Shown here one piece after another: positions 1-64,000 of a stretch of DNA of 64,000 nucleotides; position 1 is the first letter of the stretch, and every line of letters begins with the position of its first letter. A program made the translations under genes and the position numbers. The notes under the pieces are model-generated. The model was given only the letters and a program-made list of their open reading frames with translations, had not been told where the DNA came from and made no database searches. The stretch comes from an uncultured Candidatus Saccharibacteria bacterium (lineage in GTDB: Bacteria; Patescibacteriota; Doudnabacteria; UBA920), in the NCBI GenBank assembly GCA_964561085.1, contig CAZLNP010000004.1, positions 15,580 through 79,579 of the forward strand. Direction: 5' to 3'.

Positions 1-12
1 CTGTTTATCATT

Positions 13-2172
13 CTATTTTTTTAGCACCATTCCGACAAAGCTGTCTGCTAGTAAGTCTTGAGTGTATTTTAATTGAGTTCCTTCAACATATGCAGTATTA
101 GATTTCCATAGGCTACTCCTGCCATTGAAGCTTACATTATATTCTAAAGATCCCACTTGCGAACCTGGTTGCTTTTGAATTAATAGACTGTGTCTATCTA
201 TGTTCTCCAATTTAAAAGGTAAATTATAAGTGATAGTCACGGTGTTTGTCTGCCCTCCCGCTGTTTCAAGCCAATTTCCAAACCAAGTCTTACCCGCTTC
301 TGTTCCAGTGTATGTGCCAGTATTTATATCTTGAGATAAATCTTTCTGCCACTCCTGCACCTGCTCATCTAATATATATCCCTCAGATTCTAGACGCGGT
401 AATTGTACATCATTATTGAACCCTTCACTTGAAATGAGCGTGGAACCTTTCGGAACATATATCCTGACAAAGCTTTTATTTGTTAACCCTGGTGAATTTG
501 GGAGTGGGTTTTTAACTGTATAACTTAGAGTATTGATCATGCTACCATCTTCCGCGATAGCGGTAGAAAGTTTGGTGCTTCGTATAACAGAACGATCAGT
601 TTTAGTACCGCCTAAATTAGAATTTACAACACTTAAATAATCTCGTTCGGTTGAACGTAATTCCCCACCCCAGTTGAAAGCGCTTATCTTCTTTTGAATT
701 TCCGAGTCTCTAGAGTAAAGCAATATTTGTTTTTTATATAAATTCTGTTGGAATACTTCAAGGAATGGCATAACTCCTCCACCACTTTCTTTATCCCCTA
801 ACTTCTCCATCAATAACGGGAAAAAGTCTGCCAAAAATTGTTTTGGTTGATTAATAACTTTGTCGTAGTTAACAGATGTTTCTTCTTGAGTTTTCTCTAC
901 AAAATTTTCTTTAGTCAAAGTCACTCCATGTTGAGGTAGATTCACTGGGCCGGTCCGCTCAAGCATATCTAGAATTACATCAGGGGTCATGGTAATAATT
1001 AAATCAGGAGTTTCGCCGCCTTCCTTCTCGTAAAGAGCGCTAATTCTAGATGCTGATTGAGGGAAGCTGGCAAACCAATTACTGTCCCTTAAAAACCATT
1101 GGTTGTTGACTGAATACATGGGCTGAGGAGGAAGAATTTTTTCTTTCAACTGGCCATCCCAATCATACACACTTTTTATTTCCAAAGAAGCAATCCCACC
1201 ATCGGTTAATTTTGCATTTCCGATAGTGCCCATAAACCCTCCACTAGCGCGGAGTTCATTATTATTTTGAAACACTAACAAGATATTTTTAGAGCCTAGA
1301 AGTAAGTCAAAGACCAAGGAAGATACTTCTTTCAAAGTAGATGCGTTTTGTTGGAATAAACCTGCTGCGTCTCTTGCCGCCATGAATGACTGTTGATAGC
1401 TTTCAGGCAAGCTACTAATAGAAACCTCATTAATTAGCTTTGAAGCTGTATCTGCTAGCTCAACACTCTCACTTAGTAAAGTTTGGATTTCCCCTAAAGT
1501 CTGTTTGTTATTTTCATTTCCACTTAGTCCCACAGCGCTAAGCTTTAGATTTTCTGTAATTGTAATTAACTCAGTTCCTTTAATCCCCGCTTCTGTAATT
1601 AATTCCGCTGCAGTTAATAGTCGATCTGCGTCATGTTTTTGGGGAACCACGGAAAGCAATCCTTTTAATATAATACTAGTTGAATTCAAAGTCTCTTTGC
1701 TGTTTTTGAACTGCTCAAGAGCCTTTCCTAAGTTCGCTTGCGCTGCTTCGGTATTTTCAGATTCTAAAGATGTTTGTGCGTCTTGCAAGTAACCAATTGC
1801 CGTTGTGCTCGACCCAAGTACTTCTCCTTTTACATCTTGTCCTGCAGAAATTAAATTAAGCCCGTGAACTGTGCTCCCTGCTAATACAGCTAGAAGAGAA
1901 AAAACAGCAACAGTTTTTTGAAATTGCAGGTTCTTAAATTTCTTAAACACAGTGGACATGTGTGTTGGAGAGTCAGCCAATATTTTTGCAAGTGTCCAAG
2001 GCGACGTAATAATAGAAACTAGAGTAAGGCCAATCCCGTAGCAGACATTTACTATAATCTCAGCGAAGAAAGATGCAAGTTTTTTGATCAAGCCAAAAAA
2101 ACCAGTTTTCTTATTGTAGACTACTGGCTCATATTGAGCATGATGCAAATATAGCTTTATCTTTTTTTTCAT
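13..2172 (-). CDS. Large membrane-anchored protein with a DUF4012-like region (FQNNNELRASGGFMGTIG motif), 719 aa
   Basis: Complete ORF with an N-terminal hydrophobic segment followed by a long extracytoplasmic region. The NNxELRxxGG motif recalls the DUF4012 family seen near cell-wall loci. Its start overlaps the ftsW stop by 4 nt, suggesting an operon. Family assignment is from memory and not verified. Confidence 0.45.
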   Translation of the reverse strand: MKKKIKLYLHHAQYEPVVYNKKTGFFGLIKKLASFFAEIIVNVCYGIGLTLVSIITSPWTLAKILADSPTHMSTVFKKFKNLQFQKTVAVFSLLAVLAGSTVHGLNLISAGQDVKGEVLGSSTTAIGYLQDAQTSLESENTEAAQANLGKALEQFKNSKETLNSTSIILKGLLSVVPQKHDADRLLTAAELITEAGIKGTELITITENLKLSAVGLSGNENNKQTLGEIQTLLSESVELADTASKLINEVSISSLPESYQQSFMAARDAAGLFQQNASTLKEVSSLVFDLLLGSKNILLVFQNNNELRASGGFMGTIGNAKLTDGGIASLEIKSVYDWDGQLKEKILPPQPMYSVNNQWFLRDSNWFASFPQSASRISALYEKEGGETPDLIITMTPDVILDMLERTGPVNLPQHGVTLTKENFVEKTQEETSVNYDKVINQPKQFLADFFPLLMEKLGDKESGGGVMPFLEVFQQNLYKKQILLYSRDSEIQKKISAFNWGGELRSTERDYLSVVNSNLGGTKTDRSVIRSTKLSTAIAEDGSMINTLSYTVKNPLPNSPGLTNKSFVRIYVPKGSTLISSEGFNNDVQLPRLESEGYILDEQVQEWQKDLSQDINTGTYTGTEAGKTWFGNWLETAGGQTNTVTITYNLPFKLENIDRHSLLIQKQPGSQVGSLEYNVSFNGRSSLWKSNTAYVEGTQLKYTQDLLADSFVGMVLKK

Positions 2173-3266
2173 TTTGACTGCCTAGAAATATTTAAAACAA
2201 TCCCACAACCAGCTAAAGTCATAATCATAGCGCTACTACCATAGCTAAAGAATGGCAATGGAATCCCAGTAAGAGGTAATAGACCAGTAATCGCACTAAT
2301 ATTTACAACCGCAGCTGCTCCAATACTACCTATGACCCCCACTGTTAACATCTTACCAAACAAATCGGGTGCTTTGTAACTAATTTGGATACCTCTAACA
2401 ATAAACCATATAAATAAGAGCAAAATTAGGATAACCCTGATAAAACCAAGCTCCTCCGCCATGACAGCGAATATTGAATCGTTAATTGCTTCTGGGAGGT
2501 AGGAGTACTTTTGGCGAGAGTGGCCATAGCCATATCCGAACCATCCGCCACTGCCGATGGCAATTAAAGCTTGGTTTATCTGATACCCAATTCCCAGAGG
2601 GTCTACTGATCTGTTTAAGAAGGCGGTTATGCGCTTAACACGATACGGCTCAAGTTTAATTAAAACTAACATTATCGCAACTCCAGCAGTAGTTAGCCAA
2701 GCAAAGTATCGTAAACGAATACCGCCTACGAAGAGCATGATGCCTGCAGTTAGAACTAGTGAGATCATAGTTCCTAAGTCTGGTTGCCATAAAATTAGTA
2801 AACAATACAATCCAATTATTAACACAGGAGGAAGGACAGATTGAAAAAACCCTTTGATATGACCACGCGTGCTTATCCACCCTGCTAAATATATAATAAT
2901 GGCTAACTTAGCGGCCTCAGCGGGTTGGAAGAATAACGGGCCGATATCAATCCATCGAGTAGCTCCATTTGCTCCAAAACCAATTCCAGGAACTTTAACC
3001 AAAAGTAATGCGATCAAAGTCGCTGCAATACCGAACGGAATGAATTTCTTCCAAATATGGTAATCGATACGTGATAGAACATACATTGCGAGCAAACCAA
3101 TACCTATTCCGTACATCAACTGATGAGTAAAGTAGTAACTGGTGTTGCCAAAGTTTTGTTGCGATTCAACTGTTGAAGCAGACCAAAGCATGATTAAACC
3201 AATGACGATGAGTCCGCCTAATAATCCTAAGAATAAATAATCTACTGGTTTTTTTGTTGCTGCCAT
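2169..3266 (-). CDS. ftsW: SEDS-family peptidoglycan glycosyltransferase, FtsW-like
   Basis: Polytopic 365-aa protein with the conserved FtsW/RodA C-terminal motifs (GGSS-like, LPxTG[IL]PLPF[FI]SYGGSS). It sits immediately downstream of murD, the typical dcw position. Confidence 0.85.
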   Translation of the reverse strand: MAATKKPVDYLFLGLLGGLIVIGLIMLWSASTVESQQNFGNTSYYFTHQLMYGIGIGLLAMYVLSRIDYHIWKKFIPFGIAATLIALLLVKVPGIGFGANGATRWIDIGPLFFQPAEAAKLAIIIYLAGWISTRGHIKGFFQSVLPPVLIIGLYCLLILWQPDLGTMISLVLTAGIMLFVGGIRLRYFAWLTTAGVAIMLVLIKLEPYRVKRITAFLNRSVDPLGIGYQINQALIAIGSGGWFGYGYGHSRQKYSYLPEAINDSIFAVMAEELGFIRVILILLLFIWFIVRGIQISYKAPDLFGKMLTVGVIGSIGAAAVVNISAITGLLPLTGIPLPFFSYGSSAMIMTLAGCGIVLNISRQSK

Positions 3267-3267
3267 T

Positions 3268-4590
3268 TTATTTCACTAAATCAACGAACTGATTACCTCT
3301 ATCCGCATAGTTTTTAAACATATCAAAAGATGCAGAAGCAGGGCTTAGAAGCACAACCTCGCCTGGTTCGGACCTGGCCTTGATGTCACTTATCAGTTTG
3401 CTCAGATTTTCATATGGCCCAAAAACTTCTAGTGCAGAACCAGTACTTTCAAAAAGCTCTATCAACTTTAGAGCAACTTCACCTATTAGGTTTATGCTTG
3501 CAATGTTATTCTTCGCGTTTAAGTACTCCACTAATTCAGAATAGTCTAACCCTTTGTCAGACCCACCAAGGATTAAATGGATTGGTTCATTAAATGAATT
3601 AACTGCTGCAATGGTGGTTTCTGGTACAGTAGAAATACTGTCGTTATAGTAAGAGGTGCCATCTATGTTGCCTACCAGTTGTAATCTGTGCTCAAGCCCT
3701 GTAAATTCATTTACTGCTTTAGTAATAGTATCAATATCCACATTAAGGCAAAGCCCCGCTAGACTTGCCGCAGCAATATTCTCTAAATTATGAACACCTC
3801 TCAACTTTCTATCTTTACAATTAATCTCTGCTTCCACTTCACCTGTTAAAATAACTTTTTCACCATCAATGTAAGCCCCTCTTTGTGGTTTAGTCTTTGA
3901 AGAAATCGTTAGCTTCTCACCTTTTCCTAAAGTGCCAATCTTAGCAGTTGCTTCGTAGTCGATATTAGATATAGAAACATCATTAGAAGATTGGAACGCT
4001 GTAATAGCAGTTTTGGCTGAATGATATTCCTCTAAATCTTTATGATGATTCAGATGATCAGAAGTTGTCATTAGGCAAATCCCAATGTGAGGGCTTTGAG
4101 TTAAGTCTTGTAATTGGAAACTAGATAGTTCGTAAACTACGATAGAGCCTTCATTAGTTTCATCCAAAAATTCTAAAGGTTGAATTTTGCCAATATTGCC
4201 AGTAAGAAATAAATTTTTACCATCAACTTTTCCGGCAGCTTTCAGGACTTCAAAAATAAGGGAACTTGTTGTCCCTTTGCCTTTAGTCCCAGTAACACCA
4301 ATAATTGTTGATTTGGAATTCCCAAAGAACCACTTAGTCTGGCTAGTAATAGTAGACCCTTTTTGTTCAGCTTCTAAAATTTTAGGATGATGTCTCCATA
4401 TTCCTGGACTCCGAAAAAGTAGACTACAATCTGAGATTGAATCTAAATATCCCTCTCCATCTTTTTGATCATAGACCGTTGCATCTAACCCATGCTTCTT
4501 GAGGTATGCCAAAACAGCTTGCCCTTCCTGACCAAAGCCAAGTATTCCAATCTTATGATTTTTTAGCTCATCTATTCCGGAATTCATCAA
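3268..4590 (-). CDS. murD: UDP-N-acetylmuramoylalanine--D-glutamate ligase
   Basis: N-terminal Rossmann motif GILGFGQEG and the Mur ligase P-loop GVTGTKGKGTT. Length is 440 aa, in the dcw context. Confidence 0.9.
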   Translation of the reverse strand: MMNSGIDELKNHKIGILGFGQEGQAVLAYLKKHGLDATVYDQKDGEGYLDSISDCSLLFRSPGIWRHHPKILEAEQKGSTITSQTKWFFGNSKSTIIGVTGTKGKGTTSSLIFEVLKAAGKVDGKNLFLTGNIGKIQPLEFLDETNEGSIVVYELSSFQLQDLTQSPHIGICLMTTSDHLNHHKDLEEYHSAKTAITAFQSSNDVSISNIDYEATAKIGTLGKGEKLTISSKTKPQRGAYIDGEKVILTGEVEAEINCKDRKLRGVHNLENIAAASLAGLCLNVDIDTITKAVNEFTGLEHRLQLVGNIDGTSYYNDSISTVPETTIAAVNSFNEPIHLILGGSDKGLDYSELVEYLNAKNNIASINLIGEVALKLIELFESTGSALEVFGPYENLSKLISDIKARSEPGEVVLLSPASASFDMFKNYADRGNQFVDLVK

Positions 4591-4591
4591 T

Positions 4592-6154
4592 TTACTTCTT
4601 TAAGAATATTCCTGCTTTGTTTCCTGTAACAGAGCCAGCAGTAACGGCTTTCTCTCCATTAACCCAAACTTGTTCTATCCCATCTGCGTATTGGTATGGG
4701 TTTTCAACTGATGCTTTAGATCCAATCTTTTGTGGGTCAAACAATACTAGATCGGCTTTAGCATCTACGGCAATTACTCCGCGATCTTTTAAGCCAATTT
4801 TCTTTGCGGGACCAGAAGTTAGTTTTCTAATAGCTTCAGTTAAAGAAATTTCTTTTGATGTATTAACATTTTGTAAGAACTTTGCAGCTGTACCAAAACA
4901 TCTTGGATGAACTAATGTATTTGTGTCAGCTGAAGAGTATCCACTACCATTTGTGGCGATGAACGAAAGTGAATGATTGCAAAAATCATCTACAATTTTT
5001 TCGTCCAAGCTAGTATCAAAAACAAGGATTTCACTTCCACCATTTTCAATTAAATGCAGCAAAGCCTCCTCGCTGGTTGTTCCAAATCCAGCAGCTATTG
5101 TTGAGACAGTTTTACCTGTAACCATAAGCTTCGCTGATGTTGAAGCAATCATTAGCTGAGGAATATCTGTTTCAGAAGTGTTTAACGCGCTTAATATTTT
5201 AGCTCTTTGAGTTGGGTTTTTTAGAAGCGCTAATAATTCTAATCGCCCTCCCATTGTTGCCCACGAAGGGAGATATGTGTATATTGGTTGCCATGTTGAA
5301 GTGTACGGGTATACATCGAAATGAACATTTACGCCTCTATGCCATGCTGCTTCCAGCTCAGCTAAGACATCGGTGACTAACGGCCAATTTTCACGGTGCC
5401 GTATTTTCAAATGAGAAATTTTAACATTGGCTTTAGCTTGCTCTGCTGCTGCTATAACTTCGCGAACACTTTCAATAACACTCCCTGACTCATCTCGCAA
5501 ATGAACAGAAATGTAAGCGTCGTGGTTAGCAACAATCTGGGCAAGCTCGTATAGCTCAACATCAGAAATATTTGCTTCATGAGCGTAAGCGAATCCAGTT
5601 GAAACTCCAAAGGCACCTTCATTAATTGCGTCGTCTGCCATTCTCTTCAAAGTTTGTAATTCATCAACAGAAACAGGAGTTTGCTTATCGCCAATAAGCC
5701 CTCTACGCAAAGTAGAATATCCAACTAGGCTGGCTACATTTGCACCAAACCTCTGAGTACTCATAGATTCGGCAAACTCTTTAAAGCTTCGCCAGTTAAT
5801 ATTTACACCTTCCATGGTGTGCCACTTTTGCAAAGAAAGTAATGATTGCTCAGAAATTAATGGAGCTAAACTTGCTCCAGAATTTCCTACCATGATTGTT
5901 GTGTAGCCTTGCGTAATCATGCTTTCTAAATTTGGACCGTCGAATAAACGCCAATGACTGTCGCTATGGTTTTGAATATCGATGAACCCTGGAGCTAAAA
6001 CTTTTCCCTCAGCATGAATAACTTCTTGCGCTTGGGAGGTTATATCTTGAGATATATTAACAATTCTATCGCCATTAATAGCAACGTCAGCTGTAATTGG
6101 TGCTGACCCTGTTCCATCAATAACGGTAGCTTTTTTAATTAGCAATGAGTACAT
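4592..6154 (-). CDS. Amidohydrolase of the N-acyl-D-amino-acid deacylase (D-aminoacylase) family
   Basis: The N-terminus (ATVIDGTGSAPITADVAINGDRIV...VLAPGFIDIQNHSDSH) matches the D-aminoacylase / N-acyl-D-Glu deacylase pattern. Length is 520 aa. It is wedged between mraY and murD. Confidence 0.6.
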   Translation of the reverse strand: MYSLLIKKATVIDGTGSAPITADVAINGDRIVNISQDITSQAQEVIHAEGKVLAPGFIDIQNHSDSHWRLFDGPNLESMITQGYTTIMVGNSGASLAPLISEQSLLSLQKWHTMEGVNINWRSFKEFAESMSTQRFGANVASLVGYSTLRRGLIGDKQTPVSVDELQTLKRMADDAINEGAFGVSTGFAYAHEANISDVELYELAQIVANHDAYISVHLRDESGSVIESVREVIAAAEQAKANVKISHLKIRHRENWPLVTDVLAELEAAWHRGVNVHFDVYPYTSTWQPIYTYLPSWATMGGRLELLALLKNPTQRAKILSALNTSETDIPQLMIASTSAKLMVTGKTVSTIAAGFGTTSEEALLHLIENGGSEILVFDTSLDEKIVDDFCNHSLSFIATNGSGYSSADTNTLVHPRCFGTAAKFLQNVNTSKEISLTEAIRKLTSGPAKKIGLKDRGVIAVDAKADLVLFDPQKIGSKASVENPYQYADGIEQVWVNGEKAVTAGSVTGNKAGIFLKK

Positions 6155-6172
6155 TGAGATTTATGAGTTTAG

Positions 6173-7231
6173 TTATTTGTCTAAGAAGTAAACAATTACC
6201 CCGATTATTCCAGCTACGACAGATAGAATCCAAAAACGCATTGTGACTTTTGACTCTGGCCAACCCAAGGCTTCTAAGTGATGATGTATTGGTGCGGATA
6301 GAAAAAGTTTCTTTTTAAATACGCGTCTCCAAGTTATTTGTAACAAAAATGATCCTGCCTCGATAACGAAAATCAGTCCGATTAAAGGCAGTAGTAAGGT
6401 GGTATCTGTTAAAAATGCGACTATTGCGAGTAGCACCCCGAGACCCATCGAGCCTGTATCGCCCATGAAAAATCTGGCTGGGTGAACATTAAACCATAGG
6501 AAAGCGAGTAATCCTCCACAGACCACTCCACACAAAGCAGCTAGGTTTTCTCTGCCTTGCATGTACGAAATTATTGCAAAACAAAAGAACGCAATCGAAA
6601 GAGTTCCGCCAGCTAGTCCATCGAGCCCATCAGTTTGATTAACTGCAAAACTTGTACCGACTACTACTAGCAAGAAAAAAGGAATGAACAATAGCCCTAA
6701 ATAGATGTCTCCAAAAAATGGAACATGGATTGAATCAAATCCAATCTTTACATAAAACCACCAAGCGCCAATTAGAGCAACAAGTGTGTATAAAACAAAT
6801 TTAACTCTGAACCGGATCCCTCTTCCTTTATGACCACGTCCTCTAATATCTAAATAATCATCTAGGAATCCTACAAGGGCAGCACCGAACATGGCGCCGA
6901 TTGGTAAAAGAGTTTCTCTGCGAGTCAAAAAGTTTAATATATGGAACTGTTCAATTCCTGCAACGCGATCCAAAAACCAAAATACACTTGCTAGAACTAG
7001 GACACTTCCCCAAACCAAAATACCGCCCATTGTTGGAGTCCCTTTCTTCTTTGCATGCATCTCTGTATACAAAGGAGTGGATCCATCTGAGCGGATATTT
7101 TTTCCTAAACGGAAGTGATAAATAAATTTTGAAAACAGTGGGGTGACAGCAATCGCAAATAAAAAAGCGATTGTACTTAAACTGAAAATTTTAATCAATT
7201 CGTCTGTAGCCATGCTTATATTATACCACAT
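6173..7231 (-). CDS. mraY: Phospho-N-acetylmuramoyl-pentapeptide transferase
   Basis: Polytopic protein with the MraY motifs (NxxNxTDGLDGLA, DTGSMGLG, HHH[LF]E). The true start may be the internal Met at about 7213. Confidence 0.9.
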   Translation of the reverse strand: MWYNISMATDELIKIFSLSTIAFLFAIAVTPLFSKFIYHFRLGKNIRSDGSTPLYTEMHAKKKGTPTMGGILVWGSVLVLASVFWFLDRVAGIEQFHILNFLTRRETLLPIGAMFGAALVGFLDDYLDIRGRGHKGRGIRFRVKFVLYTLVALIGAWWFYVKIGFDSIHVPFFGDIYLGLLFIPFFLLVVVGTSFAVNQTDGLDGLAGGTLSIAFFCFAIISYMQGRENLAALCGVVCGGLLAFLWFNVHPARFFMGDTGSMGLGVLLAIVAFLTDTTLLLPLIGLIFVIEAGSFLLQITWRRVFKKKLFLSAPIHHHLEALGWPESKVTMRFWILSVVAGIIGVIVYFLDK

Positions 7232-7255
7232 ATGCTAGAAAAACGACTTATCAAC

Positions 7256-8266
7256 TTATTGAATCATGATATTTTCTGATTTGGATAGAACATTCTTCTT
7301 TAGAAGCTTGGTATCGCCTTCTCTATCTGTGCTTCCAAGGATGATTATGATGAATTTCAGGTCTTTACTATGGATCGCAGTGATCATCGCTCCTTTGGCT
7401 TCATCAGTAAAGCCTGTTTTAATGGCATGAATCTCCGGATCTTGAGCTAAAAGTGTATTCGTTGCTTTAACCGAGTAGGTTTTGCCCGTCTCGCTGATAA
7501 ATGTGTAGGACTGCTTTCTATCTATTTCAGAGAATAAAGTCATTGGCCTAACAACATCTAATAGTCTCTTTAAGTCGTTAGCTGTTGAGTAGTTTTGCTC
7601 GCTATCCCATCCAATTGGATTCTCGTAGTGAGTGGACTCCATGCCTAAAGCATCAGCCTCTTTGTTCATAAGGTCAATAATTGGTTTTTTAGATACCGAA
7701 CTTACGTAAGCACCTAATGTTGCTGCTGAATCGTTTGCTGAACCAATGAGCATTGCATCAACTAAATCTTTAACAATAACTTTGTCGCCTGGAGTTAAGC
7801 CTAGTATCGGTCTTATGTCGCTCAAGTTGGATGAACTAATTGCCCAGGTATCATTTAAGTTTCCATACTTCTGCGTAACATACGCAGTCATTAGCTTAGT
7901 AATGCTGGCAATCGCTACTGCAGCATCTGGATTTCGGGAAGATATAACCTCGCCAGTTTGTTCGTTATAAATTAAATAGCTATCAGCCTTAACACCTTCG
8001 CCTATTGCAGGATTAACATCTTCGGAACTACTCGCAGCAAAAGTGTCGCCTGAACTTAACCCAAAGATTTCACTTTCCACTTTAGGATTACCTTTGTCAG
8101 CTCCCGGAGCAAGCATTGGGCGCGTGAAGGCAAAGATTACTGTAGTGACGAATAGCGCTGCAATTAACAGGCCGCCAAGTCGCTTCCCACTTTTTACAGC
8201 GTGATGTTTTAATGTTTTTTTAGGCATATCTATAACAGTATAATGCATAAACGATTGACAATCCAC
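7256..8266 (-). CDS. D-alanyl-D-alanine carboxypeptidase (S11 peptidase, PBP5-like)
   Basis: SxxK active-site motif (ASITKLMT) and an SGN-like motif (IGSAND), with an N-terminal signal or anchor. The start is uncertain because there are several in-frame Met codons. Confidence 0.75.
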   Translation of the reverse strand: MDCQSFMHYTVIDMPKKTLKHHAVKSGKRLGGLLIAALFVTTVIFAFTRPMLAPGADKGNPKVESEIFGLSSGDTFAASSSEDVNPAIGEGVKADSYLIYNEQTGEVISSRNPDAAVAIASITKLMTAYVTQKYGNLNDTWAISSSNLSDIRPILGLTPGDKVIVKDLVDAMLIGSANDSAATLGAYVSSVSKKPIIDLMNKEADALGMESTHYENPIGWDSEQNYSTANDLKRLLDVVRPMTLFSEIDRKQSYTFISETGKTYSVKATNTLLAQDPEIHAIKTGFTDEAKGAMITAIHSKDLKFIIIILGSTDREGDTKLLKKNVLSKSENIMIQ

Positions 8267-8283
8267 TGCCCTCGGGATATGAT
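8255..8283 (+). promoter_or_regulatory. Sigma-70-type promoter for trxA: TTGACA, 17-nt spacer, TATGAT
   Basis: Direct read. The -35 is at 8255-8260 and the -10 at 8278-8283. The predicted start near 8290 favours the 8311 ATG as the trxA start. Confidence 0.55.
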
Positions 8284-8310
8284 TATTTGGTAATTATTAT
8301 CAAAAATTCT

Positions 8311-8634
8311 ATGAAAGAAGTTACGATTACTCAAGATAATTTCGAAGATGAGGTCATTAAGTCAAACATCCCTGTTTTAGTAGACTTTTGGGCTGAATGG
8401 TGTGGTCCATGTAAGATTGTAGGTCCAATTTTAGCTGAAATTGCTGATGAATACGACGGAAAGTTTAAAGTTGCTAAGCTTAATGTCGATGAGAACCCCG
8501 ATCTTACAAGTCGTTTTAACGTAATGAGCATTCCAACTATGAAGTTTTTCAAAGCTGGTGAGATCGTTGGTGAGTTAGTAGGCGCTGCTCCTAAAAACAT
8601 GATCGAAGCTGAAATCGCTAAACATTTAGCTTAA
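8311..8634 (+). CDS. trxA: Thioredoxin
   Basis: WAEWCGPCK active site, about 107 aa. The ORF-track start at 8287 lies upstream of the predicted transcription start, so the start is placed at the internal Met (MKEVTITQDNF...). Confidence 0.9.
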   Translation: MKEVTITQDNFEDEVIKSNIPVLVDFWAEWCGPCKIVGPILAEIADEYDGKFKVAKLNVDENPDLTSRFNVMSIPTMKFFKAGEIVGELVGAAPKNMIEAEIAKHLA

Positions 8635-8659
8635 ACTTACAGTTTAAAATTCACATTAA

Positions 8660-8692
8660 AAAAACTCCCGGTTGGGAGTTTTTTTAATTTAC
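8660..8692. terminator. Bidirectional intrinsic terminator (aaaaaactccc-ggtt-gggagttttttt)
   Basis: Perfect GC-containing hairpin flanked by an A-run and a T-run, between the convergent trxA (+) and ATPase (-) genes. Confidence 0.7.
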
Positions 8693-8696
8693 ATAG

Positions 8697-10466
8697 TTAC
8701 AACTTATAAGTTTCACCTGGCTGAATTCCTGCATTCGGTTGCGTTTGTATTTCTTCTTTAGGAACTTCTACCTTTGGAGCATCGATCTTTGGATTGGCAT
8801 GAGCAGTTTGAATGGCCTTAGCTACATTTTCTGCGATCTCATTTTGTTTACTTGATTGGATAGCTGCCGCTGTATCCCAAATTGCAGCAGATTTATTTGG
8901 TTTCTTAGGCTGATTCTTAGGTGCTGTTGCCATTGGTTTAACCTCAGGCTTAGCCATGGGTTTTGATGGTTGCCTCATTTGCTGCATTCTATCTTTGAAT
9001 GCTGAAGATATCTTAATTGGAGGAGGGGTAGCAGGCTTGCTTTGAACTGGAGTATTTGTAGAAGCGCTTGTAGGTGTAAATGCAGCCGGCTTTGGTGCAA
9101 CATCCGGAATATCATTCTCTCTAGACCGAGCTTTCTCTCCGCCACTAGCGGAGTCTGCGCTGGCCTCATGGAACTCAGCACCCATCCATCTGTTAATCTT
9201 ATCTTCTACTTCAGCACTTGGATTTGCATATCTTTCCCTAGAAACTTTAATGACTTTCTCTGAATTTCCAGTAAACCAATTTTCATCAACTTGCAAAGAA
9301 GTCGCTGTGAATGGATCACTTGCTACGCCATTAATCATTAACTTTAAAATAACATTATATTTTGGAATGTTTACAATATCCACCGGGGTAAATGATGGTT
9401 CGAACTCAGTTTCTAAAAACTCAGCATCAGCAGCACCGACACGGAACACAATCATTGAGCCAACGTTACCAAAAACCGCATCACGCATTTTTGTGTTGCC
9501 TTCAGGGACCAACTGTCCAATGTACTGATGGCCCATAGTCAAATTTAGGCGATACTTACGAGCTTCACTCAAAATAGTAGCAAAAGAGTCTGTTACGAAA
9601 TTTTGGAACTCATCTACATATAGGTAGAAGTCTTTACGCTCATGCTCAGGGATATCAACACGAGAAAGCGCCGCTAACTGTAATTTAGTAATGATCATAG
9701 CACCAAGCAAGGCGGAGTTATCTTCTCCTACTTTACCTTTTGAAAGATCAAGCAAAAGAATCTTCTGATTATCCATGATCTCTCTAAGATCGATCGTAGA
9801 CTTTGGCTGCCCTACAATATTACGAATTACGGAGCTAGATAAAAACTGACCAACTTTGTTTTGAATCGGTGCTACAGCTTCTGTTCTATATTTTTCTGCG
9901 TAGTTAGCAAACTCTTCTAGCCAGAAAGCTCTAACCATCGGGTCTTTAATTCCGTCGACAATTTTCTTACGGTACTTTTTATCTACGTACATACGAACAA
10001 TACCCATCATGGTATTACCGGGGCTATCTAGTAAAGCTAAAATAGTGTTGTTCAAAATGTATTCCATACGAGCCGACCACATGCTTGCCCAAATTTTTGT
10101 AAACACACCCATTAAACCTGAAGCTACTAAATGTTTATACTTACTATCTACTGCTTCAAGAATGTTAAATGCGATAGGGTGATCTAAGTCTGCAGGGTTA
10201 AAATAGACCACATCGTTAATCCGATCATTTGGAATGTAATCTAAAATTTTCTTTAGTGAGTCTCCATGAGGATCAATAAAACAAACCCCGTTACCATTGC
10301 GAATATCTTGAATAACCATGTTTTCCATCATGGTTGTTTTACCCATACCAGTCTTACCGATCATATACATATGACGGCGACGGTCATCGGTTTTAATACC
10401 AAATGGCACTTGCCGGTTACGGAAGTTGGTTTTCCCAAAAAAATTGATTACTTCTTTTTCAGCCAT
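8697..10466 (-). CDS. VirD4/TraD/TraG-like (type IV coupling protein family) P-loop ATPase with a disordered Pro/Ala/Lys-rich C-terminal tail
   Basis: Walker A (IGKTGMGKTT) near the N-terminus, a Walker B-like LYVDEFQNF, and a helical all-alpha insertion typical of TrwB/TraD-like hexameric ATPases. There is no N-terminal TM segment. The last ~170 aa are low-complexity. Family call is from pattern memory, not a search. Confidence 0.45.
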   Translation of the reverse strand: MAEKEVINFFGKTNFRNRQVPFGIKTDDRRRHMYMIGKTGMGKTTMMENMVIQDIRNGNGVCFIDPHGDSLKKILDYIPNDRINDVVYFNPADLDHPIAFNILEAVDSKYKHLVASGLMGVFTKIWASMWSARMEYILNNTILALLDSPGNTMMGIVRMYVDKKYRKKIVDGIKDPMVRAFWLEEFANYAEKYRTEAVAPIQNKVGQFLSSSVIRNIVGQPKSTIDLREIMDNQKILLLDLSKGKVGEDNSALLGAMIITKLQLAALSRVDIPEHERKDFYLYVDEFQNFVTDSFATILSEARKYRLNLTMGHQYIGQLVPEGNTKMRDAVFGNVGSMIVFRVGAADAEFLETEFEPSFTPVDIVNIPKYNVILKLMINGVASDPFTATSLQVDENWFTGNSEKVIKVSRERYANPSAEVEDKINRWMGAEFHEASADSASGGEKARSRENDIPDVAPKPAAFTPTSASTNTPVQSKPATPPPIKISSAFKDRMQQMRQPSKPMAKPEVKPMATAPKNQPKKPNKSAAIWDTAAAIQSSKQNEIAENVAKAIQTAHANPKIDAPKVEVPKEEIQTQPNAGIQPGETYKL

Positions 10467-10503
10467 ATTGTTATATCTATTCTGTTTATATTATATACGA
10501 AAA

Positions 10504-11667
10504 CTAGATAGGAAGGTCTGCAGGTGGTTGAATTTTCTTTGTACTAACAGTTTCAACCGAAGCGTTAACCTGGTCGGCTGTAATCGGGAAATGGAACAAA
10601 GTGGCCAATTCCTCCGCATTAAGAATGTACATAGGATTACCGATCCAAGTACTACGGCCTTTAAACGCTTTAAAAATATCGATCTTCTTTTGACGAACCC
10701 AATAATTAATGAAAGGAGCTTCCAAAGTCGGTGAAATGCGATAGTCTTTCTTTGGACCAAAAGCTAACTTAAAACTGTTAGAGTTGGCAGAGTTAAATAC
10801 CTTAAAAGGACTGAGCAGTAATTTTTTTGCATCTTTGTTAAAACTTTCCTTAACACCCATGTGCAATACGCGGATTTTTGTACTAAAACCAGGCTTACCT
10901 AATTTAGATTTAATTGATGCAATGCGTAATTTCGTTACATCATCAATCTGTTGGAAATCCTTTTCTCCTTGCAACTTCTCTACAGTTGCCTCAGCTTCTT
11001 TTCTCCATGAATCATCACCTACAGGCTTGATGATTATTTGCATAGCATAAAACTCTTTTGCGCTTAGGCGAGTAAAAACTTCCAAAAGTGGGCTAAGAGG
11101 ATCTACTACTTTCTCGCTAGCATCAGGCCCTTTTAAACTTATAAATTCTCTGTAAGTACGAATAGGAATAACTTCTGATTGAGTTAGCACCATCTCCCCG
11201 CCAAAAAGCTCATATTTTTCATTATCTGGATTATATTCAAAATGAGAAAGATAATCTTCTATCTCGTTCATTTCTATATGAGGGTAGTTAGCGTAAAAAG
11301 AGGCTTCAACAAGCTCTTTTTGCTTCTTTGGTACCCGAATGACGTATGAGATTTTACCACCCAGGCTGACGATTTCTAAAGAAAGCCAGAACACTAACTT
11401 CCCTTCAATGTATTTTTCTTGAAAGGTCCAGTTATCGAATAATTGATGAAGCTGTATAAAAATTTGCTCAGCATTGTAAAAACTAGAGATGTTTTCTTTC
11501 GGAGGTTTTATTTCGTAATAAACCCATTCCAAACTATTTTTATAGTTATCTTGGATTTCGTTTAAGTATATTTGAAAAAGTATGTAAACAAAAAGAATGG
11601 CAAAAACAACCCAACCGCCGTGGGAAAATAAATACCATACTATACTTAGAATTGAGCTATCAGTCAT
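10504..11667 (-). CDS. Hypothetical membrane-anchored protein (one N-terminal TM, large soluble domain), probably co-transcribed with the downstream ATPase
   Basis: Hydrophobic N-terminus ILSIVWYLFSHGGWVVFAILFVYILFQI. There is a 38-nt gap to the ATPase start on the same strand. No recognizable motifs. Confidence 0.5.
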   Translation of the reverse strand: MTDSSILSIVWYLFSHGGWVVFAILFVYILFQIYLNEIQDNYKNSLEWVYYEIKPPKENISSFYNAEQIFIQLHQLFDNWTFQEKYIEGKLVFWLSLEIVSLGGKISYVIRVPKKQKELVEASFYANYPHIEMNEIEDYLSHFEYNPDNEKYELFGGEMVLTQSEVIPIRTYREFISLKGPDASEKVVDPLSPLLEVFTRLSAKEFYAMQIIIKPVGDDSWRKEAEATVEKLQGEKDFQQIDDVTKLRIASIKSKLGKPGFSTKIRVLHMGVKESFNKDAKKLLLSPFKVFNSANSNSFKLAFGPKKDYRISPTLEAPFINYWVRQKKIDIFKAFKGRSTWIGNPMYILNAEELATLFHFPITADQVNASVETVSTKKIQPPADLPI

Positions 11668-11739
11668 GATTTGTTTTAATTTTTGTATCTAGAGTTTCAG
11701 GGCTTCGCTAATTAGTTTTCGTAACTAAGCAGTAACCGT

Positions 11740-12825
11740 TTAAGCTAAGTCGTAAAGATTTTTTCCAACTTTCTTAACTAGTTTCTTATTCGAAAGTCCA
11801 ACTAAAATAGTGTTGTTCTTAACCATGCGACGTTTCAAAACTTCTTCGATAATTTCTTCTCGTGACATTGGCTTACCAGCATCTTTTAGAACATTAACGA
11901 TGATATCTGATACTACACCTGGCTTATATCCCCATTCAGCTAAAGCATACATGCCGCGGCCCACAAGTACAAAGCGTTTATCTTTGATAAGTTTATTGTG
12001 CACTGTTTCTTTATAGGCAGTGCGTTTGTCTAAACCATGTTTGTTAATCAAATCAGTAATTACTGAGTAGTGCTCAGGTTTGTTGTGGTGTTTCATCACC
12101 AAATAGGCTTTATCGCCAACATCTTTAGGACGGATTTCATTCCAGTGGTGCATACCAAATTCACCAAATGGATTTTTATGAATCCCTGAGGTTGCTTGCA
12201 AATAGTTTATGATAACGCGTGGTGAAAGTTGTGGTTCATACTTTTTGAAGAAATCAGATTCAGCAAACTTTTCAATAAATTCTTCAGGTTGTAATGGTTT
12301 TCCGTGATTATCCAAAATGCCGCGAGTTGTGTTTACAAACTCTTTAATAAATTCTTTATCAAAGCCAATGCGAGACCAAGATTGCTTAATATGCTTATCT
12401 TCGGAATGTTCTTCAAGTTCAGCCATTAAGTTTAGTAAGAACTTCAAAGCGTTTGCTTCTTCATCAGTTTCTGCACCTAAATGACCCATTAATGTCTTTT
12501 CAGACATAATGCCGCCATGCTCTGTAATTGTTGTTAAAAGAAGATCGCGCGCGGCTAAAAAGGAGTCCAATTGTTGAACACCATTCTTTAGGTTCTTTAG
12601 TAAATCTTTTTCAATTTGACGAACACGCTCACGTGTTAATCCTTGCTCTTCCCCCACTGTTTTAAGGGTTTGCATTTCTTCACCACCAAGACCGTAACGC
12701 TTAGAAAGTATAGACTTTTCGCGTTCACGTAATGGATCTAAAATTTTGGTGATAATTAGATTTAATTCAAATTGTTGTAGAGATTCTTTTTGATGAGAAT
12801 CAATTATTGTATCTAAAATGCCCAT
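11740..12825 (-). CDS. Putative transcription factor with an N-terminal sigma-70 region-4-like HTH and a C-terminal HARE-HTH-like winged helix
   Basis: The N-terminal ~85 aa match sigma-70 region 4 (LSKRYGLGGEEMQTLKTVGEEQGLTRERVRQIEKDLLKNL). The C-terminus (...TAYKETVHNKLIKDKRFVLVGRGMYALAEWGY) resembles the HARE-HTH / RpoE-delta N-domain pattern FxRVGRGxYxLxEW. There are no sigma region 2/3 equivalents. Confidence 0.5.
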   Translation of the reverse strand: MGILDTIIDSHQKESLQQFELNLIITKILDPLREREKSILSKRYGLGGEEMQTLKTVGEEQGLTRERVRQIEKDLLKNLKNGVQQLDSFLAARDLLLTTITEHGGIMSEKTLMGHLGAETDEEANALKFLLNLMAELEEHSEDKHIKQSWSRIGFDKEFIKEFVNTTRGILDNHGKPLQPEEFIEKFAESDFFKKYEPQLSPRVIINYLQATSGIHKNPFGEFGMHHWNEIRPKDVGDKAYLVMKHHNKPEHYSVITDLINKHGLDKRTAYKETVHNKLIKDKRFVLVGRGMYALAEWGYKPGVVSDIIVNVLKDAGKPMSREEIIEEVLKRRMVKNNTILVGLSNKKLVKKVGKNLYDLA

Positions 12826-12957
12826 TTTCTTGAGGGTTTCTTGGCTAAAATAGCCTATTTATAACGATAAACCGATTATAACATATATTTCATAACGTGT
12901 CAAACAATGTGGGATAATAAAAAACACTGCAGAGGCAGTGTCTTTTGTAAGGCATAT

Positions 12958-13848
12958 TTAGCGCTTTCGGTTCTTCCAGTTCTGGAATAGTACTAGAATA
13001 GGTGCGGCTACGAAGATTGAGGAATATGTTCCTGCAGCGATACCAATAAACAGAGCTAGTACGAAGTATCGAATTGTTTCCCCACCGAACATAAGCATGG
13101 CAAGTAAAACAAATAGAACAGTTAAGCTAGTATTTAATGAACGGACTAGAGTTTGAGAGATACTGTGATTAACAATGAACTCTACTGACTGCCCGGCATA
13201 GACTTTTAAGTTTTCACGGATACGGTCAAATACAATGATTGTGTCATGAACAGAGAAACCTAACACAGTTAGAATCGCCGTAACGAATAGGCTATCTACT
13301 TCTACATTATAGAAGTGCCCAAGTAGTGAGAAGATTCCTAGAACGATCAATAAGTCATGAACAAGGGCAATAATAGCGGCTAATCCGAATTGCCATGGTG
13401 TGATTGGTCTAGCTACTTTTCGGAATGCATAAGCGATATACAATACAATACCAAGAGAAACTAATAGTAACTGGTATATAGCCTTTTTCTTTAGCTCTTC
13501 ACCTACAACTGGACCGAATGAATCAAAACGCTTTTCTGTAAATTCCCCTACTTGTGAGCGAATATCAGCATTCATTTTATCGTGTTGCTCTTTTTCCAAG
13601 CTCTCAGTACGGATAATTACACCTTTTTCACCAGTTAGCTGTAATTGGTAGTTTTGGATACCTCCAGCTTCAAGAACGCTGCGAAGTTTGCCTTGATCAA
13701 TCGTTTGTTGGAATTCTATTTCGCTAACAGTACCTCCTTTAAAGTCGATACCAAGTTTTAGACCAAAAACTGCTAGTGAGGCTATTCCCAAAATTAAAAT
13801 GATTCCAGAGATAGCGAATAAGTATTTGTAGTAGTTAAGTAATCTCAT
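12958..13848 (-). CDS. secF: Protein translocase subunit SecF
   Basis: Six-TM SecF architecture with conserved SecF motifs, immediately downstream of secD. Confidence 0.9.
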   Translation of the reverse strand: MRLLNYYKYLFAISGIILILGIASLAVFGLKLGIDFKGGTVSEIEFQQTIDQGKLRSVLEAGGIQNYQLQLTGEKGVIIRTESLEKEQHDKMNADIRSQVGEFTEKRFDSFGPVVGEELKKKAIYQLLLVSLGIVLYIAYAFRKVARPITPWQFGLAAIIALVHDLLIVLGIFSLLGHFYNVEVDSLFVTAILTVLGFSVHDTIIVFDRIRENLKVYAGQSVEFIVNHSISQTLVRSLNTSLTVLFVLLAMLMFGGETIRYFVLALFIGIAAGTYSSIFVAAPILVLFQNWKNRKR

Positions 13849-13849
13849 A

Positions 13850-15370
13850 TTAGTTTGCTGATGTATTAATTTGATCTTTTCTACGCATACTGACTCCGAA
13901 TAGCCATGGGTGCGACATTACTTTCCCAGTTACAAACAATTTTAAGAATGTTCGAGTAATAGTGATGGCTGTGAACATGGAAATTAAAATACCAATAGCC
14001 AAAGTTACAGCGAACCCTCTGATTGAAGGTGTGCCAAACATATAAAGAATCAATGTTGTAATAAGACTAGAGACGTTTGAGTCACGAATAGAAAGCCAGG
14101 CTCTAGCGAACCCATCATCAATCGCTTTATTAATGTCTTTACCTGCACGAATCTCTTCTTTAAGACGTTCAAAGATTAGGATGTTAGCATCTACGGCCAT
14201 TCCAATAGAAAGAATGAATCCCGCAATACCAGCTAAAGTTAGAGTTACTGGAGAAACACCATTTAAGAAGATTAAGGCCACATAGCTAATTAAAGCCAAG
14301 AATCCAAACCATCTGCTAACTGTGAGTCCGAGCAGGAAAAATACTCCAACTAAAATTACGGCAGTGATTGAAATTCCGATTTTAAATACTGCGATAGATA
14401 GTAATACGTAAACTAATAAGGCAAACACTGCTAGAACACCTGGGAAGCGATAGTTTGCAACCATAAAGATTACAATCAAGAGCATACCAATTAACCCGGC
14501 AATTATGGATTTATCAATTGATTCTTGGCCTAGAGTTGCACCAACGTTTTGCTGAGAAATTAGTTTAATAGGTACTGGCAAAGCTCCAGAGTTAAGGCGA
14601 GTAGCTAATTGTTTTGCTTCTTCTGCTGTAAAGCTACCAGTAATTACAGCCTCACCGTTAGTAATTGCGCTTTGTACGGTTGGGGCACTTAGTACTTCTC
14701 CGTCCAAGAAAATAGCAATTTGCTTACCAATGTTTGCTTGAGTTAGTTCGCTAAATAGCTTGGTTCCTTCTTCATCAAATTGCAAACGAACAACAACTTC
14801 GTTGCTTACGCTCCCCGCTCCTGCGGCTTGTATATCAGCAGTTGCTCTCTTTAATTGCTTTCCTGAAAGACCAGTTGTTTGCCACCCTGCAGCTGCGATT
14901 GGATCAATGGACCCAAGGTCAATTTGTCCATCAGCACCTACACCAGCCATGGTTGGAGTTGGTTCCCCTTCGGTGCGGAATTCCATCAATGGAGTTTGTC
15001 CGATTTGCTCAATAGCTTTATTTACATCATCAATGCCTGGAAGCTCAACTACAATTTGATCTCTTCCTTGAACTTGAACAAGGGGTTCAGATACCCCGAA
15101 ACTGTTAACTCGGCGTTCGATTGTATCGCGAACTGAAGTTAAAGCATCTTTTTGATCAGCATCTTCTACATCTTTAAAGTCTGCCTGGTAAACTAAGTGA
15201 GATCCACCCTGCAAATCCAAGCCTAAATGAGTAGTGAAGCTTTTTTGGAAGTTAATTCCAATTTTAGAAAGGTTGATTCGGCTTCCATTTGGCCAAACAA
15301 TCCACGCAGCAGCTAATGCAATAAGCATAATTCCTGCCAAAAGCGAGATTTTTGTTAATATTGATTTCAT
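13850..15370 (-). CDS. secD: Protein translocase subunit SecD
   Basis: N-terminal TM, a large periplasmic domain (LDLQGGSHLVYQAD) and a C-terminal six-TM bundle. Adjacent to secF. Confidence 0.9.
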   Translation of the reverse strand: MKSILTKISLLAGIMLIALAAAWIVWPNGSRINLSKIGINFQKSFTTHLGLDLQGGSHLVYQADFKDVEDADQKDALTSVRDTIERRVNSFGVSEPLVQVQGRDQIVVELPGIDDVNKAIEQIGQTPLMEFRTEGEPTPTMAGVGADGQIDLGSIDPIAAAGWQTTGLSGKQLKRATADIQAAGAGSVSNEVVVRLQFDEEGTKLFSELTQANIGKQIAIFLDGEVLSAPTVQSAITNGEAVITGSFTAEEAKQLATRLNSGALPVPIKLISQQNVGATLGQESIDKSIIAGLIGMLLIVIFMVANYRFPGVLAVFALLVYVLLSIAVFKIGISITAVILVGVFFLLGLTVSRWFGFLALISYVALIFLNGVSPVTLTLAGIAGFILSIGMAVDANILIFERLKEEIRAGKDINKAIDDGFARAWLSIRDSNVSSLITTLILYMFGTPSIRGFAVTLAIGILISMFTAITITRTFLKLFVTGKVMSHPWLFGVSMRRKDQINTSAN

Positions 15371-15422
15371 TCCGTAGATTAGTTAATTTTTCTATTGGGT
15401 TTCTTCTTATATTTCCCAGGTA

Positions 15423-18041
15423 TTATAACTCCAGGCCATTATTTATGCAATTGACCAGGTCCTTTTTGTCGCGATTGATCCATTCCGCTTTTAAGCTAAT
15501 TCTTTCTTTAACTTGTTTGACTGCTCTCTGAGCAGAGGGTGCCGGATTCTTCTTGAAGAAGACCTCTATCTCTTTTGCCTTCTGAGTAGTGTTGAAAGCT
15601 CCTAGTGACTTTACTATCCACACTATTAGGTGATCACCATGGTATCTCTCGTACAAAACTTTCCAATTTTTTTGTAGCCATTTCCAAGCTAAATCTTTAT
15701 TATCAGAATTCTGTAGGCTGATGTAGATTAAGATTGCCGCGTCTTGGCTACGCACATTCTTCGACAGAGCAAAGTCTAAACTTTTTACGAATAAACTCTT
15801 GTTAGAAAACATTGTTAGAGCTTTTCCAATTCTACGTTGTTCTTCATTAAGGGTTTCGCCGATATACATCTTTTCAAACGTTTTATGAGTTGATGAATCC
15901 CCGTTTAGAGCTACTAAGGAATAAACCGCAGCTCTTAGATCCGGATGAATCGGTTTACTGTTTCTCCTAGAAAACACTTTTTTAGCTTTTTCTATCGTTG
16001 CTTTATCCCCGTAAAAACCATATTGGGCTAGCACGGCAGATCTCAGCAATCCCTTTGTTTGAGATTCTTTATGATCTATTTCCCAACCAACTTTATTGGC
16101 CACTACTTTTAGAACCTTTAGATAGTACTTAGCTAATTTCTTTTGTAGTTGAGATTGGCCATCTAAAAGCTCATAAACCTCTCCCATGCCGGAGAGAATC
16201 TCGGTCCAAATTATATAACTATCCTCATTTTCATACGCTTTAATGAATTCTAAGAATGCGGATACTGGAATGTGCCCGGCTCTACTCATTGCAAATAAAT
16301 CTCGGACTACTCCAAATCTATCTATGGAGGAAAGTTCCTTGCTCTTAATTGGCTCATACAACTTTGCCAACAGGGATGGGCTATATAATGTTCTGTAGAA
16401 ACCCGTTTCCTGTGGATTTGCCTTTACGTACTTTGAAGAAGGAGAAATAGTTATTTGTTTTTTAACTTGAGAGAACAAATCTAAATCACTTAGGTGGCCT
16501 TTATCTAATTCAAATTGAAGTGGAATCTGCCATACTGTTTTGTCTTTATGCTTATCTTTCTTGGAACCTAGAACAAAACGCTTTTGAGAAATATGAAGCT
16601 GTCCAATTTTTGGCTCTACTAAAGTAACTATTGGGTAACCGGAATTACCGACCCACTTAGCCATAAACTTACTTACGGGCTTACCGGAGGCTTTTTCAAA
16701 TGCATCCCAAAGATGAATTGATTCAGTATTTTTGTAGCTGTGCTTTTTAAGATAATAAGAAAGACCATTGCGGAAATTCTCTGGCCCAATGTAATGCATC
16801 AACATTCTTAAAACACTCGCACCTTTGTCGTAGCTAATTGCATCAAAAATTTCGGAAATCTGATTTGGATGATGAACTTCTACTTCAATCGGGTGAGTAT
16901 TCTCTAAGCTGTCTAATTGGAGAGCATTAGCATGGTCGTTCATTACGAATCTGGTCCAAATGTGCCACTGAGGGAATAGGTCTTCCAAAACCAAATACGA
17001 CATAAAAGATGCGAAGCTTTCATTTAGCCATAGATGTGTCCACCATTCCATCGTCACTAAATTACCAAACCATTGATGAACTAACTCGTGAGCGATTGTT
17101 TCAGCGATTCGTTGTCTGTTCGCAAATGCAGTATGGTTCTCATCTGCTAATAATGCAGACTCTCTAAAAGTCACTGCACCCCAGTTTTCCATAGCCCCAG
17201 CAGAAAAATCTGGGATAGCAATGAGATCCAAAATTGGTAAAGGGTATGGAACTTTAAAGTAATCGTTTAAGAACTCTAAACTTTTTTTAGCTACCTCCAG
17301 GGCAAATTTAGCTTGGTGTTTTTTACCAGGTGTAGTGAAAATCCTTATAGTTACGCCATTTTGTCCCTTTGCTTTTGTCTTAGTTTCAATATATTCAAAT
17401 TCACCAATAATGTAGGCCAACAAGTAAGTCGACATTTTGGGGGTTGGGGCGAACTTTATAACTTTGTAGCCCGGCTTGTGATCCACTCCTTGTGGGGTAG
17501 CCGAATTCTCCGGCAACTCGATTGTGTTAGAAATAGCAGTAAGATGTTTTGGAATCACTAAGGAAACTTGAAAGACTGCTTTGTGAGAAGGTTCATCAAA
17601 ACACGGAAAAGCTCTGCGGGCATCTGTAGATTCAAATTGAGTAGTGGCAATTCGCATTGTCTTGCCTTTGTACTCATACTGACTGCGGTAGAATCCTCTT
17701 AGCTTGTCCGATATTATGCCTCGAAAATGTAAGTGCAGCTTTCCTTTTCCCTTTGGCAGAGATTCTGCAAACTGGAAAGTGGCTGTGTCAGACTTTTCGT
17801 TGTAAGAAGTTTTTAAAATATCAATCTTTTCTTTACCAACTTGCCACCAACCATCTGTAATTTCTAGTTCTTTGCTATGCAAAGTTATTTCCTTCACGCT
17901 CTTCTCTAAAAGAATATCAATCACTTCGTTTCCTATGAAAGTAGAGGCTTCAATATCTGGTTGAATTTGAAGGTTGTACTTTATAGGCATGATTGACTTA
18001 GGTAATCTAACTTTGGGTTTTGACTTCAGTCTTGTTGGCAT
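15423..18041 (-). CDS. pepN: Aminopeptidase N (M1 family zinc metallopeptidase)
   Basis: GAMENWG exopeptidase motif and HELVHQWFGNLVTMEWW...E zinc-binding HEXXH-(18)-E. Length is 872 aa. Confidence 0.85.
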   Translation of the reverse strand: MPTRLKSKPKVRLPKSIMPIKYNLQIQPDIEASTFIGNEVIDILLEKSVKEITLHSKELEITDGWWQVGKEKIDILKTSYNEKSDTATFQFAESLPKGKGKLHLHFRGIISDKLRGFYRSQYEYKGKTMRIATTQFESTDARRAFPCFDEPSHKAVFQVSLVIPKHLTAISNTIELPENSATPQGVDHKPGYKVIKFAPTPKMSTYLLAYIIGEFEYIETKTKAKGQNGVTIRIFTTPGKKHQAKFALEVAKKSLEFLNDYFKVPYPLPILDLIAIPDFSAGAMENWGAVTFRESALLADENHTAFANRQRIAETIAHELVHQWFGNLVTMEWWTHLWLNESFASFMSYLVLEDLFPQWHIWTRFVMNDHANALQLDSLENTHPIEVEVHHPNQISEIFDAISYDKGASVLRMLMHYIGPENFRNGLSYYLKKHSYKNTESIHLWDAFEKASGKPVSKFMAKWVGNSGYPIVTLVEPKIGQLHISQKRFVLGSKKDKHKDKTVWQIPLQFELDKGHLSDLDLFSQVKKQITISPSSKYVKANPQETGFYRTLYSPSLLAKLYEPIKSKELSSIDRFGVVRDLFAMSRAGHIPVSAFLEFIKAYENEDSYIIWTEILSGMGEVYELLDGQSQLQKKLAKYYLKVLKVVANKVGWEIDHKESQTKGLLRSAVLAQYGFYGDKATIEKAKKVFSRRNSKPIHPDLRAAVYSLVALNGDSSTHKTFEKMYIGETLNEEQRRIGKALTMFSNKSLFVKSLDFALSKNVRSQDAAILIYISLQNSDNKDLAWKWLQKNWKVLYERYHGDHLIVWIVKSLGAFNTTQKAKEIEVFFKKNPAPSAQRAVKQVKERISLKAEWINRDKKDLVNCINNGLEL

Positions 18042-18043
18042 GG

Positions 18044-18601
18044 TTATTTCTGTATTAATCTCTTTAGTTTCTTAAAATCTTTAAAAATCACTTCCCTTAG
18101 CTTAGGCGAGTAGAGTGGTGCCGCTGGATGGTAGCTAATGAAATATTTAATTCCATTTCTATCTAAGACGGTTCCGTGCACTTTACTGATTGAAAATTTT
18201 TCTTTTAGTATTGATAGCGCTGCAGTATTACCTAATATTACAACAACTTTGGGTTTTATTACATCTAATTGCTTGGTTAGATGAGTTTGACCATGCGCTA
18301 TATCTGAATCCTTTGGTGTAATGTATGTTTTTGGTAAATACTTAACTGCGCTAGTAATAAAAACGTCATCAGCTTTCAACCCCACACTTTCAATTAACTC
18401 TCTTAAAACTTTACCAGCCCTACCAATGAACGGGCGACCAGTTTTAATCTCTTCTTTCCCAGGCGCTTCACCCACAAAAACAATGTCCGCACTAGCGCTA
18501 CCTTCTCCTGGTACCAACTCACCTTTTTTGAGTCTGTTGCAAGTTTTGCATGATAGAATTTCTAGAGAAACTTCATTTAATAGTTTTTGCTTTTTAGTCA
18601 T
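18044..18601 (-). CDS. Uracil-DNA glycosylase, family 4
   Basis: GEAPGxxE and GRPFIGRAGKVL motifs are characteristic of family-4 UDGs. An N-terminal CxxC is also present. Confidence 0.8.
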   Translation of the reverse strand: MTKKQKLLNEVSLEILSCKTCNRLKKGELVPGEGSASADIVFVGEAPGKEEIKTGRPFIGRAGKVLRELIESVGLKADDVFITSAVKYLPKTYITPKDSDIAHGQTHLTKQLDVIKPKVVVILGNTAALSILKEKFSISKVHGTVLDRNGIKYFISYHPAAPLYSPKLREVIFKDFKKLKRLIQK

Positions 18602-19145
18602 TAGGGGTTAATACTTTGGCTACGCCTGCATTGATTTGTTGATCAGCAATATTTAGCAAAGAGCGAGTTGTAAATTTAACTTCCTGCCCCCACTCGTTTA
18701 CTTCAATAACTAGCGCGCTGTGTTCTTCATTGGCTTGTTCTTTGAATTCAACTTCCTTCCATTCAAGACTGTCTTTTATGACTTTCAAATCTGGAACAAT
18801 TAATTCGATATGATCTATAAGATCATACGTAGTTGCAATAGCATCTGGTTTTGGCTCCATTATTTCTAACAAGCTCACTTTGCCAAACGTGCCAGCATCT
18901 AAAGACTCTTTCAAGATAGATAAGGCAAGATTACGCTCCCCCACTTTTTCTTGAGAAATACGCGATGAAAGAGGCAAATACATCTTTATGTATTGCTCAT
19001 AGACTTCTTTATTGAGGCCTTTTATTGCAACATGATCAACTGGTAAGTCTATTACCAATTCAGCCAAGCCATATGAATAAAAGAATAGCTTAACTTCTTC
19101 TGCGTATGCAGGTAGTAATTGTTGAAGGCGTTCGGGAGTAATCAT
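18594..19145 (-). CDS. Hypothetical protein (183 aa)
   Basis: Clean ORF overlapping the UDG start by 8 nt and abutting the secA stop. No recognizable motifs. Confidence 0.4.
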   Translation of the reverse strand: MITPERLQQLLPAYAEEVKLFFYSYGLAELVIDLPVDHVAIKGLNKEVYEQYIKMYLPLSSRISQEKVGERNLALSILKESLDAGTFGKVSLLEIMEPKPDAIATTYDLIDHIELIVPDLKVIKDSLEWKEVEFKEQANEEHSALVIEVNEWGQEVKFTTRSLLNIADQQINAGVAKVLTPND

Positions 19146-21956
19146 TTACCCTCCAGTTACGGCGTGAGTGCTTGACCCGCCTGCTAAATTCTTTTTATGT
19201 TCAGGAGAATTAACCAAACCGCACTTCTTATATTTTGCCCCGCTACCACAGTAGCATTTATCGTTACGACCAATTCCTTGCGCTCGAGGATCAGTATCTG
19301 CATTTGCGTCAACTACTTGTTGTTTGGGAGCCGTACCGTTATTTGCACCATCACCTAAAGAGTTCGCAGCTGCATCACTGCCTGACAAGACGATGTTAGA
19401 CGGTCCACCAGCCTGAGCTTGAGGAGCTTCGTGAGTATGAACTTTTAAAATAGAATAGATTACTTGCTTGTCTATTTCTGCAAGTAAACGTTGGAATAAT
19501 TGGAAACCTTCACGCTTGTATTCCACCAAAGGATCTCGTTGGCCATAGCCACGCAAACGCACTGAATCTCGCAAATGATCCATGGTATCCAAGTGCTCCA
19601 TCCACAATGTATCGATTGCCTGCAGATTCATGTAGCACATGATGTCCCGATATTGCTCAACACCAATTTCAGCTTCTCTTTCATCCAAAACCTTAGCAGC
19701 GCTATTGTACAGCTCATCGATTAAAACAAACTCACGATTAGCAGCATTTGCCATCGCTTCTTGAGCAGTCTGTTTAACGGAGTCTGCGATTGGGAAAATA
19801 GTATTTACTGTCTCAAAGATTTCCTTTAAAGCTAATTCTTCGTTATCCTGAGCTTCAAAGTTACTTTCTACGATGTATTCAATTTCATCGCGAAGCATTT
19901 CTAGGATTTGAGATTTAACATCAAACTTTTCAGTTTGACCTGCAAGATACTGGCGGCGACGCTTGTATACAACGGTACGCTGGCTGTTCAAAACATCATC
20001 AAATTCAAGTACGTGTTTACGAGTATCAAAGTTCAGACCTTCAATTTTCTTCTGAGCAGATTCAATAGAACGAGAAACCAATTTGGCTTCAACTGGTTGG
20101 TCATCTGCAATGCGCAATGTAGTCATCATGCTTTGCATCTTTTCACCACCGAATAGGCGCATTAAGTCATCTCCCATAGATACGTAGAATTGACTGCTTC
20201 CTGGGTCACCCTGACGTCCTGCACGACCACGTAGCTGGTTATCGATGCGACGTGATTCGTGTCTTTCTGTACCAATTACGGCCAAACCACCAGCTTCACG
20301 CACTTTCTCAGCCTCTTCTTTGTTTACAGGGTTTCCACCCAAAAGAATGTCTACACCACGACCAGCAATGTTTGTCGCAAGTGTCACGGCTCCGTACTTA
20401 CCAGCTTGGGCTACAATTTGAGCTTCACGTTCATGGTTTTTTGCATTCAAAAGTTCAAATGGCACACCTTCTTTTTTCAAGTACTCAGCCAAAAGTTCGT
20501 TCTTAGCGATGCTAACAGTACCGATCAAAACTGGCTGACCATTTTTATGACGCTCTTTTACATCTTTAGCAATTGCTGCAAATTTACCTTCTTCATTTTT
20601 GTAAATTAAATCGGAAAGATCTTTACGGACCATTTCGTTATTAGTCGGGATTTGAACAACTTCCAACTGATAGATCTTAAAGAATTCTTCTTCTTCAGTC
20701 TTAGCTGTACCAGTCATACCAGAAAGGCGTCCGTACAAACGGAATAAGTTTTGAAAAGTGATGGTAGCCAAAGTTTTGCTTTCTTGCTGAATCTTCACAC
20801 CTTCTTTTGCTTCGATCGCTTGGTGCAAACCTTCTGAGTAACGACGACCAAACATTAAGCGACCAGTGAATTCATCTACAATAACAATTTCACCATCACG
20901 AGCAACATAGTCACGATCTTTCAAGTACAAAGTCTTTGCACGTAAGGCCTGCTCAATATGATGAAGAGTCGTCACACCTTTAGTAGTGTCGTAAATGTTA
21001 TCTATATTTAGAATCTTTTGGATTTTATCTATACCTTCGTCTGTAAGGTTGGCTGCTTTATGCTTTTCATCAACGTTATAATCTTCATTTTCTTGCAGGC
21101 GAAGAACCATCTTTGAAAACTCAACGTATTTATCTGTTGGGTCTGTATCTGGTTGAGAAATAATCAAAGGGGTGCGGGCTTCATCAATTAAGATACTGTC
21201 GACTTCGTCTACAATTACAAAGAACAGTTCGCGTTGACGGAGAGCTGATACTTGCTGGACCATGTTGTCGCGCAAGTAATCAAAACCATATTCATTATTG
21301 GTACCGTAAGTAATATCTGCCGCGTATGCTTCCTGGCGAGAAACTGGACGCATGTGCTTTACATCCAATACTAGTCCTTGAGTCTCACCTTCCAAGCGAT
21401 CAATTTCTTCTTGTTCAGGTTGATAGCTTGTGTCGTATTTGAAAGATGCTTCATGTTGAATGCTGGCAACTGTTAGACCAAGCTGATCGTAAACTTTACC
21501 CATATCACTTGCTTGCCAACGAGCCAAGTAGTCATTAACAGTTACAAGATGAGTGCCACGACCAGCTAAAGCGAAAAGTGCAATTGGCAAAGTCGCTGTT
21601 AAAGTTTTACCTTCACCAGTTTTCATTTCCGCAATCTTACCTTCTGCCAACGCAATGCCACCAGCAAGTTGCACTTCGTAGTGGAACTGGCCACGTGCTC
21701 TTTTGGAAGCTTCGCGAGTCAACGCAAAAACCCGAGGACGAAGCTCGGCAAGTTTCTTAAATATTTTATCCTGATGCTCTTCACCTGCTGGGATTTCAGC
21801 CAACTGAGCTTTGTATTTTTGAATTTCTTCTTTTATAGCTTCATCAGAAAGTGCTGCGATCTCTTCTTTATAGCTATTAATTTTAGCGATTTCGGATGCA
21901 TACTTAGCTAGAGGATCACCTTTGGCAGCTCGGAATAGGTTTGTAATGAATGACAT
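19146..21956 (-). CDS. secA: Preprotein translocase ATPase SecA
   Basis: Full DEAD-like motor motifs and a C-terminal zinc finger (CYCGSGAKYKKC). The start is placed at the internal Met (MSFITNLFR...), which matches the canonical SecA N-terminus. Confidence 0.95.
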   Translation of the reverse strand: MSFITNLFRAAKGDPLAKYASEIAKINSYKEEIAALSDEAIKEEIQKYKAQLAEIPAGEEHQDKIFKKLAELRPRVFALTREASKRARGQFHYEVQLAGGIALAEGKIAEMKTGEGKTLTATLPIALFALAGRGTHLVTVNDYLARWQASDMGKVYDQLGLTVASIQHEASFKYDTSYQPEQEEIDRLEGETQGLVLDVKHMRPVSRQEAYAADITYGTNNEYGFDYLRDNMVQQVSALRQRELFFVIVDEVDSILIDEARTPLIISQPDTDPTDKYVEFSKMVLRLQENEDYNVDEKHKAANLTDEGIDKIQKILNIDNIYDTTKGVTTLHHIEQALRAKTLYLKDRDYVARDGEIVIVDEFTGRLMFGRRYSEGLHQAIEAKEGVKIQQESKTLATITFQNLFRLYGRLSGMTGTAKTEEEEFFKIYQLEVVQIPTNNEMVRKDLSDLIYKNEEGKFAAIAKDVKERHKNGQPVLIGTVSIAKNELLAEYLKKEGVPFELLNAKNHEREAQIVAQAGKYGAVTLATNIAGRGVDILLGGNPVNKEEAEKVREAGGLAVIGTERHESRRIDNQLRGRAGRQGDPGSSQFYVSMGDDLMRLFGGEKMQSMMTTLRIADDQPVEAKLVSRSIESAQKKIEGLNFDTRKHVLEFDDVLNSQRTVVYKRRRQYLAGQTEKFDVKSQILEMLRDEIEYIVESNFEAQDNEELALKEIFETVNTIFPIADSVKQTAQEAMANAANREFVLIDELYNSAAKVLDEREAEIGVEQYRDIMCYMNLQAIDTLWMEHLDTMDHLRDSVRLRGYGQRDPLVEYKREGFQLFQRLLAEIDKQVIYSILKVHTHEAPQAQAGGPSNIVLSGSDAAANSLGDGANNGTAPKQQVVDANADTDPRAQGIGRNDKCYCGSGAKYKKCGLVNSPEHKKNLAGGSSTHAVTGG

Positions 21957-22107
21957 GTAAATATAAGTAATAATAGAGATATAAAAACCCAAGCATTCAT
22001 GGGAATTTCGATTAATTATAGCACTATTTGGCAGTGAGTCCTATTGACAATGACTCATTTTTGTGATTTAATAAATCTGGTTTTGAATGATTTTTCTGGA
22101 GGGAATT

Positions 22108-22380
22108 ATGATCGATAACACAAATGGTGGGAAAACTCACATTCAAGCTGGTGATTATGCAGAGTTTAAACCATCTTCAAGCAAGATAACTTTTCGTCGC
22201 CCATCCACAGTCCTAGATTTTGATGATGGTGAAAACGGAAAGGAATATCACACGTTCTACTTGATAAAGAAGCAGCGTGATTTCGTGGACTTGTGCAACT
22301 TCATAGCTGTAATGTATGGTCTAAAAACATCTGAAATTCGGGTTGGTTCATGCGACTATTGGTATATCGAGTTTCAGTAG
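22108..22380 (+). CDS. Hypothetical small protein (90 aa)
   Basis: A GGAGGG Shine-Dalgarno sits 5 nt upstream of the 22108 ATG. A TTGACA-17-TTTAAT promoter-like element lies at 22044-22072. The 3' end overlaps the convergent methyltransferase gene by about 33 nt. Confidence 0.4.
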   Translation: MIDNTNGGKTHIQAGDYAEFKPSSSKITFRRPSTVLDFDDGENGKEYHTFYLIKKQRDFVDLCNFIAVMYGLKTSEIRVGSCDYWYIEFQ

Positions 22381-23040
22381 CCAAAACTGGCGTTTGTATG
22401 GCTTGCCGTCGATGATGGTATAGCTGTGCTTGCGTTCTAACTCTTGTATGTTGAATTCGCTATACAGCGATTCAATGTCTTCTCTACTAAAGACACGTTC
22501 TGTGATTCCGGTCCCCGGCATTAAGTACGTGTCTTTTTCTTTGCCGGGAAAATGTTCCAGCATGTACTCTGCGTTCTTGTCGCCATCTTTGCATAAAGTT
22601 TTTATAAACATATGTCCACCTGGTTTTAGAACACGCAAACATTCGGAGATATACTTACTCCGCTCTTTTTCTGAAAGCGACATAGAAGAAACGACATCTA
22701 AAATTAGATCGAACTCATTATCTTTAAAATTAAGTTTGTTCCCAAAGCTTCCTTCGATGAATTCTGCGAACAGTCCGCGTTCTTCGGCACGCTGCTCCGC
22801 AATTTTTACAGCCGTTGTAGAGAGTTCAATTCCTACTACGTCACTTCCCCGCTCCGCAAGAAACAAACTGTTCTTTCCTGTACCGCTACCCAAATCCAAA
22901 ACACGCAAACCGTCTAGGTCTACGTGCTCTGTTTTGCGAAGCCACTTAATATAATGTTTAAAATCTAACTGGGGCTCATCTGAGTTAGTAATTAACTGTG
23001 GATTTCTGTATTCTTTTTCCCAAACATCAAATTGTGCCAC
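22348..23040 (-). CDS. Class I SAM-dependent methyltransferase
   Basis: Motif I VLDLGSGTGKNSLFLAERG and a post-I acidic residue (DVVGIE). Length is 230 aa. Confidence 0.7.
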   Translation of the reverse strand: MAQFDVWEKEYRNPQLITNSDEPQLDFKHYIKWLRKTEHVDLDGLRVLDLGSGTGKNSLFLAERGSDVVGIELSTTAVKIAEQRAEERGLFAEFIEGSFGNKLNFKDNEFDLILDVVSSMSLSEKERSKYISECLRVLKPGGHMFIKTLCKDGDKNAEYMLEHFPGKEKDTYLMPGTGITERVFSREDIESLYSEFNIQELERKHSYTIIDGKPYKRQFWLLKLDIPIVA

Positions 23041-23375
23041 TAGTTTTGACTACGTTTAAATAGGTTGCCCAATTTACGTCTCAAACTTAGGCGTTTATCT
23101 TTAGTTTTAGTCATTTGCTGCTTAATCTTTGGCAAAACTAAGTCGATTGCTTCGTAAAAGTCATTGCCATTTGCTTCTGCATAGTAGCCATGCGGTGCTA
23201 TCTGCACTTCTACTCGGCTAAATAATCCAGTTTTATGACGAGTATCTTCTTCAACTTCAACGTGAATCTTGTCTTCTGTCTTCAAAAAGCCTTCTAAGGA
23301 GCTCAATTTCTGTTCAATAGTACTTCGGATCGCATCCGTTAGCGTGGTATTCGTAGCTTTGATAGTAATATTCAT
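23040..23375 (-). CDS. hpf: Ribosome hibernation promoting factor (short HPF/RaiA)
   Basis: The sequence fits the RaiA/HPF family pattern (MNITIKATNTTLTDAIRSTIEQKL...VEVEED...FSRVEVQIAPHGYYAEANGNDFYEAIDLV). Length is 111 aa. Confidence 0.8.
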   Translation of the reverse strand: MNITIKATNTTLTDAIRSTIEQKLSSLEGFLKTEDKIHVEVEEDTRHKTGLFSRVEVQIAPHGYYAEANGNDFYEAIDLVLPKIKQQMTKTKDKRLSLRRKLGNLFKRSQN

Positions 23376-23417
23376 AGCTTTGCTCCTCTATTATTTAATT
23401 ACTTAATCTTAATCTAA

Positions 23418-24863
23418 TTATACCATCAGATCTTGGGCAAGGAGGTTAAAGTTGCCCACAGCCATCACAATAACTACATCACCTGGCTTTAATTCGCCCT
23501 TAAGTAAGGCTAAAGCTGCTTTTTTATCCTCAACTAAGCGAACATGTTCATGGCTTTTGCCAATAGCCTCTACCACTTGAGCGCCTGTAATACTTTCCGC
23601 GGTTTTCACTTCACGAGCAGGATAGATTTCTGCCAGAAGAACTTCATCTGCCGATCCAAAAGACTTTGCCAACTCTTCTAAAGTCGCAGATGTTCGACTG
23701 TAAGTATGAGGTTCGAATACAGCCCAGATTTTCTTGTCTGGAAACTTAGTGCGAGCGGCTTTAAGTGTTTCTAAAACAGCTGTTGGGTGATGCGCATAGT
23801 CATCATAGATTGTTACTCCATTGTTTTTTCCAATGAGTTCAAAACGACGCTTAACTCCATAGTAAGAAGAGATTCCATCTTGAACTTGCTCTTGAGAGAA
23901 TCCTAAAGTGCGTAGCAATGCGATTACTCCTAAAGCATTGTAAACGTTAATATCACCAAATAAATTTATCTGGTAGTTTTCAATAATTGGTTCGGTCTTT
24001 TCGGTTGTACCTGGTTTGATCTTTGTCCAAGCTACATCAAACGATGTACCTGTTTCATCTGCAACCAAATTGGTCGCTCGGAAGTCAGCCGGATTATTTA
24101 ATGCAAAGGAAACTTGACCGACATTATTTTCATGCATCAACATTGCAAGTGATATATCATCTGCGTTGTAGACAGCGACTCCATCACTTGGAAGAGCTGC
24201 AATCAGTTGGCGGAACTCATCTTGCATTTCTTCTAATGAAGAGAAAATATCTGGATGGTCAAACTCTAAATTGGTTAGAACTAAAATATCTGCTTTGTAC
24301 TGATGGAACTTAGGAATTGGATCATCATAAAGTGCTTTGTATTCATCGCCTTCGAACACAAAATAGTGTCCTTCTCCAACATGAAAGTTTGTTTCTTCGT
24401 GCTGAAGAACTGCACCAGTCATATATGAAGAGTCATCAATTTCTTGTAAAGTTTTCCCAAGCATTCCAGTTGTGGTTGACTTCCCATGAGTTCCCGCAAC
24501 AACAACGCGCAATTTTTCTTGAGAAAGAGCTGCTAAAAGTTCACTGAAAGAATGAACTTGAATTCCGCGCTCAACTAAGTAAGCCACTTCAGGGTTCGAT
24601 TCGCTTTCCCCAGAAGAAGCGATGTACAAATCTGCAGAGTTATCCTGAATGTTTTCTATCGCATAACCAGCAACGTATTCTATGCCGTTTGATTCTAAAA
24701 CTTGTTTTGCCGGGTCGTATAACTCTTTACTATCACTCCCACGCACCTCAAAGCCTAGTTGAGCGGCAATACCAGCAGCTGCTGACATTCCTACACCACC
24801 AATACCAATGAAATATATGGATTTAACTCCTTCTAGGAGATCTAGATTTTCTGAATATGTCAT
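23418..24863 (-). CDS. murC: UDP-N-acetylmuramate--L-alanine ligase
   Basis: N-terminal YFIGIGGVGMSAAA and the Mur ligase P-loop AGTHGKSTTTGML. Length is 481 aa. Confidence 0.85.
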   Translation of the reverse strand: MTYSENLDLLEGVKSIYFIGIGGVGMSAAAGIAAQLGFEVRGSDSKELYDPAKQVLESNGIEYVAGYAIENIQDNSADLYIASSGESESNPEVAYLVERGIQVHSFSELLAALSQEKLRVVVAGTHGKSTTTGMLGKTLQEIDDSSYMTGAVLQHEETNFHVGEGHYFVFEGDEYKALYDDPIPKFHQYKADILVLTNLEFDHPDIFSSLEEMQDEFRQLIAALPSDGVAVYNADDISLAMLMHENNVGQVSFALNNPADFRATNLVADETGTSFDVAWTKIKPGTTEKTEPIIENYQINLFGDINVYNALGVIALLRTLGFSQEQVQDGISSYYGVKRRFELIGKNNGVTIYDDYAHHPTAVLETLKAARTKFPDKKIWAVFEPHTYSRTSATLEELAKSFGSADEVLLAEIYPAREVKTAESITGAQVVEAIGKSHEHVRLVEDKKAALALLKGELKPGDVVIVMAVGNFNLLAQDLMV

Positions 24864-24865
24864 AC

Positions 24866-25942
24866 CTAATCATTAATTGTAGTTTTTAGTAAACTCTTCA
24901 CTTTTTCTTCGCGACTATTTAACTCACTCTCTTTATCGGACAGTAGCTGCCAAAGTCCGGGAAGGTTTTGTAATGCCACTCTTCTCCCTGCTTTATAGTA
25001 TTCTTCAGTGCTACTGAAATCTGTGAAATGTAAATATAGATAACGTTTCCAAAAAGTAGGTGGCGCAACATCTGGAGTAAGGATTATATCGCAATTATAA
25101 TTTTCATCTTTTTCTTGCTCTTTCTGAGCTTTAATAGCCAGACCAATGGCTTTATCTAAAACTGTAAAGATACCAGGATACAAAGTCTTATCGTGTAAGC
25201 GGTCTACATTTTCATAAGCACCTAGAGCATCTTCATAATCTAAAATGCCTTTAAAGTTTCTCCAAAGTTGATTAATCTGACTAGGCCACAATATCTGCTT
25301 AATTAAATCAAGACTCTTTTTCAGCATGATTTGCCACGAGCTAAATATGTGCCTAGTTGCACGCATATCTACACCAATTACAACATCCATGTTCGCCTCA
25401 CGCGCTACGTTTCCTGGCACTATGTTAATTATACCTCCATCAAGGAGTTGTTTATTCCCCCATTCAAAAGGCTGGAAAACTCCCGGCAATGTGCAAGATG
25501 CGCAAACAGCTTTGGCTATATCACCAACTTGTAAAGTCACCTCAGAGTTTTTAGGGTCTGTAGCAGAGATATCAGTTGTAACAAAACTTAATCTTGGGTT
25601 CACTTCTTCAAACTTTTTGTTCTTTGTATAAACTCGAAGCAAAGCTTCAACTTTATCTAAATGATATAAACCTCCACGGCCCTTGCTTCTTTCAATTAAA
25701 TTGAAAATTAGCTCTTTGTCCATTCCCAAAGCCATTTGTTTAAGAGCAGGCAAGGTACCGCAAGCAAAACTTGCAGCCACTACTGCGCCACCAGACATTG
25801 CTGAAATGTAATCAATTGGAAAACCATTCTCTTCAAGGACCTCTAAGAACCCAATGTAAAAGACGCTGCGTGAAGAAGCACCGCTGAAAGCAAATCCAAC
25901 CGTCGGTCTATTGTTTGAATGTGGAATACTGTTTCTATTCAT
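24866..25942 (-). CDS. Patatin-like phospholipase
   Basis: GxSxG-type nucleophile elbow (SAMSGGA) plus the DGG catalytic-dyad motif (LLDGGIINIVPG). Confidence 0.65.
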   Translation of the reverse strand: MNRNSIPHSNNRPTVGFAFSGASSRSVFYIGFLEVLEENGFPIDYISAMSGGAVVAASFACGTLPALKQMALGMDKELIFNLIERSKGRGGLYHLDKVEALLRVYTKNKKFEEVNPRLSFVTTDISATDPKNSEVTLQVGDIAKAVCASCTLPGVFQPFEWGNKQLLDGGIINIVPGNVAREANMDVVIGVDMRATRHIFSSWQIMLKKSLDLIKQILWPSQINQLWRNFKGILDYEDALGAYENVDRLHDKTLYPGIFTVLDKAIGLAIKAQKEQEKDENYNCDIILTPDVAPPTFWKRYLYLHFTDFSSTEEYYKAGRRVALQNLPGLWQLLSDKESELNSREEKVKSLLKTTIND

Positions 25943-27086
25943 GAATAACTTTCTTTATTACAGTTAACATTTTTTCTGTTGCATTAGGCGGCATTATTGA
26001 GTGGATATTCTTTTGCATTTCTTCCTGAAGCTCTTTGTCGAAGAGGATTTTACGAACACCTTTTGCTAAAGTATCTGGGGTTATATCCTTTTCATCTAAA
26101 ATAATGGCTGCGTTTTTATCGTATAAATACTGAGCGTTCCACTCTTGGTGAGTTTCTGGCATTGGCACAATAATACTAAGTTTTCGCAAAGCAGACAATG
26201 CCGTAATAGCCCCTATACCTGCCCGGCTAATTACAATGTCAGCTGCCATGTATGCCTGATCAACTTTGTTAATGAACTCGTATTGATGATACCTGTCGTG
26301 GCCATGCGCTATGTCTATGGCCGGATTAATCAACTTCCCTGGTCCAGTACTATGAATAACCTGGGCAACTTTCAAAAGCTCGGGCAAGTTATGCTCCAAT
26401 GCCGCATTTAATCCTCGGGCTCCGCTGCCACCACCAATTACTAATACTGTCGGCCAATCGTGATCGAGCTTAAATAAATTACGAGCGACATTTCTTTCTT
26501 CATCTGTTGGGGAAACGTTATTTAGTTCTGTTGGGTTACCGGTCCACTCAATTTTTGTATATTGTGAATAGTTTTTTTCAAAACCTGAACCTTGAGGAAA
26601 ATCCTTTAATGATTTTTCAAATGTTGTAGTTACTTTATTTGCAAAAGGGGTACAAATTCTATTTGAAAATGTGGGGACTATATCTTGTTGATGAATCACT
26701 CTCGGGATTCTTAGAAGCCATGCTGCGACTATAACTGGGACTTGAACATAACCGCCAGCACCAACAACTACCTTCGGCTTTAGAGCTAGCAACAAAATAA
26801 GCGACTGTATTAACCCAATTAAAGTTAAAAAGGGTGAAACAATATTTTTAAAAGACCAATAGCGCCGGAGTTTGCCTGAAGTGATTTTTTTAAATTTGTA
26901 GCCACGGGCTGGAACAATTCTAGCTGCTACTGAATTCTTTATATCCAAAAAGACTGGCTCAATCTTTGAGTCTTGTTTAATCCACGCATCAGCCAAAGCT
27001 AATAATGGCATTACAGGTCCAGCTGTTTCACCGCCAACAAAGATTACTTTTTTTGTTTTATTTATACTATTCATTTTCTGGTTCAA
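25935..27086 (-). CDS. murG: Undecaprenyldiphospho-muramoylpentapeptide beta-N-acetylglucosaminyltransferase
   Basis: GT28 N-terminal motif (VIFVGGETAGPVMPLLALA) and C-terminal GGSGARGLN. Confidence 0.8.
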   Translation of the reverse strand: MNQKMNSINKTKKVIFVGGETAGPVMPLLALADAWIKQDSKIEPVFLDIKNSVAARIVPARGYKFKKITSGKLRRYWSFKNIVSPFLTLIGLIQSLILLLALKPKVVVGAGGYVQVPVIVAAWLLRIPRVIHQQDIVPTFSNRICTPFANKVTTTFEKSLKDFPQGSGFEKNYSQYTKIEWTGNPTELNNVSPTDEERNVARNLFKLDHDWPTVLVIGGGSGARGLNAALEHNLPELLKVAQVIHSTGPGKLINPAIDIAHGHDRYHQYEFINKVDQAYMAADIVISRAGIGAITALSALRKLSIIVPMPETHQEWNAQYLYDKNAAIILDEKDITPDTLAKGVRKILFDKELQEEMQKNIHSIMPPNATEKMLTVIKKVIHE

Positions 27087-28227
27087 AATTTGTTTGTCTA
27101 GTTTGATTTTTACCTACTGCTTTATTGTACACTTCCAATGTTTGCTTAGCGGTTTCTGCCCAGTCGAAGTACCGTACCCGAGCAATACTCTTTTGTTGCA
27201 TTTGAGCATGGAACTGTGTGTCTTGCGAAACTAACTTCATATGCTCAGCAATATCCTCTGGATCTAATGGGTCAAAGTAAATAGCGCCGTTGTCGTAAAC
27301 CTCATTAAAGACTTCTGTGTTTGATGCCAGTACAGGTAGCCCATAACGCATAGCTTCAAGCCCTGGCAAGCCAAAGCCTTCGTGAAGCGAAGTTGTAATG
27401 AAAGCATAAGCACCCTGGTATAAAGCAGCTTGATCTTCATCTTCTACAAATCCCGTCAGAACCAAGCGGTTTCTGTGAGAGATATCCATAATCTGATCTT
27501 TAATTTCTGGATAGTGCGAATCAACTTTACCTGCGATCACCAAGTCCATATCGAACTTGTATTTGCTAAGGAACAAGTCGAAAGCTTTCGCAAGCATTGG
27601 AATGTTCTTTTTTCTTTCCAAAGTTCCCACGAATAGAAAATATGGTCGGCTTAGTAAATACTTTTCCTTAACTTTTTCTATATTAGCCGGCGCCACTTCT
27701 TGATCTGTCGGGGCTTCGTACGTAACAATAATCTTTTCTGGATCAACTTCTAAATACTTTACGATTTCTTTCTTAGCCGATTCAGTCACAGTGATTATGA
27801 CTTTTGCATTTTCTGCCGCTTTCTTAATTAAATATTGATACGCATAGAACTTCCAGACTCTAGACTTCTTATGACCGCTAATCTTGTGGTGTACCATGTC
27901 GTGAATTGTCACTACATATGGTTTTTTATATCTAAGCGGTACATTAAAATTTGGAAAATGCATTAAATCCAAATCGTACTTGTTTAAAATTTTAGGCAAG
28001 GATAATTGCTCGCCAAATGAATAGTGCCGTATATTAGTTTCGACTAATTCTGCTCCCAACTTTTTCAGAGCTTTTAAATCATTCGGGTTGTAATTTTTTT
28101 TGTTATAAAAAACAAAATATTGATTATCCGGATTTAGCTCGATCATGTGAGTGAGCAACTCAAAACTATACCGGCCTAAGCCCGCATTGATACTACCACC
28201 CATTCTAAAATCAAATCCGATTTTCAT
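27067..28227 (-). CDS. Glycosyltransferase family 4
   Basis: EX7E motif region EGFGLPGLEAMRYGLPVLASN. Confidence 0.8.
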   Translation of the reverse strand: MKIGFDFRMGGSINAGLGRYSFELLTHMIELNPDNQYFVFYNKKNYNPNDLKALKKLGAELVETNIRHYSFGEQLSLPKILNKYDLDLMHFPNFNVPLRYKKPYVVTIHDMVHHKISGHKKSRVWKFYAYQYLIKKAAENAKVIITVTESAKKEIVKYLEVDPEKIIVTYEAPTDQEVAPANIEKVKEKYLLSRPYFLFVGTLERKKNIPMLAKAFDLFLSKYKFDMDLVIAGKVDSHYPEIKDQIMDISHRNRLVLTGFVEDEDQAALYQGAYAFITTSLHEGFGLPGLEAMRYGLPVLASNTEVFNEVYDNGAIYFDPLDPEDIAEHMKLVSQDTQFHAQMQQKSIARVRYFDWAETAKQTLEVYNKAVGKNQTRQTNFEPENE

Positions 28228-28233
28228 CTTACT

Positions 28234-29415
28234 TTAGTGTATTACTGATTTAATAATTGCTGCGCACTTTGTCCAAGTAAAAAGTTTGCTACGCTCAATC
28301 CCCTTTGCTGAGTAATACTGGCGAAGCTGATCATCAAGATGCAAGCGGGTCAGCCCTTCAGCGATATCAGAAACATTGTATGGATTTATTAGCAAAGCAG
28401 AGTCACCGGCTACTTCTGGCAAACTTGAAACATTTGAAGTCAAAACTGGGGTACCTACGGCCATCGCCTCTAATACTGGTAATCCAAATCCTTCGTACAT
28501 ACTTGGATATGCAAATACTCGGGCCAACTTCATAATATATGGTTTATCTGCTTCAGGTACGTAACCCAACAGTTTAATGAAACGGCGCTTAGGACTTTGG
28601 TCGATCTGTCTTAATAATGCAGAATACTTCCAGCCAAGTCTCCCAGCAATCACCAATGAGATTGGTTCTTTCACCTGCTCCAAAGCTTCAATCAAACGGG
28701 ATAAGTTTTTCCTAGGCTCTACAGTCCCAACAAATAGTATGAAATCACCTGGTAATCCGTAACGATTCCGAACATCTCTTAGCTTATCAACACTTAAATT
28801 AGGTCGGTAGTTGTCATGGTCGACACCTAAAGGAGCAACAGTAATTTTGTGCTCAGGGATATTCAGCATCTCCATCATCGAAGTTTTAGTGAATTCGGAG
28901 ACTGCTACAAGGTTATTAGCTCGCGCTAAGAGTTTTGGAATGTTAATAAACCAATGCCAGATTCTTGCTTTCAAATTATAGAATTGCGGAACTGCTAATG
29001 GCGATAGGTCATGGACCGTTAATACAACTTTTGTACCGGGATCTACAGAAAGCATATTCCAATTTGGCATAAACAAAACATCACAAAGTCCAGTAAGCTT
29101 TTCTAACTTTGGGTAACTAAAAAACTTCAAAGATAGATTTAGTAACCTATTTGGTATGCGTGTCTGTTTGTACTGTGCATTAATGTAGTGAAAGTATTCA
29201 AACTTCTTAGGATTAAAGCCATTGTAAAACAATCGGTAAATAGTATCACGATCTTCTGCGAGCAATTCCTCTAAAACATTAACAGCGAAGCTTTCGACGC
29301 CACTAAATTCAGAAGCATGTAGGCTGCGCAAATCTACAGCAATGTTTTTTGCATTACCTGTTTTAGGAAGATGAGGAGCCACTTCAATATTTAGCTGGGT
29401 ACTGATTTCTGGCAT
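28234..29415 (-). CDS. Glycosyltransferase family 4
   Basis: EGFGLPVLEAMAVGTPVLTSN. Confidence 0.8.
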   Translation of the reverse strand: MPEISTQLNIEVAPHLPKTGNAKNIAVDLRSLHASEFSGVESFAVNVLEELLAEDRDTIYRLFYNGFNPKKFEYFHYINAQYKQTRIPNRLLNLSLKFFSYPKLEKLTGLCDVLFMPNWNMLSVDPGTKVVLTVHDLSPLAVPQFYNLKARIWHWFINIPKLLARANNLVAVSEFTKTSMMEMLNIPEHKITVAPLGVDHDNYRPNLSVDKLRDVRNRYGLPGDFILFVGTVEPRKNLSRLIEALEQVKEPISLVIAGRLGWKYSALLRQIDQSPKRRFIKLLGYVPEADKPYIMKLARVFAYPSMYEGFGLPVLEAMAVGTPVLTSNVSSLPEVAGDSALLINPYNVSDIAEGLTRLHLDDQLRQYYSAKGIERSKLFTWTKCAAIIKSVIH

Positions 29416-30494
29416 TACTTACTCATAAATTTATTTATGTACGAAGTTAGTTTTCGTTGAAATTCCTGCTTACTAAACTTCAGTGAGTGGGACTTTAGAT
29501 TTTCTTTACTATATTTATTTTCATCCCAAACATTTAAAGCAGTAATTAAATTTTCAACATCTACTTTTTCTAAGAGCTCACCAGTTTGACCTGGTATAAC
29601 TGTTTCTAAAGAACCACCCTTAGCTAATCCTAAGGTTGCTGTGCCACAACTCGCAGCCTCTAATGGCATCAAACCAAAGTCTTCTAGTTGAGGATAAATA
29701 AAACCTCTAGCGCCACTGTATTGATGTCTCAAAGATTCATCGTCTACTTTACCTAAGAAAATAATGTTTGAGCCTGCGATAGAGCGCAAATATTTTTCAT
29801 AACGACCAGTACCAATTACGTGCAGCGGCCAACCTAGTTTATTAAAAGCTAAAATAACTTTATCGTAATCTTTGTATGGGGTTAATCGACCAGCAATTAA
29901 AAAGTAATCTCCCTTTTCTCTAGTTGGAGACCAGAACTCAACATCGATGAACGGATGCAAAATTTCGCTATCGCGGTTGTAATACTTCTTCAATCTCGAT
30001 TGCACTTCTAAGCCGTTCACTAAAAAGTGATCTACTTTTTGAGCAGCATTGTAGTCCCACTTTTTTAACCACCACAAGTAAAGCTTTGCAATAGGTCTAA
30101 GCAAAGGAGTAACTTCGTGTAGAGCATATTCATAGTCTGTCCAAATGAATCTAGTCGGTGTGTGGCAATAATCAACATGAACCATGCCTTTAGTTTTTCG
30201 CAATCCTTTTAAGTATGCAGAACTTGAACTCAACAACAAATCAGCTTTCTCTAATTTCCAAAATGGCAGAATGAACGGAATGAGCCCGAATAAATGCTGC
30301 ATATTGCCATACACGTTGTAAATTTTTTGAAGTGGACTTGTGATTACATTCCAATCACTTATATGCCACTTCATTCTTTTATCGACAACTAAAGTGTAAA
30401 CCGGAGCATCTGGATACAAATCTTTCATACCTTCAAGAACGCGTTCGGCGCCGCCATATTGCGTGTATGAATCGTGAGCGAGAATAACTTTCAT
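29415..30494 (-). CDS. Glycosyltransferase family 4
   Basis: C-terminal EDFGLMPLEAASCGTATL GT4 motif. Start and stop overlap neighbours, suggesting an operon. Confidence 0.75.
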   Translation of the reverse strand: MKVILAHDSYTQYGGAERVLEGMKDLYPDAPVYTLVVDKRMKWHISDWNVITSPLQKIYNVYGNMQHLFGLIPFILPFWKLEKADLLLSSSSAYLKGLRKTKGMVHVDYCHTPTRFIWTDYEYALHEVTPLLRPIAKLYLWWLKKWDYNAAQKVDHFLVNGLEVQSRLKKYYNRDSEILHPFIDVEFWSPTREKGDYFLIAGRLTPYKDYDKVILAFNKLGWPLHVIGTGRYEKYLRSIAGSNIIFLGKVDDESLRHQYSGARGFIYPQLEDFGLMPLEAASCGTATLGLAKGGSLETVIPGQTGELLEKVDVENLITALNVWDENKYSKENLKSHSLKFSKQEFQRKLTSYINKFMSK

Positions 30495-30510
30495 AAATTA
30501 GTGAGATGCT

Positions 30511-31947
30511 TTAATAGTTATCTTTTGGTTTGCGAGTGAATAGCAACATATAGAATGACTTGATAATTATCTTTATGTCCCAAATCAAACTCCAATTTTC
30601 AATATAGTAAGTGTCTAGTCGGATTTCTTCCTCGAAAGGTAGATTCGGCCTAGAAAGCTGAGCAATCTGAGTTAGTCCAAAAATCCCTGGCTTGATACTA
30701 AACACACGACCATAGTGCTGTCTGTATTTTTCAACTTGCTCCGGCATATGAGGTCTTGGACCAATCATACTCATATCGCCAATTAGTACGTTCCAGAACT
30801 GTGGAATTTCATCTAACTTACTCTTACGCAAAAACTTTCCTATTGGGGTAATTCGAGGGTCATCTTTAATTTTCCACAAAGGCCCACTGCGATCATCATC
30901 TTTCACTTGCTCTAGAAGATCATGCAAAACTTTTTGCGCCTGCTCATCACCATAGCCCTTACCGGTACTCAAATGAGTATACATAGAACGGAACTTATAG
31001 AATTCAAACTCCCTTTTGTAACCGCTGCGAGTATGTTTGTAGATTCCCGGACCAGGACTAGTGACTCGAACTGCAATGTAAATAATTAAAGAGATTGGAG
31101 CTGTAATAATGAGACAAACTAAACTAGCGACTATATCCAATAGGCGCTTAATGACTTTCCCCCATCCTTCAAGAGGAGTATTTTTTAATTTGATGATTGG
31201 TATGCCTTTGAAGTTATCTAACTCAATTACATTGCGCTGGACTTCGAACAGGTTTGGAACGAAACTAAATTGCAAACCATGGCGGCGTACAAACTCTAAC
31301 AAGTTTAAATTTTGAGCGCTGGTTGCATGAGGGTTGGCCTGCATTATCTCATCTATGCCAGTGGTTTTTAGAAGTTCTTCTAACTTACTAATTACTTGAT
31401 CGTTGTTGTCTAATTCGCCTACTACTTTGTAGCCGTGAGATTTATTCGATAGAAACTGTTCAATTACACTGGCTTCACTACCACTTCCATCAACGACAAT
31501 TAATCTGTGAAGTCCATAACCACGTCGGAACATCGCTTCTTGAATTCTTTTTAAAACTATTCTTCCAAAAAGGATGAAAAGAATTCCCAACGCCCAAGCA
31601 GTTAATATAATGAAACGAGACGGGAAAATTGATTGATCAAAAAAGAAAAGTACTACTGCAAAAAGCATTCCTAAGGATGTGCCGACAAAAATTCTATTGA
31701 ACTCATGAATGAAACGTCTTGTTCCTCGAAGCTTGTAAAGACCAAGTAGTGCAAACACTAGCAGCAAGATAGGAATTACCTTAACCAAAACCAGCAAAAA
31801 GTCTTGGAGTTCTAAGGTGTACATAACCTTCCCAATATAATCCTCTGAGTATAAACGCAAGTAAAACGAAACTATGCCGGCGGCGGCCAGCATAAGAATA
31901 TCTACAGGGATGGAAATTAAATTAAAGAGTAGTTCTGTGCGCTTCAT
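30511..31947 (-). CDS. Polyprenyl-phosphate glycosyl-1-phosphate transferase (WbaP/CpsE-like initiating sugar transferase)
   Basis: N-terminal TM helices and a central CoA-binding-like domain. The C-terminal bacterial sugar transferase domain carries KRLLDIVASLVCLII...PGPGIYKHTRSGYKREFEFYKFRSM. Confidence 0.8.
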   Translation of the reverse strand: MKRTELLFNLISIPVDILMLAAAGIVSFYLRLYSEDYIGKVMYTLELQDFLLVLVKVIPILLLVFALLGLYKLRGTRRFIHEFNRIFVGTSLGMLFAVVLFFFDQSIFPSRFIILTAWALGILFILFGRIVLKRIQEAMFRRGYGLHRLIVVDGSGSEASVIEQFLSNKSHGYKVVGELDNNDQVISKLEELLKTTGIDEIMQANPHATSAQNLNLLEFVRRHGLQFSFVPNLFEVQRNVIELDNFKGIPIIKLKNTPLEGWGKVIKRLLDIVASLVCLIITAPISLIIYIAVRVTSPGPGIYKHTRSGYKREFEFYKFRSMYTHLSTGKGYGDEQAQKVLHDLLEQVKDDDRSGPLWKIKDDPRITPIGKFLRKSKLDEIPQFWNVLIGDMSMIGPRPHMPEQVEKYRQHYGRVFSIKPGIFGLTQIAQLSRPNLPFEEEIRLDTYYIENWSLIWDIKIIIKSFYMLLFTRKPKDNY

Positions 31948-32048
31948 GAATAACTGTTATATTTGCCATTATACCACTTTTAGACCTATTTTCCTAATGA
32001 CTTTCTAGCTTACAACACCCTTCAAATTATGTTAAAATACAGTAAATT

Positions 32049-33092
32049 ATGATGGAACCTAAATACAACACAGCCATTCTTTTCGGCGGAAATGGATTTA
32101 TTGGCAGCAACTTCGCCGCCTATTTACTAGATAACAACATTGCAAAAAAAGTTATTATTAGTGACCTCGGTACAATTACACCAGACCTTTGGCCAAAGAG
32201 TCTACAAAGACGCTTCGCAGCTGGTGAAATTGATTACGTAAAGATTGACGTACGCAAGCCTTTTCATGCTCAAGAAGAGTCGAATAAGCTACCAACACAA
32301 GTAGATTTAATTGTAAATTTAGCAGCAGTCCACAAAGAGCCCGGCCACGTGGCGGAAGAATATTTTAAAACAAACTTACCTGGCGCAGAGAATGTTTGCG
32401 ATTGGGCTAGCATTGTAGATTGTAAGAGCATCTTGTTCACAAGCTCCATCGCAACGTATGGTGGTGCTGAAAACACTAAAGATGAAGACTCATTAACAAT
32501 GCCAAACACTCCGTATGGGGTTTCAAAATTAACTGCTGAGAAAATTCATATTGCTTGGCAACAAGCTAAGCCAGGTCGCAAACTTTTAATTACGCGCCCA
32601 GGAGTTATTTTTGGTGCTAACGAACGTGGTAATGTAACTAGGATGGTTAAAGCGGTGCTGGGACATTATTTCTTTTTCACAGGGAATCAAAATGTTCGCA
32701 AAGCTGGCGGCTACGTAAAAGAGCTTTGTCGGGCAATGGCTTTTATGCTGAAGTGGCAAGATGAGCACAACGAAGGCCTAACCTTGTTTAACTTTACTAT
32801 GGACCCTGCGCCAAGCGTTGGAGAATACGCTGAAGGAATAAAAAAGATTGCTGGAGTTAAAAGAGCAACACCGAACGTCCCATTTAGAATTTTACTTTTA
32901 GGGTCCTACTTCGTTCACTTCTTAAACAAGATGCTCGGCAGAAAGCAGTCCATTAGTCCGGTCACTGTAAGAAAAGTCCTGAAATATAACAACATCAGTC
33001 CGAAGATTTTAAAGAATCTTGATTATAAGTATGAATATACTTTAGAAAGCGGCCTAGCTGATTGGTACAAAGAGCGTCCTCAGGACTGGTAA
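32049..33092 (+). CDS. NAD-dependent epimerase/dehydratase (SDR, extended)
   Basis: N-terminal GGNGFIGSNF Rossmann motif and a YxxxK region (TPYGVSKL). Divergent from the sugar-transferase operon. Confidence 0.8.
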   Translation: MMEPKYNTAILFGGNGFIGSNFAAYLLDNNIAKKVIISDLGTITPDLWPKSLQRRFAAGEIDYVKIDVRKPFHAQEESNKLPTQVDLIVNLAAVHKEPGHVAEEYFKTNLPGAENVCDWASIVDCKSILFTSSIATYGGAENTKDEDSLTMPNTPYGVSKLTAEKIHIAWQQAKPGRKLLITRPGVIFGANERGNVTRMVKAVLGHYFFFTGNQNVRKAGGYVKELCRAMAFMLKWQDEHNEGLTLFNFTMDPAPSVGEYAEGIKKIAGVKRATPNVPFRILLLGSYFVHFLNKMLGRKQSISPVTVRKVLKYNNISPKILKNLDYKYEYTLESGLADWYKERPQDW

Positions 33093-33114
33093 AGGGCTTA
33101 TTTTAGCGTATTTA

Positions 33115-33143
33115 TTGACAATACGCCCAAAATGTGGTAATCT
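33115..33143 (+). promoter_or_regulatory. Promoter for rnpB: TTGACA, 17-nt spacer, TAATCT
   Basis: Direct read of hexamers and spacing. The -10 is weaker than consensus. Confidence 0.45.
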
Positions 33144-33147
33144 TTTG

Positions 33148-33497
33148 AGGTTCCAAGCAAATCGAATGATCGCCCTAAGCGCGCGAAAGCTGCTGCTGGG
33201 GAGGAAAGTCCGAACACTTAGTTGATAGCCTCTATAGAGTTATTAACAATGGTAGCGGGTAACACCCGTCGAAGGTAACTTCAGAGATGCGAACAGAGAC
33301 GCGTTAATCAGAAATGATTGCGCACCCCACTAAGTTGGTTGGGTGAATCGATATGGAAACATATCGGGTGAAACGGCTAAATTCTTACTTGAGTGCAATG
33401 CCAAATTAGGTAGGCAGCAACGAGGTCGTTGGCAACAACGATCCCAGATAGATGATCATTTAGAAACAGAATTCGGCTTACGAGTTTGCTTGGGACA
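33148..33497 (+). ncRNA. rnpB: RNase P RNA, bacterial type A
   Basis: Conserved P4 5' strand GGAGGAAAGTCCGAAC, J11/12-like GGGTGAAACGG, and the 3' conserved ACAGAATTCGGCTTA. An 11-bp P1 pairs ttccaagcaaa (33151-33161) with tttgcttggga (33485-33495). Confidence 0.8.
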
Positions 33498-33502
33498 AAA
33501 CA

Positions 33503-33548
33503 AAAACACACAATTTGTTTTTTAAATAGTGTGTTTTTGTTTTGATTC
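33503..33548 (+). terminator. Intrinsic terminator after rnpB (caaaaacacac...gtgtgtttttg, then a T-run)
   Basis: Inverted repeat followed by ttttgtttt. Confidence 0.5.
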
Positions 33549-33574
33549 GAAGTACAGATTTTAGGAGGTGATAT

Positions 33575-33802
33575 ATGTCGAGTGAAAATTTGGATGTTAA
33601 AGTGTATTCAAAAATATTAAGTGCTGGCGCTGGGCTGGGTGGGATTGAATTCGTTTTTAACAACTGGGTTCAATCAGCGTCAAGAAAGTTAAACGAGTTC
33701 AATGAATTCGAAGTAATTAGCGCTAGTCACGCTATATTAGAAGGTCAAACTACAATCTTTGTGGTCTATAAAACAAGCTCGCCGGGACCACATCGCGTTT
33801 AG
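33575..33802 (+). CDS. Small protein, possibly dodecin-like (75 aa)
   Basis: Strong AGGAGG Shine-Dalgarno 6 nt upstream of the ATG. The pattern V.VY.KI....G......W..A.........EFEVI.....LEGQ...F.V.YKT resembles dodecin-family beta-alpha-beta-beta proteins. This is a weak similarity call. Confidence 0.35.
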   Translation: MSSENLDVKVYSKILSAGAGLGGIEFVFNNWVQSASRKLNEFNEFEVISASHAILEGQTTIFVVYKTSSPGPHRV

Positions 33803-33808
33803 TCGATG

Positions 33809-34504
33809 CTACTTCCCCAATCTTCTCTCACGGCGCTCGTAATCAACGAGTGCCTTTTTTAATTCTGGCTTCTTAAAATCTGGCCAAAGAATATCTGTAA
33901 AATAAAATTGACTGTTAGCTATTTGCCACATCATAAACCCTGCTGACCAATGCGGTTCTCCTCCTGTGCGAATAACTAAGTCTACATCTGGTAAATCTGC
34001 AGTCCACAAAGATGATCTAAGGCTCTTACTATTTACGCTATCGCCTTTCTTCACCAAAGAGTTGGCAGCTGCAATCATTTCACGCTGTCCATCGTAGCCA
34101 AATAAAATAGTTAAAGTATTCTTTTTGAAATGCTTGGTTTTATTTTGCAAATCTAAAACTGCTTCTACAACTTTTTTGTCTTTAACAAAGTCTGTCCACT
34201 CACCTAAAACTTTAAATTGCGCCTCATTTTGCAAACACTTATTTAATACATTCGGCTTAGCGATCTCATCTGACATAATCTTAAACAAATAGTTTACCTC
34301 AATGGCAGTTCTCTTTTTTAAGTTTGAATATGATCCACCCCAAAAAGTAACGTTTGGAATTCCTAGATCAAGACACGCAAGTGCTGTTTCCCAAAAACGT
34401 TTAGTCCCTTCTATATGTCCTTCCCACGGATTTAAAAGCCGGGATTCCGCCCAGCGTCTATTTCCATCAGGAATAATTGCAATGTGATTTGGTAAACTCA
34501 TCAA
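33809..34504 (-). CDS. uppS: Undecaprenyl diphosphate synthase (isoprenyl transferase)
   Basis: N-terminal HIAIIPDGNRRWA motif and a C-terminal RTGGE-like region (IRTGGEPHWS). Confidence 0.85.
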   Translation of the reverse strand: MMSLPNHIAIIPDGNRRWAESRLLNPWEGHIEGTKRFWETALACLDLGIPNVTFWGGSYSNLKKRTAIEVNYLFKIMSDEIAKPNVLNKCLQNEAQFKVLGEWTDFVKDKKVVEAVLDLQNKTKHFKKNTLTILFGYDGQREMIAAANSLVKKGDSVNSKSLRSSLWTADLPDVDLVIRTGGEPHWSAGFMMWQIANSQFYFTDILWPDFKKPELKKALVDYERRERRLGK

Positions 34505-34515
34505 ATAGTAAATAA

Positions 34516-35004
34516 TTAAGCTGTAGGATTTATTGGTTCATCAAAAGTTGGGCCATAAACAGATGGGACTTTACCATCCAATAAACGAATATACACAGTA
34601 AGTTGTCCACGGTGATGAATCATATCTCGTATAAGTCCGAGGATAACATCGGCTCGAGTACCATCCATGCCCCACAAAGAATACGGTTGCAGAAAATCTT
34701 CTTCGTGAGTTGATTCTAGAGTCGCCATAAACGCATCTTTCTTTTCATCATAAATTTTAACTGCTTCTGCCACAGTACTAAAATCTGGTACATCAGCCAT
34801 TGGATTAGTGACTTGGTCGCCTTTTAAAATTGTAGTGAACATTCCATGCTCAGCTATCATGTTTTTCAAAAGAGCCTCTACTGAGTTCGACTTAATCTCA
34901 TTCGGCTTATAGTCCATATGACCTTCCGGAACATTAGCAATGACTTTGGAGGTAGTGCTTAACTCCATGGTCAATAAAAAGATCAGGTCTTGTTTGGTAA
35001 TCAT
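34516..35004 (-). CDS. DinB/YfiT-like (DinB_2) metal-dependent hydrolase superfamily protein
   Basis: Four-helix DinB pattern with a conserved His triad including MIHHRGQL. Length is 162 aa. Confidence 0.65.
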   Translation of the reverse strand: MITKQDLIFLLTMELSTTSKVIANVPEGHMDYKPNEIKSNSVEALLKNMIAEHGMFTTILKGDQVTNPMADVPDFSTVAEAVKIYDEKKDAFMATLESTHEEDFLQPYSLWGMDGTRADVILGLIRDMIHHRGQLTVYIRLLDGKVPSVYGPTFDEPINPTA

Positions 35005-35068
35005 ATATTTATACGTTAATGGTCATTTAAAGGTAACAAATTTGGGCAATTCACACAATAAAAAAAGA

Positions 35069-35096
35069 ATACCCGTAAGGGTATTCTATCAGTTTT
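35069..35096 (-). terminator. Intrinsic terminator downstream of the surface-protein gene (gaataccc-ttac-gggtattc, then TTTTTTT on the minus strand)
   Basis: Direct read of a perfect 8-bp stem followed by a T-run, on the minus strand. Confidence 0.65.
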
Positions 35097-35876
35097 TTAG
35101 TTAAAGAGTAATTTTCGTTTTCTGACTATCAGGAATCCAGCGGTAAGTAATCCAGCAAATCCATATGGAGCCATTTTATCTACACCTGTGGTCGGGGCTA
35201 AATAGTAAGTTTCAGCACCACCGGAGATTTGAGGTTTAGACGCAGAGTCTGTGGTTGATGAGAATGAAGCTAAAGCTATATTACTAGAACTGCTAGATGA
35301 TGTGCCATACCAATCCCCGAACGAGTTGTTCGAACTTGTAGAATTACTAGCCTGATCAGAATTACTCACACCACTCCATGTTCCAAAGATATCTGAAGAG
35401 TTCGAAGATTGAGTTCCTATGTAGTCAGAGTTATTAACACCAGTCCAATCACCAAAAGGATTGTTTTGTAATGAAGTCTCATTAGAATTATTTACCCCCG
35501 TCCAAGATCCAAAAGTGCTGCTTGCAGAACTAGAAGAATTGCTTGGATTAGAGTTATCAACTCCAGTCCAACCTGCGAAAGGATTAGATGTTGAAGTAGA
35601 TCCTGTAGTAGTTAGATTATTAACGCCGGTCCATCCGCTGAATGGATTATTTGGGTTTGTAGTATTTGTAGTACTAGCAGAGTTATTTACTCCAGTCCAA
35701 CCTTCAAATGGGTTGCTGGAATTTGTTGAACTTAAATTATTTACGCCAGTCCAACCGTAAAAAGGGTCGCTAGAGCTAGAATAACTAGCATTTACTGATG
35801 ATGGCAAAGCAAAAACACCCATAATTATAAGGGTTGTTAGTGATGCGCCAATTTGTTTAAATAATTTTGAGCTCAT
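35097..35876 (-). CDS. Secreted cell-surface repeat protein with a C-terminal LAXTG-type sorting signal
   Basis: Signal peptide, then about nine tandem ~17-20-aa repeats with a core NPF[xG]WTGVNN in Ser/Thr/Asn-rich linkers. The C-terminus has LAPTTG, a hydrophobic stretch and RKRK, a sortase cell-wall sorting signal of the LAXTG (class E sortase) type. Confidence 0.7.
   Translation of the reverse strand: MSSKLFKQIGASLTTLIIMGVFALPSSVNASYSSSSDPFYGWTGVNNLSSTNSSNPFEGWTGVNNSASTTNTTNPNNPFSGWTGVNNLTTTGSTSTSNPFAGWTGVDNSNPSNSSSSASSTFGSWTGVNNSNETSLQNNPFGDWTGVNNSDYIGTQSSNSSDIFGTWSGVSNSDQASNSTSSNNSFGDWYGTSSSSSSNIALASFSSTTDSASKPQISGGAETYYLAPTTGVDKMAPYGFAGLLTAGFLIVRKRKLLFN
35301..35765 (-). repeat. Tandem coding repeats (~51-60 nt unit) encoding the NPFxGWTGVNN motif
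   Basis: Visible periodicity in the translated product. The antisense 99-aa ORF at 35461-35760 is a by-product of this repetition. Confidence 0.7.
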
Positions 35877-35898
35877 TGATGTACGTTATTGATTCGTT

Positions 35899-35927
35899 AT
35901 AATAGCACTTTTTTGCCATTTTGTCAA
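35899..35927 (-). promoter_or_regulatory. Promoter for the surface-protein gene: TTGACA, 17-nt spacer, TATTAT on the minus strand
   Basis: Direct read of the reverse complement of 35899-35927. Confidence 0.5.
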
Positions 35928-35992
35928 TACTCAGCCAATTTAAAAGGCCGCTCATCTAATATACGTGGAGAGCGGCCTTGGTTAGCGCTATA

Positions 35993-36256
35993 TTAAGCCG
36001 AGCGACCGTTTCCACGGAAGGCTTTGACTATTACGGTTAGAATCACCGCTCCTAGAATAGCGACCAATAGGCTGTATAGGTTAAAGCCTGAAACTCCGCC
36101 TTGGCCTAGCGCATTCATGATGAAGCCACCAATAATTGCACCAATAATTCCGACGACAATGTTCCCGATCCAACCTTGAGACATGTTAGTGCCCATGATC
36201 ATTGAAGTGATCCATCCGGCTAATGCACCGAATATTATCCAAATTATAATACCCAT
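35993..36256 (-). CDS. GlsB/YeaQ/YmgE family small membrane protein
   Basis: Family pattern MGIIIWIIFGALAGWI...GIIGAIIGGF. Length is 87 aa. Confidence 0.7.
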   Translation of the reverse strand: MGIIIWIIFGALAGWITSMIMGTNMSQGWIGNIVVGIIGAIIGGFIMNALGQGGVSGFNLYSLLVAILGAVILTVIVKAFRGNGRSA

Positions 36257-36331
36257 AACTTTTTCCTTATGTATTGTGAGCCAAAATTTAATGCTCGCAA
36301 TAGTTTAATTATTGATTAATTTCTAATTCAA

Positions 36332-36685
36332 TTAATCTTGTTGGTCAAGTTTAGCAGCAGCTTCTGGAGTAGATACTGCTTTACTCATTACAAATAGTTT
36401 GATAATTGCTAGTGCTATTAAGAAATAAACTAACATCGCTAGCAAAGTTGTCCACTCTAATACGCTACCTTCTACTCTTGGCAATTTGAATACACTTAAG
36501 AATGGTGCTGCAAATGGATATGTTACCCCATAAATGAAGCTTGTAAACCCTGCAGTCGGGTTAGCTGCCAACAACTTCAGAATAAATCTGAAAGCTAACA
36601 ACGCTTCTAATATGCCTACTACGTACCAAACAATTTGAGTACCACGGTACAGTGGCTTTGTGCGAGATGATACAGATGAATCCAT
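36332..36685 (-). CDS. YggT family membrane protein
   Basis: YggT signature with two TM segments (FRFIL.LL.ANP...F...IY..T.P...PF). Confidence 0.6.
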   Translation of the reverse strand: MDSSVSSRTKPLYRGTQIVWYVVGILEALLAFRFILKLLAANPTAGFTSFIYGVTYPFAAPFLSVFKLPRVEGSVLEWTTLLAMLVYFLIALAIIKLFVMSKAVSTPEAAAKLDQQD

Positions 36686-36794
36686 AAGACTTTTCTTTAT
36701 TTAATTATTTCACTTATAACTTTATTAGAGAGAAATGAAGAAGTTATGATGTAAATGAAACCAATAAAAAACACACAACTAAATGTGTGAATTT

Positions 36795-37175
36795 TTATAC
36801 AGCTTTAGGCACTCGGGGAACTTTAAGTTTGAAAATTGCGTGCTCTGCTATTTCTAATAGTTCTTTCAAATGAGCTATCTTAGCAAGGAAGAAATTACGA
36901 TTTTCATCTTCCAAGCGATCCCCTGTTTTTAAGACTTTAACTTTGTCTGTGAAGTCTGCTAATTCCTTTTTAAAATCAACAAAACCAAGTTTGCCATTTA
37001 CTAAGCTTAATAGCATGGTGACAATATCATCTTCGATGATTTGAAACTCTTCACGAAGTGCTTTCATTTCTTCATTCGCCAGCTTTTCTGGAAATTCTTC
37101 AGTATGATACTTTCGCAATTCTACGAAAATTTTCTCTTTGTCAATTGCGCTCATATCTATGCGTTTTTTAACCAA
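36795..37175 (-). CDS. Hypothetical helical protein (126 aa)
   Basis: Clean ORF followed by an intrinsic terminator at about 36745-36785 on the minus strand (cacaca...tgtgtg, then a T-run). Confidence 0.4.
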   Translation of the reverse strand: MVKKRIDMSAIDKEKIFVELRKYHTEEFPEKLANEEMKALREEFQIIEDDIVTMLLSLVNGKLGFVDFKKELADFTDKVKVLKTGDRLEDENRNFFLAKIAHLKELLEIAEHAIFKLKVPRVPKAV

Positions 37176-37235
37176 TAATACGTTAAGTATACTCCTTTTA
37201 TCGTAAAAAAGATAGGGTTAAAATTTGGCCTTGTT

Positions 37236-37778
37236 TTATAAACGCTGAGCTATAGTTGTATCGTCGAACTGCTCTAAGATCTTCCAAGTTTTACCATCTT
37301 CAAGCTCGGCAAAAAATTGATCACTTGTTTTACTCTTTAAATGATTATTCGCCAAGAAAAGTATTCCATCTTTTTTAAGCAGTCGCTTGTACTGAGGAAG
37401 AAATTCATAGTGAATCTGATATCCGTCAAAAAAGATAAAATCATACTGGATTTTAATCATTGGTAAAACTGTTTCGGCGAAGTCATTAATTACCGAGATT
37501 CTTTCCGCAACTTTTTTATCTTTAAAATACTTTTTAGCAGTTTGTGCATGCTTTAAATCTTTCTCCATTGTTTCGATGCGAGCGTTTGGATTTGCAAGCG
37601 CCATCAAAACCGCTGTATATCCAATGCCAGTACCTATTTCCAAGATTTTCTTAGGCTTACGCTCGGAAACATATTCAACAAGCTTTTCACCATATTTGTA
37701 TGGATGAGCGCTGCACTGATGGTCAACAATATGCTTCTCAGCTGATTTATATAATTTTTCTATGTCTAATTCTTCCAT
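37236..37778 (-). CDS. Class I SAM-dependent O-methyltransferase (family 3 / YrrM-like)
   Basis: Motif I ILEIGTGIGYTAVLMA with a downstream acidic residue (ETMEKD). Length is 180 aa. Confidence 0.65.
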   Translation of the reverse strand: MEELDIEKLYKSAEKHIVDHQCSAHPYKYGEKLVEYVSERKPKKILEIGTGIGYTAVLMALANPNARIETMEKDLKHAQTAKKYFKDKKVAERISVINDFAETVLPMIKIQYDFIFFDGYQIHYEFLPQYKRLLKKDGILFLANNHLKSKTSDQFFAELEDGKTWKILEQFDDTTIAQRL

Positions 37779-37779
37779 A

Positions 37780-38046
37780 CTAATTTGCCTGACTAAGGCT
37801 TAAGTTATATTTAAAGGTCTCCCCTTTTTGGAAATGTAGTTTAATAATTGATGAATTCTCAGGATAAAACTCATAACCAATTTTCCTAAATGGTCGCACG
37901 TAACTTTGGATGTACTCATCAGGAGTCACCATTACTACTATATCCAATGAATTTTCAGTTTCTTCCAACAGTTGAATTTCTACAATTTCTTCTGGTTCTA
38001 AGACTGTGCGTATTAGAAGTTCTTCGTGTTCAAATTTTTCTGACAT
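37780..38046 (-). CDS. Hypothetical acidic small protein (88 aa)
   Basis: ORF tightly packed between the HAD hydrolase and O-MT genes, overlapping both by 1 nt. Confidence 0.35.
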   Translation of the reverse strand: MSEKFEHEELLIRTVLEPEEIVEIQLLEETENSLDIVVMVTPDEYIQSYVRPFRKIGYEFYPENSSIIKLHFQKGETFKYNLSLSQAN

Positions 38047-38645
38047 TATTCTAATACTCCTAAAGAAATTAGCTCTTTTCTTAATTGATCATAGCTAGTG
38101 AATAATATAGGATGATAGCCAATTTCGCCAGCCAATCTTAAACTGCTAGGTGCGTCATCAATATAAGCTGATTCTTCAAAAGATGCGCCGAGACTGTCGA
38201 ATAAGACTTTAAATGCTTCCAACTCTGGTTTTTGATAGCCAATTTCTGCCGAAACAAAGAAAGAATCGAAATGATCTGCAAGGCCAACTTTCCTTAAAGC
38301 TTCACCATTGTAAGATGTATTGTTTGTTAACAATCCGACCCGAATTCCTTTGTCACGCAATTCATGGACAAGGTTTAGCACATCATCGTTTAAAACGATT
38401 GCATCATTAACGGCTAATAACTTATTCACGGTGTCTGAGAATTCTCCCCTGCCTAACTCGTCCAATACCATCTTCCACACTTCTTGATATGATCGCCCTC
38501 CCACATTTGCTAATCGATTATACTTTAAATAGACAGTACGAATTTCATCGACTGGTAAATTTATGGCAGCTGAAATATCTGGCATCACACTCTTGTGAAT
38601 TCCAACAACTCCTCCATAATCGAAACCTACTGCTTTTATATTCAT
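38046..38645 (-). CDS. HAD-superfamily hydrolase (subfamily IA)
   Basis: DxG motif I (VGFDYGGVV), a motif II Thr (LLTNNT) and a motif IV DD (YIDDAP). Confidence 0.7.
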   Translation of the reverse strand: MNIKAVGFDYGGVVGIHKSVMPDISAAINLPVDEIRTVYLKYNRLANVGGRSYQEVWKMVLDELGRGEFSDTVNKLLAVNDAIVLNDDVLNLVHELRDKGIRVGLLTNNTSYNGEALRKVGLADHFDSFFVSAEIGYQKPELEAFKVLFDSLGASFEESAYIDDAPSSLRLAGEIGYHPILFTSYDQLRKELISLGVLE

Positions 38646-39094
38646 GAGATCTTTATTATTAATTCAAATTCAAGTTTAGTCACTGGCGTGATAGAAAGCC
38701 TGCTTCCTTTTTGCAACAACTTCATTTCCATAAGTTCTGGGTGTTGCTTTACTTCTTTGAGCGGCAAAATTTCTTTGAACTTTTTAACAAACTTTATTTC
38801 ACAGCAATACCAAGTTGGACTAGCTTTTTTGCTCTTTGGGTCGAAGTGATGATCTTTCTGGTCAAAAGCAGTTGGATCTGGGATGGAAGTTTTAATTACC
38901 TCAGCCAAACCAACTATGCCAATATCCCCTGAGCTGCTGTGGTAAATGAGGGCCTTATCCCCTTTTGCAATATCATCTCGAAGCATGTTTCTAACCTGAT
39001 AGTTGCGTATTCCTGTCCAAAGAGTTTTCTTCTCTTTTTGAAGATCATCAATGCTATAACTATTCGGTTCTGTTTTAAATAACCAGTGTTTCAT
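38642..39094 (-). CDS. EVE-domain (PUA-like) protein
   Basis: Canonical EVE N-terminus MKHWLFKTEPNSYSIDDL...WTGIRNYQVRNMLRDDIAKGDKALIYHS. Length is 150 aa. Confidence 0.7.
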   Translation of the reverse strand: MKHWLFKTEPNSYSIDDLQKEKKTLWTGIRNYQVRNMLRDDIAKGDKALIYHSSSGDIGIVGLAEVIKTSIPDPTAFDQKDHHFDPKSKKASPTWYCCEIKFVKKFKEILPLKEVKQHPELMEMKLLQKGSRLSITPVTKLEFELIIKIS

Positions 39095-39144
39095 TTCCTA
39101 AGCATAACAAAAAACCGCCTTTACGGCGATTTTTTAAAGTTAAT

Positions 39145-39561
39145 TTAGAAAGCTTGGAGCATATAAGCAAGGATCATCATGCATCCCAATGAGCCAAAGG
39201 CCATAATCAAGATTTTTTGCATAAACCAATTTGGATCAGTCCCACCGAAGAGCACTGCAGAAACTTGGGTTGGAACGATAAACCCTAGCCAGAAGAATCC
39301 TGCTAGCCCATACACGTTCCAATCGCTTGGTAGGCCGTTCATTAACAGAGCGAAGACCACGGAAGTTATAATCGTAAAAACGAATTGAGCAACCAAAAGA
39401 GGTGCCATTTTCTTGGTCATCACTTTTTGCTCTTCTGGAGTTGCTTTATCGAAGCCATGGATTTTGCCCCACATTTTCCCAAATATAGGCATGTACCATA
39501 TTGCGCCAAAAATAAATTGCGCAACAGCGGCAACTAGTACCGCGACGAAGTTTATATTCAT
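39145..39561 (-). CDS. DUF1761-like membrane protein
   Basis: N-terminus MNINFVAVLVAAVAQFIFGAIWYMPIFGKMW is characteristic of the DUF1761 family. Four predicted TM segments. Confidence 0.55.
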   Translation of the reverse strand: MNINFVAVLVAAVAQFIFGAIWYMPIFGKMWGKIHGFDKATPEEQKVMTKKMAPLLVAQFVFTIITSVVFALLMNGLPSDWNVYGLAGFFWLGFIVPTQVSAVLFGGTDPNWFMQKILIMAFGSLGCMMILAYMLQAF

Positions 39562-39593
39562 ATAGTAATTATATCATTTATTCCAAAATAGAA

Positions 39594-42164
39594 TCAGGGC
39601 TTCTGATCATAAAGAGCCAAAAGTGCTTTTAACAATTCTGGATGGTAGTGCTCGGTTATCATGTTGGCGGCCTTGTAACTTTGAAACCACTCCGGATTCG
39701 TTGTCCTAAACTGCTCAGCATCACGAATAATAGTTTCCCGAGCATGCTTGTACTTAAGAGCTAAAGCATAAGGCGTTATCCAACCCTCAGGAGGGCTTGT
39801 AACACTTTTTCGCTCTGCATCCCAGTCCAAAATTTCTTTTACCAAATCTGGATGGTAATGCTCAGCAACCTTGCTTCGGGTTTTAAACTTTCCAAACCAA
39901 CCAGGATGCATAACTCTATAATTTTCAGCAAATCTTGCAGACCTCTCGTAATCAACACCATGCTCAGAATATAACTGGCTCGTAGTTTTCCATCCATCAG
40001 GTGGAGATGGAAATTCAATTTTTGAATATTCTTTTTCAATAAGAAGCACTAATTCAGGATGATAAAAATCCACTTGACCAGCCCTAGTATAGTACTGCTT
40101 AATCCAATCAGGGTGCTCTGTTCTATAGCGCTCAACAAATTTTTTGATAGTGACATCCGATGTTTTCACTTCTTTTCTTAGGGCACTTGCAGTTTTCCAA
40201 CCTTCTGGCGCCTTTCTGCTATCAAATTCAACTTTCAAAATAGCCATTAACTCAGGGGAGTAATGTTCAAGTATATGATTTTGAGTTTTATACTCTTTAA
40301 ACCAGTCTGGGTTTTGATCTCTATATTTATCAGCTTCAACTTCAATTATTCTCTGGGCAGAGCCTAAAATAGCCTGGGACCCCTTATGAGTAATCCACCC
40401 CTCTGGCGCCCAATTAGTTTCAGCTCTCGGTTTCAACTTATCTACTACTTGTTTAACTAAGTCTGGATGATAATGATCATACACTACACCTTTATCATTC
40501 TTAAACGTGCCTGCCAAATCTGGGTTACCTGCTGCGAGTGAACTAAGTAAAGAATATACAGCCATATAAGGCAAATTGTAATTCTTGCTAATTTGATTAG
40601 CATTAAGCCAGTTATCAGGAGCTAAACTTGCTTCTACTCTTTGCTCCTGAAAGTCTTTCGATATACTCATGATCTCCTTCGTATCAACAATAACTTTCAA
40701 CCCTTCAATATTTAAATCAGATAACTTATTAGCTATTTCATCCTTGTTTTTTTCTGCCGGATCAACACTTTCTGAGTTTCCCAGAAACCGTCGCTCTGAG
40801 CTGTCTACTTCTGCAGCATTAGCAACTTCAGAAAACAAAATCATTGGCCGAGCAGGGCTTTTATCTATAAAGTCTATGATGTACGCCCACTTTTCAGCAT
40901 TATCTGGATTCAATCTGAGTACTCGCCCCCCTCTTTGCTCAGCATCTACTTGAGACAGAGTTGGGTGTAAATTAAATGCAGCTGTAGCCCTTGGTTCATC
41001 GAAACCTTCGATAAGAACTCTAGCATTGCACAAAACTTTAATTTCGCCGCTATGGAATCGATCTAAGATTTCGTCTCTTTGTTCAGGTTTCGTGCTGCCC
41101 GAAATAACTGCACTTTTCACCCCAGATTCTTCAAACAACCGATTTATATCCCTTGCATGGTTAACCCCAGAGCAATACGCAACAACCCTTTCACCCTTAA
41201 AAGCTTTATTGTACAATTCGACTGCTGATAAATTACGAGCCTCATTATTAACAGCTTTTTCTAAATCGACACTATCATAGTTGTGATTAGTATTTAATTT
41301 AACACTAGAGAGATCAGTACTTGTATAAGCCAGGATAGATTTAAATCTATTAATTAAACCTTCTTGAACTCCTTCAATAATATTCATGTTATGGACCTCT
41401 GTATTCAGAAGCTCTTTTACATGCTTATTGTCTGAATATCGAGGAGTTGCTGTGAACCCTAGCTTAATGGCATCAAAACTTTGAATTGCTTCGATGGTCT
41501 TTTCTCCCAAAGCTTTATGGGCTTCATCTAGAATCAATAAGTCATAGTCGTTAGGATTAATGACGCCACTTGAAACAGCATTAATTAAAGATGGATATGT
41601 TATTACAGTCACATCTTGATCAAAATTCTTTTCTTCTTGGTAATATTTTCCAAAATCTATGTCGGTAAATTGTTCCAATTTTTCCCCAGTCTGATTGACT
41701 AAGATCTTAGAAGGGACCACAATCAATGATTTTAATCCCAGCGCTTCTGTTATCTGGGAAAACAGGACAGTTTTACCAACTCCAGTTGGTAATTTTACAT
41801 AACCCTCTTTATGTCCTTCCTCGAGAAACGTTCGCACATCTTCAAAAACAGTAAATTGTCTATCCCTAAGGACTCGCTCTTCAGGGTTCAATTGATGGTG
41901 AGAAATGTATTCATCTAGGTTATTCAAAGCTTGAATAGAAGTACGCAACTTAACTAACTCATGTTGGGAAATGTCAGATTCATTCCTACGGCTACGTAAC
42001 AGCTTTAAATAAGTATTATACCTTTCTGGGAATTTCGATTTGATATCTTCTATAGAAAGATTGCTGTCATTCACTCCGCGATCAATATCTAATCCCAAAA
42101 TCTCTGAAGTCGCATCTACTTGATTTTGGATATCATGCTCTGATTTATAGTTTCTATTTTCCAT
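39594..42164 (-). CDS. Superfamily-2 (DEAD/DEAH, ResIII-like) helicase with five C-terminal tandem ~67-aa repeats
   Basis: Walker A LPTGVGKT, DEAH-box ILDEAH, a helicase C-domain with motif VI-like QRGGRVLR, then (aa ~516-851) five repeats with consensus PEGW.T...........Y....P.WF..YK.......EHYHP[ED]L. No nuclease domain is recognizable. Confidence 0.75.
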   Translation of the reverse strand: MENRNYKSEHDIQNQVDATSEILGLDIDRGVNDSNLSIEDIKSKFPERYNTYLKLLRSRRNESDISQHELVKLRTSIQALNNLDEYISHHQLNPEERVLRDRQFTVFEDVRTFLEEGHKEGYVKLPTGVGKTVLFSQITEALGLKSLIVVPSKILVNQTGEKLEQFTDIDFGKYYQEEKNFDQDVTVITYPSLINAVSSGVINPNDYDLLILDEAHKALGEKTIEAIQSFDAIKLGFTATPRYSDNKHVKELLNTEVHNMNIIEGVQEGLINRFKSILAYTSTDLSSVKLNTNHNYDSVDLEKAVNNEARNLSAVELYNKAFKGERVVAYCSGVNHARDINRLFEESGVKSAVISGSTKPEQRDEILDRFHSGEIKVLCNARVLIEGFDEPRATAAFNLHPTLSQVDAEQRGGRVLRLNPDNAEKWAYIIDFIDKSPARPMILFSEVANAAEVDSSERRFLGNSESVDPAEKNKDEIANKLSDLNIEGLKVIVDTKEIMSISKDFQEQRVEASLAPDNWLNANQISKNYNLPYMAVYSLLSSLAAGNPDLAGTFKNDKGVVYDHYHPDLVKQVVDKLKPRAETNWAPEGWITHKGSQAILGSAQRIIEVEADKYRDQNPDWFKEYKTQNHILEHYSPELMAILKVEFDSRKAPEGWKTASALRKEVKTSDVTIKKFVERYRTEHPDWIKQYYTRAGQVDFYHPELVLLIEKEYSKIEFPSPPDGWKTTSQLYSEHGVDYERSARFAENYRVMHPGWFGKFKTRSKVAEHYHPDLVKEILDWDAERKSVTSPPEGWITPYALALKYKHARETIIRDAEQFRTTNPEWFQSYKAANMITEHYHPELLKALLALYDQKP
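39612..40619 (-). repeat. Five tandem ~200-nt coding repeats (PEGW...NPDWF...EHYHPEL module) in the helicase C-terminus
   Basis: Seen in the translation. Repeats are divergent at the nucleotide level, so they are ancient rather than recent. Confidence 0.65.
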
Positions 42165-42258
42165 CTACATATTTATGAAATACATATGTTAATTATACAC
42201 CAGTTCTAATATAACTAGCCCTTAAACAAAAACACCCACCATTCGGTGAGTGATTTTG

Positions 42259-42332
42259 TGGCACGGGCTGTAGGAATCGAACCTACGCAGCTGGTTTTGG
42301 AGACCAGCGTACTGCCACTATACGAAGCCCGC
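42259..42332 (-). tRNA. tRNA-Trp (anticodon CCA)
   Basis: Reverse complement reads GCGGGCT...CTCCAAA...GGTTCGATTCC...GCCA. The anticodon loop is CTCCAAA and CCA is encoded. A TATAAT box lies just upstream on the minus strand. Confidence 0.85.
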
Positions 42333-42371
42333 AAGTTGCACTACCTATTCAGTCTCATTATAGCAAACCCC

Positions 42372-42388
42372 GCTCGGGGCGGGGCAAT
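42372..42388 (-). terminator. Short GC-rich hairpin (ccccg...cgggg) downstream of rpmG
   Basis: Five-bp GC stem followed by TTTGC on the minus strand. Modest. Confidence 0.35.
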
Positions 42389-42389
42389 A

Positions 42390-42548
42390 CTACTTCTTAG
42401 TTTCTTTGTGAGCTGTCTGAACTTTACAGTGCTTACAAAACTTTTTAATTTCTAGTCTTGCCTGAGTGTTCTTCTTGTTCTTCGTTGTAGCGTAGTTCAA
42501 GTTGTGACACACAGTACATTCTAGATCGATGCGATTATCTTGTGACAT
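42390..42548 (-). CDS. rpmG: 50S ribosomal protein L33 (Zn-ribbon type, 52 aa)
   Basis: Not in the ORF track because it is under 60 aa. Hand-translated: [52 protein letters not shown], with the L33 CxxC...CxxC and TTKNKKNT motifs. Confidence 0.85.
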
Positions 42549-42589
42549 AAAAATTCTTAATTCTACTTAATCTGATAGATTAACTTTTC

Positions 42590-42665
42590 TGGAGCCGGCT
42601 GTCGGACTCGAACCGACCACCTACGGTTTACAAAACCGTTGCTCTACCGGATGAGCTAAGCCGGC
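42590..42665 (-). tRNA. tRNA-Thr (anticodon TGT)
   Basis: Reverse complement GCCGGCTTAGCTCATCCGGTAGAGCAACGGTTTTGTAAACCGT...GGTTCGAGTCC...CCA. The anticodon loop is TTTGTAA. Confidence 0.9.
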
Positions 42666-42765
42666 ATAGTGCTCCCCAAAGGGTGCTAATAGCCTTCTTA
42701 TCAGCTCCAAATTAACTTTAAAATTCTAACATAAACCCTTGTAAAAGTCCAGCCTGTGGATTAAA

Positions 42766-42789
42766 AAAAACACCTTTCGGTGTTTTTTC
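42766..42789 (-). terminator. Intrinsic terminator after tRNA-Tyr (aaaaaacacc-gaaa-ggtgtttttttt on the minus strand)
   Basis: Perfect 10-bp stem followed by a T-run. Confidence 0.7.
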
Positions 42790-42876
42790 TGGTGGGCCGG
42801 ACAGGATTCGAACCTGTGAAGGCATAAAGCCGGGAGATTTACAGTCTCCAGTGTTTGACCGCTCCACAACCGACCC
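42790..42876 (-). tRNA. tRNA-Tyr (anticodon GTA), type II with long variable arm
   Basis: Reverse complement GGGTCGG...GGAGACTGTAAATCTCC...GGCTTTATGCC...GGTTCGAATCC...CCGGCCCACCA. Confidence 0.9.
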
Positions 42877-42911
42877 AAATTCTCAATTAACAGTGCGCTC
42901 TAGCACTAAGC

Positions 42912-42987
42912 TGGAGCCGTTGTGCGGGATCGAACCGCAGACCTTCTCCTTACCATGGAGATGCTCTACCAACTGAGCTACAACGGC
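42912..42987 (-). tRNA. tRNA-Thr (anticodon GGT)
   Basis: Reverse complement GCCGTTGTAGCTCAGTTGGTAGAGCATCTCCATGGTAAGGAGA...GGTTCGATCCC...CCA. The anticodon loop is ATGGTAA. Confidence 0.9.
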
Positions 42988-43030
42988 GTAGTGAGCTGAT
43001 AGGCAGTAAGCCTTATGCAACTCAAATATT

Positions 43031-43798
43031 TTACTCTGTTTTATGAATATTTTCAACTGGTACAGTAGTCTTCCCTTTAGACTCTAACTCGAAACGCAAA
43101 TCGGCATACTTCTTATTATCATGATCCAGCTCTAACGCAGCATCCAAAGCCTTTACTGCTACTTTCCATTTCTTCTGTCCTTGAGCTGCAAGGGCTAAGT
43201 TGTAGAAACGATTTGGGTGACTGGCATCAAGTTTAACAGATTGTTCGTAAGCCGCTTGAGATTTATCAAACTGCTGATCGTGCAATTGAGATAAACCTAA
43301 CTTTGCAAAATAACCACTGTTAGTCGGAGCATGCTCAGTTAAGTATTCGTAAACATTCGCTGCGTCATCATACTTACGAGCTTCCAGATAGAATTGACCG
43401 AGTTGGTCATAATAAACCATTTCTTTCGGATGACGCTTGATTAACTCAATGTAGTAATCTTCGTTGCGTGCTATCGGTGGTTTAACCTCTGCTTCTTTAT
43501 CTTTCTTTAAGATCCGTTTAAAGTTGTAATTAATTTTTGGAGTATGCTTTAAGCCTTTAGCTTCCAAAACAAATTGCCAAACTTTATGTGATGCGACTTT
43601 ACCCAAGGAACGAATCCGGGAAGCAGTTTTGGTCGGCAAACCTTTTTCTGCCAAAACCTCTCCTACTTCCGGACCGCTATCTTGTTGTTGATCTTCTTTG
43701 TGCTCACCAACTGCCTGTGGCAATCTACGCATCACCAAAATAATGACTCCGAGTATCGATAGAATCAGTATTAAGTTTGCAGCTAGATTATAAGGCAT
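43031..43798 (-). CDS. Membrane-anchored tetratricopeptide-repeat protein
   Basis: N-terminal TM helix followed by at least four TPR-like 34-aa repeats (W..A..YY..G.....A...Y..A...). Confidence 0.6.
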   Translation of the reverse strand: MPYNLAANLILILSILGVIILVMRRLPQAVGEHKEDQQQDSGPEVGEVLAEKGLPTKTASRIRSLGKVASHKVWQFVLEAKGLKHTPKINYNFKRILKKDKEAEVKPPIARNEDYYIELIKRHPKEMVYYDQLGQFYLEARKYDDAANVYEYLTEHAPTNSGYFAKLGLSQLHDQQFDKSQAAYEQSVKLDASHPNRFYNLALAAQGQKKWKVAVKALDAALELDHDNKKYADLRFELESKGKTTVPVENIHKTE

Positions 43799-43822
43799 TG
43801 GCTAACTTAGTTTTAATTTCTA

Positions 43823-44407
43823 TTAGTTACCGAGCATGAAACGTGCGAAGCGACGAACTTGAACATTCTCACCCATTTTTGCAGTAGACTCTGCGATTAA
43901 ATCACTAATCTTTTTTGATGAATCTTTAACGAAAGGTTGTTCAAGCAAACATGATTCCTCAAAGTACTTTTCCATTTTACCTTCAATCATCTTTTGCATG
44001 ACATCTTCAGGTTTTCCGGCAGATTGTTCTTTGTAAATTTCTTGTTCTTTTGAAATAACTTCTTCTGGGACATCGTCACGGCTAACGTACAAAGGGTTAG
44101 CAGCTGCAATGTGTAATGCCAATTCCTTAGCTAGAGCTTTGAAGTCATCAGTACGGCCTACGAAGTCAGTTTCACAGTTTAGTTCAACTAGAGCGCCAAT
44201 ACGGCCACCAGAGTGGATATAGCTTTCTACAATACCTTCTTTAGCAACACGGTCAGCTTTCTTAGCCATTTTTGCCATCCCCTTCTTACGTAGAAGGTCC
44301 AATGCTTTATCGCGATCATCACCAGCTTCTGACAAAGCATCCTTTACATCCATAATGCCAGCGCCAGTTAATTCGCGAAGTTCTTTAATAAGATTGTTAT
44401 CAGACAT
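43823..44407 (-). CDS. tsf: Elongation factor Ts (short form)
   Basis: N-terminal UBA-like LIKELRELTGAGIMDVKDAL and the EF-Ts core. The start is set at the internal Met (MSDNNLIKELR...). Confidence 0.85.
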   Translation of the reverse strand: MSDNNLIKELRELTGAGIMDVKDALSEAGDDRDKALDLLRKKGMAKMAKKADRVAKEGIVESYIHSGGRIGALVELNCETDFVGRTDDFKALAKELALHIAAANPLYVSRDDVPEEVISKEQEIYKEQSAGKPEDVMQKMIEGKMEKYFEESCLLEQPFVKDSSKKISDLIAESTAKMGENVQVRRFARFMLGN

Positions 44408-44440
44408 AGTATTTTTCTTTATTACTTTTAATTTAAGCAA

Positions 44441-45166
44441 TTAAGCTTGAGCTGTCGGTGCAGTCGGAGTTGTTACAACTGCTGCAACGCGCTTTTCTTT
44501 TATAGATGCTGCAATAGTAGATGTGATTAACTCTACTGCTTGTGTTGCATCATCATTACAAGGGATTGGGTAATCAACACCTTCTGGATTTGAATTAGTA
44601 TCTACAATAGCAATTATAGGTACTTTCATTTTGCGAGCTTCAGCAAGAGCAATGTCATCGTAGTTAATATCTGCGATGAATACAGCTTGAGGAATACGCT
44701 TCATGTCTTTCATACCAACAAACAATTTATCTAGCTTTTCAATTTCACGTTCTACTAATAAACGTTCTTTCTTAGTGTAACGGCTTTCTAATTGACCACT
44801 AGCTTTTAGTTCTTGCAACTTTTCTAACTTACGAACTGTCTTTTGGATAGTTTTAAAGTTAGTGAATGTTCCACCTAACCAACGCACGTTAATATATGGT
44901 GAATTGATTTCTTCAGCGTTCTTTTGGATAACGCCGCGAGCTTGTCGCTTTGTACCAATGAACAAAATAGTACCACCGGCTTGCGCGATGCTACCTGCGA
45001 ACTCTGCAGCTTTAGTTAAAGCTTTGCGTGTCTTTTCGAGATCCAAAATATGGATATCGTTACGCACAGTAAAGATGTAAGGCTTCATTTTGGGATTCCA
45101 ACGGGAAGTCTTATGCCCAAAATGGGCGCCGCTTTGGAGCAACTCTAAAAGAGTAATATCTTTCAT
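44441..45166 (-). CDS. rpsB: 30S ribosomal protein S2
   Basis: LLQSGAHFGHKTSRWNPKMKPYIF. The start is set at the internal Met (MKDITLLELL...), which matches the canonical S2 N-terminus. Confidence 0.9.
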   Translation of the reverse strand: MKDITLLELLQSGAHFGHKTSRWNPKMKPYIFTVRNDIHILDLEKTRKALTKAAEFAGSIAQAGGTILFIGTKRQARGVIQKNAEEINSPYINVRWLGGTFTNFKTIQKTVRKLEKLQELKASGQLESRYTKKERLLVEREIEKLDKLFVGMKDMKRIPQAVFIADINYDDIALAEARKMKVPIIAIVDTNSNPEGVDYPIPCNDDATQAVELITSTIAASIKEKRVAAVVTTPTAPTAQA

Positions 45167-45274
45167 TGTTATCCTTTCACTTCTATTTCGACGATCGCTT
45201 CGGGTCCAGATGGCCACCGAGGACAGGATAACGTACGAAATATGTTAATTAATTACTCCCAAATTCTAACATCT

Positions 45275-45303
45275 ATTGACTATTTTGGCAAGTATAGGTA
45301 TAA
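45275..45303 (+). promoter_or_regulatory. Consensus-like promoter for rpmE: TTGACT, 17-nt spacer, TATAAT
   Basis: Direct read. It leaves a ~157-nt leader before the rpmE ATG, containing a 6-bp hairpin (gccttg...caaggc) immediately upstream of the ribosome-binding site. Confidence 0.6.
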
Positions 45304-45466
45304 TTCGTTAGATATTGGAAAAATACTCCATTCGCAGACACACTCTGTCTCGGCCCGCCTAAAGTAGCAAACCTCGCGCGTTCGCCAATAGTCTGCTCAT
45401 AGAGTATTTTTCCAATCAACTTAATTAAACCTGCCTTGTATTGAGCAAGGCGAAGAAAGGTTCCCT

Positions 45467-45751
45467 ATGAAAGACGGTATTCACCCAACATACCACAAAG
45501 ATGTGCAAGTAACTTGCTCATGTGGAAATAAGTTTTCGACTGGTTCCACATCTGAAGCAATCGATACTGAAATCTGTAGCAAATGCCACCCGTTCTATAC
45601 CGGTAAGCAGAAATTGCTAGATACTCGTGGTAACGTAGAACGCTTCAAGAAGCGTATCGAAGCTGGCGCTAAGGCTCAAGCTACTAAGGTAGAAAAGAAG
45701 CCTCGCAAAGCTCGCAGCACTACAACTACTGCAAAAATTGTTAAGAAATAA
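45467..45751 (+). CDS. rpmE: 50S ribosomal protein L31 (zinc-binding C+ type) with a Lys-rich C-terminal extension
   Basis: [11 protein letters not shown]...CSCGNKF...[10 protein letters not shown] has four Cys ligands. The extra ~25 aa are a basic tail. Confidence 0.9.
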
Positions 45752-45770
45752 TATTCAAAGCAAAAAAAGG

Positions 45771-45803
45771 AAGACCACCGAAATTTCGGTGGTCTTTTTT
45801 TAA
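45771..45803 (+). terminator. Intrinsic terminator after rpmE (aagaccaccg-aaatttc-ggtggtctt, then TTTTTTT)
   Basis: Direct read of the hairpin and T-run on the plus strand after the rpmE stop. Confidence 0.75.
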
Positions 45804-45815
45804 ACAATTTTTTTA

Positions 45816-45844
45816 TTGACAAACATCGACTTATGTGTTAGAAT
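45816..45844 (+). promoter_or_regulatory. Promoter: TTGACA, 17-nt spacer, TAGAAT, driving a non-coding transcript
   Basis: Direct read. No protein-coding ORF with a plausible start follows for about 390 nt. Confidence 0.55.
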
Positions 45845-45850
45845 CCATAA

Positions 45851-46197
45851 AACTGTTAGGGAAAGCCTCCCACACAGAGTGACTAAGTCACGCATGATGT
45901 TAGGTTAGCTAATGAAGATAATCCAGCGAAATCAGAACTGCTAATCAGTTTAGTTTATCAAAATTGATGCACAATGATCAGTCTACTGGTACATAAATAG
46001 ACGGACGTCGCACGTACAAACCATGCAACTTGTTAATTGCAGCTTGCGGAGAGCGTGCTTTAAAACGTCCACTGCTGTCTGCCACTAATGTTGACGAATA
46101 TTGGTTGCAAACGCAGAAAACACAATCATTTTTGAATTTATTCATATGATGGTGTGTGTCGGCGGGAGAATGACTTTTAATTCTCTCGCCTTTTTTT
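45851..46197 (+). ncRNA. Candidate ~345-nt structured non-coding RNA of unidentified family
   Basis: Bounded by the near-consensus promoter above and an intrinsic terminator (ggcgggagaa...ttctctcgcc, then TTTTTTT at 46162-46197). Contains several local hairpins (gggaaagcctccc, gtgactaagtcac). No tRNA-like 3' end was seen, so tmRNA is unlikely, and no SRP domain-IV motif was seen. Confidence 0.4.
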
Positions 46198-46200
46198 ATC

Positions 46201-46229
46201 TTGCTATTAATCAATAAAAATCATACAAT
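46201..46229 (+). promoter_or_regulatory. Promoter for prfA: TTGCTA, 17-nt spacer, TACAAT, placing the transcription start 1-3 nt before the ATG (leaderless)
   Basis: Direct read. The -10 ends 9 nt before the prfA ATG at 46239. No Shine-Dalgarno sequence is possible. Confidence 0.45.
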
Positions 46230-46238
46230 AACTGAGTT

Positions 46239-47318
46239 ATGAAACCAGGATTTATCAAAATATTAGAAGAGTACGATGCGCTAACCGAGCAGATGAGTTC
46301 GGGTGGCGATTTTGATATGGCTAAAGTTGGTCGCCGTCAGGTGGAACTTTTACCAACAGTTGAAAAAATCCAAAGTTTGCAATCAGCGGAAAAACAGATT
46401 GAAGAGAATAAACAGTTACTAGATAGCGATGATGAAATGATGCGCAACATGGCTGCGGAAGACATTGAAATGTTGGAGAGTAAAATCATTGAATTAACAG
46501 ATAAAATTGAAGTTGAACTGATTCCAAAAGATGAGCACGATGATAAAAATATTATCATTGAAATGCGTGCTGGTGCTGGTGGCGATGAATCAACTCTGTT
46601 CTCTGCAGAAATGTTCCGCGGTTATGGTAAATATGCAGAAGCAAATGGATGGACTGTCCACATTGTTTCTAGCTCCAAAAGTGAAGCTGGTGGATTCAAA
46701 GAAATTATCTTTGAAGTAAAAGGACGAGCTGGGTCAAATGGAACAACTGGTGGCCCATACAGCAAATTTAAATACGAATCTGGCGTGCACCGCGTCCAAC
46801 GTGTTCCAGAAACTGAAAAGCAAGGACGCGTGCACACATCAACAATTACAATTGCAGTAATGCCTGAGTTAGAAGAAAAAGATTATTCGATTGAAATGAA
46901 GGATTTGAAGATTGAAGCGACTACTAGCTCTGGTGCTGGCGGACAGAGTGTTAACACCACATATAGTGCTATCCGCATTGTACATATTCCTACTGGAATT
47001 GTTGCCACTTGTCAGGATGAACGTTCGCAAGCGCAGAATAAAGAAAAAGCTTTGGCTGTAATTCGTTCTCGTGTTGCTGCTCATTTCCGGGAAATTGAAG
47101 AAAAGAAAATTACCGATAACCGCCGCAGTCAAATTGGTACTGGTGACAGAAGCGAAAAAATTCGCACCTATAACTTCCCACAAGATCGTGTTACAGATCA
47201 TCGCATCAACCAAAACTTCAACCAGATTAACTTGATAATGGAAGGTCAGTTCGAACCTATCATTTCCGCGCTGCAAGTAGCTGATTTGGAAATGCGTCGA
47301 GCCGCGATTGCCGACTAA
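46239..47318 (+). CDS. prfA: Peptide chain release factor 1
   Basis: GGQ motif (SGAGGQSVNTTYSAIRIVHIPTGIV), a PxT-type tripeptide (PET) and the RF-1 domain organisation. Confidence 0.9.
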   Translation: MKPGFIKILEEYDALTEQMSSGGDFDMAKVGRRQVELLPTVEKIQSLQSAEKQIEENKQLLDSDDEMMRNMAAEDIEMLESKIIELTDKIEVELIPKDEHDDKNIIIEMRAGAGGDESTLFSAEMFRGYGKYAEANGWTVHIVSSSKSEAGGFKEIIFEVKGRAGSNGTTGGPYSKFKYESGVHRVQRVPETEKQGRVHTSTITIAVMPELEEKDYSIEMKDLKIEATTSSGAGGQSVNTTYSAIRIVHIPTGIVATCQDERSQAQNKEKALAVIRSRVAAHFREIEEKKITDNRRSQIGTGDRSEKIRTYNFPQDRVTDHRINQNFNQINLIMEGQFEPIISALQVADLEMRRAAIAD

Positions 47319-47331
47319 TCTAAATTTCTAA

Positions 47332-48165
47332 ATGACAATCTCAGAACTACTCAAAAAGTATTCTACCCATGAATTGGGCAATGAAATAGAAATTCTCCTT
47401 GGCCACGTTTTAGGACAATCCAAGGAGTTTTTGTATATGAATGGTGACTATGTTTTGACTGCAACAGAAGCAAAGAGAATTGAGGAATTAGCTGAAGAGC
47501 GCATTGAAAAAGAAACACCTATCGCCTATCTTACTGGTTATAAGAATTTTTACGGACTTAATTTTAAAGTTAATAAGAATGTTCTTATCCCGCGCCCGGA
47601 AACTGAGTGGATAGTAGATGAATCTCTGAGAATTCTAGCTAAGAAGCAAAAGGTATCTGGACGAAAAACCTTACGGGTGTTAGATGTTGGAACAGGCTCA
47701 GGAGCTATTGCTGTCAGCATTGCGTTTAACTCTGATGCTTCCAAAGTACAAGTCTTTGCCTCTGACATTTCTGACAAAGCACTAAGTGTTGCAAAGCGAA
47801 ATGCACTGGCAGCTAAAGCCAATATTACTTTCTATAAAGCTGGCTTACTTTCTGGACTAAAGGGAAAGTTCGATATAATTATTGCTAATCTACCTTATGT
47901 CCCAGAATCAGATTACAAAAAGTTATACGAAAATTTAAAACACGAACCCAAGCTCGCACTAAGTGATGGAACTGACGATTTTGTATTAATAAAAAAACTG
48001 GTTAATCAATTACGAACTCATCTAAACAAAGATGCGATAGTACTCTTAGAAATAGACCCTAAGGCAAGTGATATGAAAGCAAACGGTTTCAAAAAGACTG
48101 TAATTAAAGATTTCAAGGGGTTAGACAGATTCATAAAACTATCCTTGACTAAGCGAACAAAGTAA
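47332..48165 (+). CDS. prmC: Release factor glutamine N5-methyltransferase (PrmC/HemK)
   Basis: Motif I VLDVGTGSGAIAV and the NPPY-type motif (IIANLPYV). Immediately downstream of prfA. Confidence 0.85.
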   Translation: MTISELLKKYSTHELGNEIEILLGHVLGQSKEFLYMNGDYVLTATEAKRIEELAEERIEKETPIAYLTGYKNFYGLNFKVNKNVLIPRPETEWIVDESLRILAKKQKVSGRKTLRVLDVGTGSGAIAVSIAFNSDASKVQVFASDISDKALSVAKRNALAAKANITFYKAGLLSGLKGKFDIIIANLPYVPESDYKKLYENLKHEPKLALSDGTDDFVLIKKLVNQLRTHLNKDAIVLLEIDPKASDMKANGFKKTVIKDFKGLDRFIKLSLTKRTK

Positions 48166-48227
48166 ATTACAATTCGCTCAAAGTAGTACCGAGACTAAGT
48201 TTTCAAATGGAGGTAAAGGTAATCATG

Positions 48228-48626
48228 CCAAGATTCATCTTTGCGTTAATGTTCGTGATAGCTGGTGCAAACATTTTGAACCCTTCCTTTAAAGATCGAT
48301 ACCATATTGTTCTACCAGAGTTTTTGAACGATGGGACGACCCTTCTTTTCTTCGGAGGTTTCCTGTTCCTATACGGACTCAGAATTGCCATAAAAGGTTG
48401 GCCAGATATACAGAAGGGTTACCAACTGTTTATTCTAGGTCCACTGATTGTAATTTGCTGCGAGTTAGTAGTAATTATAGGAATTCTCTTAATCAAGGTG
48501 AATACAGGCTTCGCGCCACTGAACGCACTCTTTAGTGCTTTTGGCGTAAGCCTGTTTCTTGGAGGAATATCATACGCCGTTTTGCGTCGATGGAACGAAA
48601 GGACACAACTCCTATCAATCTACTAA
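48228..48626 (+). CDS. Hypothetical four-TM membrane protein
   Basis: A GGAGG Shine-Dalgarno sits 11 nt upstream of the 48228 ATG (MPRFIFALMF...). A hairpin terminator follows at about 48640-48700. Confidence 0.5.
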   Translation, partial: PRFIFALMFVIAGANILNPSFKDRYHIVLPEFLNDGTTLLFFGGFLFLYGLRIAIKGWPDIQKGYQLFILGPLIVICCELVVIIGILLIKVNTGFAPLNALFSAFGVSLFLGGISYAVLRRWNERTQLLSIY

Positions 48627-48702
48627 AGCAAAAAGGTGCTGAGCATACAAAAAGCCGATCGTCTGGAGGAACGATCGGCTTTTATCTTTTACTATGAGAA
48701 AG

Positions 48703-49368
48703 TTATTCTTTCTTATCTTCAGTTTTAGCTTCTGCTTCAGGTTCAGCACCAACAGCAGCAGCTACTGCAGCAGCTTCATCAACAACATTGTTAGCTTCTT
48801 CAGCTTCCATGTCGCGTGGAGGTTGTACAGCGGCGATCATTTCATCTGGTTCAGCTTTAATTTCAACTTTGTCAGAAACCACAATATCTTTAACTAGAAT
48901 TTGCTTATCAAAAGTATCAAGTACAGAGATATCGACTTCAAAGTGTGCTGGCAAGTCACCAGGCAAACATTCTACTTCAACTTCATTCAAAGCTTTTACA
49001 AGAGTTCCACCCAAAGCTTTAACAGCATGAGCTTCACCGATAAATTCGATTTGAACAGTTGCAGTCAATTTTTCTTTCAAGTTAACTTCGTAGAAGTCAA
49101 CGTGAATTGGTTGACTAGATAAATAGTGACGTTCTACGTCTTGGATCAAAACGTTGCGAACATCGCCACCAGGTAACTGTAGTTCGATAACTGTGCTTTC
49201 ACCAGCCTTACGAAGTACTTTTTCGAACTCAATTTGATTAACGCTCAAATGAGTATTCGCTACGCTATTACCATATAGTTCGACCGGGATCAAACCTTGG
49301 CGGTATAACGCTTTAGCAGTGCGAGTGTTAATCTCTCGTGCTTCAGATTTTAATTGAACTTTTTCCAT
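48703..49368 (-). CDS. rplY: 50S ribosomal protein L25 / general stress protein Ctc form
   Basis: N-terminal L25 beta-barrel region (LKSEAREINTRTAKALYRQGLIPVELYG) plus a Ctc-type C-terminal domain and an acidic tail. Confidence 0.85.
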   Translation of the reverse strand: MEKVQLKSEAREINTRTAKALYRQGLIPVELYGNSVANTHLSVNQIEFEKVLRKAGESTVIELQLPGGDVRNVLIQDVERHYLSSQPIHVDFYEVNLKEKLTATVQIEFIGEAHAVKALGGTLVKALNEVEVECLPGDLPAHFEVDISVLDTFDKQILVKDIVVSDKVEIKAEPDEMIAAVQPPRDMEAEEANNVVDEAAAVAAAVGAEPEAEAKTEDKKE

Positions 49369-49402
49369 ATCTAAATTCCATATCTAAAATTAATACCCTG
49401 AT

Positions 49403-49431
49403 ATTCTACCAAATAACCAGGAATTTTGCAA
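49403..49431 (-). promoter_or_regulatory. Promoter for rplY: TTGCAA, 17-nt spacer, TAGAAT on the minus strand
   Basis: Direct read of the reverse complement. Confidence 0.5.
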
Positions 49432-49446
49432 GGGCGCTAAAGCCCT

Positions 49447-49812
49447 CTACTTATGAGCTTTTAAAGCTTTAATAAAGTCTCCATTAAACGATTTTAAGCT
49501 CTTATGGACAGTTATACAGTCATCTACGCCTATAGCCTCAAGCTCGCTGAATTTATCGCTATCTTTACTAGTTAGGTCAGTTTTTGCAATTACTGTAAAT
49601 ATATCTGGCCCATTTATATCTATATTGAACATTACTGAACTTTTGCACTTTGCACAGTCAGAATGAATAAGCAGACGGGCATCAGCTGTTTCTGTGTCGG
49701 TATCACTGTCTAGAATTTTAATATTTGAAAAGTCGTATTTTGCATTACAAACTGGGCAATGCAGCATGAATCCTAACCATGATAGTACTTTTTTCAAATC
49801 GAATTTTTTCAT
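49447..49812 (-). CDS. Hypothetical protein with a CxxC...CxxC zinc-ribbon-like N-terminus (121 aa)
   Basis: CPVCNAKYD and CAKCKSS pairs. No other recognizable motif. Confidence 0.4.
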   Translation of the reverse strand: MKKFDLKKVLSWLGFMLHCPVCNAKYDFSNIKILDSDTDTETADARLLIHSDCAKCKSSVMFNIDINGPDIFTVIAKTDLTSKDSDKFSELEAIGVDDCITVHKSLKSFNGDFIKALKAHK

Positions 49813-49853
49813 ATATTTTGTGCTATTTCTTAACTTGATTATACACCGCTAAA

Positions 49854-50966
49854 TTAGAAACGCAAAGCTTTGGACTGGCGCGCTACGTTTTGGGCAATCC
49901 CCAATGCAATACAAGTCACCATTAACGAGCTTCCACCGTAAGAAATGAATAGAAGTGGGATCCCGGTCACTGGTAAAAGTCCTAAATTAATACCGATGTT
50001 GGCGCACACCTGGATGACAAAAAGGAAAAATATACCACCAGTTATGTACATGGCGAGGTCATCACGGGCGTAACGCATTATGCGAATTAGTCTTGTAAAG
50101 AGCACGAAGAACAAAGTTAAAATTACACTCGTCCCTGCGAAACCGATTTCTTCGGCTGCCGACGCGAAAATAAAGTCAGTTTGTCTTTCGGGTAAGAACT
50201 TTAACTGACTCTGCAAACCTCGACCTAACCCACGCCCAAACATTTCCCCGCTTCCAACTGCAATAATAGCTTGGCGAACATTGTAACCTTTTCCTTTTGG
50301 ATCTTTATCCGGATTCAAAAATACTTCAACACGATTCTTCTGGTAGTCTTTGAGCAAAAATTGCCAGGATGCTCCAGCAAAAACCAACGCAAAGATTACA
50401 AAAATTACTATATAATACTTTTTCAAAGGGCTAATTAGCATCATTCCAAACCAAATTCCCATTACGATAACTGCGGAACCAAGGTCTGGTTCTAAGAAAA
50501 TTAAAGTTGCGGGAATTGCTGTGTATAAAAAAGTAGTGCCGAAATTCTTCCAGGTGTTAATCTGTCCACGATTTAAATACAACCAACGAGCTAATCCAAG
50601 AATAATAATTATTTTTGCTAACTCAGCTGGTTGCAAGTTAAAGAAACCTAATTCAATCCAACCACTAGCACCACGGATTGGATCTCCAAAAACTAATAGG
50701 TATATAAGAGAAAGAATCAAAATTATATATGCAATACGATTTAATTTCGCTAGTTTGTGGTAGTTGTAAGAAGCAAAAAGCAAAAATAAAATTATTCCAC
50801 CAATAGAAAAGATAAGCTGACGATAGAAAATCTCCATGGTATCACCCGATACAGAAACAGCATATTGCAATGCCAAACCAATCAAAAGCAATAAGCCGCT
50901 GACGATAAGCAGCGGCACATCAAAATATTTTAGTTTTTGGAAAAAGGGTACTGTAGCCTGAGGCAT
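49854..50966 (-). CDS. Second SEDS-family protein (RodA/FtsW-like)
   Basis: Ten-TM protein with SEDS motifs (GASGWIELG, PLLFISYGGSS). A paralog of the ftsW at 2169-3266. Confidence 0.8.
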   Translation of the reverse strand: MPQATVPFFQKLKYFDVPLLIVSGLLLLIGLALQYAVSVSGDTMEIFYRQLIFSIGGIILFLLFASYNYHKLAKLNRIAYIILILSLIYLLVFGDPIRGASGWIELGFFNLQPAELAKIIIILGLARWLYLNRGQINTWKNFGTTFLYTAIPATLIFLEPDLGSAVIVMGIWFGMMLISPLKKYYIVIFVIFALVFAGASWQFLLKDYQKNRVEVFLNPDKDPKGKGYNVRQAIIAVGSGEMFGRGLGRGLQSQLKFLPERQTDFIFASAAEEIGFAGTSVILTLFFVLFTRLIRIMRYARDDLAMYITGGIFFLFVIQVCANIGINLGLLPVTGIPLLFISYGGSSLMVTCIALGIAQNVARQSKALRF

Positions 50967-50976
50967 AAAATTTTAT

Positions 50977-51870
50977 TTAAAATCCAAATCCGTCGTTACT
51001 ATTCGTGTTGTTGTTTACTGGAACATTAGTATCGACTGTTATGTTCAATGGGTCCATCGCATTAGTCACTGGAATTACTTGGACTTTCTTTACCTGAGTG
51101 CGATACAACCCTGGCCATAATTGTTTGTAAGCCCTACGGCCATACGGCACAAGCCTAGATTCATCTCTTTGGCTGACGCCTATAATCTTATCGTTATCAC
51201 CGTACAACAAGAATACTATTCTTGCGGTAGAAATTTGATAAGGACTGTCGTTAATTATTGACCCTTCAGCGATGAAAGTTAGAGGGTTTGATTCATCATA
51301 CAAAAGCGGTTCAGAAGCACGCAACTTTACTTCGGGAATATTAATTTTCTTTTGCCACTTCACGTTGTCTAAAGTAACACTGCCGGAAGCTACGGCACTA
51401 GAACCGCTTTCTATTCTGGCGAAGACTAAATATTTTTTTTCATTTGCAGATAAATATAGTGTCCCGTTTGTTGAATAAATGGTTTTCTTAGAGGCATCTT
51501 GGAAAGTTGCAGTGTAAGTAATCCCTGTCGCTCCTAAATCTAGATTAGGATTACTAACCAAAACTACTCCACTGTAAGTGTTGTTAGGGTTTTTAATTAT
51601 AGTCATATCGCCCACCACTGGCGCCTGAGATGTTTGAAAAGCCGCCTGAGCAGAAAGAGCTTCACGACCATACTTCTGAGCCAAAAACTGCTCAGTGCCA
51701 AACCTTGCAATCAAAAAAGTAGGAATAATTGCTATCGCAAGAGACAGGACTAAAATTCTTTTCCAGTTTGGTAAATTATTTAACTGGGTGACAAAGGAAA
51801 AACCGCCTTCTTGGGCGCCTAATATAGCGCCTTCCACGTTAACTTGAATTGTCTCTTTTATGCCTGACAT
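50977..51870 (-). CDS. Hypothetical bitopic membrane protein (N-in, large extracytoplasmic domain)
   Basis: Single TM (ILVLSLAIAIIPTFLIA) after a ~35-aa cytoplasmic N-terminus. An 11-nt gap to the SEDS gene suggests an operon. Confidence 0.45.
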   Translation of the reverse strand: MSGIKETIQVNVEGAILGAQEGGFSFVTQLNNLPNWKRILVLSLAIAIIPTFLIARFGTEQFLAQKYGREALSAQAAFQTSQAPVVGDMTIIKNPNNTYSGVVLVSNPNLDLGATGITYTATFQDASKKTIYSTNGTLYLSANEKKYLVFARIESGSSAVASGSVTLDNVKWQKKINIPEVKLRASEPLLYDESNPLTFIAEGSIINDSPYQISTARIVFLLYGDNDKIIGVSQRDESRLVPYGRRAYKQLWPGLYRTQVKKVQVIPVTNAMDPLNITVDTNVPVNNNTNSNDGFGF

Positions 51871-51932
51871 ATGGTTGTGTTATGATAAATTCAGATTACT
51901 CTAATTATACCAAAAATACAGCTCTATTCATA

Positions 51933-54900
51933 ATGTTTACCCACCTCCACTGCCATTCTCATTATTCACTTTTAGACGGTCTTTCGAAAGTACCGGATTT
52001 AGTTGCGGCCGCAAAGGCAGACGGTCAGACAAGCATAGCCATTACTGACCATGGCGTTATGTACGGTGCGGTCGACTTCTTTAACGAGTGTAATGCTGCT
52101 GAAATAAAACCAATAATTGGTGTTGAGGCATACATTGCACCACGCTTAATGACCGACAAAGATGGCAAAAGCGATGCAGACTACTTTCACATGACCCTGT
52201 TAGCTGAAAACTACGAGGGCTATTTGAACTTAATGAAGCTGACTACAATAGCGCACGTAGAAGGCTATTACTACAAACCTAGAATTGACCTACCTACTTT
52301 AAAAAAGCATGCAAAAGGATTAATAGCTCTTTCGGGTTGTCCACGAGGACATATTCCCCGAGCGTTCGAGAAAAGCGCCAAAGATGATAGCAGTGCTGCC
52401 GAAGAGCAGTTAAAGATCATGCTCGATATTTTTGGAAAAGATAATTTCTTTTTGGAACTACAACGAAATTCAAATCATGGTGAAGAACTACAACCAAACG
52501 ATAAATTAATTGCGTTAGGTAAAAAGTTTGGCGTCCCTGTAGTTGCAACTCAAGATTGCCACTACATAAATAAAGATGATGCCGAAGCTCAAGACATAAT
52601 GGTTTGTATAGGCACAGGCCGAACTCAGCAAGAAGAAAAAAGGCTAGACATGCGTGGGCATGACTTGAGTCTAAGCACCACCAAGGAAATGGAAGAAAAG
52701 TTTGCAGACATTCCAGAAGCAATTTCTAACACCCAAGTTATTGCGAATAGATGCGATGTAAAGATCCCAATTGGTCAAAGGTTGTTTCCAGAAGTTAAAT
52801 TACCAGCAGGAAAAACTTCCGAAGAACACTTAAGAGATGTTGTGTATGAACTATCCCCGCCTCTCTACGCCGCAGAAGATGGAAAGATTCCAACTGAAAT
52901 TCAAGAACGAATCGATTACGAATTAGATATTATTAACTCTAAAGGATTTGCTCCTTACTTTTTAATGGTGGCTAATATTGTTCGAGGTGCTCACAAATTA
53001 GGGGCAGTAACCAATACTAGAGGGAGTGCTGCGGGCTCCATTGTTGGGAAAATCCTTGCGATTACAAACGTAGACCCACTTTACTATGAATTGCCTTTCG
53101 AGCGCTTCTTAACCAAGCATCGCCCAACCCCTCCAGATATTGACCTGGATATTGCTGATGACAGACGCGATGAAGTTATTGCCTGGATGACCAATGAATA
53201 CGGGCACGACAAAGTCGCTCAGATTATTACTTTTGGAACGATGAAAGCGCGTGCGGTAGTTCGAGATGTAGGAAGAGCGCTAGCGATTCCATATGGTAAA
53301 TGTGATCGTATTGCCAAAATGATTCCACTCGGTAAGCAAGGTTTTGAAATGACTTTAGACAAAGCGATTGGGTTGAGCGAGGAACTTAAAACCATTTATG
53401 AAACCGATGAAGAAACAAGACGGATAATTGATATTGCCAAGAAGCTAGAAGGTTGTGTTCGCCATGCTTCAATTCATGCTGCAGGAATCATCATTACTCC
53501 AACTCCACTAATAGACAACATTCCACTGCAGAAAGAATCAGATGGGGAACGTCTCATTACGCAGTACGACATGTATGCTCTTGATGAAAACATGCAGAGC
53601 AATGCCATCGGTGCTATTAAATTGGATTTACTGGGAATTCGCAATCTTTCTATTTTAGAAAAAGCGGTGAAGTTAATTAAGCTTCGTCACGGCATCGACA
53701 TTGATATTGGCAATCTCCCCCATCCTGATCCAAAAACTTTTGAAATGCTTTCTAAGGGTCTGACTTTTGGAGTTTTTCAACTTGGTTCATCTGGCATGAC
53801 ACGCTACTTAAAAGAACTAAGACCTAGCACTATTTTCGATATTTCAGCGATGGTTGCTTTGTATCGTCCAGGGCCAATGCAATTTATTCCAGACTATATT
53901 GCGCGTAAACATAATGCCAAACTTATTTCCTACTTGGATCCTGAATTAGAAAGAATCCTTAGTCGTACATATGGTATTTTGGTTTATCAAGATGACCTTT
54001 TGATAATCGCTCACGACCTTGCTGGATACACCTGGGAAGAAGTCGACAAATTCCGTAAAGCGGTAGGTAAAAAAATCCCAGAAGAGATGGCTAAGCAAAA
54101 GGAGAAGTTTATTCAAGGATGCGTTAAAACTTCTGGTTGGAGCGAAGCAAAAGCCACTCAAATTTGGACATGGATCGAACCTTTTGCTGCCTATGGATTC
54201 AACAAATCTCACTCTGCTAGCTATGCGCTTGTGGGCTATCAAACCGCTTATTTAAAAGCTAATTACGCCGTTGAGTTTATGGCTGCTGTGATGACTGCAG
54301 AGAGTGGAGATGAAGAAAAAATCTATGCAGCCGTTGAAGAATGTAAAAAAATGGGTATCGCTGTTTTGCCGCCAGACGTAACTGAAAGCTACGGCGACTT
54401 TACAGTAATTGATGAGTATACGATCCGTTTTGGCTTGCGTGCAATTAAGAATTTGAGCTCAGAAGTTGTTAGGAAAATTATTGATTGTCACAAAGAAGGA
54501 ATTAAGTTTGAAAGCTTAGAACATTTTCTTACAGAGAGCTACACAAAAAGTTTCAACAAGCGCTCCTGGGAAGCACTGGCTAAAGCGGGTGCTCTAGATA
54601 GATATGGCGACCGTGCTCAGTTGTTAGCCAACACTGAACGGGTATTAGATTTTCTTCGCGAACATTTTAGGCAAGATAACATTGGTCAAAGTTCTTTGTT
54701 TGGAGCAAGCATGCAAATTGGCAAACTTCAGTTGAAAAACGATGCTCAGCCTGCCAGTACAGAAGAAAAATTAGGTTGGGAAAAAGAGCATCTTGGGTTG
54801 TTTGTATCCGCTCATCCTTTAGATGCCTATCGAAATGTGCTAAAGGGATTTACACCAATAATTAATGTTCCCAACATTAACGACGGCCAAGCTGTATTAA

Positions 54901-55409
54901 TCGGTGGAATCATTTGTAAATACAAAAGAACTCTGACTAAGAAAAATGATCCGATGGCATTTTTCTCAATTCAAGACTTATCTGGAACTACAGAAGTTTT
55001 AGTTTTCCCTAAAGTTATGTTGCAGGCTCTCCCTTTCTTAGATATGGATAGAATTGTACAAGTGAAAGGTAGGATCTCGGACAAAGACGGTGAAAGAAAG
55101 ATTATTGCAGAGGAAATTAAAGATATTGTTAGTGATGAACTTTACACCATGGCTCTTTCTGAAATGGAAAAGAACAAACAAATTGTTATTCACATGCATA
55201 ACATTCACAACACTGAGGCATTGAATCAAATTAAGGATTTACTGATTGCCAATCCTGGTAATGCGCAGGTCTATTTAAGTGTAGGAAGTGCGGGGGCAAG
55301 CAAAACCATAAAAACTCAATCGCAAATTAGAGTAAGTAAAGAGCTACTGCAGAAGCTTCGTGATGTCCCTGACGTTGTTACTATTACAGATTCAATTTCC
55401 GATTCTTAG
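51933..55409 (+). CDS. dnaE: DNA polymerase III alpha subunit
   Basis: PHP domain start (MFTHLHCHSHYSLLDG), the pol-beta-like catalytic core and a C-terminal OB fold. The start is set at the internal Met to match the canonical N-terminus and avoid the upstream gene. Confidence 0.95.
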   Translation: MFTHLHCHSHYSLLDGLSKVPDLVAAAKADGQTSIAITDHGVMYGAVDFFNECNAAEIKPIIGVEAYIAPRLMTDKDGKSDADYFHMTLLAENYEGYLNLMKLTTIAHVEGYYYKPRIDLPTLKKHAKGLIALSGCPRGHIPRAFEKSAKDDSSAAEEQLKIMLDIFGKDNFFLELQRNSNHGEELQPNDKLIALGKKFGVPVVATQDCHYINKDDAEAQDIMVCIGTGRTQQEEKRLDMRGHDLSLSTTKEMEEKFADIPEAISNTQVIANRCDVKIPIGQRLFPEVKLPAGKTSEEHLRDVVYELSPPLYAAEDGKIPTEIQERIDYELDIINSKGFAPYFLMVANIVRGAHKLGAVTNTRGSAAGSIVGKILAITNVDPLYYELPFERFLTKHRPTPPDIDLDIADDRRDEVIAWMTNEYGHDKVAQIITFGTMKARAVVRDVGRALAIPYGKCDRIAKMIPLGKQGFEMTLDKAIGLSEELKTIYETDEETRRIIDIAKKLEGCVRHASIHAAGIIITPTPLIDNIPLQKESDGERLITQYDMYALDENMQSNAIGAIKLDLLGIRNLSILEKAVKLIKLRHGIDIDIGNLPHPDPKTFEMLSKGLTFGVFQLGSSGMTRYLKELRPSTIFDISAMVALYRPGPMQFIPDYIARKHNAKLISYLDPELERILSRTYGILVYQDDLLIIAHDLAGYTWEEVDKFRKAVGKKIPEEMAKQKEKFIQGCVKTSGWSEAKATQIWTWIEPFAAYGFNKSHSASYALVGYQTAYLKANYAVEFMAAVMTAESGDEEKIYAAVEECKKMGIAVLPPDVTESYGDFTVIDEYTIRFGLRAIKNLSSEVVRKIIDCHKEGIKFESLEHFLTESYTKSFNKRSWEALAKAGALDRYGDRAQLLANTERVLDFLREHFRQDNIGQSSLFGASMQIGKLQLKNDAQPASTEEKLGWEKEHLGLFVSAHPLDAYRNVLKGFTPIINVPNINDGQAVLIGGIICKYKRTLTKKNDPMAFFSIQDLSGTTEVLVFPKVMLQALPFLDMDRIVQVKGRISDKDGERKIIAEEIKDIVSDELYTMALSEMEKNKQIVIHMHNIHNTEALNQIKDLLIANPGNAQVYLSVGSAGASKTIKTQSQIRVSKELLQKLRDVPDVVTITDSISDS

Positions 55410-55447
55410 CGCAACTGGCAAAATTAACCACTGCAACTATTTGAATT

Positions 55448-55475
55448 TTGACCTTTTTTAGGATTGCGCTATAAT
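55448..55475 (+). promoter_or_regulatory. Promoter: TTGACC, 16-nt spacer, TATAAT (a second TATAAT follows 5 nt later)
   Basis: Direct read. Faces thrS but is separated from it by a terminator and about 300 nt. Confidence 0.5.
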
Positions 55476-55482
55476 TAAAGTA

Positions 55483-55659
55483 TAATATCGAGTGTCGATG
55501 CGACTACCAACCGCGGAGCTTGAGTGAACTAAATAAAAAAGTCCCCATTCCAATAGTTGGAATCGGGAGAACCGGGACGGAATCGCCTAACTAAAATGGC
55601 CCTGGAAATCGCTACTTGAATTAAAACTCAAGTGTTGATTTCCAGGGCTATATTTTTTT
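55483..55659 (+). ncRNA. Candidate ~175-nt structured RNA or leader element of unidentified family
   Basis: Runs from the promoter to an intrinsic terminator (gccctggaaatc...gatttccagggc, then TATATTTTTTT at 55599-55659). There is a nested hairpin (gtcccc...attccaa-tag-ttggaat...gggac). The 5' segment cttgagtg can alternatively pair with actcaag inside the terminator loop, giving a possible antiterminator alternative. Confidence 0.35.
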
Positions 55660-55669
55660 CTAGCGCTAG

Positions 55670-55909
55670 CTAAAAAATTGTGACCGCTCTCCGAGCAAGA
55701 CGGTTTTGCTTCTTGCTATCAAAAATGTCGTCTGATCGGTTTGATGACTTCCAGGACATCGGTTGAACTGATCCGTCTCCACGACAGCTACTGCAACCAA
55801 AATGATTATCTCTATCTTGTGGACATCGGGATAGAACCCCGATAGGGTAATCATCACCAAAAACTAAACTTTTTTGCATTTCCGTTCCGGAAGCACCTGC
55901 ATCTGCCAT
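55670..55909 (-). CDS. Possible small Cys-containing protein (79 aa from the ATG; the ORF track extends to a TTG at 55915)
   Basis: ORF MADAGASGTEMQKSLVFGDDYPIGVLSRCPQDRDNHFGCSSCRGDGS... with GAAGGAG about 13 nt upstream of the ATG. The bidirectional terminator at 55599-55659 lies just downstream. No family recognized; it could be a spurious ORF inside the thrS 5' region. Confidence 0.25.
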   Translation of the reverse strand: MADAGASGTEMQKSLVFGDDYPIGVLSRCPQDRDNHFGCSSCRGDGSVQPMSWKSSNRSDDIFDSKKQNRLARRAVTIF

Positions 55910-55970
55910 AAGCAATTAACCACTCCTTCAATAAATTTACGAGTAATCATATTAACGAATTTTAACCAAT

Positions 55971-57776
55971 ATGTCAACACCTAACGAAAAACTACATAAC
56001 GTCCGTCATTCACTAGCTCATCTTTTAGCTAGCTCTGTCTTGGAAATGTTTCCAGATGCAAAGCTTGGAGTTGGTCCTGTAATTGAAACAGGATTCTACT
56101 ACGACTTTCTTTTGTCTCGCCCATTGACTCTTGAGGATTTGCCTAAGCTCCAAAAAAGAATGCGTGAGCTTGCAAAATCTAAGCTTGCCTTTGAACGCGA
56201 AGAACTATCTTTTGCTGATGCTTCAAAGTTCTTTTCTGAAAAAGATCAACCTTTCAAAGTCGAGCTGATTTCTGATATTGAAAAGTTTGGCACTTCTAAA
56301 GCTGGAGCTACCGATGCACAAAGTGACGAATTAGGTGCGGAAGCAAATCCGAACGGAACTGTTAGTCTTTACAAAACCGGTGAATTCATAGATCTATGCC
56401 GTGGTGGTCATGTGGAGAATACTTCTGAAATTGATCCAGATAGTTTTGTGTTAGATAAAATTTCAGGAGCATACTGGCGCGGAGATCAAGCAAACCCTCA
56501 AATGCAACGCATTTACGGATTAGCTTTCGAATCAAAAGATGAATTAGTTGCTCACATAGAATTGCGAGCTGAGCTAGAAAAACGAGATCATCGAATTGTA
56601 GGACCACAATTAGGACTTTTCTTATTCCATGAATATGCCCCAGGAATTCCTTTCTACCAGCCTAAAGGAACAGTAGTGCGAAATGAGTTAGAGAAGTTTG
56701 TCCGAGAAGTTTCTTACGGCGAAGGCTACAGCGAAGTGCGTTTACCTCAACTCTTTGACTCAGAACTATTTAAAACTTCTGGTCATTGGGAACACTACAA
56801 AGACGATATGTTTACTTTAGAATCCGAAAATAAAACTTTTGGATTAAAGCCAATGAACTGTCCTGGTCACATGTTGTATTTCAAACAAGGACTCTATTCA
56901 TACAAAGACCTACCGCTAAGGCTTTCTGAAATGACTACTTTGTACAGAAACGAACTATCCGGAACACTGTCCGGCTTAACTCGAGTTAGAGCATTTGCAC
57001 AAGATGACTCACATATCTTTGCAACTCAAGACCAAGTTAAAGATGAAGTTGCTGCTTTGCTTAAAAAAGTAACTGAAGTATATAGTGTGTTCGGAATGCA
57101 AATCGAACAAGTCACAATAGGCACCAAACCTGAGCAATCTTTAGGTACTAAAGAAGAATGGGCTCCCGCTGAGACAGCTTTGAAAGATGCTTTAGACGAA
57201 GTGGGCTGGAAGTATGAAATTGAAGAGGGCGACGGAGCTTTTTACGGACCGAAAATTGATATGCGTATAAAGGATGTGCTTGGTCGCTACTGGCAACTTG
57301 CTACTATACAGTTAGATTTCCAAATGCCTCAACGATTTGGTTTAGAGTATGTCTCCAACGATGGCACACGTAAAACTCCAATAGTTATCCACAGAGCTAT
57401 TTTAGGCTCATTTGAGCGCTTTATGGCTATTATCATCGAGCAATACGCAGGCGCGCTACCTACTTGGTTAGCGCCAGTACAAGCAACCATCGTCCCAGTT
57501 TCTGAAAAGCAGAATGAGTTTGCTGAAAAAGTTTTGGCAGAAATTAAATCCTCAATTCCATTAGCGCGCGTTGATCTAGATGTTCGCAGCGAATCAATGG
57601 GTAAAAGAATTCGCGAAGCTTCTAAGCAAAAGGTTCCTTACATCTTAGTTGTCGGCGATAAAGAAATAGAAGCAAATTCTGTCTCTGTTCGTGGCCGAAA
57701 CGATGAAGACCTTGGCACAATGGAAATTTCTGCGTTCATTGAAAAGATGAAAGAAGAAATCACCAACCGCAAGTAG
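55971..57776 (+). CDS. thrS: Threonine--tRNA ligase (without the N-terminal TGS domain)
   Basis: Begins at the editing-domain motif (RHSLAHLLA...GPVIETGFYYDF). Class II motifs 1-3 and a C-terminal anticodon-binding domain follow. At 601 aa it is shorter than the ~640-aa canonical protein. Confidence 0.95.
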   Translation: MSTPNEKLHNVRHSLAHLLASSVLEMFPDAKLGVGPVIETGFYYDFLLSRPLTLEDLPKLQKRMRELAKSKLAFEREELSFADASKFFSEKDQPFKVELISDIEKFGTSKAGATDAQSDELGAEANPNGTVSLYKTGEFIDLCRGGHVENTSEIDPDSFVLDKISGAYWRGDQANPQMQRIYGLAFESKDELVAHIELRAELEKRDHRIVGPQLGLFLFHEYAPGIPFYQPKGTVVRNELEKFVREVSYGEGYSEVRLPQLFDSELFKTSGHWEHYKDDMFTLESENKTFGLKPMNCPGHMLYFKQGLYSYKDLPLRLSEMTTLYRNELSGTLSGLTRVRAFAQDDSHIFATQDQVKDEVAALLKKVTEVYSVFGMQIEQVTIGTKPEQSLGTKEEWAPAETALKDALDEVGWKYEIEEGDGAFYGPKIDMRIKDVLGRYWQLATIQLDFQMPQRFGLEYVSNDGTRKTPIVIHRAILGSFERFMAIIIEQYAGALPTWLAPVQATIVPVSEKQNEFAEKVLAEIKSSIPLARVDLDVRSESMGKRIREASKQKVPYILVVGDKEIEANSVSVRGRNDEDLGTMEISAFIEKMKEEITNRK

Positions 57777-57798
57777 CACTAAAAATTTAGACAAATTA

Positions 57799-57836
57799 AA
57801 AGATCCTTTTGTAAAAATTACTGAGGATCTTTTTTA
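57799..57836. terminator. Bidirectional intrinsic terminator between thrS (+) and rarA (-) (aaagatcc...ggatcttttttt)
   Basis: Eight-bp stem with a 17-nt loop and a T-run on the plus strand. It overlaps the last codons of rarA. Confidence 0.6.
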
Positions 57837-59047
57837 GTTCCTGATTTAGATTTAGGAATATAGTAAGTTGTATTTTTAAGTTTCTCTGGTAGCAAATCTT
57901 CTTTGGTGTACTTTTCATAGCCCTCGCCATAGCCCATATTCTTCATCAACTTTGTGGGAGCGTTTCTAAGTTTCATAGGAATTGGAAGATTGCCATGCTG
58001 TTGTACATCTGCCAAAGCTGCAAAATAACCTTCATAGCTAGCCTTATCTTTGGGAGCTAAACTTAGGTAAACAACACCATGCGCTAAGTTAATCGCCGCT
58101 TCCGGCAAACCAATAGTCTCTACGGCCTTGAACACCTCATTGGCTACGACCAGAGCAGTTGGTTGAGCCATACCAATATCTTCTGATGCAAAAATAACCA
58201 TGCGCCGCGCTATGAACTTTGGATCTTCCCCACTGTCTACCATTCGAGCTAAATAGTACAGAGCAGCATCGGGCTGACTTGCTCGCATGCTTTTAATAAA
58301 GGCGCTAATGGTATTGTAATGCTCCTCCCCTTTTTTATCGTATCTGAGAAATTTATTCTGCAAAGTATTTTTCAACTCTTCTGTAGTAATTTCGTCTTTT
58401 GAGTTCTTACTATGAATCTGAGCAGTATTCTCAATCATGGTAATAGCTTGGCGCGCATCACCATTCGCCATTTGCACTAACCAATCACGCGCCTCTTTCT
58501 TCAACTTAAAGCCAGTCGTTTCAATTACTTTTACCATTTCTGCATCGCCTAATTCATGCAGTGTAAACACGCGCATTCTAGAAAGAAGTGCAGGAATAAC
58601 CTCAAAGCTAGGGTTTTCAGTAGTGGCCCCAACTAGAATTAATCTCCCACTTTCAACATAAGGAAGAAGGAAATCTTGCTGAGCTTTATTGAAGCGATGA
58701 ATTTCATCTAAAAATAGAAGTTTAGGCTTAAGGGCTGGCTGTTTGTCATCAACAATCTTCCGGATATCATCTTTACCTGCAGATACAGCTGATAACTCAA
58801 AATACTCAGCCTTAATTGCCTGCGCGTAAATACGAGCCAGTGTAGTTTTACCTACTCCTGGAGGTCCCCACAAAACAAAGGAAAAGATGTGTCCTTGTTC
58901 AATAGCCAAGCGCAACGGCTTTCCTTTTCCCACCAGATGTTCCTGACCAACATAGTCTTCTAGAGATTTGGGTCTAATTTTTGAGGCTAATGGTTCCATA
59001 ACTTTTATTATAGCCATGTTCCTGATTTTATGATAATTAAAAAGCAC
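57818..59047 (-). CDS. rarA: Replication-associated recombination protein A (AAA+ ATPase, MgsA/RarA family)
   Basis: Walker A WGPPGVGKTT, Walker B LLFLDEIHRF, sensor and arginine-finger regions, and a MgsA C-terminal domain. The start may be the internal Met (MAIIKV...). Confidence 0.85.
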   Translation of the reverse strand: MLFNYHKIRNMAIIKVMEPLASKIRPKSLEDYVGQEHLVGKGKPLRLAIEQGHIFSFVLWGPPGVGKTTLARIYAQAIKAEYFELSAVSAGKDDIRKIVDDKQPALKPKLLFLDEIHRFNKAQQDFLLPYVESGRLILVGATTENPSFEVIPALLSRMRVFTLHELGDAEMVKVIETTGFKLKKEARDWLVQMANGDARQAITMIENTAQIHSKNSKDEITTEELKNTLQNKFLRYDKKGEEHYNTISAFIKSMRASQPDAALYYLARMVDSGEDPKFIARRMVIFASEDIGMAQPTALVVANEVFKAVETIGLPEAAINLAHGVVYLSLAPKDKASYEGYFAALADVQQHGNLPIPMKLRNAPTKLMKNMGYGEGYEKYTKEDLLPEKLKNTTYYIPKSKSGTKKDPQ

Positions 59048-59062
59048 TCGACTAGCGAGTGC
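59036..59062 (-). terminator. Intrinsic terminator (gcactcg-acta-cgagtgc, then TTTTT on the minus strand)
   Basis: Lies between the membrane-protein gene and rarA. Confidence 0.6.
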
Positions 59063-59079
59063 TTTTTGGAAAGTCGTAA

Positions 59080-59835
59080 CTAAACTGCTGGAGTAGCGGT
59101 GTGGTCAACAGGAGCTTGAGGGGCAGGCATTGGAGCTGCACCGCTCTTAGCGCGTTTTACATCAAGATACAAAGAGTATTGATACAAAATTGCTAATGGG
59201 GTGAGAACCAATCCGGAAATATTTTGCAGTAGCATTCCTAGTTGTTTACCAAGAACTGCGCCGCCAACTGTTCCCACTATGCTGGAGATAACTCCTATAA
59301 TTAAAGCGATTACAATTAAACGACCAAATACAGCCCACCAATATCCAGATACATAAGCCTTACTCGCCTTTAGTGCATCAACTGCGGATTTATTTTCATT
59401 TACCACAATGAATAGTGCAAAGCTCAAGTAAACACCTACAATAATTCCAGGAATTACTATCAGTATCAAACCGATTATAGTTAGGATCGCAGATAGAAGA
59501 CCTGTTAGAAACAAAGGCCAAATTAATGGCTTTGCGTTTGTGTAAGCTTGTTTCAAAGTCATTGGCTGATCTAGCTTATGAACTTTATTCAAAAGTGCAC
59601 TTAAACCCCAGATCATACCGACAATGTAAACCACTGATGATACTAAAGCTAACAAAGCCAAAGTAGCATTCATTGTTAGACCGTCCCCTGCCATAAACAG
59701 GAAGATTGTTTGCAGGTACAATCCAATACCTGCTACTAACATGATAGGCACTAATGATTCATAGTGCTTTTTGTACTGCTCCCAAGATCCTTTTAATAGA
59801 TCAGAAACAGCTTTAAGACGAGCTTGTTCGTTCAT
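59080..59835 (-). CDS. Hypothetical polytopic membrane protein (about 6 TM)
   Basis: Hydropathy pattern only. The C-terminus is a Pro/Ala-rich tail. Confidence 0.45.
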   Translation of the reverse strand: MNEQARLKAVSDLLKGSWEQYKKHYESLVPIMLVAGIGLYLQTIFLFMAGDGLTMNATLALLALVSSVVYIVGMIWGLSALLNKVHKLDQPMTLKQAYTNAKPLIWPLFLTGLLSAILTIIGLILIVIPGIIVGVYLSFALFIVVNENKSAVDALKASKAYVSGYWWAVFGRLIVIALIIGVISSIVGTVGGAVLGKQLGMLLQNISGLVLTPLAILYQYSLYLDVKRAKSGAAPMPAPQAPVDHTATPAV

Positions 59836-59888
59836 GTGTTCTAAATTAATTGTTTTAATTATAACAAATTTTTATAAAGTACAATAGT

Positions 59889-60653
59889 TTAAGTCAGAAT
59901 TCTAACACCAGTCTTTGTCACTGCAATAGTATGCTCGAAATGAGCGGCTAAACCACCATCATGAGTACGAATTGTCCAACCGTCAGTATCGAAGAAGATT
60001 TGCGGCTTATTCTCACAAACCATTGGTTCAATTGCTAAAACCATATCTTCTACTAAAACGATTCCCTTTCCAGGTTTCCCATAACAAGGTACGGCAGGAT
60101 CTTCATGAACAGCATAGCCTACACCGTGACCAACCAAGTCACGAACTACGGAATACCCTGCACCCTCAACTGTAGACTGAATCGCATGGCCAATATCTCC
60201 AATAGTATTTCCTGGCTTCACTTGTTTCAAAGCATTATCTAGCGAAAGCTTGGTTACTTCCATTAATTTAATGGCAACATCAGAAACTTTACCAACAGCA
60301 ACTGTAATAGCAGTGTCAGTGTAAAGTTTTTTATATTCCATTCCAATATCTAAACCAAGTATGTCGCCTTCTTGAAGAATATCTTTCGAAGATGGCACGC
60401 CATGAACAACCGCATCATTAATAGAAGTGCATAGTCCATAGAGGAATGGATTCTTCCGGCTACCATAACCAATAAAGCTTGGGCGACCACCGGCCTTGAT
60501 CATCTCTTCTTCTGCAAAATCGTTAATTTCTAGAGTGGAGATGCCTGGCTTTGCCATTGCAGCTGCACGATGAAGAATGTCGCGCAAAATTTTTCCGCCT
60601 TCATCGATTATTTCAATCTCTTCTTTAGTCTTAGTGTATCTAGCTTTTGCCAT
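59889..60653 (-). CDS. map: Methionine aminopeptidase, type I
   Basis: Metal ligands in conserved context (D...DIGM...HGVGY...EPM...E). Confidence 0.9.
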   Translation of the reverse strand: MAKARYTKTKEEIEIIDEGGKILRDILHRAAAMAKPGISTLEINDFAEEEMIKAGGRPSFIGYGSRKNPFLYGLCTSINDAVVHGVPSSKDILQEGDILGLDIGMEYKKLYTDTAITVAVGKVSDVAIKLMEVTKLSLDNALKQVKPGNTIGDIGHAIQSTVEGAGYSVVRDLVGHGVGYAVHEDPAVPCYGKPGKGIVLVEDMVLAIEPMVCENKPQIFFDTDGWTIRTHDGGLAAHFEHTIAVTKTGVRILT

Positions 60654-61299
60654 TGTTATTCTCTTTATATATCTCTTGATAATTCTTTAAGTAAAAATTG
60701 ATCGCTTTCTGAATTCGCGCTCGAACTTGAGTGCGAGTCCCCATGCCATCAATGTTTGCAAAAGTATAAGTGGATTTGAAAAATTCCACAACCTCAGCAA
60801 TATTCTTCCGATAGTACTTAGCGCGATTTTTTAGAGCTGCCGCGCTATCATCTGCGCGTTTGCTGAATTTAGTATTGAAGTATCCTTGGCGCTGTTGGAT
60901 TCTACTAACAACTTCCTGTTGAGGAATTCTGATGTAGAGCACTAAAGGTTTAGTCCTGTTTGTTTCCTTTAACAATTTAGCAATAATTCTTGCTTCACCC
61001 ACCATTTTTGGATGACCATCAAATAAAATTCCTGTTTTGATAGGCGTACGCAGAATAGTATCGTTGTTCAGTTTTCGAACTATAGCCGTTGGTGTTAGTA
61101 GGCCTTTATCATTTTTTTGCTGAAGTACAGCATCAATTTTCTTATCTTTTTGACGCAATAAAGTCAGTTCACGCCCCATGTCATAATCGAACATTTTGTA
61201 CTTCTTAGCAAAATATTCAGCTTGAGTAGCCTTTCCTGCACCAGGATCACCTAAAAGCACTAAATTTAATGGAGGGGTTTTAACAGTCTTGCTTGGCAT
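60640..61299 (-). CDS. Divergent adenylate-kinase-family (NMP kinase) paralog with a long basic C-terminal extension
   Basis: P-loop LVLLGDPGAGKATQAEYFAKKY, an NMP-binding LLR and ILFDGHPK in place of ILDGFPR, and a LID-like RADDS. The start is placed at the internal Met (MPSKTV...), giving an 8-nt gap to the upstream adk rather than a 59-nt overlap. Confidence 0.55.
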   Translation of the reverse strand: MPSKTVKTPPLNLVLLGDPGAGKATQAEYFAKKYKMFDYDMGRELTLLRQKDKKIDAVLQQKNDKGLLTPTAIVRKLNNDTILRTPIKTGILFDGHPKMVGEARIIAKLLKETNRTKPLVLYIRIPQQEVVSRIQQRQGYFNTKFSKRADDSAAALKNRAKYYRKNIAEVVEFFKSTYTFANIDGMGTRTQVRARIQKAINFYLKNYQEIYKENNNGKS

Positions 61300-61306
61300 C
61301 TTATTA

Positions 61307-61921
61307 TTATTCCAATGCTTTATTAATGCGCTCGGTAATTTCTTCGATTGTGCCAACGCCATCAATAGTATGCAGATCCCCTATGCCTTGCATAAATTTC
61401 AAAACTGGCTTCGTCTCTTTGTCGTAAGTTGCTAAGCGGAAGCTGATCTTTTCTGGAGTATCATCAACACGGAACTCGTGATGAGCTCGTTCAAGTAAAC
61501 GCTTTACCGATTCCTCGTTAGGTACATCAATATGAATTGCTCCAAAACTAGTAAAACCGTTCTGCTGTAAATAGTGGATAAGATGCACGGCTTGAGGAAC
61601 TGTTCTTGGGACACCATCAAAAAGCAATCGCTTGTGTTTGATTACTTCTGGTAGTTCTGTTTGAAGAACGCGGAATAACTCGTCATCTTCGAGCAGTTTC
61701 CCTGCATCAATTAAATCTTTAACTTTTATTCCGAACGGGGTGCTCTTCTTTGCTTCTTCGCGAAGAATGCCACCCATTTCCCAATAAAAATAGCCGAGCT
61801 TAGCAGCTAAGGTTTTACCTTGCGTACCTTTACCCGACCCTTGGGGTCCAATCATGAATATAGCGTCGTATTTTGGGATTTCCATTACTTTAATTATACA
61901 TTTAGCCTTGATTTTAAGCAA
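61307..61921 (-). CDS. adk: Adenylate kinase
   Basis: P-loop IFMIGPQGSGKGTQ, GGILREE, LFDGVPRT and a LID (RVDDTPE). Confidence 0.85.
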   Translation of the reverse strand: MLKIKAKCIIKVMEIPKYDAIFMIGPQGSGKGTQGKTLAAKLGYFYWEMGGILREEAKKSTPFGIKVKDLIDAGKLLEDDELFRVLQTELPEVIKHKRLLFDGVPRTVPQAVHLIHYLQQNGFTSFGAIHIDVPNEESVKRLLERAHHEFRVDDTPEKISFRLATYDKETKPVLKFMQGIGDLHTIDGVGTIEEITERINKALE

Positions 61922-61984
61922 CTTTGAGTATTTTTATGGTATAATTATTTTAATAAAAGGCAAAATCAAGAAACAAAAAGTAAA

Positions 61985-63697
61985 ATGGATCATATCTTCC
62001 TGGAACTTACAGGCATATTAATAGTTGCTGGTGTAATTGCATACATACTGCATTTTTTAAAGCAGCCCAGTATTATTGCTTACATCATTACAGGCCTTTT
62101 GATTGGTCCTTTTGCATTATACAGACTAGCTCACGGAGAAATTCTACACAGCCTTTCAGAAATTGGTGTAACTTTGCTTCTCTTTATGGTTGGATTGGAT
62201 CTTGATATATCCCAACTAAAACGCATTGGGAAAAATGCCATAATCGCCGGTGTTGCACAAATTATTTTTACCTGTGGCGCTGCATTTGGAATTGTCACCT
62301 TACTTGGATTCGGATTAATACCTGCAATATATATTTCATTAGCGGTTACATTCTCTTCTACAATTATTGTTGTAAAAATTCTTTCCGAGCGAAAAGATCT
62401 CAATAGCTTATATGGAAAACTTGCCTTGGGAATATTCTTAGTGCAGGATTTCGCCGCTATTTTAGTTTTGATTTTAATCGCCGGCGCAAATACAAATAGC
62501 ACTTTTCTTGATACAGGTACCGTCTCTGGGAATTTAATTCTTACCCTGGCCAAAGCATTTATGGTATTAGTAGTTGTGTTGTTCTTGAGCCGCAAAGTAT
62601 TTCCAAAGCTAATGCACTCTTTGGTTAAATCTGACGAAATGCTTCTTTTGTTTTCGCTTGGATGGGCACTTGGCCTTGCTGCGTTTCTTAGTTCACCACT
62701 TGTGGGATTCAACTCAGCAATCGGCGGTTTTATTGCTGGACTAGCATTGGCTAACACCGGAGCTCACTATCAGGTAAGCGGTCGAATTAAATCTTTACGA
62801 GACTTTTTCATCATCATTTTCTTTATAGTTCTGGGTACAAACTTGGTGTTTAATAACATTGGTGCGGCATTGGTGCCAGGAATTATTCTGATTCTGTTTG
62901 TGTTAATAGTTAAACCGTTAATCGTTACTTTAATTTTAACTTTCTCTGGTTACAAAATTCGTACCGGATTTATGACAGGCATTACCCTAGCACAGATTTC
63001 TGAGTTCAGCTTAAAGTTAATGGCGCTTGGCTTACTATCTGGTCACTTAGACCAATCAGCCATGACAATAATTACTTTAGTAGCAATTAGCACTATTGCG
63101 CTTTCATCTTATGGAATGCTGTTCTCAGATAAAATTTATGCAAAGTTCTTAGCCAAGTTTGCTCACCGATTTGAACGCAAAGCTGCGAATGCAGATAGAG
63201 ATTTACTGACTAAGACTTTCAAAAAGCATGTGATAATTGTTGGAGCGCACCGCTTAGGTTCTCACCTTATTGCAAACTATCAGAAAACTAAAGAAGAATT
63301 TTTATTAATTGATTTCAACCCAGACGTAGTTAGTCGCTTTAGACATCAGGGTGTACAGGCTGTGTGTGGTGACATTACTGACCCATACATTCAAGAAGTT
63401 GCTTCTTTAGCTGATGCAAAACTGATAGTTTGTACCGTTCCCGATTTTCATGACACACTCGCCTTATTAGAAACTGTAAGAACTACACTAAATAAACGCA
63501 CACGAATAATAGTTGCTGCGGCAGACGAGCAAGAGGCATTAGAGCTCTATCAAAAAGGTGCAGATTATGTTCTACTTCCCCACTTTGTTGGCGGCATGCA
63601 CTTACTAGATGTAGTGGAACATAATTCTGATCCGAAAAAGTTACATAAGCTTCGCGATAAGCATTTAAAAACCCTTCACAAAGCGTTGGCAGCATAG
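61985..63697 (+). CDS. CPA2-family monovalent cation:proton antiporter (Kef-type) with a C-terminal TrkA-N (RCK) domain
   Basis: About 12 TM in the Na+/H+ exchanger fold, followed by a Rossmann GxGxxG (IIVGAHRLGSHL) RCK domain. An extended -10 TGgTATAAT lies at about 61955-61970. Confidence 0.8.
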   Translation: MDHIFLELTGILIVAGVIAYILHFLKQPSIIAYIITGLLIGPFALYRLAHGEILHSLSEIGVTLLLFMVGLDLDISQLKRIGKNAIIAGVAQIIFTCGAAFGIVTLLGFGLIPAIYISLAVTFSSTIIVVKILSERKDLNSLYGKLALGIFLVQDFAAILVLILIAGANTNSTFLDTGTVSGNLILTLAKAFMVLVVVLFLSRKVFPKLMHSLVKSDEMLLLFSLGWALGLAAFLSSPLVGFNSAIGGFIAGLALANTGAHYQVSGRIKSLRDFFIIIFFIVLGTNLVFNNIGAALVPGIILILFVLIVKPLIVTLILTFSGYKIRTGFMTGITLAQISEFSLKLMALGLLSGHLDQSAMTIITLVAISTIALSSYGMLFSDKIYAKFLAKFAHRFERKAANADRDLLTKTFKKHVIIVGAHRLGSHLIANYQKTKEEFLLIDFNPDVVSRFRHQGVQAVCGDITDPYIQEVASLADAKLIVCTVPDFHDTLALLETVRTTLNKRTRIIVAAADEQEALELYQKGADYVLLPHFVGGMHLLDVVEHNSDPKKLHKLRDKHLKTLHKALAA

Positions 63698-63721
63698 CCA
63701 CCCTTCTGATACAATCCATCT

Positions 63722-64000
63722 ATGATACTTAACCTATACAACACTTTATCTCGCAAGATCGAGCCCATTTCCCCAGCTGACGGCAAAACTATTCGCCTGT
63801 ACACTTGTGGCCCAACTGTATATAACTACGCTCATATCGGGAACCTTCGCTCATACATAATGGCGGACGTCCTTTACCGCACCCTTAAATTTGATGGTTA
63901 CAAAGTTGAGTACGTAATGAACATCACAGATGTAGACGATAAAACTATCGCTAGTACAGTTGCAGAGTTTGGCGAATCTGCGAGCGTTGCAGATTTAAAC
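63722..64000 (+). CDS. cysS: Cysteine--tRNA ligase, N-terminal fragment (continues past the window end)
   Basis: [16 protein letters not shown] (class I HIGH motif) and the canonical CysRS start. Confidence 0.85.

Follow-up and report, generated by a model that had tools for sequence, protein, structure and literature searches.

Introduction

Island-encoded orphan small RNA genes, such as those of Salmonella, have their own promoter and intrinsic terminator, lie in strain-variable regions and are typically 50-250 nt long. Other bacterial RNAs are recognized by their architecture. The 6S RNA is a rod-like hairpin, about 180-200 nt long, whose middle opens into a large bubble, and sponges of the CsrB/RsmZ type carry many GGA motifs in hairpin loops and have CsrA as partner. 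In tmRNA the two ends of the molecule together make a tRNA-like domain with acceptor stem, T arm and CCA, and a tag-peptide frame is present as well. Riboswitch and attenuator leaders have a conserved sensor ahead of a regulated terminator and stay linked to the gene that depends on them for its transcription. Type I toxin-antitoxin systems consist of a small hydrophobic toxin ORF under an antisense RNA, and type III systems of tandem RNA repeats beside a toxin gene. To our knowledge the non-coding RNAs of Patescibacteria (candidate phyla radiation) are almost unexplored, and a literature search found no RNA of the kind considered here described in these bacteria.

We analyzed a 64,000-nt window (contig CAZLNP010000004.1 of assembly GCA_964561085.1, positions 15,580-79,579 of the forward strand), in which a promoter-to-terminator unit lies between rpmE and prfA. 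This unit is called W below, and the related loci compared with it are numbered (L001, L007, L094 and so on). Each relative was examined over about 6 kb around the locus, and an apparent absence of the RNA means its absence from that locus.

By analogy, W appears closest to the island-encoded orphan small RNA genes. Like them it is a stand-alone promoter-terminator unit in a variable region between core genes, absent from close relatives and narrow in range. In contrast to them the W family is longer (330-450 nt), shows no visible conserved seed and has a 3' hairpin as its conserved part, and the host of W belongs to an uncultured lineage of Patescibacteria. A strong promoter, high predicted stability and little sequence conservation outside a small motif are features that W shares with 6S and CsrB/RsmZ, but it has neither the central-bubble rod nor GGA enrichment and is a member of neither family; its mode of action may be like that of protein-binding RNAs that drift outside a small motif. 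OLE, ROOL, GOLLD, HEARO and raiA are likewise ORF-less structured RNAs of several hundred nucleotides found by comparative genomics, but they have extensive covarying cores whereas W has only one conserved hairpin of 46 nt.

Boundaries of the unit

The features of W and its borders are as follows.

45771-45803, both directions possible: rpmE terminator, a hairpin with an A run on one side and a T run on the other; limits the unit on the left
45816-45844, plus strand: extended -10 promoter of sigma-70 type, TTGACA, 17 nt, TGtTAGAAT
about 45851-46197, plus strand: predicted primary transcript, non-coding, about 347 nt
45853-45877, plus strand: 5'-terminal hairpin CUGU..GGGA-loop-UCCC..ACAG, starting 2 nt past the predicted start
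45878-46070, plus strand: variable body of local hairpins, unalignable with other family members
46071-46116, plus strand: domain X, an irregular hairpin ACUGCUGUCUGCC...GCAAACGCAG with the same fold in four carriers
46120-46159, plus strand: hairpin Y, between domain X and the terminator
46161-46197, plus strand only: intrinsic terminator with an 11-bp stem (46161-46190), an 8-nt loop and T7
46201-46241, plus strand: prfA promoter, TTGCTA-17-TACAAT (46201-46229), and ATG; right boundary, outside the RNA

The hexamers TTGACA (45816-45821) and TAGAAT (45839-45844) score 11/12 and are accompanied by a TG at 45836-45837. Both strands of the 64-kb window hold six promoter sites of 11/12, three of which also have the TG, against 0.07 sites with 11/12 plus TG expected from dinucleotide shuffles. 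The other two of these three strongest promoters lie upstream of a sigma-factor-like gene and of a secreted repeat protein. The latter (window 35097-35927, promoter 35927-35899 on the minus strand) is a protein of 259 aa with NPF-GWTGVNN-type repeats and a C-terminal membrane anchor.

An earlier note on this DNA had described a near-perfect promoter, a strong terminator about 345 nt further on and a separate promoter for prfA. All three are confirmed: the promoter is one of only three of its quality in 64 kb, the terminator (11-bp stem plus T7) closes a predicted transcript of about 347 nt, and the TTGCTA-17-TACAAT promoter of prfA is conserved in relatives. The distance of 40 nt given between the rpmE terminator and the promoter has to be corrected, as the promoter begins 20 nt past the stem and 13 nt past the T run. 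The transcript start was inferred as 7 nt past the -10 hexamer and the end was set at the terminator T run. The W terminator is homologous to that of L007, the outer stem carrying compensatory changes and the loop being conserved. On the left, the rpmE terminator hairpin (45771-45796) is kept in relatives; on the right, so are the prfA promoter hexamers and the ATG spacing, whatever the spacer contains.

The prfA ATG, at 46239, lies 9 nt past TACAAT. This arrangement, with no Shine-Dalgarno sequence, was seen in the window (46201-46241) and in L002-L008, L015 and L094, and the prfA mRNA is probably leaderless or nearly leaderless. On the other side of the locus, rpmE is preceded by an 11/12 promoter of its own (45276-45304) and by about 160 nt of leader (window 45276-45466). 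Roughly the last 40 nt of this leader fold into a hairpin, AAACCUGC...GCAAGG...AAAGGUU, whose pairing spans the Shine-Dalgarno sequence and which has no Rfam match. This hairpin is 85-100% identical in the window, L100, L003, L007 and L094, and this conservation across five loci suggests that the sequence could be an L31 autoregulatory leader.

The variable rpmE-prfA spacer

The gene order rpsB (minus strand), rpmE, prfA, prmC is kept in about 55 related genomes, and the length of the rpmE-prfA spacer varies from 61 to about 1950 nt. The element recurs unchanged in sister contigs of four other samples but for a single SNP (45866, C/A), which falls in the loop of the 5' hairpin. Contigs of this strain stem from SRR12762285, ERR14149686, SRR36526108 and GCA_035920005.1. 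In L001, the nearest relative (prfA 99.7% identical), the RNA is absent and the spacer holds an unrelated minus-strand ORF of 144 aa. Most relatives are without the element, some of the spacers having other small hairpin elements and some having nothing; one species is stably empty here across 24 contigs. This turnover between conserved genes shows that the locus is a small variable islet between two core genes.

The protein cargo of the islet is all on the minus strand and the RNA-like units are all on the plus strand. The proteins are ORFan families, namely RHH-like proteins of about 80 aa, proteins of 151/159 aa and proteins of 262/283 aa, to which 144/146-aa proteins can be added; they occur in L001, L003, L005, L009, L013, L016, L047, L093, L097 and L099. 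These families are recurrent and diverge fast (33-38% identity). Searches against Pfam, PHROGs and PADLOC gave nothing informative, and no toxin, antitoxin or defence family was matched. A second RNA-like unit, about 150 nt long and closed by a terminator of its own, is present in L094 (3093-3246) and L017 (5822-5975) and is 78% identical between these distant hosts; it is absent from the window and from all other loci and has no Rfam match. Near-perfect hairpins of about 160 nt, unrelated to W, follow promoter-like sequences in L050 (5731-6000) and L029 (5727-6000).

Related units in four other species

A module with the same layout, that is a promoter, an ORF-less body and a terminator, all on the plus strand, was found in the islet of four other loci.

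L007, 2878-3244, plus strand: promoter-to-terminator module
L094, 3259-3626, plus strand: promoter-to-terminator module
L099, 1959-2441, plus strand: promoter-to-terminator module
L100, 674-1037, plus strand: promoter-to-terminator module

The promoters of these four are of the extended -10 type and score 10-12 of 12. Across the units the bodies are ORF-less and 290-410 nt long, the terminator stems have 7-14 bp (10-14 bp in four of the five) with loops of 8-10 nt, and the predicted transcripts measure 329-347 nt, except for 448 nt in L099. When about 784 kb from related loci were scanned blind for an extended -10 promoter followed by 150-520 nt without an ORF of more than 60 codons and then by a strong terminator, six units came up, four being these RNAs and two tRNA-related; L100 was fetched after the scan. 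L020 (619-994) has a tRNA gene and a terminator followed by a partial copy of the 3' half of this tRNA (…AAUCCCUCCCUGCCCACCA) with its own terminator, which looks like the scar of an element integrated at the tRNA.

The prfA N-termini of the carriers are about 78-81% identical to that of W and to one another where this can be measured, and four-fold codon sites of prfA are saturated (33% identity). The L100 contig stops before prfA, and its rpmE is 94% identical to that of the window. Between W and L007 the promoters have 22 of 29 positions in common and the 3' junctions are 82% identical.

In L099 the unit has its own terminator, past which a second terminator and three convergent genes stand between it and prfA. 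In L094 it is parted from rpmE by an ORF (92 aa) and by the other small RNA-like unit. Since the L099 unit is thus cut off from prfA and the L094 unit from rpmE, the module is independent of both. Beside the RNA no islet protein gene is present in W, L007 and L100, and in L094 only the unrelated 92-aa ORF.

The proposed family is defined by a place on the plus strand of the rpmE-prfA spacer, an extended -10 promoter of at least 10/12, a body of about 290-410 nt that has no ORF and runs up to a terminator with a stem of at least 7 bp, and domain X (ACYGCUR...GCR), which precedes this terminator by about 45-90 nt. W has the promoter, domain X, ORF-less body and terminator of this definition.

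Search for known RNA families and homologues

The earlier note had proposed a covariance search against Rfam. It was run on the window and on 45700-46300, and no family was matched. At the gathering threshold a search of the whole window gave no match in the unit, at E <= 10 the 601 nt of 45700-46300 gave only terminator-like noise, and at E <= 1 six sister loci gave no match. In the same window a class A RNase P RNA (33154-33496) scores only 114.6 bits against a threshold of 100; between it and a terminator at 33832 lie about 300 nt that are poor in ORFs. A gap of 560 nt between dnaE and thrS (55410-55970) has an 11/12 promoter (55448-55475) about 490 nt before the thrS start. It could contain a leader of thrS; neither the T-box nor any other Rfam family matched it.

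That tmRNA, SRP RNA and 6S RNA could not be recognized at first reading is borne out by Rfam and ARAGORN. ARAGORN found no tmRNA in the window, L007, L094, L099 or L065, and no Rfam tmRNA appeared at E <= 10. The 6S model (RF00013) gave no match at E <= 10 in W or at E <= 1 in four sister loci, and the fold of W consists of local hairpins. No match was obtained to SRP RNA, small or Bacillus-type (RF00169, RF01854; helix 8 / domain IV motif). GGA is not enriched as it would be in a CsrB/RsmZ-type sponge (23 observed vs 28.2 +/- 3.8 in shuffles), and neither csrA nor an Hfq gene occurs in the DNA examined, a small part of each genome. OLE, ROOL, GOLLD, HEARO, raiA, group I and II introns and RNase P were likewise set aside for want of an Rfam match to the unit. 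A type I toxin-antitoxin RNA was rejected as a conserved small ORF is absent, and a type III one as there are no direct or tandem repeats and no adjacent protein gene in W; a search of the W RNA for internal repeats of any kind also found none.

When W was compared with 64 related loci by nhmmer and blastn, the sole match was the 3' junction of L007. A metagenome scan for the 3' junction pattern gave 24 chance matches, none near prfA, and the phage and plasmid collections contained no match to the unit. Target prediction by duplex energy against 62 start regions of the window performed no better with the RNA than with shuffled RNA.

Coding potential

On the plus strand the longest ATG-started ORF of the unit has 21 codons, and TTG-started ORFs reach 39, 38 and 30 codons. 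The earlier statement that no plus-strand ORF exceeds about 20 codons is therefore accurate for ATG starts and does not hold for TTG starts. No Shine-Dalgarno sequence was found for these short ORFs. TAA, TAG and TGA are present in all six frames of the predicted transcript, so that reassigning any single stop codon opens no frame. A hidden ORF or an alternative genetic code was rejected on this ground and because no ORF is shared.

The antisense ORF at 45978-46214 (78 aa, TTG start) is a genuinely open frame. It has no homologue among 5.8 billion proteins, is not called as a gene in the sister contigs, lacks a promoter and crosses the terminator, and its dismissal as spurious in the earlier note is upheld. 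The same note had named a conserved small protein as the finding that would speak against a non-coding RNA; tblastx of W against the four homologous units (E >= 0.08) revealed no ORF common to the five units on either strand. Finally, tblastx and tblastn searches against all islet proteins gave no match, and a pseudogene of islet cargo was discarded.

Conservation within the RNA

The predicted hairpin at the head of the transcript is also present in L100, L094 and L007. Four of the five RNAs start with ACUUUGR/AUCUUGA, the exception being W (AACUGUU).

As had been noticed from the letters alone, W contains stable local hairpins, and its minimum-free-energy fold is a string of them. The folding z-score of W is -4.2 on the plus strand against -2.8 on the minus strand; without the terminator it is -2.5, at the edge of the background distribution of the window. 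Across the units the whole-transcript values range from -3.8 to -5.1.

In comparison with the four other carriers, about 85% of the 347 nt have no detectable conservation of sequence or structure. When the bodies were aligned globally, eight of the ten pairs scored no better than shuffles (exceptions L094-L100, z = 4.2, and L007-L100, z = 2.3), and k-mers common to the first four bodies were not above shuffles, a CUGCUG signal emerging only after structure comparison. RNAalifold on a MAFFT alignment of the whole RNA returned 0 pairs, and a custom LocARNA-like aligner gave no robust whole-body signal against reversed, shuffled and domain-permuted controls. One whole-body structural match, between W and L094, was discounted as 3 of 90 domain permutations scored equally. 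Given that the rpmE leader is 85-100% identical and the second islet unit 78% identical, the RNA body is under much weaker sequence constraint. The bodies evolve about as freely as neutral sequence, yet the length of the unit is kept.

The conserved part lies near the 3' end. The last 127-157 nt of each RNA were folded separately, and those of W, L007, L094 and L100 have one layout in common. It comprises an irregular hairpin, domain X, with ACYGCUR at its start and GCR(G) at its close, a second hairpin past this one, and finally the terminator. In W its helices have 4, 2, 3 and 9 bp with single-nucleotide interruptions between them, and elsewhere it occupies 3104-3149 (L007), 3470-3533 (L094) and 909-970 (L100). 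An additional hairpin lies directly 5' of domain X. The second hairpin, which is hairpin Y in W, has a counterpart at the same position in L007, L094 and L100, and its sequence is not conserved.

On a MAFFT alignment domain X comprises 17 pairs with 88% of cells paired and 10 pairs changed on both sides. None of 500 shuffles was as high on four of the five measures, and slid registers were 33-44% paired. Because this covariation rests on four sequences and on a structure derived from these same sequences, a leave-out test was made. A covariance model built from L094 and L100 only found the domain X of W, in the predicted register, as its top match in the window (22.4 bits, E = 0.0013; next match E = 0.11; 128 kb of strand searched), and that of L007 as the best in 73 kb (15.8 bits, E = 0.09). 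The match in L099 is weak (10-16 bits, E = 1.7-3) and falls at the corresponding place within the unit. When the model was used to align the four sequences, 14 pairs were obtained, 96% paired, of which 8 are changed on both sides, and the four-sequence model gives the domain X of W 35.1 bits. In 719 kb of related loci this model found no other credible match apart from the weak one in L099; a match in L054 is a perfect palindrome adjoining a tRNA and was rejected as a false positive. Several pairs of domain X are G-U and would be unpairable on the other strand, which fits the plus strand.

The proposal of a lineage-specific structured RNA, which the earlier note had advanced together with conservation across relatives as its test, thus stands in part. 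The module layout and the covarying 46-nt hairpin speak for it and domain X is common to four carriers; the rest of the spacer is unconserved and most relatives lack the element.

Discussion

We lean, with moderate confidence, towards W being a stand-alone gene whose product is a stable non-coding RNA, about 347 nt long, that belongs to a small new family in the rpmE-prfA islet of related Patescibacteria; the proposed family rests on five members and its covariation on one hairpin in four sequences. To judge from the sequences compared, it would be an accessory RNA family with a small conserved core rather than a housekeeping RNA that the lineage conserves. The very strong extended -10 promoter would start the unit and the terminator would end the predicted transcript, which the 5' hairpin and the terminator may stabilize. 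Domain X would be a candidate handle by which a conserved partner, most likely a protein, is bound, and the variable body (about 190 nt) could provide a strain-specific part of the function. The RNA would act in trans, independently of rpmE and prfA.

The whole cassette may moreover be gained, lost or swapped among strains through recombination in the flanking core genes. By domain X, W falls together with L007, and L094 with L100, whereas by rpmE W is closest to L100. This conflict, together with the replacement in L001, suggests that whole cassettes could be exchanged by recombination in flanking genes.

A more specific form of the stand-alone RNA would make W one allele of a cassette-like accessory system, in which domain X recruits a conserved partner and a hypervariable body of about 200 nt is swapped, acting as a guide-like molecule or decoy in an arms race with phages, hosts or competitors. 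The body diverges as fast as the neighbouring ORFan proteins, a pattern that would fit such an arms race; we nevertheless regard this version as unlikely.

The unit could also be a functionless or selfish remnant, a leftover promoter and terminator around decaying transcribed sequence. Islet turnover is fast, the nearest relative does without the unit, the body sequence is unconstrained and structural signals are weak outside domain X, all of which a remnant would explain. However, the layout and a similar length persist in five species with saturated four-fold sites, and deletion bias in such small genomes should purge neutral DNA. Furthermore the promoter, domain X and the terminator have been retained with compensatory changes, and the bodies bear no trace of islet protein genes. 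A remnant therefore appears improbable to us.

The position of the unit invites another reading, a long leader of prfA-prmC in which the strong promoter feeds prfA through an attenuating terminator, domain X acts as sensor and the weak prfA promoter supplies basal expression. In four of the five carriers the unit is directly upstream of prfA in the same direction, with the terminator 3-15 nt from the prfA -35, and the conserved portion (domain X, hairpin Y and terminator) is the one nearest prfA. This reading fails to account for L099, in which a second terminator and three convergent genes separate the unit from prfA, and for the relatives, most of which, the nearest included, use the conserved prfA promoter without such a leader. 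In addition no alternative antiterminator pairing was seen, and the 5' two thirds, the expected site of a sensor, are not conserved. Taken as a whole, leader and basal promoter together, this arrangement seems to us quite unlikely. A plain riboswitch or attenuator of prfA had been rejected as a candidate, the unit being unlinked in L099, its 5' two thirds unconserved and the prfA promoter located past the terminator.

Still less probable, in our opinion, is that the RNA is a component, for instance an antitoxin or regulator, of a system formed with the minus-strand ORFans of the islet, of which W would hold the sole survivor. In L099 the RNA does adjoin a three-gene minus-strand operon, two families of which recur in other islets, and the pace at which the proteins diverge (33-38% identity) equals that of the RNA. 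But W, L007 and L100 have the RNA without an islet protein gene, L094 has only its unrelated 92-aa ORF, and many genomes carry the proteins without the RNA. Besides, searches linked the proteins to no known toxin, antitoxin or defence family, and the RNA is without internal repeats of the type III antitoxin kind.

An mRNA for a tiny protein (up to 21 codons from ATG or 39 from TTG) or for the 78-aa antisense ORF is hardly credible: such frames are present, but none has a Shine-Dalgarno sequence or is conserved in the four homologous units, all frames contain all three stops, and the antisense ORF has neither homologue nor promoter and overruns the terminator.

Genomes as small as these are unlikely to keep idle a unit of 350-450 nt that is ORF-less and placed under one of their strongest promoters. 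If the stand-alone RNA family is real, domain X would provide a searchable motif with which to gather further members and to seek the partner by co-occurrence, and the question would become why an RNA predicted to be highly expressed comes and goes between near-identical strains. The compact islet between two universal genes could, in turn, mark strain-level variation in these bacteria.

Follow-up and report, generated by a model that had tools for sequence, protein, structure and literature searches.

Of the RNAs that sense another RNA, T-boxes are the best understood. Structural models of these riboswitches assume that the UGGN:NCCA pairing with the tRNA 3′ end is stacked directly on helix A1 of the antiterminator, and that T-boxes of the transcriptional type possess a long Stem I, by which the tRNA elbow is captured fast enough to beat RNA polymerase. 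Stem II and the Stem IIA/B pseudoknot, with its F-box (CCGUUA), are missing just in glycine T-boxes. In Escherichia coli, thrS is controlled by a translational operator, a mimic of the tRNA-Thr anticodon arm that is bound by ThrRS.

A 2020 review describes the UGGN sequence abutting helix A1 as invariable in all known T-boxes (PMC7583486). Transcriptional T-boxes generally need a long Stem I, and ultrashort Stem I elements are found in translational, mostly actinobacterial T-boxes (PMC7583486). In translational T-boxes, a short Stem I is compensated by Stem II together with Stem IIA/B (PMC11297988). Among the ~23,000 entries of TBDB, 48 have no recognisable UGGN (PMC7778990). A search of the accessible literature for T-boxes of CPR, Patescibacteria or Saccharibacteria found no paper.

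The element described here was found in a 64,000-nucleotide stretch of DNA (the window) from an uncultured Patescibacteria (CPR) genome, in the spacer that separates dnaE from thrS. Comparison with related loci indicates that it very probably represents a reduced T-box leader, ~175 nt in length, which would control thrS by transcription attenuation. An initial annotation of the window had suggested that thrS might be regulated through a modified form of one of the known leader mechanisms. This suggestion is borne out through the relatives, which point to a T-box derivative.

The dnaE–thrS spacer and its relatives

The dnaE–thrS spacer of the window is 561 nt long, and the features mapped in and around it are collected in Table 1. 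For comparison, 80 thrS loci were retrieved, and the 420 nt 5′ of thrS were read in the closest 21 (L010–L030). In the genome collection, the nearest thrS loci come from MAGs that bear the labels Candidatus Doudnabacteria, "Saccharibacteria" or Patescibacteria group. A separate four-strain alignment of the spacer comprised the window, L004, L005 and L008. Most of L010–L030 carry a specifier hairpin, a T-box sequence and a terminator in the same order as the window.

The element is linked to thrS: it lies 5′ of the gene and on the same strand in the window and in ~20 relatives. In L013, L014, L019–L025, L029, L144, L147 and L189, the leader is the direct neighbour of thrS and lies ~40–110 nt from its ATG. 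In the window, 311 nt (55660–55970) separate the terminator from thrS and contain an antisense gene. A pattern scan of metagenomes returned at least 120 stretches, nearly all of which were chance matches in high-GC DNA, and it carries little information on the abundance of the variant; among the metagenome matches listed, the real elements are L144, L147, L169, L178, L189 and perhaps L156. No other discriminator base or codon occurred among the metagenome pattern matches listed, and no second T-box-like element was found elsewhere in the 64-kb window.

Table 1. Coordinates of the leader, its neighbouring genes and its putative ligand, counted from the first nucleotide of the window.
Feature	Coordinates	Strand	Basis
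dnaE	51849–55409	+	Pfam
Leader RNA promoter: −35 TTGACC (55448–53), 16-nt spacer, −10 TATAAT (55470–75)	55448–55475	+	11/12 consensus positions
Ultrashort Stem I with flanks GA...GGAG	55497–55518	+	Covariation, RNAalifold
A-rich linker CUUGAGUGAACUAAAUAAAAAAG	55519–55541	+	Sequence conserved
Stem III-like hairpin, directly 5′ of the T-box sequence	55542–55568	+	Folding
Antiterminator (discriminator core)	55572–55605	+	Covariation, folding
Intrinsic terminator: hairpin 55597–55650 (15+7 pairs), A-U-A, then U7 (55653–59)	55597–55659	+	−33.6 kcal/mol
Small protein gene, 79 aa (81 aa if the start is TTG 55915)	55670–55909	−	Conservation, dN/dS
Small-ORF promoter: −35 TTGACA (55977–72), 17-nt spacer, −10 TAATAT (55954–49)	55949–55977	−	10/12 consensus
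thrS, threonyl-tRNA synthetase, 601 aa	55971–57776	+	Pfam tRNA-synt_2b, HGTP_anticodon, tRNA_SAD
tRNA-Thr(GGU) gene, putative ligand; U73 discriminator, CCA encoded	42912–42987	−	Anticodon GGU complementary to ACC

Promoter, transcript and terminator

The promoter after dnaE and the ~175-nt RNA with a strong terminator, both reported in the initial annotation, are confirmed by the promoter match and terminator stability given in Table 1 and by the fold of 55480–55670, which has a z-score of −5.3 against shuffled copies (none of 200 shuffles was as good). Both promoter hexamers are invariant in the four strains, and the spacer and the upstream bases vary. Transcription would start at ~55482. 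A −10 element is found 5′ of Stem I at a comparable distance in the relatives.

The terminator was missed by a simple consensus scan because its stem and loop are larger than the limits of that scan. In the minus-strand orientation, AUUUUAG comes after this hairpin, which probably serves both strands by also ending the transcript of the small ORF.

Stem I presents a threonine codon

Stem I pairs U55499–A55503 with C55511–G55515 and displays a 7-nt terminal loop, CUACCAA, at 55504–10. Within this loop, the specifier ACC (55506–08) is a threonine codon, and the A that follows it (A55509) is the purine typical of T-box specifiers. Across 22 sequences, the loop conforms to C(U/C)ACCA(A/C) on a stem of 4–5 bp, with ACCA invariant in all 22. 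The stem itself varies in a compensatory manner (GCGA/UCGU, ACAG/CUGU, GUAG/CUAC, UCGG/CCGA and CUGG/CCAG): 89% of cells are paired, all five pairs show changes on both sides, and 26 cells are double changes. None of 500 shuffles reached the observed covariation, and slid frames were only 27–46% paired. RNAalifold, run without manual parsing, independently predicted both Stem I and helix A2 of the antiterminator. The earlier statement that no Thr specifier loop could be found is therefore wrong, as ACC sits in the covarying hairpin loop at 55504–55510.

The conserved sequences flanking Stem I, UGA...GGAG(CUU), are similar to the Rfam T-box consensus gaUGA...GGAGcuu around the Stem I base, the site of the GA (K-turn) motif of the family, and may form a K-turn-like base. 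A long Stem I with an internal specifier loop, an AG bulge and a distal platform for the tRNA elbow is absent from the window, where a stem of 4–5 bp leaves no room for such a platform.

The same hairpin might be read as part of a leader-peptide attenuator, with ribosomes stalling on AUG CGA CUA CCA ACC GCG GAG CUU GAG UGA, or as an operator of the E. coli type bound by ThrRS. In the window, AUG 55499 does open a 9-codon ORF with one Thr codon, and the 7-nt loop resembles an anticodon loop. However, what the loop presents is the codon ACC and none of the Thr anticodons (GGU, UGU, CGU), and it is thus the complement of a tRNA mimic; either reading would also leave the UCC-complementary bulge of the antiterminator unexplained. 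Leader-peptide attenuation was rejected, as short ORFs over Stem I are inconsistent in frame and presence among relatives: the mini-ORF is absent or frame-shifted in L014, L020, L029 and L144, and a run of Thr codons is never present. Together, these two readings are scarcely credible in comparison with a T-box-type specifier hairpin.

Linker and Stem III

Downstream of Stem I, the linker of the window (55519–41) contains no supported helix, Stem II, F-box or Stem IIA/B pseudoknot when compared with the linkers of relatives. A Stem II-like helix (GCUU/AAGU) was considered and rejected, the pairing not being consistently kept among the relatives. In L020, L021, L024 and L029, the linker contains ACGC...GCGUUAAAG, which corresponds to a pseudoknot of the IIA/B type with an F-box (GCGUUA). 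The Stem III-like hairpin that follows the linker is matched by a hairpin of different sequence at the same place in L010–L013, L017, L026, L030, L144, L147 and L178.

The antiterminator and its two bulge classes

In the window, helix A1 pairs CCGGG (55572–76) with CCUGG (55601–05), and helix A2 pairs GCC (55585–87) with GGC (55598–600) around a loop at 55588–97. Between the 5′ strands of A1 and A2 lies a bulge of 8 nt, ACGGAAUC (55577–84), in which GGA (55579–81) is complementary to U73-C74-C75 of the tRNA. Specifier codon, anticodon and discriminator base all match. The initial annotation found no canonical T-box and overlooked a degenerate version of the T-box sequence, CGGGACGGAAUCGCC, at 55573–55587.

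The segment 55569–55606, folded in isolation, adopts exactly the proposed antiterminator at −8.8 kcal/mol. It is far weaker than the terminator (−33.6 kcal/mol), which is expected where the ON state needs a ligand. Among sequences with the variant bulge, 90% of antiterminator cells are paired, compared with 17–68% in slid controls. When both bulge classes are taken together (21 sequences), pairs 2–6 of A1 are paired in 21/21, with C-G/U-A swaps, and A2 is paired in 19–21/21, with GC/UA/AU/CG swaps; the MAFFT alignment of the two classes misplaced a gap, and this combined count was made by hand. The helices of the element thus covary in ~20 relatives.

The relatives fall into two classes according to their bulge. 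The canonical form, UUUGGG-UGGAACC-A2...A2′-CCCAAA, is found in L015, L019–L025, L028 and L029, with A as the N opposite U73 and a ThrS identity of 56–67%. The variant form, C(U/C)GGG-ACGGAA(U/A/C)C-A2...A2′-CC(C/U)(A/G)G, is found in the window, L010–L014, L017, L026 and L030. Its 8-nt bulge, ACGGAAHC, also occurs in five or six metagenome contigs (L144, L147, L169, L178, L189 and perhaps L156). The variant is carried by the window and ~15 others, and the ThrS proteins of these relatives are 52–88% identical to that of the window.

The canonical T-box sequence AGGGUGGNACCGCG, with a 7-nt bulge in which 5′-UGGN-3′ abuts A1 and N pairs with the discriminator base, does not occur in the window. 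The bulge of the window may still read the tRNA 3′ end through its GGA. In such a complex, a C would stand opposite A76, and the mini-helix formed with the 3′ end would be separated from A1 by one additional A. With no U for A76 and this A before A1, any sensing of aminoacylation would have a geometry unlike that of all T-boxes studied.

The 5′ arm of the terminator always includes the A2′ and A1′ strands of the antiterminator, and the two structures are therefore mutually exclusive. In the relatives, a terminator with its U-run likewise overlaps the 3′ strand of the antiterminator. The initial annotation had located the alternative pairing elsewhere, between the 5′ segment cttgagtg and the terminator loop. 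That pairing is present in the window but differs from the antiterminator that is conserved (55572–55605). As a switch it was rejected: neither L010 nor L011 retains it, it reaches no further than the apex of a hairpin of 22 pairs, and it would leave the basal 15 bp of the terminator intact.

Assignment to the T-box family

Searched against Rfam at the gathering threshold, the whole window gave nothing for the leader region. At E ≤ 10, the interval 55350–56050 gave chance hairpin matches to miRNA and snoRNA models, and no match to SRP, 6S, tmRNA or T-box models. The T-box model RF00230 likewise gave no match at E ≤ 10 in the window or in L029, and 12 relatives searched at the gathering threshold gave none either; as a positive control, the Bacillus thrS leader (L074, 4515–4737) was detected with 83.7 bits (E = 1.5e-18). 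Neither an Rfam match to a housekeeping RNA nor a lack of conservation in relatives, the two outcomes named beforehand as speaking against a regulatory element, was seen.

A covariance model built from eight relatives with the canonical bulge (R1) found its best match in the 64-kb window at 55494, with 26 bits and an E-value of ~4e-4. R1 placed its antiterminator onto Stem III of the window, and its match therefore supports homology for Stem I and for the linker alone.

Several features of the family are found in the window: a leader position before an aminoacyl-tRNA synthetase gene on the same strand, a cognate specifier followed by a purine, and a two-helix antiterminator opposed to a terminator. 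A long Stem I, Stem II with Stem IIA/B, a UGGN bulge and a score with RF00230 are lacking. A switch of the class II actinobacterial type, in which the Shine–Dalgarno sequence is sequestered, is also absent, as the competing hairpin ends in U7 at 311 nt from thrS. Judged from sequence and predicted structure, the element clearly belongs to the T-boxes in descent and in logic, but departs from several defining sequence and structure features of the family. The proposed T-box derivative is recognisable solely through comparison with its relatives.

A small gene nested antisense in the leader

The possibility that the 79-aa minus-strand ORF at 55670–55909 is real had been raised in the initial annotation as an alternative to the regulation of thrS. 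The reality of the ORF is supported. Homologues of the small ORF share 86% and 76% identity with it, one of them with an in-frame deletion of 5 codons, and exact or close copies occur in other assemblies. The dN/dS ratio of the ORF is 0.29–0.36, with a dS higher than in thrS. A GGAG lies at 55926–55923 on the minus strand. By its pattern of conservation, the ORF is a real gene. It is no alternative to an element acting on thrS, as both features co-exist in the spacer.

The small protein contains the motif C-x2-D-x3-H-x2-CSSCRGDG, a degenerate form of the CxxC...CxxCxGxG zinc-finger motif. ORFs at the same place in L010, L011 and L012 have in common YP.G...C-x2-(C/D)...C-x2-C-x-G-x-G, a zinc-knuckle motif like that of DnaJ. 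The L011 ORF reads CPNC...CSHCKGDG, and the ORF of the window has a single CSSCRGDG, with CPQD in place of CxxC. A Pfam search with the small ORF gave no match at E ≤ 0.01, and an exhaustive profile search of 1.8 billion representative proteins added just four small relatives, besides one weak match to a repeat protein. A type I toxin–antitoxin pair was considered and rejected: in place of a small hydrophobic membrane toxin, the ORF encodes a hydrophilic protein of 79 aa with many Cys, Gly and Asp residues and no hydrophobic stretch, and its transcript overlaps the terminated RNA just in the terminator hairpin.

The promoter of the small ORF faces that of the T-box leader, and its −35 hexamer overlaps codons 1–3 of thrS. 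The promoter block is invariant in the four strains, and its hexamers and their spacing are repeated in L010 and L011. The invariant block 5′ of thrS is explained by the presence of this minus-strand promoter. The window, L010, L011 and L012 are the only loci in which the small gene and its promoter lie between terminator and thrS. In L013, L014, L019–L025 and L029, the terminator lies 40–110 nt from thrS and the spacer is empty, from which it follows that the small gene is a lineage-specific insertion into the leader.

Expression of thrS and proposed mechanism

A sigma-70 consensus scan of the plus strand from 55660 to 55970, which weak or non-sigma70 promoter types may escape, found no promoter for thrS, the best candidate matching 4/6 positions in each hexamer. 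No recognisable Shine–Dalgarno sequence precedes thrS. As no separate promoter for thrS was found, read-through to thrS must cross the small gene antisense, and transcription of thrS in the lineage of the window would depend on this read-through.

As the initial annotation had also proposed, the leader might instead be an independent small RNA. Such an RNA of ~175 nt would act in trans and be unrelated to thrS control, perhaps as a sponge for a tRNA or by regulating other mRNAs. Its own strong promoter and strong terminator, and its distance from thrS in the genome of the window, would fit such an RNA. However, a small RNA of this kind has no need of an antiterminator that is conserved, covaries and stands in competition with the RNA's own terminator. 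Furthermore, most relatives carry the element directly before thrS on the same strand, with a codon that always fits thrS. Because the switch elements are all conserved and no other thrS promoter was found, this explanation is not favoured and is regarded as very improbable.

A further explanation retains the T-box and uncouples it from thrS in the window: thrS would have its own unrecognised promoter, and read-through would act mainly as an antisense or interference switch on the 79-aa gene. Consistent with this explanation, a small gene with a strong promoter intervenes just in the window and in L010, L011 and L012, the terminator lies ~10–20 nt from the stop codon of the ORF, so that read-through is wholly antisense to it, and CPR promoters may evade a sigma-70 consensus scan. 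Yet the interval before thrS lacks even a moderate plus-strand promoter, its conserved block is accounted for by the minus-strand promoter, and the switch elements, including the Thr specifier, are all still conserved, as expected if thrS is the target. Such uncoupling is considered unlikely, and control of thrS by attenuation is the preferred reading.

It is proposed that attenuation at thrS would proceed as follows. The GGU anticodon of tRNA-Thr would pair with ACC, which is displayed in an anticodon-like manner in the 7-nt terminal loop of Stem I (55499–55515). The 3′ end of uncharged tRNA, U73-C74-C75(-A76), would pair with GGA of the bulge and thereby stabilise the weak antiterminator, such that binding of the tRNA would also sense its charging state. 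With sufficient threonine and charged tRNA-Thr, the terminator would form and the ~175-nt RNA would be released at ~55655–59. When threonine is limiting, the antiterminator would be held, and the polymerase would read the 79-aa gene antisense, meet its promoter head-on and enter thrS. Induction of thrS should thus lower expression of the small gene, through either transcriptional interference or antisense RNA, and leader and small gene would be in interplay. If this is true, one tRNA-sensing event would set thrS and the small gene in opposite directions.

Implications

It is tentatively suggested, as a reading that may well not hold, that a lineage of Patescibacteria possesses a distinct class of T-box: transcriptional without an elbow platform, Stem II or Stem IIA/B, with the tRNA 3′ end read by the 8-nt bulge ACGGAAHC, and, in the sub-lineage of the window, arranged head-on against a small zinc-finger gene. 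The element of the window and its ~15 variant relatives retain the switch and break both supposed universals of T-boxes, the UGGN bulge and the long Stem I of the transcriptional type, without a compensating Stem II domain. If functional, they would represent the smallest natural transcriptional T-boxes; in some relatives, the part from Stem I through the antiterminator spans only ~80 nt. Such elements would, moreover, constitute a natural experiment in the sensing of tRNA 3′ ends.

For genome annotation, the comparison suggests that searches with RF00230, on which TBDB is based, overlook riboswitch regulation in CPR genomes. A gene nested antisense between a riboswitch and its target is an unusual regulatory layout.

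Comparison with known systems

The class I T-box (RF00230), as in Bacillus thrS, shares with the window its position in the leader of a synthetase gene, a specifier of ACC followed by a purine, and the UGA...GGAGCUU flanks of Stem I. Stem III and an antiterminator of two helices and a bulge that competes with an intrinsic terminator are likewise common to both. In contrast to class I, Stem I of the window comprises 4–5 bp without an internal specifier loop or S-turn, AG bulge or distal-loop platform; neither Stem II nor Stem IIA/B is present, and the element is invisible to RF00230. The bulge is also different: it measures 8 nt (ACGGAAHC), has a C where class I has the U for pairing with A76, and carries one additional A beside A1. 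Furthermore, the window has a convergent gene nested between riboswitch and target.

With the class II T-boxes of actinobacterial ileS, in which Stem I is ultrashort or intermediate, the window shares a truncated Stem I without an elbow platform and the core design of the discriminator; this comparison was drawn through the descriptions in reviews (PMC7583486, PMC11297988). The actinobacterial elements retain Stem II, Stem IIA/B and UGGN and sequester the Shine–Dalgarno sequence, whereas the window has a terminator with a U-tract and a changed bulge. The glyQS T-box is similarly transcriptional, possesses neither Stem II nor Stem IIA/B, and has the same order of Stem I, linker, Stem III and antiterminator. 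Unlike the window, glyQS keeps a long Stem I with an elbow platform and a canonical UGGN bulge (PMC11297988).

The operator of E. coli thrS shares with the leader of the window thrS as the target, a putative one in the window, and a hairpin loop of 7 nt. The two differ in what this loop presents and in how the signal is passed on: the loop of the window displays a codon and not an anticodon, no ribosome-binding site is adjacent to it, and a switch between terminator and antiterminator is present.

Structured RNAs and coding features of the window

The window's bacterial RNase P RNA (class A) reaches no more than 114.6 bits with its Rfam model, whose gathering score is 100; this illustrates the divergence of this genome's structured RNAs from Rfam models. 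Both threonine tRNAs encoded in the window (GGU and UGU) carry U73 and an encoded CCA. The 297-aa ORF that lies just upstream of dnaE overlaps the annotated TTG start of that gene by 22 nt, and its product matched no Pfam family at E ≤ 0.01.

Features located in the window
Feature	Position	Strand
RNase P RNA, class A	33154-33496	+
tRNA cluster: Thr(GGU), Tyr(GUA), Thr(UGU), Trp(CCA)	42259-42987	-
297-aa ORF	50977-51870	-
Small-ORF promoter	55949-55977	
thrS start	55971	

The promoters of the T-box and of the 79-aa small ORF that separates its terminator from thrS are convergent, lie ~470 bp apart and share one hairpin terminator between them. Codons 1–3 of thrS (ATG TCA ACA) form the −35 hexamer of the small-ORF promoter. 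No Shine-Dalgarno sequence was found for thrS in the window. A profile built on the small ORF returned a single match that was not itself a small protein, P0008 (827 aa), in which five separate stretches match the CxxCxGxG region; P0008 presumably contains zinc-knuckle repeats.

Variation of the thrS leader among related loci

In three thrS loci from close relatives (L016, L018 and L027; 67–69% ThrS identity), the 420 nt preceding thrS contain nothing resembling a T-box; at least in L016, a normal Shine-Dalgarno sequence precedes the gene instead. Because these loci lack the element, the thrS leader must have been repeatedly lost or replaced within the clade.

Extremely small T-boxes are found upstream of thrS in L019 (4835-4915), L022, L023, L025 and L028. 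Each comprises Stem I, a linker of 24–25 nt (GAGCUUCAAACAA...AAAGU) and a canonical antiterminator (UUUGGG-UGGAACC-GUUC..GAAC-CCCAAA), without Stem II, IIA/B or Stem III, and is ~80 nt long when counted from Stem I through A1′. This may be the smallest natural layout of a transcriptional T-box.

In L017, L026, L030, L144, L147 and L189 the linker contains, between Stem I and Stem III, an additional hairpin with the conserved apical sequence UUCUAGAG, which may serve as a substitute tRNA contact. The linker reaches ~190 nt in L026 and L156.

In a further four loci (L020, L021, L024 and L029; ~4830-4950), the ultrashort Stem I shared with the window's leader is joined to ACGC...hairpin(GCGUUAAAG). 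The latter is an IIA/B-like pseudoknot plus F-box, without Stem II proper, and leaders of this form are intermediate between canonical T-boxes and the form found in the window.
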